The position numbers were made by a program, and so were the translations under genes. From contig JAAUQQ010000025.1 of assembly GCA_012032745.1 (NCBI GenBank), positions 1-24,684 on the forward strand: a stretch of DNA of 24,684 nucleotides, given 5' to 3'. This DNA is from Synechococcales cyanobacterium RM1_1_8 (GTDB taxonomy: Bacteria > Cyanobacteriota > Cyanobacteriia > PCC-9006 > JAAUQQ01). Positions 1 through 24,684 of the stretch are shown here, piece by piece (the first letter of the stretch is position 1; each line of letters begins with the position of its first letter). The notes under the pieces were generated by a model, which saw only the letters and a program-made list of their open reading frames with translations, did not search any database and was not told the DNA's origin.

Positions 1-121
1 AACCCCTCTCCCCTTGTGGGAGAGGGGCTCCAATCCGGCTCCCCTTCTCCATCAAATGGAGGAGGGGTTGGGGGATGAGGTCGGCCCAAGCTAGCCTGAG
101 AACTTTCGCCCTGCTGTACTA
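1..121. repeat. MITE-like palindromic dispersed element, copy A (left part cut off by the window edge)
   Basis: About 120 nt align nearly base-for-base with 6649-6770. Two strong hairpins are present: 3-27 (CCCCTCTCCC/GGGAGAGGGG) and about 41-67 (CCCCTTCTCCAT/ATGGAGGAGGGG). The element ends in ...CTGCTGTAC-TA-G, on the stop codon of the 119..739 gene. Confidence 0.7.
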
Positions 122-739
122 GAGTAAATCTGGCTGCTCCTCGGGCTCGCTCGGCTTGCTGGTGCTGCGATCGGGATCGGCAATGCGATGGGGATAGCGG
201 GAATTTTTTTGGATGTCGCCTTTGATTTGTTCCAGGTCCATGTAGCGATCGGCGACATTGATCAAGCTGTCGCTGGTCATGGAGCGCAGGCTGACCACCT
301 CGACGCGCACCCCTCGATAGCTGACGGCATCGACCGCATAGGCCAGATCCCCATCGCCGCTGACGAGGACAGCGGTGTCGTAGGAGCCCACTAGGGCCAT
401 CATGTCCACGGCAATTTCCACATCCAAGTTGGCTTTTTTAGAGCCATCGGGGAGCTGGACCAAATCCTTGGAAATGACCCGGTAGCCATTGCGCCGCATC
501 CAGAGCAAGAAGCCCTGCTGTTTTTCATTGCTGCGATCTACGCCCGTATAAAAAAACGATCGCAGCAGCCGCGACCCCCCCGTTAACCGGACCAGCAGCT
601 TGGTGTAGTCAATTTCCATACCGAGCTGGAGCGCGGCATAGAATAGGTTGGAGCCATCAATAAAGATCGCCACCCGGCCCCGGTTTTCCAAGACCTGCTC
701 CGGCGTAAAGATGGGATCTCGATCCAGAGATTGAATCAT
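119..739 (-). CDS. NYN/LabA-like (DUF88) PIN-fold domain protein
   Basis: The N-terminal VAIFIDGSNLFYA motif and the later VLVSGDGDLAYAV motif are the conserved acidic-residue blocks of NYN/LabA-type nucleases. ATG lies at 739-737 and TAG at 121-119. Confidence 0.8.
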   Translation of the reverse strand: MIQSLDRDPIFTPEQVLENRGRVAIFIDGSNLFYAALQLGMEIDYTKLLVRLTGGSRLLRSFFYTGVDRSNEKQQGFLLWMRRNGYRVISKDLVQLPDGSKKANLDVEIAVDMMALVGSYDTAVLVSGDGDLAYAVDAVSYRGVRVEVVSLRSMTSDSLINVADRYMDLEQIKGDIQKNSRYPHRIADPDRSTSKPSEPEEQPDLL

Positions 740-865
740 ACAGGGCTAAATCCTTATTTATTAAAAAGGTGACCCCAAAAGCAGGTCTAAAAGGGTCTAA
801 AAAAGAATGCTGAAAACTCGGCCTCGACCAGGATCCCCCAAAAAGAGGGGAGCTTGGAAAATAAT

Positions 866-2509
866 TTAAACGGATTCCAGTTCAAGCTTGGCAAAAATCG
901 GAGAAGGTTGCTCCATGAGCTGTCCCCCAGGCAAACAACCCCACTGGGACTGCTCTCCATAGGCCAGGGAGGCTGACTTGTGCGTGATGGCCCCGCCCGT
1001 AACGGCTGCCGTCACGGCATTGAAGTCCAGCTTGTAACCGAGCTGCTGATAGATGGCATTGGCCAGGTTGGGCACCACGGGGGAAAGCAGGTAGGCCACT
1101 TGACGCACGGACTCTAGCACAGCGTAAAGGATGGACTCAACGGCGGCCTGGTTGCCTTCTTTGTAGCGGCTCCAGGGGGCCTCTTGATCGAGAAATTTAT
1201 TGCAGGCTTGGGCCAGGCTGAGGGCGCTGGTGCAAACTTCGCGGAAGGCTAGGGCTTCATAGGCGATGGCGATGCGATCGCCCAAACCATCCCCCATCTG
1301 CCTCAGGGGGTGATCCGCCGGAAAATCCTCACCCGAGAGCTGGGGCACGGTCAGATCGCAGTAGCGCTTGGCCATACCCAGGGTGCGGTTGAGCAGGTTG
1401 CCCAGATCATTGGCCAGGTCCGCATTCAGGGTATCGACAAAACGCGCTTCGCTGAAGTCGCCATCGCGGCCAAATTCGATCTCCTTGAGAAAGTAGTAGC
1501 GCACGGCATCGGAGCCGTATCGGTTGATCAAGGCGACGGGATCGAGCACATTGCCCAGGCTTTTACCCATTTTTTGGCCATCTTTGGTTAGGAAGCCATG
1601 GCCGAAGACGCGATCGCTCACGGGCAGTCCCGCCGACATCAGCATCGCTGGCCAATAGACCGCATGGAAGCGCAGAATGTCCTTGCCGATCAGATGCAGG
1701 CTAAAGGGAAACCATCTTGCCGTGGCGTTCTCCAGGGTGGGCTCATCCTCGGGCTCCAGCAGGGCGGTGACGTAGCCCAGCAGGGCATCGAACCAGACGT
1801 AGAGTGTGTGCCTGGCATCGCCGGGCACGGGAAAGCCCCAGTCCAAATTGATACGGGAGATCGAAAAATCCTTGAGGCCCTGGCTGACAAAGCTGAGGAC
1901 TTCGTTGCGGCGGCTGGGGGGCTGGATGAAGTCGGGATTGGCTGCGTAGAGGGCTTCCAGCTTTTCCTGATAGTTGGAGAGGCGAAAGAAGTAGTTTTCT
2001 TCATCGCGCCATTCCGCTTCCTGGTTGGGGTGGAGGGGACAGAATTTTTCGTCAATCAGATCGCGCTTTTCCTTGAACTCTTCGCAGCCGACACAGTAAA
2101 ACCCCTGCTGCTGGCTGAGATAGATATCGCCCTGGGCTTCGACGCGCTGATAAAACTCCGTGACGATCGCCCGGTGGCGTTCATCGGTGGTGCGGCTGAA
2201 GCGATCGTATCGGATATTGAGCTGTTGCCACAGATCCTGGAAGCTGCCGACGATCTGGTCGCAGTGTTCCTGGGGCGATCGCCCATGTTTCTCCGCCGTG
2301 CGCTGAATCTTCTGCCCATGCTCATCGGTGCCGGTCACCATCAGGGTGGGCCGCCCCCGCAGCCGCTGGTAGCGACAGAGGCTATCCAAGGCCATGGTGG
2401 TGTAGGCGCTGCCCACGTGGGGAACGTCATTGACGTAGTAGAGCGGCGTCGTGGCGGCAAAAGGGGCGAGGTTGGATGGGGCAGACGCTTTTGGATCGGC
2501 GTTGGACAT
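866..2509 (-). CDS. metG: methionine--tRNA ligase
   Basis: Class I aaRS HIGH-type block (YYVNDVPHVGSAYTT), CxxC...CP zinc knuckle (CVGCEEFK...FCPLH) and KMSKS-type block (GQKMGKSLGN). The track ORF starts at 2608, but the first plausible start is the ATG at 2509 (MSNADPK...), just before the conserved core. Confidence 0.93.
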   Translation of the reverse strand: MSNADPKASAPSNLAPFAATTPLYYVNDVPHVGSAYTTMALDSLCRYQRLRGRPTLMVTGTDEHGQKIQRTAEKHGRSPQEHCDQIVGSFQDLWQQLNIRYDRFSRTTDERHRAIVTEFYQRVEAQGDIYLSQQQGFYCVGCEEFKEKRDLIDEKFCPLHPNQEAEWRDEENYFFRLSNYQEKLEALYAANPDFIQPPSRRNEVLSFVSQGLKDFSISRINLDWGFPVPGDARHTLYVWFDALLGYVTALLEPEDEPTLENATARWFPFSLHLIGKDILRFHAVYWPAMLMSAGLPVSDRVFGHGFLTKDGQKMGKSLGNVLDPVALINRYGSDAVRYYFLKEIEFGRDGDFSEARFVDTLNADLANDLGNLLNRTLGMAKRYCDLTVPQLSGEDFPADHPLRQMGDGLGDRIAIAYEALAFREVCTSALSLAQACNKFLDQEAPWSRYKEGNQAAVESILYAVLESVRQVAYLLSPVVPNLANAIYQQLGYKLDFNAVTAAVTGGAITHKSASLAYGEQSQWGCLPGGQLMEQPSPIFAKLELESV

Positions 2510-2949
2510 ATAAGGCTCGACGACACGCCCAAACTGGGCTGATATATGGTTTTTTAAAGGGATTTTACAGGGATGCTGTGCCCTCGGACCCAGCGCTAGC
2601 CAGCACAAATCCTAGGCTTTGATAACATAATCCTATACTTCGCCCGAGGGGCCAACGCGGGTTTGATAAAGCTTAAGAAATATTTTGGCAAATTTGGGGC
2701 TTAAATCGCCCAGCGGGCGAGAAATGCAGTTTTGGAGTTCCGGATGGGTGGGACGTTGGGCAGGGGCGAACTAGGTTGTGCGCTCTAGGTCGTGCGATCG
2801 CCCCTGCTTGTCCGGAGCTGTGGGCGCGATCGCGCTGAAATCACCACGGAACCCCTTAGAATTTTTGCAGCTTTGTTTTGCAGCCTTGTCAGGGCTTACC
2901 CGCAAGCGACCTGCAAGCCCCATTCTCTCTCCACCGCTGAGGTCAAGCC

Positions 2950-4068
2950 ATGTTGCCGAATTCTCCTGCCGATGCTGCGGACATGTCCGGCATTACCCAG
3001 GTGTATCCGATTTTGTGGTGTGAGGATCACATTCTCCTGATCGATCAGACCCGCCTGCCTCGGGAATATGTGCTGGTGGACATCCGCCGGTCCAGCGACC
3101 TGGCCGAAGCGATTCGCACGATGATTGTGCGGGGAGCTCCGGCGATCGGCGTGGCCGCCGCCTATGGCATGTACCTGGGGGCCAAGGAACTGGCCGCAAC
3201 CCTTGGCGACTGGGATCGCCCCCGCTTCCTCGCTGGGCTGGCGGAAGTGGCGGCCATGCTGCGGGAAACGCGTCCCACGGCGGTGAACCTGTTTTGGGCA
3301 ATCGATCGCATGACTGGCCTGGCCCAGCACAGCCAAGCCGCCACGGCCCAGGCATGGGTGGCTGAACTCCTAGCCGAAGCCCAGGAGATCCACCTCTCAG
3401 ACCTCAAAACCTGCTACCGCATCGGCCAGCAGGGGTTGAATATTTTGCCCGATCGCCCCGAAAAACTGCGGATCATGACCCACTGCAATACGGGCTCCCT
3501 GGCCACGGCGGGCTATGGCACTGCCCTGGGAGTGGTGCGATCGGCCTGGCGATCGGGGCGGCTGGAGCGGGTCTATGCGGGGGAGACGCGGCCCCGGCTC
3601 CAAGGCGCGAAGCTGACCACCTGGGAATGCATCCAAGAAGACATTCCAGTCACGCTCATTACTGACAGCATGGCCGCCCACTGCATGGCCCAGGGGATGG
3701 TTGATCTGGTGATCGTCGGGGCTGATCGCATCGCCGCCAACGGCGACACCGCCAACAAAATCGGCACCTACAGTCTGGCCCTCGTGGCCAAGGCCCACAA
3801 CATTCCGTTCTACGTGGCGGCTCCCCTCTCCACGGTGGATTTCAGCCTCCCCGATGGCACCCAGATTCCCATCGAAGAGCGGGATCCCGCTGAGATTGCC
3901 CTGACCTGGGGAGAGCCGATCTGTCCTGCGGGCACTGAATTCTACAATCCCGCCTTCGATGTCACCCCAGCGGCCCTGATCACCGCTGTGATTACCGAAG
4001 AGGGCTGCGTCGCCCCAGAGGAACTGCCTAGCCTCGAACATGCCTTGCATCCCTCGGTGAAGCGCTAG
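2950..4068 (+). CDS. mtnA: S-methyl-5-thioribose-1-phosphate isomerase (eIF-2B alpha/beta/delta-like family)
   Basis: [42 protein letters not shown] and [18 protein letters not shown] are diagnostic MtnA blocks. An alternative start is the ATG at 2983. Confidence 0.9.
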
Positions 4069-4089
4069 GCCCAGTCAGCCCAGCCAGGT

Positions 4090-4467
4090 CTAATCGTCGA
4101 TCGCCTGGGAGGAAATCACTTCCACATCCACCGTGCCCGGCGGCGTCTGGCGCACAAACTGACGATCCTTAACCAAGAGCGACTCACCACAGCTCGGACA
4201 GGTCAGGGGCCTGCCCTGCAATGCACTCAGGGGAGCAGCGCAGACGGGGCAACTGCCCTGAACAATATTGCGATTGAGCCACCAGCGCAGGCCCACAAAC
4301 CCAACAATGGGGGCGATGACCACTAGGGCGACAAGAAAGGTCGAAAGCTCCACAAACCAATCGGGCAGGATGGAAATCAGCGCAAACAGCGCCACCAAGC
4401 CCAAGAGCAAACTGCCCAGGCCCCGAAGCTGAATTGACCGAACCTCACTAAACCGATTGGGATCCAT
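4090..4467 (-). CDS. small membrane protein with C-terminal zinc ribbon
   Basis: Two hydrophobic helices are followed by CPVC...x15...CPSC. I recognised no family. Confidence 0.55.
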   Translation of the reverse strand: MDPNRFSEVRSIQLRGLGSLLLGLVALFALISILPDWFVELSTFLVALVVIAPIVGFVGLRWWLNRNIVQGSCPVCAAPLSALQGRPLTCPSCGESLLVKDRQFVRQTPPGTVDVEVISSQAIDD

Positions 4468-4527
4468 AGATGCTCCTGCTGCCTGCGCAGGGGGACGGCG
4501 ACTGGCTGGTACTGCGGCTGGGGTTGA

Positions 4528-5202
4528 TCAGGCCTCCAGAGACTGAGCCAGCGTCTGGGATAGCTTTTGGGCCATAGCCTCAATCCAGGCTTCATCCTGC
4601 TCGCTATAGCTGCGGGGGGCATTGGCTGCCAAAATCAATGCGCCGCGACTTTCCTCGCCATCGTCGCTGGGATCGGTCAGGGGATGGCAAATCAGCCCTT
4701 GAATGTTTTCGGGCAAATAATCAAATTCAATCCGGCCTGGATAGAGCTTGAGATCCACCAGGTAGACTGGCTTCTCAGTCTCCATGACGCGATCGACGAT
4801 GATCCCCGGCTCCTCCATCTCCCGTTCGACCAGGATGCCCCGCCGGGCAATGACGCGGTCGTCATACCAGATCAGGAGCGATCGCGTCGCCGTATTGGTC
4901 AACAGCAGCTTGGTCACCCAAGCCAGCTCCAGCTTGACGGCTTCGGGCAGGGATTCATCTAAATCAAACCCCTCGCTGCCCACCAGCTCTACCGCTTCCG
5001 GCAGCTTGGGCTGCACCCGCTGCCACAGTAGCCCCGTGAGGATCAGCAGGGCGCTGAGGATGATGCCGAGGGCATCGGAGCGGGATTGGGAGGTGACCAA
5101 GACGGGGGTGAAGGCGCGGTTGATTAACAGCAGCATGCCGCCCAGGGCACCCACCACCAGGGGCAGGCGTTGGAGAACTGGAGAGGAATCGGAAGGAGCC
5201 AA
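4528..5202 (-). CDS. membrane-anchored protein, probably CCB2/CCB4-type (DUF2930) cytochrome b6f cofactor-assembly family
   Basis: The N-terminal pair of TM helices (LPLVVGALGGMLLLINR...QSRSDALGIILSALLILTGLLW) and a ~150-aa soluble domain match my recollection of the cyanobacterial CCB family. The call is from memory, not from a search. Confidence 0.45.
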   Translation of the reverse strand: MAPSDSSPVLQRLPLVVGALGGMLLLINRAFTPVLVTSQSRSDALGIILSALLILTGLLWQRVQPKLPEAVELVGSEGFDLDESLPEAVKLELAWVTKLLLTNTATRSLLIWYDDRVIARRGILVEREMEEPGIIVDRVMETEKPVYLVDLKLYPGRIEFDYLPENIQGLICHPLTDPSDDGEESRGALILAANAPRSYSEQDEAWIEAMAQKLSQTLAQSLEA

Positions 5203-5264
5203 GGGAAATTTACTCGGAATTCAGGAACAAAGGCGGGTCAAATGGGCGAGATCAGGCTGGCGGT

Positions 5265-5717
5265 TTAGTCCAAATAGCCCAACATTTCCTCATCTGCGGG
5301 ACTGGTGTTGGGCGCGATGGGCCGGTTCATGATCTGGGGCGACTGGGTGAAGTTGGGGCTAGGGGAGCCGTTGATGTTCGGCGAAGCTCCAATCGGCCTC
5401 AGGCCTGCCATGCGCACCGTTTGGGAGACCTGGATGGGGCTGGGGTCTACGGGGCGGTTGTCGGTGTAGCGCTTGCGGCGGGAGCTGACAACCAGGGCGT
5501 GGGTTTGCTCAATGCTGCCGGGCTTGGGCGGGGCTTCGCTGCCGGGGACTGGCTGGCCGGGGCTGGGCTGGCCGTTGGAGGCCCCGTTGGACGCTGCGCT
5601 GGCGGGCTGGCTTGGGTCAGTGCCTGCTGGGCTGGCGGACTGGGCTGCGCGGCGATCGCGCTTAAGGCTCTGGCGGCTGGGGGTGTTTTGGGCGGAGCTG
5701 GACGGGTCGTTGGCCAT
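5265..5717 (-). CDS. Pro/Ser/Ala-rich low-complexity protein of unknown function
   Basis: This frame has a strong C/G third-position codon bias, unlike the overlapping frames. It has three [N/L]RP[V/I] motifs (NRPVDPSP, LRPIGASP, NRPIAPNT). No family assigned. Confidence 0.5.
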   Translation of the reverse strand: MANDPSSSAQNTPSRQSLKRDRRAAQSASPAGTDPSQPASAASNGASNGQPSPGQPVPGSEAPPKPGSIEQTHALVVSSRRKRYTDNRPVDPSPIQVSQTVRMAGLRPIGASPNINGSPSPNFTQSPQIMNRPIAPNTSPADEEMLGYLD

Positions 5718-6060
5718 GGGGTCCTCGCGGGCGGGGTGCTGGGACGAATCGCTGGTGCTGAGACCGGCAAGATTGAGTCAGGGAGATTGAGGAAACTAAG
5801 GCTCCCGTGATGGTTGGGTTCGGAGCGCTCTCCCTTAGGGACATCCCGTCGGGGCAGGGGAATCCTCAATGCTGTGGCAAATCTTATTGATTCTCTACGT
5901 CTCAATTATAGGGACAGGTCTGGCATTCTCGACCGATTGGCCCCAGGCAAAGCCCTAGATTGACGCGAGCTATTGACGATAGTTGGCGAGAGATTGCCTA
6001 TGATGGGCCCTAGGGAATGCTTGGAAAGTGGGTAAGGCAGCGATGGGGCCAGACCACAAT

Positions 6061-6102
6061 CTTCAAATTTCAAACATTCTCTTCAAATTTCAAACATTCT
6101 CT
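6061..6102 (+). repeat. perfect tandem duplication of a 20-mer (CTTCAAATTTCAAACATTCT x2, plus CT)
   Basis: Read directly: 6061-6080 equals 6081-6100. It lies ~55 nt upstream of the 6154 start codon. Confidence 0.9.
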
Positions 6103-6153
6103 GTCGCAGAAATGTTCCGTAAAACGCATTGATTTCGAAGGGAAGCGGGCTCC

Positions 6154-6615
6154 ATGGGCTTATTTGACAAGGTGACGAAGCAGGTGAAGGTGACCCAGCA
6201 GTTAGATGATGGCGCTGCTTTGAGCAGTCCGGAGGCCTTTGCTGCGATCGCCCTGGCAGCTGTGGCTTCCGATGGCTATCTCTCGGAAGAGGAAGCCCAG
6301 AGCATCCCCTTCATTCTCTCCCACATGCAGTTGTTCAAAGCTTACAGCGATGACATGATGCGTCGGCTGTTCGATAAGCTGTTGGCCAGGCTTCAGCACA
6401 GTGGTGTAGAGGCCCTGGTTGTCTCTGCCAAGGATTCCCTCGAACCAGACCTGCGGGAGACAGCTTTTACGGTGGCGACGGATTTGGTCCTGGCCGATGG
6501 GGTGGTGACCGAGGAGGAGGAGACTTTTCTACAGGATTTGCAGGGGAAGCTGGGCATCGACAGCGACCTGGCCCAGCAGGTGGTTCGGGTGATGACGATT
6601 AAGAACCGAGGCTAG
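6154..6615 (+). CDS. TerB-like (tellurite-resistance TerB / DjlA N-terminal fold) protein
   Basis: Two acidic helical repeats of the type AASDGYLSEEE... and LVLADGVVTEEEETFL are typical of TerB-fold proteins. Confidence 0.6.
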   Translation: MGLFDKVTKQVKVTQQLDDGAALSSPEAFAAIALAAVASDGYLSEEEAQSIPFILSHMQLFKAYSDDMMRRLFDKLLARLQHSGVEALVVSAKDSLEPDLRETAFTVATDLVLADGVVTEEEETFLQDLQGKLGIDSDLAQQVVRVMTIKNRG

Positions 6616-6767
6616 TAGACTTGGGCGTAAGTTTGGCTCCCTCACCCCAACCCCTCTCCCACAAGGGAAGAGAGGCTTCGATCCGGCTCCTCTTCTCCAT
6701 CTGATGGAGAAAGGGTTGGGGGATGAGGTCGGCCCAAGCGAGCCTCAGAACTTCCACCCTGCTGTAC
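6615..6767. repeat. MITE-like palindromic dispersed element, copy B (apparently complete)
   Basis: Matches 1-121. There is long-range inverted complementarity (CCTCACCCCAACCCC at ~6641-6655 vs GGGTTGGGGGATGAGG at 6713-6728; CTTGGGC at 6620-6626 vs GCCCAAG at 6732-6738). The imperfect termini GTAGACTTGGG / CCCTGCTGTAC are flanked by TA on both sides, within CTAG. Confidence 0.65.
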
Positions 6768-7423
6768 TAGGATTTGACCTGGGCTCCGTGGCTGCGGGGA
6801 TCGCTCTGGCCGAGCCGGGTTGTGCTGAGGCCGCGATCGGTGGGGGAGAGCTTGCCCGTAACTGGGTTCTGGTCTGGGTTCTGATCTGGGCCACCACCTG
6901 GGCCACCTGGGCCATCACCCTGGGCCCGGACAGCCCGGACATAGGGCAGGGAAGTTTGGTTTACCAGTGCCTCTAGGTTGGCTGCCATCACCGCTGGGGG
7001 TTGCTCGCCCAGGCTGGCGGCGACGGTCTGGCCGTCGCGGTCAAAGAATTCAAAGTGGGGAATGCCATCGACATTGTAGGTACTCATTTCGGGCAGCCAT
7101 TTGTCGTTGTCCACGTTGAGCATGACGAAGTTGAGGCGATCGCCATAGCGCTGTTCCAGCTCTGCCATGGTGCCGACCATGGCCTGGCAGCTGGTACACC
7201 AATCGGCGTAAAACTCCACCAGGGAGGGTTTGCCACTGTTCAAGGCGACGTCCAAGGGTACGGCGGCGGCGGCCATGCTGCCCAGGGTCGGTACCGTGTT
7301 TTGCAATCGCAGGCCGAAGAAGATGGAAACTGTTAGGGCGGTGGCCACTAGGGCAATGATGCCATTGCGGAGGCTGCTGCTGGGGCTCAATGGAGATGAA
7401 TTGGTGGTCTTGGGCTCAGCCAT
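6767..7423 (-). CDS. txlA: thioredoxin-like thiol:disulfide interchange protein (TxlA type), N-terminal TM anchor
   Basis: SLVEFYADWCTSCQ (WCxxC active site) lies in a thioredoxin fold after one TM helix. The C-terminal ~55 aa are low-complexity (GPGGPGGGPDQNPDQNP). Confidence 0.8.
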   Translation of the reverse strand: MAEPKTTNSSPLSPSSSLRNGIIALVATALTVSIFFGLRLQNTVPTLGSMAAAAVPLDVALNSGKPSLVEFYADWCTSCQAMVGTMAELEQRYGDRLNFVMLNVDNDKWLPEMSTYNVDGIPHFEFFDRDGQTVAASLGEQPPAVMAANLEALVNQTSLPYVRAVRAQGDGPGGPGGGPDQNPDQNPVTGKLSPTDRGLSTTRLGQSDPRSHGAQVKS

Positions 7424-7506
7424 GGGTCTTGCTCAGTCGGGTCATAATATGAGGGGCTCACCTTCCAGTGTAATTCCCCAGATCAATTCCACCGGCTAGC
7501 CCTGCT

Positions 7507-7860
7507 ATGAAAAAGCGTGTCACCCTGACCTTTTCTCGCGAAACCTCCCAGATGCCGGTGACCTATTTGCTGGCGCGGGATTTTAATGTGGCGGCCAATA
7601 TCATCCGTGCCCAGGTGGCTCCCAATCGCGTGGGGACGCTGGTGCTGGAGCTGTCGGGGGAAATTGACGAGCTGAATGATTCCCTAGACTGGCTGCGATC
7701 GCGCCAGGTTCAAGTGTCCCTCGTGAGCCAGGAAATCACGGTGGATGCAGATGTCTGTGTTCACTGCGGCCTTTGCACGGGTGTTTGTCCCACGGAGGCG
7801 CTGAAGCTGGACCCCAAAACCGCTAAGCTGAGTTTCACGCGATCGCGTCGTGTGTGGTGA
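7507..7860 (+). CDS. NIL-domain / 4Fe-4S ferredoxin fusion protein (ORF ends at an in-frame TGA; the frame stays open to 7914)
   Basis: N-terminal NIL-type domain (PVTYLLARDFNVAANIIRAQV...), then CVHCGLCTGVCP. After the TGA at 7858-7860 the same frame reads CEQCIPTCPVEAISINL*. Confidence 0.8.
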   Translation: MKKRVTLTFSRETSQMPVTYLLARDFNVAANIIRAQVAPNRVGTLVLELSGEIDELNDSLDWLRSRQVQVSLVSQEITVDADVCVHCGLCTGVCPTEALKLDPKTAKLSFTRSRRVW

Positions 7861-7926
7861 TGTGAGCAGTGCATTCCCACTTGCCCGGTTGAGGCCATTT
7901 CGATCAATCTTTGAGTCAAGCTGTTT

Positions 7927-8448
7927 TTGCCCTCCCTGCCATTGCCTGTGTCACTGTTTCCTAAGCCCTATCGTCTCATCCCGGTTTCCCTGCTGCTGCT
8001 GTTTGCGGCTTATTTGGTGGTGGGCTGGAATTGGGCTCTGTATCGGGAGACCTGGACCCAGTCCTTTGCCCTATTGGCCGCTTGGCCCCAGCTCTTTTGG
8101 CCGGGGGCGGCCTTGATTACCCTGGTGACAATTGCAGTATTTACTGAGCCTTTGGCTGGCATTCGGCGCTGGCTCCATCAAGCCTTTGAGTCGGATACTA
8201 AAATGTTTTTCACCGTTATTTTGTTGACCAGTCTTTCGATTTTGCTGTTGGTTCACATGGAGATTTTGGCGAAGGGCATGTTGTTACTCAGTACGATTTC
8301 CCTGGCGAGATTCGATTTTCAGTTGGCGAAGCTAAACCATTGGTCTGCCTTTTTCTATCTTTCAATTTTTGCAATACTAGGTTTGTTATCCGGGGCGATG
8401 TTGCATTGGGCTTGGGGGCATTATGAGTTGCCTATGGGGAATGGGTGA
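7927..8448 (+). CDS. polytopic membrane protein, unknown function
   Basis: About five hydrophobic segments. TTG start in the track; start uncertain. Confidence 0.45.
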   Translation: MPSLPLPVSLFPKPYRLIPVSLLLLFAAYLVVGWNWALYRETWTQSFALLAAWPQLFWPGAALITLVTIAVFTEPLAGIRRWLHQAFESDTKMFFTVILLTSLSILLLVHMEILAKGMLLLSTISLARFDFQLAKLNHWSAFFYLSIFAILGLLSGAMLHWAWGHYELPMGNG

Positions 8449-8486
8449 TGGGGAATGGGGAGTAGGACGTAGAGGATGGTAGAGCT

Positions 8487-10252
8487 GTGCAGAATTTGGA
8501 AGATCTCTGGGATATTTTGTCGGGGTTGGATGGACAGAGCTACGGGGCCTATAAGTCGATTCGAGGCGATTATCAGGCGGAGAGCTGGACGCTGTACATT
8601 GATAAGGTCCAGGGTGACCCCTTTGCGGCACCGAGCCTTTGCCGGGTGCTGGTGGAAGCGGACTATGCACAGTTGCCGGGCGAACTCTCGGCCAGTGAGA
8701 GCCGCATTTTGGGGCTAACGGATTTCTTGACGCGGCAGTTTGGTCAGGTGGCGCGGCAGTTGGGCCAGAGTCGGGGCTCGGGGGGCAGCGGGCGGATTGA
8801 GATGGCGCGGCCCAGTCAGGCGGTGCTGGTGCGGACGAGCGTGATTTGGCATGGGGGACTGAAGGCTGGGGGGCCGCTAGAAGCCCGGTTTACGGTGGGC
8901 CTGCCTGCCCAGGGACGGCGGATCTTGGGGCGACAGGCGGCGGCGATGTTCTGTGAGGATTTGCCGGAGATTGTGGCGCGATCGCTCTGTTACCCCGCCC
9001 TGGACGGCAATCAGTTGCTGGCGCATGTCAAAACGGTGGAGGATAGCCGCTGGTTGCGGGGCGAACTAAAAAGCCGGGGATTGGTGGCCTTTGTGCCCGA
9101 CGGCGCGGTGCTGGCGCGGCGCAGTGGCGTGGACGAACGGCCCCTGGAAGATGCGATCGCTTTCAATCCCCAGAGTCCTTGCGGGTGAGCTTTGACTGTC
9201 CCAACCGGGGCCAGATCTCGGGCCTGGGCATTCCCACGGGGGTGACCCTGATTGTGGGCGGCGGTTACCACGGCAAGTCAACGCTGTTGCAGGCGATCGA
9301 GGGGGGCGTTTACGACCATATTCCCGGCGATGGTCGGGAGCTGGTGGTGACTGATCCCAGCGCGGTGAAGGTACGGGCAGAGGATGGCCGAGCCGTGGCG
9401 GGGGTGAACCTGTCGCCGTTTATTAATCACTTGCCCCTGGGCCAATCGACGGTGCAGTTTTCCACGCCCAATGCCAGTGGCAGTACGTCCCAGGCGGCCA
9501 GCATCCTTGAGGCGCTGGAGGCGGGGGCGGGGGCCTTGCTGATGGATGAGGACACCTCGGCGACGAACTTCATGATTCGCGATCGCCGGATGCAGGCCCT
9601 AATCGCTAAGGAGCAGGAGCCGATTACGCCCTTTGTGGATAAGGTGCGGCAGTTGTGTGACGAACGAGGTGTTTCGACAATTCTGGTGATGGGGGGCAGT
9701 GGCGATTACTTTGAGGCGGCGGATCAGGTGATTGCCATGGATCAGTTTTTGCCTCGGGATGTGACGGCGGAGGCAAAGGCGATCGCGGCGGAGTTTGCCA
9801 CGGCGCGAATTGCGGAGGGGGGCGAAGGGTTCGGTGAGGTGACGGCGCGGCGGTTGCATTTGCAACGAGAGGAGGGGCGTCGAGAGCCTGGGCGAGGGCA
9901 GCGCTATGGCCGGGGTCGTCAGCGGGAACAGGATGATGGAGAGCGGCGGGTGAAGTCGAAGGTGCGGGGGCTGGATGGGCTTTCGATTGACCGGGAGGAG
10001 GTTGATTTGTCTGGGGTGGCGCAGTTGGTGGAGGACGGGCAGGTGAGGGCGATCGCGGCAGCTTTCGTTCAGCTTTACAGCCAGGGATTGGATGGCCAGG
10101 CGACGGTGGCGGAGGTGTTGGATGGGATTGAGGCGGCGATCGAGCGGGATGGCTTGGATGGGCTGACGACCTTGCTGCAAGGCAACCTGGTGCTGCCCCG
10201 GCGGCAGGATTTGGCGGCGGCGCTGAATCGCTGGCGAGCAGCGCATCTCTAA
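8487..10252 (+). pseudogene. ABC-class ATPase (PF09818-like 'predicted ATPase of the ABC class') split by a 1-nt frameshift near 9165-9180
   Basis: ORFs 8487..9188 and 9179..10252 are the N- and C-terminal halves of one protein family. The Walker A (GGGYHGKSTLL) lies just after the junction. The downstream frame already reads SPESLRVSF before ORF1 stops. Confidence 0.8.
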
Positions 10253-10325
10253 AGCTCTAATACTGCTCAGATCCGACGTTTCAGACTTGGCTGCATGGGA
10301 CAAATGTTGTGTAATAATTTACTCT
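10076..10325 (+). repeat. left copy of a ~250-bp direct repeat (3' end of the ATPase gene plus ~70 bp downstream)
   Basis: Colinear with 12428-12678 at offset 2352. By eye there are 5 substitutions and one 1-nt indel. Confidence 0.95.
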
Positions 10326-10408
10326 GTGCAGGCTCAGTCTATTCAATATTTCATGTGTCGCCGTAGCGAGTCGCTGCAATATTTCTATACGTTACATCCT
10401 AAAATCTA

Positions 10409-11071
10409 ATGACTACAAACTTTCAAGATGATGCGCGCGAAAGCAGTATGCGTGATCTATTTGAGCTTCAGAAAGATGAAGCAGAGGGGCGCTCTGGTAT
10501 AGATGCTTTTTTGCTTTTGGATGGTGAACGAATTCCGTTTGAGCTTAAAACGACTTCTAAAGGGTCCGTAACAACCGTTCGGGATTTTGGGCCTGATCAT
10601 ATTCAAAAATGGCAAGACAAACACTGGCTGATTGGTTTTTTCTTGAAGGGTAAAGAATATTACAAATATGCTTCTCCCTCTCAGATAAAGCCTTGGATTC
10701 AGAAGAAAGAACAGTATATTTCAAATGACTTCAAATTGGCAAATTTGCTGCCTAATAAAATTGATCTTGAAGACATGTATAAAATCCTGGGAGCTAAATC
10801 AGTCTATTCTTTAGCAGATGCAAAGTGCGTGCAGAAAAATCAGTATACAAAAGAAAAGTACTTAGAGCTTCAAGATTTGGAGTCAGGCTACAGCGCTCAT
10901 AGAATGTTGGACATTTTCCAGGATCGAGCTCGGTATTTACTTAAACGGGGGAGTACGCTGAATAATCCGCATATTCCACTCTCGTATTTCAAAGAATGTC
11001 CTGAAATAACTCAAGATCATGCTCAAAACCTTCGTCTCTTAGTTCGAGAATATTTTTTAAATTCTGCTTAG
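10409..11071 (+). CDS. putative Type II restriction endonuclease (PD-(D/E)XK-like), specificity unknown
   Basis: GIDAFLLLDGERIPFELKTT fits D...ExK. The gene is convergent with, and overlaps by 4 nt, an m5C methyltransferase gene, and it has the same AT-rich composition. I recognised no family. Confidence 0.5.
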   Translation: MTTNFQDDARESSMRDLFELQKDEAEGRSGIDAFLLLDGERIPFELKTTSKGSVTTVRDFGPDHIQKWQDKHWLIGFFLKGKEYYKYASPSQIKPWIQKKEQYISNDFKLANLLPNKIDLEDMYKILGAKSVYSLADAKCVQKNQYTKEKYLELQDLESGYSAHRMLDIFQDRARYLLKRGSTLNNPHIPLSYFKECPEITQDHAQNLRLLVREYFLNSA

Positions 11072-12285
11072 CTTTCTAGTGCTTCTAATACATTCTTAGC
11101 GACATGGTATGCCACAGGTGGAACGACGGAATTTCCAATTTGCCCTAGCCTTTGGTAGACTGCTCCTGAAAAATGCCAAGACTCCGGAAAACCCTGAAGT
11201 AAAGCAACGTCTTGAATAGATAGTCTAAAATGCTGATGCTTTGCGGGGAAGGCGGAAGCAGATTCTCTACTTTCTTGAACTCCATTGGGCCATATTTTCA
11301 TCTCTCCCCATGATTTCTGGCCTGCGGAGCTGTTCAGTATTGATGTTGTATTTCGTTTACCTGTAAAACCACTACGAATCGTAGGAGCCAAAGCGTCATA
11401 GTCAATATGAGTTAACCCTAGCGCTTCTCGAACGCCCATGGTTTTAGGAAGGCTTGCTTCAAATAGAGATAGACTGATGGGCTGATTTTGCTTTTGTAAA
11501 TGTCTCCAAGAATGTGTTGCTTGTGGAATCTTAAAATCCTTAAAGGCTGCTAGTTTTCTAAAGCCTACGAAGAACACACGCCGCCTAACTTGAGGTACGC
11601 CGAAATCAGCTGCGTGCATCTCAAATTTGACGATTGAGTATTCTGAAAGCTGATCGATAATAAACTTTTTTACAAAGTCATTAAACTTGGGATTGAGTAA
11701 ACCTAGAACATTCTCGGCAATGAAAGCGCTTGGTTTGATTGTATTAACTGCTCTATTGAACTCTCCCCACATATTTCTTTCATCATGAAGACCTTTCTGC
11801 TCGCCAGCAATTGAGAACGGCTGGCATGGTGGACCACCATGGATAACGTCTATTTCTCCCACGTAAGGCTGCCAGTTTATTTGGGTCACGTCACCTTCTT
11901 CAGGACCTCCATAAACCTTCCAGTCAGGGCAATTTAAGCGCAGCGTTTCTTTACAAATTGGAATGAGTTCATAGGATGCGATGTGTCTGTATCCTGCTCT
12001 AGATACGCCTAAATCTAATCCACCGCCACCACTAAACAAACTCAATGCAGTTAGTCCATGCTGGTCTAGCTGGGGCATCAGTGATAGGGGATCTAACAAA
12101 GGAGTATTAATAACGTGTACTCTCTCATGCAATCTTTTCACTGCATTCAGCTTGGCCATTCTAGATTCGTGAGATGTGCGCCTATATTCCTCGCGCTGCT
12201 CGGGTGATAAGTTATACTCTTTGCGAGCTTCATTTTTGTATACAGATAGCCTGGCTGATTGCTCTTTCATGATTACTAGCCTCAC
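11068..12285 (-). CDS. DNA (cytosine-5)-methyltransferase
   Basis: Motifs occur in canonical order: I LFSGGGGLDLG, IV GGPPCQPFS, VI FIAENVLGL, VIII QVRRRVFFVG, X GNSVVPPVA. A ~78-aa basic N-terminal extension precedes motif I. Confidence 0.93.
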   Translation of the reverse strand: MRLVIMKEQSARLSVYKNEARKEYNLSPEQREEYRRTSHESRMAKLNAVKRLHERVHVINTPLLDPLSLMPQLDQHGLTALSLFSGGGGLDLGVSRAGYRHIASYELIPICKETLRLNCPDWKVYGGPEEGDVTQINWQPYVGEIDVIHGGPPCQPFSIAGEQKGLHDERNMWGEFNRAVNTIKPSAFIAENVLGLLNPKFNDFVKKFIIDQLSEYSIVKFEMHAADFGVPQVRRRVFFVGFRKLAAFKDFKIPQATHSWRHLQKQNQPISLSLFEASLPKTMGVREALGLTHIDYDALAPTIRSGFTGKRNTTSILNSSAGQKSWGEMKIWPNGVQESRESASAFPAKHQHFRLSIQDVALLQGFPESWHFSGAVYQRLGQIGNSVVPPVAYHVAKNVLEALES

Positions 12286-12418
12286 TATGCTGACGTGGTA
12301 ATTGTAGAACAGGAGTACCGAAAAATCCAGGCTTAAATAAGCTTCGTATGGATGAAATAAATTTGTACCTTCCTAGGCTCTGGTATCGCTCACCAGGGTT
12401 GCTAAAGCCTTAGCGCTA

Positions 12419-12604
12419 GTGCGGTCATATAGCCAGGGATTGGATGGCCAGGCGACGGTGGCGGAGGTGTTGGATGGGATTGAGGCGGCGATCGAGCGGG
12501 ATGGCTTGGATGGGCTGACGACCTTGCTGCAAGGCAACCTGGCGCTGCCCCGGCGGCAGGATTTGGCGGCGGCGCTGAATCGCTGGCGAGCAGCGCATCT
12601 CTAA
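12419..12604 (+). pseudogene. orphan duplicated 3' fragment of the ABC-class ATPase gene
   Basis: The 61-aa ORF is identical to the C-terminus of 9179..10252 except V->A. It has no upstream part of the gene. Confidence 0.85.
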
Positions 12605-12678
12605 AGCTCTAATACTGCTCAGATCCGACATTTCAGACTTGGCTGCATGGGACAAATATTGTGTAATAACTTACCTCT
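12428..12678 (+). repeat. right copy of the ~250-bp direct repeat
   Basis: See 10076-10325. Confidence 0.95.
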
Positions 12679-12713
12679 CACATGCTCGGGCCTGTTGTAG
12701 CACAAAGCAAAAG

Positions 12714-12854
12714 ATGACTCCAGAACTCACTTGTCCTACCTGCTGCTCCTGCGACATTTCAAAGAGCGGAACAACGCGGCGAGGCAAACAAAACTACAAA
12801 TGCCGAGACTGCAACCGACAGTTTTGCCAATTCAGGGGGCTCCCCGTCTTCTAG
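12714..12854 (+). pseudogene. remnant of an IS1-family (InsA-like) transposase N-terminal zinc finger
   Basis: CPTCCSCDISKSGTTRRGKQNYKCRDCNRQF matches the CxxC-x(n)-GKQxYxCxxCxRQF pattern of IS1-type InsA. Only ~46 codons are present and no transposase body follows. Confidence 0.55.
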
Positions 12855-12990
12855 TTGTCGCGATAGGCAAATGTCATGTCTTGACACTTGATATGGGGTT
12901 ATGGGCGATCTCGGGCCTTCAACTCATGAAAATACCTCAGGTTGGAAACCCCTAGCCTTTAGGCAGGGGAGGAAAATCGGGACTGCGTCT

Positions 12991-14121
12991 TTAGGCGCAG
13001 TGGGCCGCTAAAAGCCCAGTAGAGCGGTGAATCAGTTCTACTTTTGATGCGGTGAACTGCCCTAGTCGTCTCCAGTTGGAGTCGGAGATAGAAACCTGAG
13101 TTTTTGTATCACCGCTGACCCAGCCGAAGAATTCTTTGCCAGCTTTCACCGCCCGAACAAAGTCACCTTTCCGTAATCCGTTGTGGCGAGTGATGGTGCC
13201 GCCATACTTCCGTCTTACTCCACCTTTGACAGGCTGAGCTAGATGTAGCTGTCTGCGGGAAATAGGTGGGCGTTTGATGATGCGAAATAGACCGTCGAGC
13301 GAAGTCTGAACAGCGCCAAACCAGTCAGCGCCATCAACACCTTGCTTGTAATGCTTGCGGTAGCCCACAAACTCACTAGAGGCCAATGCAACACCGTCAA
13401 CGGCATGGGAGGCAGGAGACTGTTCTTTCTTGTTGTGGGTCTTCTCCAGGCTTAGGTGATTACGAATCTGAGCAGTTTGCCAACCAAGTTGAGTCTTTAC
13501 CTTGGGGCCTAGCTTGGACAGCTCGGAAAGCATCCATTTTTGACGGACCATAACTGCTGAGAAACCTTTACCAGAACGCGCTTTTTTGCGTCCGCTGGTC
13601 AAATCAACATCGGCCTTGACGTACTCGTAAACAATAGAGCTGGCAGGGAATAGAACAAGCAGTTCTTTAACTACCCTGAGTTCAAGCTGACGATTAGCAC
13701 GAATAGAAGGAGCAACTTTCTTCTGGCGACGATTAGAGAACCTAGCCTGTCGGTGAGCCCGCAGATTGAAAGCAACCTTGCGATTGATTCTCCGACCACG
13801 CCGACCGCGCCGCATTAGTTTCTGGAATTCCTTGCGGTCTTTAACCCGCTTGAACGGCAAAACTAAGTGAGCTAGAAACAGCGTGAACTGGGAAGATTGA
13901 ACGCCAATGCCTGAGTAAAGCTTGCCGGGGTCAATACCAATGGCTATGGGTTGAGTCTTAGCGCCTGACGGTTCAGCGGTGAGCTGCACATACCAAACGT
14001 TAATATCAGACCAACGGCCTACAGCTTTGCCAGATTCGACCCATTTTCTAGCTCGCTTTGGGGTTGTGGGCATAAGCGGTTTTCCTTCTGGGTCTATAAC
14101 TGCGATTCGTTGAATTTGCAT
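12991..14121 (-). CDS. isrB: IsrB (HNH-less IscB-family OMEGA RNA-guided nickase)
   Basis: Domain order is PLMP motif (GKPLMPTTPKRARKW), RuvC-I (IGIDPGKLYSG), Arg-rich bridge helix (RRGRRGRRINRK...RFSNRRQKK), RuvC-II (IVYEYVKADVD), RuvC-III (SHAVDGVALAS), then a C-terminal GDFV...GKEFFGWVSG domain. The protein has a single Cys, so there is no HNH insert. Confidence 0.85.
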   Translation of the reverse strand: MQIQRIAVIDPEGKPLMPTTPKRARKWVESGKAVGRWSDINVWYVQLTAEPSGAKTQPIAIGIDPGKLYSGIGVQSSQFTLFLAHLVLPFKRVKDRKEFQKLMRRGRRGRRINRKVAFNLRAHRQARFSNRRQKKVAPSIRANRQLELRVVKELLVLFPASSIVYEYVKADVDLTSGRKKARSGKGFSAVMVRQKWMLSELSKLGPKVKTQLGWQTAQIRNHLSLEKTHNKKEQSPASHAVDGVALASSEFVGYRKHYKQGVDGADWFGAVQTSLDGLFRIIKRPPISRRQLHLAQPVKGGVRRKYGGTITRHNGLRKGDFVRAVKAGKEFFGWVSGDTKTQVSISDSNWRRLGQFTASKVELIHRSTGLLAAHCA

Positions 14122-14440
14122 TTTGGAGACAATCCCGCAAATGGTTTAAGTCCCTTACCCCAACGCGCCTAGAATGTCTTGCCTTTACGCAGCGCCTACA
14201 ACAACTAGGCTTAGAGTTAATCCGAACTAGGGAAGCATCCGGAAGTCTGTATCAAGGCGCGTCTCTAGGGGTAGTCAGCACTTAGTGGCTTGGTTGTTCA
14301 AGCCAAGCCCCCGATCTTTAGTCGGGGGTTGCTGACCTGCCAATCCCTGGGCTGGAGAAGTGAGGGTGACCCCCACCGCTAACCCTGCACGAGACCGAGA
14401 CAATGCCTCGGCCACCGCCAGCTCCCCATCAATGAACCTT
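14122..14440 (-). ncRNA. candidate omega-RNA scaffold (plus guide at its 5' end) of the IsrB locus; ends approximate
   Basis: The 332-nt gap directly 5' of isrB has no credible CDS and contains several perfect helices, including a three-way junction at 14274-14336. The position matches where IscB/IsrB omega-RNAs are encoded. Confidence 0.5.
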
Positions 14441-14453
14441 CGCTGCACCTTCT

Positions 14454-16172
14454 CTAAAGTTGAGAGAGGCTCCGGCGGGTTGGGCTGGCGCTCAGGGCTT
14501 GCCACTCGGACTGGCCGAGGTACTGGAGGCGGCGGCTAAGGAAGAAGCTGAGGCCGGAGATCAGCGCGAGGTGAGCGGCGATCGCCCCCACCGTATCTCC
14601 CCAGCCCAAGCCATGGAGCGCAGTGTAGGAAAACGTCGTCATCAGCCACAGCAGCCTGAACGGCGAATTATAGGAATCCAACCCCAGCATCCCCAAGACA
14701 ATCGGCAAGCCCAGAACCCAGGCCAAGACGATGCCAAAAGTGACCCAGCGCCCGTGGAGCAGATTCGCCAGGGCAACCCACTGCATCGCTAGGGCACAGC
14801 CCAGCAGCGAAGCCGCCGCAAAAAACCAACCGATGAGGCTCTCCGTGGCAATCCCCGTGGCTAGGTTCCCATGATGATTGAAGCCAATACCCACAAGCGC
14901 TACACCGGTGATAATCGCTAAGTTAACCGCCACCGCCAACACTGAGGGGCTGCCATCATGGCTCAGCAAATCGCCCAGGGGGCTGCGCTGGCCCTGGGGC
15001 CGCTGGTGGCGATACCTGGCCCAGTCCAGCACTGCCTGGCGGGGCGGCAGCAGTAAGAACATCAAAATCACCGCGCAGATCGCCATGGAGACAGGGTAGC
15101 TCCACAGCTCTGAATATCCATCCCAAGACTGCACAGTAAAGCCCATCATCAGCAGAGAGAGAAAGAGCGTCAGGCCATAGCTTTCCACCTTGCCCAAGGA
15201 GGTTTTGGCCGGGGTTTGAAACTTGCGCTCCAGCACCCGCCAAAACCAAGCGCCCAGGAGCAAAGCATTGGGCAAGGCCAGGAACAAATACTCGTCGCCG
15301 CCCTTACCCGCAGGCCAGAAAAACCAGCCCAAATCGCGAAAGCCATCTAAAGCAGCGCCGTCACTAAAGAGCCAAACGCTGCGGCCACTCCAGCCAGTTA
15401 CGTCCCAATAGGCCAGGAGCTGGAGCGGGTGGAACAGACGAAACCAATCCAAAGAACTGTTGCTCTGGTTGGCGGACCAGCCGCCACTGAGCAGTCCAAT
15501 GCTAATGCCAGAAATCAGCCAGGTCTGGAAGCCTTGCAGCCCCGGTGTCAGCAGGGCAAACCACATGGCAGCGGCGTAGAAGCAAAAGGCGATCGCCCCC
15601 AGCAAGCCATAAAACCCCAGCAAAATCTTCAAAGGATAGGTCGCCATCAGGCCCGTCGCCAGGTGTAGCGGCAACATTATGCCAGTGCCGAGATATGGCA
15701 GCACCGGCACCCCCAGCAGCTTGCCCAGCAAAATCTGACGGCTCGACTGGGGACTCATGCGCAAAAAATTGAGCGTGCCCCGGCGGGTTTCCTTGGAGAG
15801 ATCCGCCGCCAGCAGATAGACACCGCCAATGAGCAGCACCCAGACCAGGACAAAGCTCAGATCGCGAAACACATCGGCCCACACCAGGGGCCAGTCCAGT
15901 CGCGGCACGTTGTCGGGGCCGACCTGGCAGCCCGTTTCCACCTGCTTCAGGCAATACTCGATGCCTGGATAAAATTCATTGTTGGTTCTGGTCGGTAGCT
16001 GGGCAAGGCGTTGTAATAGCAAGAGCCCCTGCACCGCCATGGAGATCGCCAGGGTGATCAGTAGGTTGCGCCAGCGCAGTCGCCCCTGCCATTCCCGCAG
16101 GAGCTGGGGGTTGCGATTGCCCACATAATCAGCCGCAATTTCGGTCACATTTTCAATCAGTTTGGAGGCCAT
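14454..16172 (-). CDS. ABC-2-type transporter permease (large polytopic membrane protein)
   Basis: More than 10 hydrophobic segments. The start overlaps the stop of the upstream ABC ATPase gene by 1 nt (16172). Confidence 0.7.
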   Translation of the reverse strand: MASKLIENVTEIAADYVGNRNPQLLREWQGRLRWRNLLITLAISMAVQGLLLLQRLAQLPTRTNNEFYPGIEYCLKQVETGCQVGPDNVPRLDWPLVWADVFRDLSFVLVWVLLIGGVYLLAADLSKETRRGTLNFLRMSPQSSRQILLGKLLGVPVLPYLGTGIMLPLHLATGLMATYPLKILLGFYGLLGAIAFCFYAAAMWFALLTPGLQGFQTWLISGISIGLLSGGWSANQSNSSLDWFRLFHPLQLLAYWDVTGWSGRSVWLFSDGAALDGFRDLGWFFWPAGKGGDEYLFLALPNALLLGAWFWRVLERKFQTPAKTSLGKVESYGLTLFLSLLMMGFTVQSWDGYSELWSYPVSMAICAVILMFLLLPPRQAVLDWARYRHQRPQGQRSPLGDLLSHDGSPSVLAVAVNLAIITGVALVGIGFNHHGNLATGIATESLIGWFFAAASLLGCALAMQWVALANLLHGRWVTFGIVLAWVLGLPIVLGMLGLDSYNSPFRLLWLMTTFSYTALHGLGWGDTVGAIAAHLALISGLSFFLSRRLQYLGQSEWQALSASPTRRSLSQL

Positions 16173-17182
16173 TAGGACACCTGCTTATGGTCTAAATGTT
16201 TGAGAAAAATCGTTTCCAGATCTTCGCGGGTATGGTTGAACTGGCGAATGGGAAGGCCGGCGGTGATCAGCGATCGCAACAGCGCCCCCGCTGCGGCCCC
16301 ATCCCCCTCAAATTCCACACAAATCTCCTGGGCCGAAACCTGGGTCTGGGCTATCACAGCGTTATGACGGCCAAGCGCCTCGGACAGTTCCGCCCCATCC
16401 CCCAGGGTGGCAATGAAAATCTGCTGGCGGCTGAGTCGCTGGTACAACTCATCCAGGGGCGCACTCTCGACCAAATGGCCCAGCTCCATGATGCCGATGG
16501 TGCTGCAAAAATCCGCCAGGTCGCTAAGCACATGGGAGGAAATCAGGATCGTCATGGCGCTGGCTTGGAGTGCTTTGATAATGTCCCGAAACTCCATCCG
16601 CGCCACGGGGTCCAGGCCCGAAACCGGCTCATCCAGCACCAGCAGCGAAGGCTGATGCACAATCGTCCGGGCCAATCCCAGGCGTTGCTTCATGCCCCGC
16701 GATAGCTCCGTGGTGCGGCTGTGGCGCTTGCTGGTGAGCTGCACCAACTCCAGGATGTCGTAGAGCCTGCTGCGCCGCTGCGTGACGCCATAGAGCCGCG
16801 CAAAATAGTCCAAATATTGCCAAACGGTCAGGTCATCGTAGAGCGGGTAATCATCGGGCAAATAGCCGATGCAGCGCTGGAGCTGGGGGTTGTCTTGGTC
16901 CTGGCGCAGGGGCTCGCCGTTGATCAAAATTTCTCCCAGGGTGGGCGTTTCCGCTCCCACCAGCATTTCCATCAGCGTGGTCTTGCCCGCGCCGTTGGGG
17001 CCGATCAGGCCGTAGACTTCGCTGGGGAATAGGTCCAGGTCCAGGTCATTGACGGCAATTTTTCGCCCGTAGCGCTTGGTCAGGCCGCGAGCGCTGAGGG
17101 TGGGCTGGGGTGAGTTGAGATCGGGTGGCGGCTGGGGCGAGGAGCGGGCGATCGCCTCGGCGGGCGACAGTGGGGAAACCAT
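16172..17182 (-). CDS. ABC transporter ATP-binding protein
   Basis: Walker A GPNGAGKTT, signature LSRGMKQRLGLA, Walker B LLVLDEP, H-loop SSHVL. Confidence 0.92.
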   Translation of the reverse strand: MVSPLSPAEAIARSSPQPPPDLNSPQPTLSARGLTKRYGRKIAVNDLDLDLFPSEVYGLIGPNGAGKTTLMEMLVGAETPTLGEILINGEPLRQDQDNPQLQRCIGYLPDDYPLYDDLTVWQYLDYFARLYGVTQRRSRLYDILELVQLTSKRHSRTTELSRGMKQRLGLARTIVHQPSLLVLDEPVSGLDPVARMEFRDIIKALQASAMTILISSHVLSDLADFCSTIGIMELGHLVESAPLDELYQRLSRQQIFIATLGDGAELSEALGRHNAVIAQTQVSAQEICVEFEGDGAAAGALLRSLITAGLPIRQFNHTREDLETIFLKHLDHKQVS

Positions 17183-17264
17183 AGGCGGCTTGGGGCTGGG
17201 GAGCGGAGGCGGATATATCTGGCAGGACTCTTCCCCTGGACTTCAAGTTCCGGGGGGGCCATTT

Positions 17265-17300
17265 CGGGAAATATTGCGGGAAATATTGCGGGAAATTACG
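17265..17300. repeat. 12-bp tandem repeat CGGGAAATATTG x2 plus a degenerate third unit, in the ABC operon upstream region
   Basis: Read directly: 17265-17276 equals 17277-17288, and 17289-17300 reads CGGGAAATTACG. Confidence 0.85.
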
Positions 17301-17369
17301 GAGGGGGGTGGCGATCGCCAAGCAGCAGACTTGGGAGCGGATGGCGCGGTCTGTCAGCGAGATCTGCAA

Positions 17370-18917
17370 TCAGGCTCGAATGACCGTGATCTCTCGTCCA
17401 CCGGGACTCTGTTCAAGGTCGCTGCTCAACCGGGTCTCTAGCTCAGGCGCATCCGTTCTGCGATCAAAAATCACCAGCCAGCCAGATTCTTGATTCAATC
17501 GGGCTAAATATCCATCTAGCTGCGCGAGCCCCTGGCCCAACGGATCCCCTTTCCTGTCGCGCCACACCTTGAGTTCGATGCCCAAAGTCACCGTGCCATA
17601 GCGCAGGCAGAGATCCATGCGATCGCGTCCAATGGCATATTCCCGCTCTAGCGTTCCCCCGCCGTTGACGACGCGGTGCAAAAACGCCATCAGCACCAGA
17701 TGGGGGGCAATTTCGGGATAGGAGGCACTTTTGAGCAGCGGTTCTCCATGTTGTAGCCAAAACGCTAGGAATGCTTGCAGGAGTGCGGAGGTTTCCAGGT
17801 CTCCTGTGGGGGTGAGCCAGCTGGGGGCAATCTGGGGTAGGGAAGCCATGGGAGTGACGGTCAGTGCCCGAGGCAGTACCTCGCGGTAGATGGGGTTCGC
17901 GATCGCCAGTCCGCCTCTCGCATCCATGACGCAAAGGCCCAAATCAATCAAAAACTGAATGTCATCATTGGGAACGTTGCCCAGCTCCAGCCCCGCCAGG
18001 ATCGGTTCAATAATGGCTTTAACCCGAGGTTCGCGCAGGCGTTCTGCGAGGCTATCGAGGTGGGTGTCTTGCCGTTTGATCAAGATTTCTTTGGCGGTTT
18101 GAAAGTGCTCGGGCGTGATGGAGATCGCTTCATCAGTGACTAGCTCTTCGACGATTTCTTTGGCGAGGGCATTGACGAGCCAGGGCTGGCCTTGGGTGAG
18201 TTCAAAGGCCAGTTCTGCGGCTTCTGGAGTGAAAATTTGGCCGGTTGCTGCGGTGTGCTGTTGATAGAGTTCTGCGACTTCTTCGGCGTTGAAATTGCGG
18301 AGGGTGAGCGATCGCACTTTGATGTTGAAAGGGCTGGATGTGTTTAATCGCTCACTGCCGCCGGATGCAACTTTGTAGTCCCGCACATCTCGCAGACCAA
18401 TTAAGCCAACGGACTGGGGAAAGGCGGTGGGTCGATTGGGATGGCCATCGCGAAGCTGCCGTAGCACCGACAGTAGCGCCTGGTCCTGAAGCGAATCGAT
18501 TTCGTCGATAAACAATACCAGGGGACGGGGGGACGATTTTGCCCATTGGTAGAGGGCACGGCTAATTTGTTGGCCCGGTTCTGATGGTGGCCAAGGGGGA
18601 GGTTGCAGTTCTGGGGCCAGTCGCACAGATACGGATTGCCGCCAAGCACCTAGGATTGCCGCTTCTGCCCCGGCAATGTCGTTGCTGAAGGATGCGCCGA
18701 TTTCTGCTGAGAGCATGACCGCAGTATATTCGCCACTTTCGGTGAGCTGTTGCGCGAGGGCCAGCATGGCGGTGGTTTTGCCGACTTGCCGGGGGGCGTG
18801 GATGACGAAGTAGTTTTGCTGGGCAATCAGTCGCTCCAGGTTGGGTAGGCGGCGGGTGGCCGGGAGCATGTAGTGGATGTCGCTGCGGCAGGGGCCTGCG
18901 GTGTTGAACCATTGCAT
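17370..18917 (-). CDS. P-loop (AAA-like) ATPase with C-terminal PD-(D/E)XK-like nuclease module
   Basis: Walker A HAPRQVGKTT, Walker B LVLFIDEIDSL. The C-terminal GRDRMDLCLRY...LGIELKVW fits D...ExK. The N-terminal FNTAGPC...HYMLP block is typical of a large family of uncharacterised ATPases. Confidence 0.75.
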   Translation of the reverse strand: MQWFNTAGPCRSDIHYMLPATRRLPNLERLIAQQNYFVIHAPRQVGKTTAMLALAQQLTESGEYTAVMLSAEIGASFSNDIAGAEAAILGAWRQSVSVRLAPELQPPPWPPSEPGQQISRALYQWAKSSPRPLVLFIDEIDSLQDQALLSVLRQLRDGHPNRPTAFPQSVGLIGLRDVRDYKVASGGSERLNTSSPFNIKVRSLTLRNFNAEEVAELYQQHTAATGQIFTPEAAELAFELTQGQPWLVNALAKEIVEELVTDEAISITPEHFQTAKEILIKRQDTHLDSLAERLREPRVKAIIEPILAGLELGNVPNDDIQFLIDLGLCVMDARGGLAIANPIYREVLPRALTVTPMASLPQIAPSWLTPTGDLETSALLQAFLAFWLQHGEPLLKSASYPEIAPHLVLMAFLHRVVNGGGTLEREYAIGRDRMDLCLRYGTVTLGIELKVWRDRKGDPLGQGLAQLDGYLARLNQESGWLVIFDRRTDAPELETRLSSDLEQSPGGREITVIRA

Positions 18918-19156
18918 GGTGGGTGGCCGTTGGGGAGGTTGAGGTGGGTGGGTTGAGTTTTGGTGGATGGGTTGGGTTGCTGATGTTTGAGTTTAGCTTG
19001 GGGGTTGGGTTGGGTGTTGGAAGAGCGAGCGGGGGGTGTGGAAGGTTTGGTAGAAGTCTCGGTAGGATAGAGTTTCGGCGCACTGCATCATGAGCTGGAT
19101 TGCCTCCTCAGTTTTTAAGGCCATGTGAGATTCCCCCGAAGTAGTAGACAGTGAAC

Positions 19157-19996
19157 TCAAGCTGCGACAGGCTGACTTAGAGAGAGCCAGTAGTCCTCTT
19201 CAAATTGAACAGGGGAGAGAAATCCAATCGTTGAATGAATTCGTTGCCGATTATAGAAAACCTCAATCCACTCAGAGATCGCGGTCTTCGCTTCAGCATG
19301 ATCAGCAAAAGTCATCCGATGAATAAACTCCATCTTAATCGTACCAAAGAAACTCTCTGCAACTGCATTATCCCAGCAATTAGCACGACGACTCATGCTG
19401 CCTTGAATTCCTGCATTTTGCAATGCAATCTGATAGTCATTACTCGCATATTGACTCCCTCGGTCAGAATGAAATATCAATCCCTGAGATGAGGCTTGAC
19501 GCTGCCCTAAAGCGGCCTCTAATGCCGTCAACACCAACTCGGTTCGCATGTGGTCTGCCATCGACCAGCCCACCACTCGGCGAGAAAACAGGTCAATGAT
19601 CACCGCCAAGTATAACCAGCCTTCTCCCGTCCAAATGTAGGTCATGTCAGCCACCCACACTCGATCCGGTTCAGTGGTCTTAAATTCCCGATTCAACAGA
19701 TTGTCGGAGATTGGGAAAGAATGCTCAGAATCAGTGGTGGCCTTGAATTTACGCTTCGGACGGGCGCGAAGTTCAAGCTCGGCCATCAGGCGGGCCACCC
19801 GGTTGAGACCCACCTCAAAGCCTCGCTCCAACAAGGCTTCATGCATCCGGGGAGAGCCATAGGTACCTCGACTCGCCTCGAAGATTTCAACAATCTGCTC
19901 AGACAAAATCTGATTCTCCCTTGCTCGTGGGGAGCTATTACGCTTACACCAGGCGTAATAGCCACTGCGGGTTAAATTCAACACACGACACATCAA
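19157..19996 (-). CDS. IS3-family transposase OrfB (rve/DDE integrase core); +1, not -1, relative to orfA
   Basis: MCRVLNLTRSGYYAW, WVADMTYI (D), HSDRGSQYAS (D) and NAVAESFFGTIK (E) are the DDE catalytic blocks. The frame analysis is given in the findings. Confidence 0.85.
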   Translation of the reverse strand: MMCRVLNLTRSGYYAWCKRNSSPRARENQILSEQIVEIFEASRGTYGSPRMHEALLERGFEVGLNRVARLMAELELRARPKRKFKATTDSEHSFPISDNLLNREFKTTEPDRVWVADMTYIWTGEGWLYLAVIIDLFSRRVVGWSMADHMRTELVLTALEAALGQRQASSQGLIFHSDRGSQYASNDYQIALQNAGIQGSMSRRANCWDNAVAESFFGTIKMEFIHRMTFADHAEAKTAISEWIEVFYNRQRIHSTIGFLSPVQFEEDYWLSLSQPVAA

Positions 19997-20027
19997 ATTG
20001 ATTGGAAATTGACCTTCTCCGCATGGA

Positions 20028-20354
20028 TTAGCTCGTAGGGTCGGAGCTTTCCCTTGCGAAGAAGGTCGCTGCTTTTTTTAGGAAGTCACGCTCCATTTTT
20101 ACGCGTTTGAGTTCACGTCGCAGCATCAAGAGCTCTTGTTGTTCTGCACTCGTTAATTCACCCTCTATTCTGGGTTGTGCGTCAATCTGAGATTGCTTGA
20201 CCCATTTGCGCAGAGCACTTTCGGTCAATCCCATCTCCTTAGCAACCTGGCTGACTGGCTTGCCAGATTGCTTCACAATGTTGACGGCTTCGGCTTTCTG
20301 CTCGTCCGTAAATAGGCGGCGTGGTTTTTTCGTCATTTGAACATTCTCCTTCAT
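20028..20354 (-). CDS. IS3-family transposase OrfA (HTH)
   Basis: FTDEQKAEAV...GKPVSQVAKEMGLTESALRKWVKQ HTH, a leucine-zipper-like segment, and C-terminal FLKKAATFFA typical of IS3 OrfA. Confidence 0.9.
   Translation of the reverse strand: MKENVQMTKKPRRLFTDEQKAEAVNIVKQSGKPVSQVAKEMGLTESALRKWVKQSQIDAQPRIEGELTSAEQQELLMLRRELKRVKMERDFLKKAATFFARESSDPTS
20073..20079 (-). promoter_or_regulatory. A7 slippery run for programmed -1 ribosomal frameshifting (cta aaa aaa gca)
   Basis: The -1 frame after the run reads KKSSDLLRKGKLRPYELIHAEKVNF, the usual OrfAB linker of IS3 elements. Confidence 0.75.
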
Positions 20355-20454
20355 TTCGACTCATTTGGAATGTCAACTTTTTCGGGGGAATGTCACCCCT
20401 CCACTGCCCCTGTGCTTCTCCCAACTCATAGGAGCCAAAACCCAAAATCCCCGC

Positions 20455-21303
20455 CTACTCAGCCTGACGCAAGGCTTGGACCTCCGCTAGGCTCAGGCCC
20501 GTGGTTTGACTGATGGTGGTGTCATCCAGGAGATTGAGCAATTCCTGGGCAATGCGGCGTTGGGCCTGGCGATCGCCCTGCTCAATCCCCTGACGCAAAG
20601 CCAGCCTCACCGCATTGCGCTGGTCATGGATAAACATCTCCCGCTGCTCCAGGTCTTCTAATTCCTCGGGGGTCAAATTCGCCTGGCTGGCCAGCTCAAA
20701 CGCCTGGCGCAGGGCCGGAACCTCCCCAAAGCTGCCAGGAACCTCCTGTAGTTGTTTGGCGTTTTTGAGGAAAAACAGCCACTGTTCAGCCAGACCAGTC
20801 ACTGCCTCAATCGCGCGCTCAAACTTGGGCAGTTCAACAAAAATCAACTCCAAATCATGGGTGGGATAATCGAAGAGAAAGTCCTTTTCCTTGAGAATGA
20901 AGCTGGAGCGATAGCTCTCCAGCTCCTCGAACATGACAAAATCCGTAATCGTCAGGGCAATCACTGGATTGAGTAGGCGATAGTCATCGCCGCTGCCGAG
21001 CTGGGTGGAATAGGCTTTGGCGGCGTTGTAGAGGATACGCTTTTCAAAACCCTCAATGTTGAGCACCTGCATTTCAATGATCACGCTGGTGCCATCCGCC
21101 AGTTGGGCTTTGACATCCAGGTAGCTGTCCTTCATGCCCCGCACCCGAGGTGCTTGGTAGGGGTTGAGGATTTCTAGGCTCTGGATGGTGGATTCGCCCT
21201 CGTAGATCAGGCCATTGAGAAAGCTAATCAGAACGGTCTGGCTCTGGGGGGAGCCAAAGATCTTTTTGAAGGCAAAGTCGGTCTTGGGGTTGATAAACCG
21301 CAT
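20455..21303 (-). CDS. Rpn-family recombination-promoting nuclease / putative transposase (PD-(D/E)XK)
   Basis: The N-terminal INPKTDFAFKKIFG and DSYLDVKAQ...IIEMQV blocks are diagnostic of this family, which is abundant in cyanobacteria. Confidence 0.85.
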   Translation of the reverse strand: MRFINPKTDFAFKKIFGSPQSQTVLISFLNGLIYEGESTIQSLEILNPYQAPRVRGMKDSYLDVKAQLADGTSVIIEMQVLNIEGFEKRILYNAAKAYSTQLGSGDDYRLLNPVIALTITDFVMFEELESYRSSFILKEKDFLFDYPTHDLELIFVELPKFERAIEAVTGLAEQWLFFLKNAKQLQEVPGSFGEVPALRQAFELASQANLTPEELEDLEQREMFIHDQRNAVRLALRQGIEQGDRQAQRRIAQELLNLLDDTTISQTTGLSLAEVQALRQAE

Positions 21304-21648
21304 GGGGGGATGGGGCTCGCCAGTTCAGTCTTATTCTAAGTCCTCTATTCAGGGGCTGCTGTGGCCCGGTGCCATGGGCCGCAAGACCGCATCGGGCAGA
21401 GGGGATGGCCCAGGAGCGCACTTTTGACACTCCCCATAGCTTGCAAGATCGGGCGGGAAATTGACACAGAGATCGATCTGGGAGCTGTTCAGTGAATCAT
21501 CTTGGGAATCCCAACGGATTAGATTGTATCTATAGGAAATTCCTCCCATCTCCACCCCCGCTCGGCGTTTTCCTCCCTGCCACTTCTGTCTCCCAGCGCC
21601 CAGAGCGCTGTGCTGCCGCCCCTTCCAGAGCTACCCCCACCAGCCCAT

Positions 21649-22389
21649 ATGCTATTCAACTTCACCAACTTGCCCTACTGGATTTTGCTCGTCGCGGGGA
21701 CGCTGCTGTTTCTGCTGGTGATTGGCACTGGCGGAGGCGAGGATGATGTGGAGCTGGACAGCGATGTTGATGCGGATTTGGATATGGATCTTGATGCAGA
21801 GGCCAATCTCTCTGCGGTCGAATCCGAGTTTGATGCAGAACTGGATGGAGAGGGGGAGTTCAGCCTGGGCGCGATGCTGGGCTGGCTGGGCATTGGTAAG
21901 GCACCGCTGCTGTTGCTGCTGGCCATTGACCTGAGCACTTGGGGGCTGGTGGGCTGGATGTTCAATGTTTTGGCAGGTGGGCTGTTAGGCTCGATACCTA
22001 CGGGGGCTGTGGGCGGCTTGGTGTTGGGGGGCTCCTTTGGGATTGCCCTGGCCACGGGCAGCGCCCTTTCCCACCCCATCGGCAAAATTTTTGCCGCCTT
22101 TGGTGAGGATGCCAGTGACGATCGCCTAGTGGGCTGCGTAGGCCGCGTCTCTTCGGCGCGACTGCCCTCGGTGCGCAGCCAGCAAATTGGCCAGATCGAT
22201 GTGCTAGATCGCGCTCGTAATTTGGTGACAATTAGTGCCTGCCTGCCAGACTGGGCAGCGGTTCCAGCCCAGCGTGGAGATGAGGTCTTGGTGATTGAGC
22301 GGTTGGCGCGAGGATATTTGGTAATTGTCAAAGTGGGGGAGGATTATGAGACCTGGTTGAACGCTCAGCAGAATAGTGGAGACCCCTAG
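21649..22389 (+). CDS. YqiJ/NfeD-like membrane protein (acidic loop, TM helices, C-terminal OB-like domain)
   Basis: The architecture (N-terminal TM, poly-acidic DxD tract, 2-3 TM helices, C-terminal beta domain GDEVLVIERLARGYLVIVK) and its position directly upstream of a flotillin gene mirror yqiJ-yqiK. The track start is GTG 21610; ATG 21649 is more likely. Confidence 0.65.
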   Translation: MLFNFTNLPYWILLVAGTLLFLLVIGTGGGEDDVELDSDVDADLDMDLDAEANLSAVESEFDAELDGEGEFSLGAMLGWLGIGKAPLLLLLAIDLSTWGLVGWMFNVLAGGLLGSIPTGAVGGLVLGGSFGIALATGSALSHPIGKIFAAFGEDASDDRLVGCVGRVSSARLPSVRSQQIGQIDVLDRARNLVTISACLPDWAAVPAQRGDEVLVIERLARGYLVIVKVGEDYETWLNAQQNSGDP

Positions 22390-22489
22390 GATGAGGTTTT
22401 AATCTCGATTTATGAGTGGTATATTCGCTCCATTTTCAAGTTTTATATTGGTTCAAGTTTGTAGCCTGTTTCATTGAGGAAAATCTGCT

Positions 22490-24684
22490 ATGTTTTGGCT
22501 TACTTTTATCCAAACGTTGCCCGCGATCGCCCCCCCCCAGCCCATCGCCCAAGCCGCAACTCCAGATCCCGCATTGAGCCCCAACTCAACCCCCATCCCA
22601 AATGAATCATTGGCCTTACGACCCGTTGAAACCCAGGCCCTTGCCCAAGTTACCGCCCTGGAGCAAGTCGGCGGTCTGGGAGGCCCAGCCTTTGTTTTCC
22701 CTGGCATTGTGATTGCGCTGATCGTCCTGTTGTTGATGAGCATTTGGGGCTATACCAGGGTCTATGTAATCACCCCCAACAACGAAGCCTTTGTGCGCAC
22801 GGGGGGTGTGTTCATCAAGCGAAAAATGGTAATTCTCAATGGGGGCTGCATTGTCTTGCCCGGTTTCCATGAGCTGACCCGCGTTCCCCTGCGGGAGATT
22901 TCCATTGATGTGGAACGCACAGATAAGCTAGCGGTGCGCACCCAGGACTATCTGCGGGCCAACATGCGGGTCACGTTCTATGTCTGCATCAGTGCTTCGG
23001 AGGACGATGTATTGACCGCTGCGGCTCGCCTCTCCGCTGATGGCACAATCACACCGACCAACATCAAAAATGCGCTGGAAAAACGAGCCGATGATGCAAT
23101 TCGGGCTGCGGCAAAAACCAAGCGGTTGACCGAGATTGATTCCGACAAATTGGGCTTTGCCCAGGAGGTTTTGAACCTCATGGAGCAGGATTTGAAAAGG
23201 TGGGGCTGACGCTCAATAACATTGCCATTTCTGAAATCGAAGAAAGCAATAGCTATGATTCAGACAACTTTTTTGATGCCCAGGGCGTGCGGCTGCGTAC
23301 GGAGACGATTCAGAAGTCCATCCAGCAAAAACGTGAAGTGGAGCTGCTGACCCAAGTCAAGATCGAGACCCAGGAACTGGATGCGGAGCGTCAAACCCTG
23401 ACCATCACCAAGAACAAGGAAGAGGCACGCCTGGACCAGCAGCTAGAACTAGAATCACTCAAGGCCCAGCGGGGACGGGAGGTGCAAGAGGCCAAAGCCC
23501 GTGAATATGCCGCCGCAGAGCAGACCCGCATTCTCCAGGAAAAAGCGGTTGAGGAGGAAGAGATTCGCCGCAAGCTGAGCGTGCAGCAGAGTCAGATTGC
23601 AGCGGATATTAACCTGGAGGAGCGCCAAAAAGCCCTCAAGGTGGCCCAAGCCCTCCAGCGCCAGGAGTCGGAAGCGGCGGAGATCAATCGTCAACGCGCC
23701 ATTGAGGAAGCGGAGATCCAACGTCGGCTGTCGGTACAACAGGCCCAGGTGGATGCAGACATTGACTTGGAAGAGCGCCAGAAGCAGTTAAAAGTGGCCC
23801 AGGCCCTCCAGCAGCAGGAAGCAGAAGTGGCGGAAGTGGCTCGCAAGAAATCGGTGGAAGCGGCTCAGTTTGCTTCCCAGGTGGAGCTGGCCGAGGCAGA
23901 GCGAGCGTCGAAGGTGGCGAAGGAAGATGCCGCGATCGCCATCGCACAACGGGAGCGAGATCGCTTCAGCGCCGAAGCCGAACGTGCCCAAGCCCAGGAA
24001 GGAGTTGCCACTGCAACTTCTGTCGAGCAGGCCCAGCGCCAGTTACGCTTGGCAGCGATTGAGGCAGAGCGTGAGGCGGAGAGCCAGCGCATCGCCGACA
24101 ACAATGTGGTTGAGATCGAAGTCTTCCGCCGCCGTCGCCAAGCAGAAATCGCCCAGCAGGCCGCTGAGCTGGAGGCCGAAGCGCTGCGCACCCTGGCCAA
24201 TGCGGAGCGCGATCGCGCCCTGGCAGAAGCCGAAGGCATCCAAGCCAAGGTAATTGCCAGAAATGCGATTAGCAATGCCAACCTGAGTGCCGATGTGGTG
24301 ACCCAGATTTGGCCGGAGCTGTCCGAGAAACTGCCGGAAATGCTCAGAGCTTTGGCTCCCCAGCCGGGGGTGATTGGCGATGCCAGGGTTTATTCCTTTC
24401 CTGGGGTGAACGGGGGAAGCAATGGAGGAAGTAGCGGGGGAGGCGGCAATGGCTCGACTGGCCCAGGGGATATCAACAAACTATTGCTCTCGACCAGCGG
24501 TTTGGCCTTGATCAATTCCTTACTGGAAGAGGGCAAGCTGGGGGCGCTGCTGGGTCAGGTTGGCCAGATGGTGCGGGGAAACTCAGCGGCGGACGCGACA
24601 GGTTCAGTTGTTGGGCAAACTGACGACCGGACTGCAAAGCCAGTGGGGGAGACGATGAAGCTACCGGAATTGGAAGAGCTGTAA
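22490..24684 (+). pseudogene. flotillin / SPFH-domain protein (YqiK-like) split by a 1-nt frameshift at 23195-23200
   Basis: ORF 22490..23209 carries the TM segment and SPFH domain. ORF 23200..24684 carries the rest of the SPFH domain, a long EA-rich coiled coil and a Gly-rich tail. Adding one A to the A4 run gives ...EQDLKKVGLTLNNIAI... Confidence 0.85.

Follow-up and report, generated by a model that had tools for sequence, protein, structure and literature searches.

A restriction-modification unit between two copies of an ATPase gene 3' end in Synechococcales cyanobacterium RM1_1_8: a probable insertion with long target duplication

Introduction

How does a pair of restriction-modification (R-M) genes come to lie between two copies of the 3' end of a host gene? 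The mobility of R-M genes in the absence of a transposase or integrase is still mechanistically unexplained. R-M insertions "with long target duplication" were first described in 2000 (Nobusato, Uchiyama, Ohashi & Kobayashi 2000, Gene 259:99; also Furuta, Abe & Kobayashi 2010, NAR 38:2428, PMC2853133); their repeats, which reach up to about 420 bp and often span start or stop codons, include one cyanobacterial case, an 88 bp repeat in Microcystis, and the biochemical step that produces them is not established in this literature (PMC2853133). Direct repeats flanking R-M genes have been placed in two further classes, one due to site-specific recombination and one to "chance insertions between repeated sequences" (PMC2853133). 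We describe here a locus of Synechococcales cyanobacterium RM1_1_8, in a window (the whole stretch of DNA analysed) of 24,684 nt, that is probably a new example of the gene-insertion pattern known since 2000.

Results

The flanking repeat and its target

The repeat copies, their degenerate extensions and the gene from which they derive are as follows.

8487..10252, + strand: host ABC-class ATPase gene, with ABC_N, ABC_ATPase P-loop and MRB1590_C domains (Pfam)
10076..10322, + strand: left repeat copy, comprising 58 ATPase codons (10076-10249), the stop codon (10250-10252) and 70 nt of 3' flank (10253-10322)
10323..10339, + strand: degenerate rightward extension of the left copy, with patchy similarity to 12675-12691
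12401..12430, + strand: degenerate leftward extension of the right copy, AKALALVRSY compared to AIAAALVQLY in the ortholog; 17/30 nt match the ATPase ortholog contig L084
12428..12674, + strand: right repeat copy, an orphan ATPase 3' fragment with its 70-nt tail

A repeat search of the window found that 10076-10322 and 12428-12674 are direct repeats of 247 nt, 98% identical at an offset of 2352, and BLAST aligned the two copies with E = 2e-121; these are the only two copies in the 24.7-kb window. An earlier note on this DNA had assigned the repeat to the final ~58 codons and stop codon of the ATPase gene plus ~70 bp downstream, which we confirmed (57-58 codons, stop and 70 bp). Its count of five substitutions and its offset of 2352 also stand, but its 1-nt indel does not, as this merely lengthens the match by TCT past the true boundary. 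In a base-by-base comparison, the copies differ (left/right) at 10078 (C/T), 10191 (T/C), 10278 (G/A), 10306 (G/A) and 10318 (T/C), which amounts to five substitutions over 247 bp or four over a 244-bp core, with no indel; identical stretches of 112 and 86 bp separate some of these sites, and divergence begins at 10323/12675.

The substitution at 10191 falls in a Val/Ala codon. Since the orthologs encode Ala, the left copy carries an A->V change and the right, orphan copy (codon 12542-12544) keeps the ancestral residue; the note was right that this copy is an orphan fragment, but had the polarity reversed (V->A). The 61-codon ORF at 12419-12604 is best annotated as an orphan gene fragment. The note had also considered the host gene to be kept intact by the left copy. 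Its 3' end is indeed intact, but three-frame translations revealed that a 1-nt deletion near 9166 breaks the gene into a pair of ORFs, 8487-9188 and 9179-10252; this -1 frameshift is a one-base gap relative to both orthologs examined (L083 and L084), and the orthologous proteins, of 599-602 aa, are uninterrupted. The host gene is probably a pseudogene.

A protein search yielded two closest ATPase relatives at 83% aa identity, L083 and L084 are 80% identical in nucleotide sequence, and a scan of genome contigs with the C-terminal half of the ATPase gave a best match of 63% aa identity. Both L083 and L084 carry the ATPase 3' end once, and both window copies align to that coding part. Their synteny with, and similarity to, the window end exactly at the ATPase stop codon, such that the comparison covers the coding part only and the 70-nt tail cannot be shown to be native to the host. 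With relatives no nearer than ~80% nt identity and similarity ending at that stop codon, we found no empty site for the RM1_1_8 locus. Moreover, L084 and L150, a contig from the same metagenome that carries an 80%-identical cassette, do not overlap, L084 ending at the ATPase stop codon.

The edges of the repeat are blurred, with patchy similarity running 30 nt and 17 nt further on the inner sides. Blastn extensions of the right copy to L083 and L084 begin at 12413, and the extension is also apparent with blastx; on the left copy, L152, a relative with 86% nt identity, has GCTCGGGC at the rightward extension, identical to 12684-12691. These edges count against a target duplication, because a simple staggered insertion would not predict them.

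The inserted segment and its genes

The insert, its two genes and the elements to its right are as follows.

10323..12430, no strand: inserted AT-rich segment, 2108 bp, G+C 0.418, no HIP1, no CGATCG
10409..11071, + strand: restriction endonuclease gene (R), 220 aa, PD-(D/E)XK motif D32...E45-L-K47, predicted PvuII-like fold
11068..12270, - strand: C5-cytosine DNA methyltransferase gene (M), 400 aa from the ATG at 12270
12714-12854: IS1-type fragment, directly right of the right copy
12991-14121: IsrB, belonging to an IsrB/omega-RNA element, directly right of the right copy

The G+C content of the insert is 0.418, compared to 0.591 to its left and 0.633 in the ATPase gene (host about 59-63%), and this measurement over 2108 bp (41.8%) bears out the earlier description of the segment as AT-rich. 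Of the 28 HIP1 sites (GCGATCGC) in the window, none falls in the insert, in line with the earlier note, but the tract without HIP1 reaches beyond the insert, extending from 10050 to 14577 and including the IS1 fragment and the IsrB/omega-RNA element. Likewise, the nuclease/m5C-methyltransferase pair is all that is encoded between the repeats, where 10409-11071 (+) and 11068-12270/12285 (-) are the sole ORFs that reach 100 aa, but the insert is not the sole foreign DNA, as the IS1 fragment and IsrB/omega-RNA follow the right copy. The core shared with the L150 cassette spans 10386-12362. We detected no recombinase, integrase or transposase domain in the ORFs inside the insert or at the repeat, no tRNA gene in the window, and no second copy of the non-coding ends of the insert elsewhere in the window, which we had sought as a sign of a longer duplication later cut by the IS1 fragment. 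Promoter and terminator scans of 10000-13000 gave counts at background level. Exact-protein look-ups of R and M matched only short Logan contigs, and that of IsrB gave no match.

R and M are convergent, with overlapping stop codons. The methyltransferase was identified by its matches to PF00145 (1e-54), TIGR00675 (9e-46) and the M.HaeIII and M.HhaI structures (1e-23 to 1e-29) and by its C5-MTase motifs GGPPCQ, ENV, QRR and GNSV, and the exact 400-aa product is encoded on Logan contig L002. For R, searches of Pfam (E <= 0.01), NCBIfam and PDB sequences found no family, and some of its homologs had only "faint" precomputed PvuII (PF09225) hits; only the predicted fold gave a family assignment. 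The AlphaFold model (pLDDT 86.4) returned PvuII as all 12 of its best Foldseek matches in the PDB (E 2e-5, TM 0.42/0.59), and D32, E45 and K47 are invariant across 25 aligned sequences. Judged from this model, R is a PvuII-fold PD-(D/E)XK nuclease whose similarity to PvuII is structural only. With the PD-(D/E)XK motif, the C5-MTase motifs and conserved linkage, the two genes have the makings of a predicted Type II R-M system. Site counts give one indirect lead on cleavage specificity: GGGCCC is present once compared to 10 expected in 43 units, and twice compared to 10.2 expected in host DNA; the count of CAGCTG is also low.

Related units at other loci

Homologs of R are numerous (>1000 at 63-90% identity) and are found across unrelated phyla, and an orthologous M is adjacent, in convergent or co-directional order, in all ~50 loci with enough sequence, from many phyla. 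Among the 23 non-redundant loci whose two flanks each extend for at least 1 kb, direct repeats of at least 50 bp bracket the unit in 8, compared to 8 of 376 control pseudo-units (odds ratio 24.5, Fisher p = 3e-7); no inverted repeats of that length were detected. No repeat sequence is common between loci, each being taken from the local target. At the sibling locus L087, a 160-178 bp duplication of the preA 3' end brackets the R-M genes, and in L153 and L154 (84-89% nt identity to the L087 flanks) the preA segment is single and there is no R-M unit. The search for a related empty site proposed in the earlier note, which drew a blank at RM1_1_8 itself, was answered in this sibling by two true empty sites.

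These loci also bear on whether the repeat had another origin, either as a tandem or dispersed repeat already in place and hit by chance or as the att sites that a site-specific integrase leaves behind, origins that correspond to classes named by Furuta et al. (PMC2853133). We consider such an origin highly improbable: the repeat occurs just twice in the window and once each in L083 and L084, no integrase or recombinase lies in or beside the insert, no tRNA is present in the window, and the repeats of sibling loci all differ, each drawn from its local target. We rejected both the integrase/att and the dispersed-repeat origin, given no recombinase, tRNA or extra copies in the window.

We also considered a plasmid or phage vehicle for the R-M unit, but the searches did not support one. 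R homologs were absent from 72,556 plasmids and 50,697 phage genomes, and a search of 2.9 million IMG/VR contigs gave only two, both lacking flanking repeats.

Independent contigs and the assembly

The source sequence is a 24,958-bp contig of a short-read MAG, and we examined which junctions recur in independent contigs. Logan contig L001 spans the right junction of the left copy with the left-copy SNP states (1 SNP difference), and the left junction is also reproduced by L152 at 86% identity. No independent contig crosses the right inner (12430/12431) or right outer (12674/12675) junction.

The assembler might have merged into a single contig the reads of an empty-site chromosome and of an R-M element, circular or tandem, that bears the same segment, or the reads of two strains. 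The four junctions are identical in the two arrangements, the source is a MAG, and the identical stretches of 112 and 86 bp exceed typical metagenome k-mers. The start of L001 lies exactly 30 nt upstream of the SNP at 10278 that distinguishes the copies, and L002 stops at 12429, at the repeat boundary, as expected of graph branches; furthermore, the alternative phasing would give one copy all of the ortholog- or L152-like alleles and the other all of the derived ones. We nevertheless regard such a conflation as improbable. The junction from the insert to ATPase codon -58 is in the reads under either phasing, so R-M is truly joined to an ATPase fragment; the 86-bp identical stretch is short enough for 100-150 nt reads to bridge, so the right phasing is likely; and sibling loci on long contigs and in isolate-scale assemblies have the same integrated architecture.

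Discussion

Origin of the duplication

We think it probable that this is a horizontally acquired Type II R-M unit inserted 3' of the ATPase gene, with the ~247-bp target on both sides, of the long target duplication class. The earlier note had named this signature, and the repeat, the foreign composition, the R-M genes, the repeats of the family, the empty sites of L087 and the literature all agree with it. Counted against it are the lack of an empty site here, the short-read MAG source with right-hand junctions that no independent contig crosses, and the IS1 fragment and IsrB that adjoin the right copy. We propose that incoming DNA would have been joined by illegitimate recombination, led by patchy homology, at two chromosomal sites ~250-290 bp apart, with sister duplexes or a replication fork as the probable setting; joining at two such sites would copy the interval between them on both sides.

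We also considered a Campbell-type acquisition, in which an R-M circle already carrying one ATPase 3' segment recombined into the genome through one homologous crossover within this segment. Pop-out between the repeats of a related donor could generate a circle of this kind, and the original duplication would then be earlier, in another lineage, so that this reading partly overlaps the target duplication. The SNP phasing matches what a crossover between 10191 and 10278 would produce, with the derived Val and the cassette-linked tail G, G, T on the left copy and the ortholog-like Ala and the tail A, A, C on the right. L152 (86% nt identity) has the same tail-to-insert junction with G, G, T, the degenerate homology lies at the two inner edges, which a circle would supply, and the two repeat copies share 98% identity, whereas this cassette and that of L152 diverge by 14%. 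However, the phasing involves only four SNPs and would arise by chance in about 1/16 of cases, L152 may just stem from one shared insertion passed down in a related lineage, and a double crossover in flanking homology gives the same structure without a circle; neither a circle junction nor a donor was observed. On balance, we consider this route unlikely.

More tentatively, the R-M pair and one target copy might constitute a self-propagating module, in which recombination between the repeats would free a circle with ~250-290 bp of ATPase-locus homology that re-enters related genomes by Campbell integration, and gene conversion would keep the repeat cores near-identical while the edges decay. 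The mosaic SNP phasing, the cassette-linked tail in L152 and the patchy homology at the inner edges fit such a cycle, although we doubt that it accounts for the locus. An "invade - amplify - release" cycle has been hypothesised by Kobayashi's group, who state that release and reinfection are without experimental evidence (PMC2853133).

Once established by target duplication, the unit would act in defence and as an addiction module, the methylase protecting the genome and the nuclease cutting unmodified DNA. The long direct repeats would be a substrate for RecA-dependent pop-out or tandem amplification; loss of R-M should be selected against, as post-segregational killing would punish it. Spread among related strains would use the repeat or its flanks as homology.

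The RM1_1_8 locus is compact and well preserved: neither R-M gene is disrupted, and the copies of the 247-bp repeat are 98% identical. The R-M family to which it belongs is abundant in metagenomes, was never characterised, and displays the same flanking-repeat pattern at differing targets. Since the repeats recur at different targets, this family offers a practical model for the origin of long target duplications, and it is useful for testing whether repeats drive excision, amplification or re-integration.

Comparison with known systems

Like PvuII (PDB 1pvi, 1k0z; PF09225), R is small, has a PD-(D/E)XK core with the D...E-L-K signature, and is partnered by a cytosine methyltransferase. Its sequence identity to PvuII, however, is just 13-15% with no PF09225 match at E <= 0.01, and R exceeds PvuII by ~65 residues and has an additional helical region at its C terminus. 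The partner of R is a C5 methyltransferase, whereas M.PvuII modifies cytosine at N4.

The two long direct repeats around an intact R-M pair resemble the arrangement in which R-M genes are amplified or excised through long direct repeats (ref. 84 in Furuta 2010) and in Type II post-segregational killing, systems to which the locus is likened here from its architecture alone.

The closest comparison is with the published class of long target duplications, for which Furuta et al. 2010 specified R and M within the insert, an insert <20 kb, a repeat >30 bp, an empty site in a related genome where the repeated segment is single and aligns to both copies, no linked mobility genes and a repeat that is not multi-copy; their screen left out cases with linked mobile-element debris (PMC2853133). 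As in that class, the 2108-bp insert contains R and M only, is well under 20 kb and differs from the host in G+C, and the repeat, 244-247 bp at 98% identity, greatly exceeds 30 bp and runs across the stop codon of the adjacent gene. No integrase, transposase or other mobility gene lies inside the insert, and the repeat has two copies in the window. The locus differs from the class in the IS1-type and IsrB debris beside the right copy, in repeat edges that fade through patchy homology rather than being sharp, and in having no empty-site genome of its own, this being provided in the family by L153 and L154 for L087. It also differs in that the same orthologous R-M pair repeats the pattern in unrelated phyla (8/23 loci).

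Sequence and composition of the locus

The structure of this locus is probably the result of insertion of a foreign Type II R-M unit 3' of the ABC-class ATPase gene, with duplication of ~250 bp of the target. A repeat search of the window found that 10076-10322 is repeated directly at 12428-12674, the offset being 2352 throughout and with only these two copies in the window, and BLAST comparison of the left and right flanks of the unit gave E = 2e-121. Base-by-base comparison revealed five differences (10078 C/T, 10191 T/C, 10278 G/A, 10306 G/A and 10318 T/C), four of them in a 244-bp core (10079-10322), and an abrupt divergence of the copies beginning at 10323/12675. The repeat spans the final 58 codons of the ORF 9179-10252, the stop codon and a further 70 nt. 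These results bear out the earlier note, which had described a cassette flanked by a ~250-bp duplication of the ATPase 3' end at offset 2352 with 5 substitutions, except that the 1-nt indel it placed between the copies is not needed in our alignment.

The insert is AT-rich and lacks HIP1, an octamer frequent in host DNA, as had also been claimed: its G+C content is 41.8%, compared to 59% left of the repeat and 63% in the ATPase gene, and it contains none of the 28 HIP1 octamers of the window, nor any CGATCG. The HIP1-free tract extends over 4.5 kb (10050-14577), compared to ~1.2 HIP1 per kb elsewhere in the window, and takes in the insert and right repeat copy along with an IS1 fragment and an IsrB element. 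Thus, the R-M insert belongs to a small foreign islet. At 10049, just left of the left copy, there is a HIP1 site, whose counterpart next to the right copy reads GCTAAAGC.

Features of the insert and of the DNA beyond the right copy (window coordinates)
10409-11071, plus strand: R, PD-(D/E)XK nuclease with invariant D32...E45-L-K47 and a PvuII-like predicted fold
11068-12270, minus strand: M, C5-cytosine methyltransferase (PF00145, 1e-54; TIGR00675, 9e-46; M.HaeIII and M.HhaI structures, 1e-23 to 1e-29)
12714-12854, plus strand: IS1/IS1595-type transposase zinc-ribbon remnant, 46 codons, 40 nt past the right copy (NF050000, 9e-10)
12991-14121, minus strand: RRXRR/IscB-type protein, 376 aa, with a PLMP motif and without HNH (PF14239, 1e-43; partial NCBIfam IscB match)
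14144-14336, minus strand: full-length HEARO/omega-RNA match directly upstream of the RRXRR protein (RF02033, E 2e-10; 56.8 bits, under the gathering threshold of 83)

Since the IS1/IS1595-type remnant has no transposase body, it is a truncated IS. From its sequence, 12991-14336 (minus strand) is a predicted IsrB-type OMEGA element; the exact 376-aa protein has no other record in the contig index searched.

The insert encodes a PvuII-like nuclease and a methyltransferase

The two ORFs of the insert are convergent, with overlapping stop codons. No match to R was found by sequence in Pfam, NCBIfam or PDB, and its more than 1000 homologs, with 63-90% identity and from very different phyla, are all annotated as hypothetical. 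The PD-(D/E)XK signature of R is invariant in an alignment of 25 homologs, and the AlphaFold model made from this alignment (mean pLDDT 86.4) had PvuII endonuclease as each of its 12 best PDB structure matches (E ~2e-5; TM 0.42 for query, ~0.6 for target). The model confirms R as a predicted PvuII-like nuclease, yet one that the Pfam PvuII model does not detect. Because of the profile matches of M together with the signature and structure matches of R, we agree with the earlier assignment of the insert as a nuclease/m5C methyltransferase pair.

Of the palindromes, GGGCCC showed the strongest depletion in 43 non-redundant units of this R-M family (L085-L149; 1 observed, 10 expected), and is present twice in the window host DNA (outside 10076-14453), where 10.2 are expected. 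CAGCTG is also low, with 6 observed to 15.3 expected in the 43 units and 3 to 12.2 in the window host DNA. These counts offer a weak lead to both palindromes as candidate recognition sites.

Orthologs of the ATPase and the polarity of the two copies

The gene with the duplicated end has ABC_N, ABC_ATPase and MRB1590_C domains and codes for an ABC-class ATPase. The nearest orthologs found, in contigs L083 and L084, are 83% identical in amino acids and ~80% in nucleotides; both contigs are syntenic with the window upstream and have a single-copy ATPase 3' end. Both window copies align to this one segment, with similarity ending at the stop codon. Among the genomes found, none provides a usable empty site for the window locus, L083 and L084 being the closest ATPase relatives. 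Both have one base more at ~9166, where the window, with a 1-nt deletion, is split such that the ORF 8487-9188 ends and the frame resumes in the ORF 9179-10252. Therefore, the statement that the left copy leaves the host gene intact fails as worded; from the sequence, the gene may either be a pseudogene or carry a sequencing error of the MAG.

The end of contig L084 coincides with the ATPase stop codon (8719-8720). L084 comes from the same metagenome as L150, a related cassette (80% identical) that adjoins a DDE transposase with 23-bp inverted repeats on either side (L150 2747-4092); no overlap was found between these two contigs.

At the Val/Ala site the orthologs agree with the right copy (Ala) and not with the left (Val), and the A-F-V of the left copy is A-L-V in both the orthologs and the right copy. 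Therefore, in its coding part the orphan right copy has kept the ancestral states, which reverses the V-to-A change that had been assigned to it; Val in the left copy is derived. In the tail, the left copy has G, G and T, as does the cassette-linked tail of L152 (a related cassette from a third run, 86% identical in nucleotides), and the right copy has A, A and C. Degraded homology continues past the repeat core only on the inner sides: 12401-12430 is still ATPase-like (17/30 nt match L084; AKALALVRSY compared to AIAAALVQLY in the ortholog), and 10323-10339 resembles 12675-12691, with an identical GCTCGGGC block in L152.

Three readings of this pattern are possible, all based on four SNPs and 47 nt. 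The junctions may have formed at patchy homology, or the duplication may be older and longer, with its core kept uniform by gene conversion. Alternatively, a Campbell crossover may have occurred between a cassette-borne and a chromosomal copy. Campbell integration of a circular molecule bearing the ATPase segment overlaps in part with insertion with target duplication, and we consider it rather unlikely as the explanation of the locus.

Independent contigs

Run SRR11470444 contains a contig with 100% identity to the window. Logan contig L001, from a different run, matches window 10248-11702 with one SNP and spans the left junction with left-copy alleles. It starts exactly 30 nt ahead of the copy-specific SNP at 10278, as would be expected of a k=31 graph with two repeat copies present. 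Contig L002 matches 10820-12429 at 100% identity, ending at the repeat boundary, and L152 has the same tail-to-insert junction as the window. None of these three contigs crosses the right-hand junctions. Since a mixture of empty chromosome and a circular molecule of R-M plus repeat, conflated in the MAG from which the window derives (Synechococcales cyanobacterium RM1_1_8), would hold the same four junctions as the integrated structure, we keep assembly conflation as a rival of low probability; even under this rival, however, the physical joining of the R-M unit to an ATPase fragment is real.

Flanking direct repeats recur around the R-M family

We collected R neighborhoods from 61 metagenome loci, with further contexts from protein look-ups. 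An orthologous methyltransferase (52-74% amino acid identity to M) follows R, convergently or co-directionally, in every locus with enough sequence. Comparing the two 2.5-kb flanks of the unit for repeats of at least 50 bp, we found direct repeats in the window (247 bp), L085 (138), L087 (178), L092 (88), L106 (177), L109 (162), L114 (63), L127 (107) and L128 (51), and no inverted repeats. Direct repeats were present in 8 of the 23 non-redundant loci whose flanks both extend at least 1 kb, compared to 8 of 376 controls (odds ratio 24.5, p = 3e-7); the controls were pseudo-units matched in size to the R-M unit, within control loci of 21 kb. In L087, L109, L114 and L127, as in the window, the copies enclose R and M and nothing else. 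The flanking repeats of different loci have no sequence in common, and thus come from each local target, not from the element. A pre-existing repeat or att sites at the window locus would be a barely credible source of the duplication.

For L087, we found true empty sites in contigs L153 and L154, whose flanks are 84-89% identical in nucleotides to those of L087. Both have a single preA 3' end, which runs straight into the next gene; in L087 it is found on both sides of the R-M unit. This is the defining comparison for 'insertion with long target duplication', made with an ortholog of the window cassette.

L153 (2212-4625) and L154 (2230-4626) carry a different R-M pair, an N4/N6 methyltransferase and a BsoBI-like nuclease, fragmented in L154. 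This pair sits between a peptidase gene and preT, in the same operon as the empty site of the PvuII-like unit, and the peptidase-preT operon looks like a hot spot of R-M insertion. At the matching spot, L087 (2640-3000) has a tandem ~180-bp duplication without an insert. L087 also has ~960 bp of additional DNA carrying a DUF4846 gene (8493-9452) between the right copy and an amidohydrolase gene, absent from the empty sites, and ~20 nt of the target repeated once more (9433-9453). Thus, this site was hit more than once.

Mechanism and relationship to known insertions

In an insertion with target duplication, both ends of the unit would have been joined illegitimately at staggered positions on sister duplexes. 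The repeats would then permit excision or amplification of the unit. Type II R-M systems counter their loss by post-segregational killing, which would oppose loss of this unit. As to how such insertions arise, the proposal of Furuta et al. (2010; PMC2853133) goes no further than some property shared among R-M systems, for instance double-strand breakage.

Nobusato et al. (2000) defined this class of insertion, and a survey of it followed in Furuta et al. (2010; PMC2853133). Published repeats are 46 to ~420 bp long, often lie across start or stop codons, occur in several phyla including Microcystis, and are in significant excess around R-M genes (Nobusato et al. 2000; Furuta et al. 2010, PMC2853133). 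The window fits this class in what the insert encodes, in its size and in the length of the repeat, but an empty site was found only at the sibling locus L087, and the IS and IsrB debris beside its repeat would have excluded the window locus from the screen of Furuta et al. What is new relative to this class is a case in a cyanobacterium whose repeat is unusually long and well preserved, an uncharacterized PvuII-fold/m5C family with a recurrent flanking-repeat pattern, and the fading of the repeat edges.

Follow-up and report, generated by a model that had tools for sequence, protein, structure and literature searches.

The closest described counterpart of the locus reported here is DtIsrB from Desulfovirgula thermocuniculi (PDB 8DMB), a protein in which the PLMP domain, RuvC-I, the bridge helix, RuvC-II, an HNH-less linker, RuvC-III and the TAM-interacting (TI) domain follow one another, and whose omega-RNA contains two pseudoknots, the adaptor (SL2 with SL5) and the nexus (SL4 with a 3' strand) (Hirano et al. 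2022, PMC9581776). TAM recognition and nicking by IsrB have been characterized biochemically: the TAM is NTGA for DtIsrB, and nicking at an NTG TAM has been demonstrated for CwIsrB (Crocosphaera watsonii) and DsIsrB (Dolichospermum) (PMC9581776). Partner pairing between SL2 and SL5 is the mark of the group B omega-RNAs, which include those of DtIsrB and CwIsrB (PMC9581776). IscB proteins, such as OgeuIscB (PDB 7XHT/7UTN), resemble the protein described here in their PLMP domain, RuvC-I motif and bridge helix, in an omega-RNA encoded 5' of the gene and in an IS200/IS605 setting, but their RuvC is interrupted by an HNH domain and they cut both strands, whereas our protein has no HNH domain. In Rfam, the related RNA is HEARO (RF02033), which has in common with the present scaffold the 5' stem with the UAAAG-loop hairpin, the nexus stem and internal hairpins. 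The Rfam model lacks the pseudoknots and the 3' part, as has also been noted by Meers et al. (bioRxiv 10.1101/2023.03.14.532601).

The window, by which we mean the whole stretch of 24,684 nt that was analyzed, comes from a Synechococcales cyanobacterium MAG (RM1_1_8), whose host is mesophilic. It contains one copy of isrB and one copy of the scaffold (Table 1). The locus is an intact small mobile element of a known kind, isrB plus a guide RNA, and thus an ordinary addition to a large described family. In the literature, IsrB, a small Cas9 relative, is described as a nickase and as ancestral to Cas9. We read it as a non-autonomous IS200/IS605-type OMEGA element that encodes IsrB and a 5' omega-RNA and that would act in transposon retention or homing, and we put the probability of this reading as a whole at roughly 0.85. 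The order of domains and the pseudoknot partners are those of DtIsrB; the differences are a protein identity of only about 30% (structural alignment), a thermophilic Firmicute host versus a mesophilic cyanobacterium, and a scaffold of 262 nt in DtIsrB versus about 215 nt here. In addition, the omega-RNA of the window has no SL3 between S2 and S3 (4-nt linker), which assigns it to subgroup B2, DtIsrB being B1. CwIsrB and DsIsrB belong to the same cyanobacterial clade as the IsrB of the window, and the omega-RNAs of both are predicted to be of group B2; they differ in that our copy comes from a Synechococcales MAG and has another guide and other flanks. RRXRR proteins of C. watsonii, not matched to the tested CwIsrB itself, are 62-63% identical to the IsrB of the window over 98% of its length. 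Proteins annotated merely as 'RRXRR domain-containing' or 'hypothetical' in the Microcystis phages Ma-LMM01 and MaMV-DC (phage GenBank collection) share about 61% identity with it along 99% of the length; these phage-borne copies have a full scaffold upstream (nhmmer E 2e-52) and an element end that reads ...CGATGAA|. A scan of the viral_contigs set with the IsrB protein returned no relatives.

Table 1. Features of the isrB locus, in coordinates of the window or residues of the IsrB protein
Feature	Position	Strand	Details and basis
Putative element, non-autonomous IS200/IS605-type OMEGA	about 12928-14336 (~1.41 kb)	transcribed on minus strand	similarity limits versus relatives
Guide segment, predicted	14337..14356	(-)	5'-UCCAGCCCAGGGAUUGGCAG-3'; outside the element, 3' flank of ABC permease gene
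Omega-RNA scaffold, predicted	14122..14336	(-)	215 nt up to isrB ATG; HEARO match, fold, covariation
S1	14336-14330/14280-14274	(-)	scaffold helix
SL1	14328-14308	(-)	scaffold helix
SL1 hairpin	14308..14328	(-)	CCCCCGA-CUAAAGA-UCGGGGG, 8 nt inside element boundary
SL2	14305-14286	(-)	scaffold helix
S2 (nexus)	14271-14268/14161-14158	(-)	scaffold helix
S3	14263-14255/14170-14162	(-)	scaffold helix
SL4	14243-14221	(-)	scaffold helix
SL5	14210-14194	(-)	scaffold helix
SL6	14191-14180	(-)	scaffold helix
Adaptor pseudoknot	14200..14298	(-)	SL2 loop AACAAC (14298-14293) with SL5 loop GUUGUU (14205-14200)
Nexus pseudoknot	14151..14233	(-)	SL4 loop UCCCU (14233-14229) with AGGGA (14155-14151), 3' of S2
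isrB CDS	12991..14121	(-)	376 aa; profile, structure and homologue alignments
IsrB PLMP domain	residues about 1-60		PLMP motif P15-P18
IsrB RuvC-I	D64		in GIDPG
IsrB bridge helix, Arg-rich	residues about 93-132		RRGRRGRRINRK at 104-115 (R104-K115)
IsrB RuvC-II	E166		in VYEYV
IsrB HNH-less linker	residues about 167-235
IsrB RuvC-III	H239/D242		in SHAVDG
IsrB C-terminal TAM-interacting domain			with R352/Q355; alignment to DtIsrB
Element 3' untranslated end (transposon left end on opposite strand)	12928..12990	(-)	conservation with L014 and L016
3'-end hairpin, conserved	12949-12969	(-)	pairing preserved by compensatory changes in both L014 and L016
ATGA, predicted TAM	12924..12927	(-)	directly 3' of the element; TCAT on + strand, predicted transposase target site

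The IsrB protein

The ORF is uninterrupted, as first described, and its alignments identify it as a full-length IsrB, an HNH-less member of the IscB family. The signature listed in the earlier note was found again in the same order (PLMP, GIDPG, Arg-rich helix, YEYV, SHAVDG), the single cysteine of the protein is C375, and Pfam HNH gave no match in the protein at E values up to 1. The RRXRR/PLMP profile matched (Pfam RRXRR, residues 7-179, E 1.1e-43), and the NCBIfam IscB equivalog scored 97.6 bits, which is under its cut-off of 175 bits. IscB chains of solved structures align only with residues 6-114, whereas the DtIsrB chain (8dmb_P) aligns from end to end (query residues 3-370, E 2.3e-45), collinearly and with nothing inserted between RuvC-II and RuvC-III. 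Both the profile and the solved-structure matches thus favor IsrB over IscB, in line with the identification made originally, and the other computational checks proposed in the earlier note likewise all favored it.

The catalytic residues D64, E166, H239 and D242 align with the AVDPG, VTEDV and THANDA motifs of DtIsrB and are invariant among 21 homologues, as is R352. The latter residue and Q355, which is at least 90% conserved in the same set, align with R323 and Q326, the TAM readers of DtIsrB. The PLMP motif aligns with that of DtIsrB, and its M17 and P18 are invariant. In a Foldseek search, the AF2 model, which is of moderate confidence (pLDDT 69), had 8dmb_P as its best PDB match (E 3.6e-24, TM 0.56/0.64), so that the predicted fold is also closest to that of DtIsrB; RuvC resolvases were secondary matches, and the beta-rich C-terminal domain was modelled at pLDDT 80-91.

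The omega-RNA scaffold

It had been proposed that the gap of 332 nt between the isrB ATG (14121) and the stop of the ABC permease gene (14454) is packed with helices. The length is correct, but structure beyond chance is confined to the 215 nt at 14122-14336 (minus strand), for which the minimum free energy is -82.6 kcal/mol compared with -63.3 +/- 4.4 for shuffles (z = -4.38; a value equaled by none of 200 shuffles). The remaining, distal stretch of 117 nt (14337-14453) folds no better than shuffles (z = -0.05) and is not conserved in relatives, and we therefore ruled it out as a part of the RNA.

The HEARO covariance model matches 14144-14336 (minus strand) over model positions 1-211 with 56.8 bits (E 2.5e-10), which is a match to the full model but below its gathering score of 83 bits. 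At gathering thresholds, Rfam detects nothing in the window, and HEARO is seen only in E-value mode. The scaffolds of relatives score even lower, at 37-47 bits, and the scaffold is best treated as belonging to a divergent IsrB-type branch that appears to be poorly covered by the Rfam seed. The minimum free energy structure contains the same helices as the HEARO match; the helix names that we use are given by analogy with DtIsrB.

Covariation across 41 sequences strongly supports this structure, including both IsrB-type pseudoknots. In a hand-built model with both pseudoknots, 88.6% of the cells are paired compared with 70.8% in shuffles, a value that none of 500 shuffles attained, and slid controls reach 28-53%. 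Compensatory changes occur in 45 of the 59 pairs of this model and in 28 of the 32 pairs of the RNAalifold structure. The S2 stem pairs well and covaries in the RNAalifold register (columns 98-102 with 259-262); another register, on the MAFFT alignment, was discarded since it is only 42.9% paired, the RNAalifold register pairing better and covarying. For the adaptor pseudoknot, 93.8% of the cells are paired and five of the six pairs have changed on both sides, one pair being C-G in the window and U-A in a close relative. For the nexus pseudoknot, all cells are paired (100%) and two of the five pairs covary, with variants such as UCUCU/AGAGA and UCGCC/GGCGA in relatives. The predicted architecture is that of IsrB group B, with S1/SL1/SL2, the nexus stem, SL4-SL6 and both pseudoknots. 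Of 96 loci that were fetched, 89 have the scaffold upstream of isrB according to nhmmer.

The predicted guide and the upstream boundary

Similarity to two relatives, L014 and L016, passes the start codon of isrB, runs 215 nt upstream and ends exactly at 14336/14337, identity being 89-90% in the scaffold and 24-31% upstream of it. This comparison of copies had been suggested in the earlier note, in which the guide was placed at around 14340-14450, abutting or overlapping the 3' end of the permease gene; the break in similarity puts the predicted guide directly beside the scaffold, clear of the permease gene. The 20 nt directly 5' of the scaffold are unrelated among more than 40 relatives. Because similarity starts at 14336 and gives way to hypervariable sequence on the 5' side, the guide would correspond to about 14337-14356 and not to the whole gap; following DtIsrB, whose guide has 20 nt, we assume that it is 16-20 nt long. 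A predicted omega-RNA with a variable 5' guide and both pseudoknots thus lies directly 5' of isrB.

An 11-mer of the guide (CCAGGGATTGG), followed by ATGG, also occurs in both copies of a 247-nt repeat, at 10081 and 12433. We rejected this match as meaningful, since 22% of the 21-nt stretches of the window have an 11-mer match elsewhere; it is further weakened by mismatches at the TAM-proximal end.

Element ends and predicted TAM

The element had been drawn as 12991-14453. It extends some 63 nt past the isrB stop, to about 12928, and 14337-14453 lies outside it. Past the stop, conservation with L014 and L016 runs to ...GGTATTTTC and ends at about 12925-12928, the 3' boundary and the TAM register being resolved to within about 3 nt. 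The bases that follow are ATGA in the window and in L014, and ATGC in L016. In many sub-families, conservation runs out with ...GATGA(A) or TTGAA, after which the variable flank begins; conserved termini across sub-families are GTCA.../...ATGA(A), the ATGA(A) end being TTCAT on the other strand. We predict that ATGA is the TAM, which fits the NTGA published for DtIsrB as well as the NTG of the other two IsrB proteins.

A second, weaker hairpin lies near the isrB stop, and both 3'-end hairpins have CUAAAG-type loops. The SL1 helix, which covaries (columns 11-15/48-52) and has a z of -2.85 as a DNA hairpin, resembles the hairpin at the opposite end (CCCCUGCC-UAAA-GGCUAGGGG); the hairpins of RE and LE are alike and covarying. 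SL1 is probably at the same time the subterminal hairpin at the right end of the transposon, a role that we deduce from the statement of Meers et al. that the RNA upstream of iscB is bounded by RE (bioRxiv 10.1101/2023.03.14.532601). Among the relatives, at least five full copies of 1420 bp, 99.6-100% identical, lie in different flanks of one MAG, which also has one truncated copy. The ends are of the IS200/IS605 type, with sharp boundaries, subterminal hairpins, a terminal motif and multi-copy relatives.

No empty site was found, as the flanking ABC permease has no homologue closer than 63% identity, a distance at which nucleotide sequences cannot usefully be compared. The left flank of the element is a degenerate IS1-like fragment, and joining 12924/12927 to 14337 does not produce a continuous IS1-like reading frame. 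Without an empty site and with a degenerate left flank, the insertion event cannot be reconstructed.

Proposed function and expression

An ABC-transporter operon is located upstream and is co-oriented with the element. No sigma-70-like promoter was predicted in 12700-14700 and no intrinsic terminator around the omega-RNA; in view of the former, the transcript would begin in flanking sequence, read-through of this operon being its probable origin. The logic of orientation and read-through, and the location of the omega-RNA in RE, are those described previously (bioRxiv 10.1101/2023.03.14.532601). The transcript would then be trimmed to a flank-derived guide of ~20 nt (UCCAGCCCAGGGAUUGGCAG) plus the scaffold and be bound by IsrB. 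The resulting RNP would recognize 5'-guide sequence-ATGA-3', the predicted protospacer being TCCAGCCCAGGGATTGGCAG, and the RuvC site would nick the non-target strand; such RNA-guided nicking by an NTG(A) TAM is what we expect of this protein. The target would be the 'donor joint' that is recreated if a Y1 transposase acting in trans excises the element, and the empty site should accordingly read ...GGATTGGCAG|ATGAGTTGAAGG. Since the target would be the donor joint, the nick would be expected to favor retention of the element, by stimulating its recombinational re-copying.

Transposon retention and homing have been shown for TnpB and IscB. For IsrB, retention would have to be promoted by a nick and not by a double-strand break. 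What the nick offers over the break and which partner mobilizes the element are generic IsrB questions, and the locus raises no new one.

The locus provides one more intact, compact predicted RNA-guided nickase, of 376 aa and with a ~235-nt RNA. It stems from a mesophilic cyanobacterium and falls in a clade with proven active members (CwIsrB and DsIsrB), and its parts are delimited, i.e., the guide, the scaffold, both pseudoknots, the element ends and the predicted ATGA TAM. Its practical value is that of an orthologue ready for testing. Public annotation gives the locus as 'hypothetical protein' with no RNA feature, and such loci are missed by public annotation and by the Rfam gathering threshold alike.

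We also considered, as a long shot, that the element is expressed as a 3' extension of the ABC-operon transcript, IsrB targeting being tied to operon activity, or that it has been exapted beyond transposon retention. If true, production of the guide RNA would be coupled to the activity of a host operon.

Alternative readings

The strongest competitor, although rather unlikely, is that the locus is a relic, a stranded IsrB element that is past moving or acting and has not yet degraded. It would agree with the presence of one copy in the window, with the missing promoter prediction and with surroundings that amount to a mobile-DNA junkyard: the IS1-like fragment, an R-M cassette between the 247-nt repeats, and an IS3. 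Consistent also with the earlier statement that tnpA is absent and the element non-autonomous, none of 28 ORF translations from the window compared with Pfam (candidate genes, a subset of the ORFs of at least 100 aa) is a Y1 (IS200/IS605) transposase. With a single visible copy and no tnpA among the ORFs tested, current mobility is unproven. However, a nearby tnpA is present at only about 1.5% of IscB/IsrB loci (bioRxiv 10.1101/2023.03.14.532601). Moreover, the ORF is uninterrupted, the catalytic and TAM-reading residues are all intact, and this copy has base pairing in all of the omega-RNA helices as well as in the two pseudoknots. Finally, dN/dS is 0.04-0.07 (about 0.05) versus three relatives with 83-86% aa identity, between which and isrB the synonymous sites are saturated; such values point to strong purifying selection on isrB.

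That same selection in the absence of a linked transposase would also suit a functional IsrB-omega-RNA that works on behalf of the host or of a phage and not for retention, its task being, for instance, defense, regulation or recombination at one fixed target. The closest relatives do occur in phage-like contexts, namely L014, which is accompanied by VRR_NUC, NUDIX and NblA, and the Microcystis phages Ma-LMM01 and MaMV. We nonetheless regard such a role as very improbable, as the guide consists of nothing but the flank next to the element, as it does in mobile copies, the relatives are multi-copy elements, nearly identical and with sharp boundaries, whose guides vary, and the window contains no second match to the guide. 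One example of exaptation that we considered is nick-stimulated recombination shaping the adjacent mobile-DNA hotspot (R-M cassette/247-nt repeats, IS1 remnant).

That the structured RNA does no more than govern translation or stability of isrB in cis, as a 5' leader, and is no guide RNA, is scarcely credible: the start codon does mark the end of the scaffold, and the ribosome-binding region could be masked by the last scaffold helix, but a leader has no need for a hypervariable segment beside a sharp conserved 5' boundary, and the helices and pseudoknots match one for one the guide scaffold bound to DtIsrB (PMC9581776).

The isrB gene and its product

Judged from its sequence, the locus carries every defining feature of IsrB that we examined. 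In the ORF list of the window, a 332-nt gap separates the 376-aa ORF from the same-strand upstream gene, which encodes a 572-aa ABC-2-type permease. The IscB-family motifs and the single cysteine that an earlier note had reported are present in the translated ORF. In the Synechococcales cyanobacterium MAG (RM1_1_8) from which the window comes, the protein (P0001) is annotated as 'hypothetical protein'; its single Pfam match is RRXRR (PF14239; E 1.1e-43, residues 7-179), and Pfam found no HNH in it. It scores 97.6 bits against the NCBIfam IscB equivalog (cut-off 175), as is expected for a protein without part of the IscB architecture. The best match among all PDB sequences is the Desulfovirgula thermocuniculi IsrB (DtIsrB, 8dmb_P; E 2.3e-45, query residues 3-370), and the nine IscB sequences found align mainly to the N-terminal segment, seven of them over query residues ~6-114 to 6-130, TbaIscB over 5-124 and HfmIscB over 8-167.

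In the DtIsrB alignment, the RuvC residues match (GIDPG/AVDPG, VYEYV/VTEDV and SHAVDG/THANDA in the window protein and DtIsrB, respectively), and R352 and Q355 align with R323 and Q326, which have been shown experimentally to read the target-adjacent motif (TAM) in DtIsrB (PMC9581776). No variation occurs at D64, E166, H239, D242 or R352 in an alignment of 21 homologues (60-88% identity), and conservation of Q355 is 90% or higher. The same alignment served to build an AlphaFold2 model of moderate confidence (pLDDT 69), whose low-confidence parts coincide with the Arg-rich segments through which DtIsrB contacts RNA in its solved complex; Foldseek again ranks 8dmb_P first among the model's PDB matches (E 3.6e-24, TM 0.56/0.64), ahead of IscBs and, after these, RuvC resolvases. 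Comparison with the three nearest relatives, which share 83-86% aa identity with the window protein, gave a dN/dS of 0.04-0.07 at saturation of synonymous sites, so selection has kept the gene functional.

Features of the IsrB locus and its surroundings
Feature	Position	Strand	Details
isrB ORF	12991..14121	-	376 aa
Permease gene, end	14454	-
HEARO (RF02033) match	14144-14336	-	56.8 bits, E 2.5e-10, model positions 1-211 of 211
Predicted guide	~14337-14356	-	adjoins scaffold
Predicted element	~12928-14336		~1409 bp
SL1 hairpin	14308-14328	-	CUAAAG-type loop
First 3' hairpin	~12973-12990	-	CUAAAG-type loop
Second 3' hairpin	12949-12969	-	CUAAAG-type loop
ATGA after conserved end	12927-12924	-
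Adaptor pseudoknot			SL2 loop AACAAC with SL5 loop GUUGUU; 93.8% paired, 5/6 pairs covary
Nexus pseudoknot			SL4 loop UCCCU with AGGGA after S2; 100% paired, 2 pairs covary
ABC_N/ABC_ATPase/MRB1590_C gene	8487-10252	+	ORFs 8487-9188 and 9179-10252
Direct repeat copies	10076-10322, 12428-12674		247 nt, 98% identical
Cassette	10323-12427		GC 0.38-0.45
220-aa ORF	10409-11071	+
C-5 cytosine DNA methyltransferase	11068-12285	-
Orphan C-terminal fragment	12419-12604
IS1-like fragment	12639-12924	+	PF03811, E 0.0016
Other mobile DNA	19157-21303	-	rve integrase 19157-19996, HTH_Tnp_1 20028-20354, PDDEXK_2 20455-21303

The omega-RNA scaffold

At gathering thresholds, Rfam gave no match anywhere in the window; in E-value mode, HEARO, an RNA family since identified with the omega-RNA of IscB/IsrB (Meers et al., bioRxiv 10.1101/2023.03.14.532601), is the only match within 12700-14800. 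The HEARO matches of the relatives are likewise full-length and sub-threshold, and in 89 of 96 loci nhmmer located the scaffold 5' of the isrB homologue. Between 14336 and the ATG lie 215 nt with a folding energy of -82.6 kcal/mol (z = -4.38); for the other 117 nt of the gap, as far as the permease stop, folding is not stronger than in shuffles (z = -0.05).

The RNAalifold consensus on an alignment of 41 scaffolds has compensatory changes in 28 of 32 pairs. A fuller structure, hand-written from the window sequence with helices named by analogy with DtIsrB, comprises S1, SL1, SL2, S2, S3, SL4, SL5, SL6 and two pseudoknots. On the same alignment, 88.6% of its cells are paired, a value reached by none of 500 column shuffles (70.8 ± 0.6%), and 45 of its 59 pairs show changes on both sides; sliding the partners by 1-3 columns as a control gave 28-53%, a comparison in which the structure has an advantage simply through its derivation from the window sequence, a bias of which the compensatory counts are free. 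The pseudoknot partners are the same as those of the group B omega-RNAs of DtIsrB and the cyanobacterial CwIsrB and DsIsrB, and in having a 4-nt S2-S3 linker and no SL3 the scaffold conforms to the cyanobacterial type, subgroup B2 (PMC9581776). In one relative (L075 ~1430-1475, alignment columns 185-229), a ~45-nt insertion adds a GC-rich hairpin in the SL6 region, showing that this peripheral stem-loop tolerates expansion.

The scaffold/guide junction

We fetched 96 loci encoding relatives and compared the three closest by blastn. Similarity to loci L014 and L016 starts exactly at 14336, the 5' end of the HEARO match, runs through the gene and stops ~65 nt past the stop codon. Identity is 89-90% over the scaffold and 24-31%, the random level, over the 60 columns upstream, and in more than 40 of the 96 loci the conserved block opens with G/TTCA(A/C)... 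after unrelated sequence. Such a sharp conserved start behind unrelated 5' sequence is the signature of a scaffold/guide junction, which places the predicted guide in the flank directly 5' of 14336. The earlier note's guide 5' of the scaffold thus stands, but its reading of the whole gap as RNA and its placing of the guide against or over the end of the permease gene do not, since conservation starts at 14336.

Part of the predicted guide (14337-14350, minus strand) shares the 11-mer CCAGGGATTGG, and 16 of 19 bases overall, with 10081-10099 and 12433-12451 (plus strand), so that both copies of a 247-nt repeat carry the 11-mer, followed by ATGG. We judged this match to be due to chance, because 22% of 21-nt windows have an 11-mer match elsewhere in the window sequence and the TAM-proximal bases mismatch.

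Ends, target motif and copies of the element

Past the stop codon, within the region conserved with L014 and L016, lie two hairpins with CUAAAG-type loops. Compensatory changes preserve the second of them, and it is similar enough to SL1, at the opposite end of the element, for SL1 and this hairpin to be paired transposon-end hairpins. All three hairpins share the loop type, likewise in L014 and L016. Conservation with these relatives stops at ...GGTATTTTC, after which comes ATGA. Many sub-families, and the Microcystis phage Ma-LMM01 copy too, have ...GATGA(A) as their last conserved bases, as would be expected of a target motif, because it is retained at every insertion. The terminal ATGA(A) fits the published TAMs, NTGA for DtIsrB and NTG for CwIsrB and DsIsrB (PMC9581776), and is TTCAT/TCAT on the opposite strand, a sequence of the type reported as TnpA target in Geobacillus IS605 elements (Meers et al., bioRxiv 10.1101/2023.03.14.532601). 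The predicted extent of the element follows from the conserved ends and the junction motif, and its omega-RNA end would be the transposon right end, as for iscB elements (Meers et al.). A search for an empty site of the window element found none.

A cyanobacterial MAG (MFD02832.bin.2.2; loci L005-L007 and L010-L012) holds at least five full 1420-bp copies with 99.6-100% identity and different flanks, which open with GTCAATAAC and close with ...TGTTGAA (terminal motif TTGAA), which suggests recent activity of this IsrB element family. A further copy, L010, breaks off after 906 bp (at 3667). Another locus, L064, has two scaffolds on one strand (1292-1515 and 1646-1867), 350 nt apart, the second of which starts a complete 1377-bp element (1646-3022), seemingly inserted just inside the 5' part of the first scaffold's ORF, an arrangement suggestive of a nested or tandem IsrB insertion.

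Possible mode of action

Protein and RNA are identified, the catalytic and TAM-reading residues are intact, the scaffold covaries, and the boundaries and junction motif are defined. By analogy with the biochemistry of the family, the RNP would take ~20 nt of flank as guide, recognise guide-complementary DNA followed by ATGA, and nick the non-target strand. Its target would equal the donor joint left by TnpA excision, and the nick would for that reason favour re-copying of the element.

Relatives

The homologues found number more than 2,400. Among characterised proteins, the nearest relatives are the cyanobacterial IsrBs CwIsrB and DsIsrB, already shown to nick DNA (PMC9581776); C. watsonii proteins are 62-63% identical to the window protein, and phage-borne copies with ~61% identity are present in GenBank. 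The locus is of value chiefly as an orthologue that has clear-cut limits, is probably active and is overlooked by current annotation.

The closest relatives sit in phage-like neighbourhoods, L014 (1-6623) with VRR_NUC, NUDIX and NblA, and L015 with DUF932; in Ma-LMM01 (151605-152753), IsrB lies between a uracil-DNA glycosylase and a clamp loader. All three copies are co-oriented with their upstream genes. The scaffold of the Ma-LMM01 copy is complete and its end reads ...GATGAA, but its annotation names only an RRXRR protein.

Transcription and genomic context

There is no Y1 transposase among the tested ORFs of the window, so the element is non-autonomous, as had been proposed and as is usual for IscB/IsrB, of which only ~1.5% are accompanied by a nearby tnpA (Meers et al.). 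No sigma-70-like promoter was predicted near the omega-RNA, and the upstream permease gene is co-oriented with the element, an arrangement that agrees with the reported orientation bias of iscB elements (Meers et al.). Read-through transcription would therefore be the most economical source of the RNA. GC content changes from ~0.60 in host genes to ~0.50 in the element.

With the 247-nt repeat, the 3' end of the ABC_ATPase/MRB1590_C gene is present twice, hence the second, orphan C-terminal fragment. Between the copies lies a two-gene cassette, in which the ORF convergent with the methyltransferase gene has no Pfam match and presumably encodes a restriction enzyme; the whole (10076-12674) resembles an R-M insertion flanked by a long target duplication. 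The ABC_N/ABC_ATPase/MRB1590_C gene itself consists of two overlapping ORFs, suggesting a frameshift that is either a sequencing or assembly error or the mark of a pseudogene. To the left of the IsrB element, after the second repeat copy, comes a degenerate IS1-like fragment, an InsA zinc-ribbon followed by stops and frameshifts, which has no continuation on the far side of the element. Other mobile DNA, ~5 kb away, comprises an IS3-family pair and a PD-(D/E)XK transposase-like gene.
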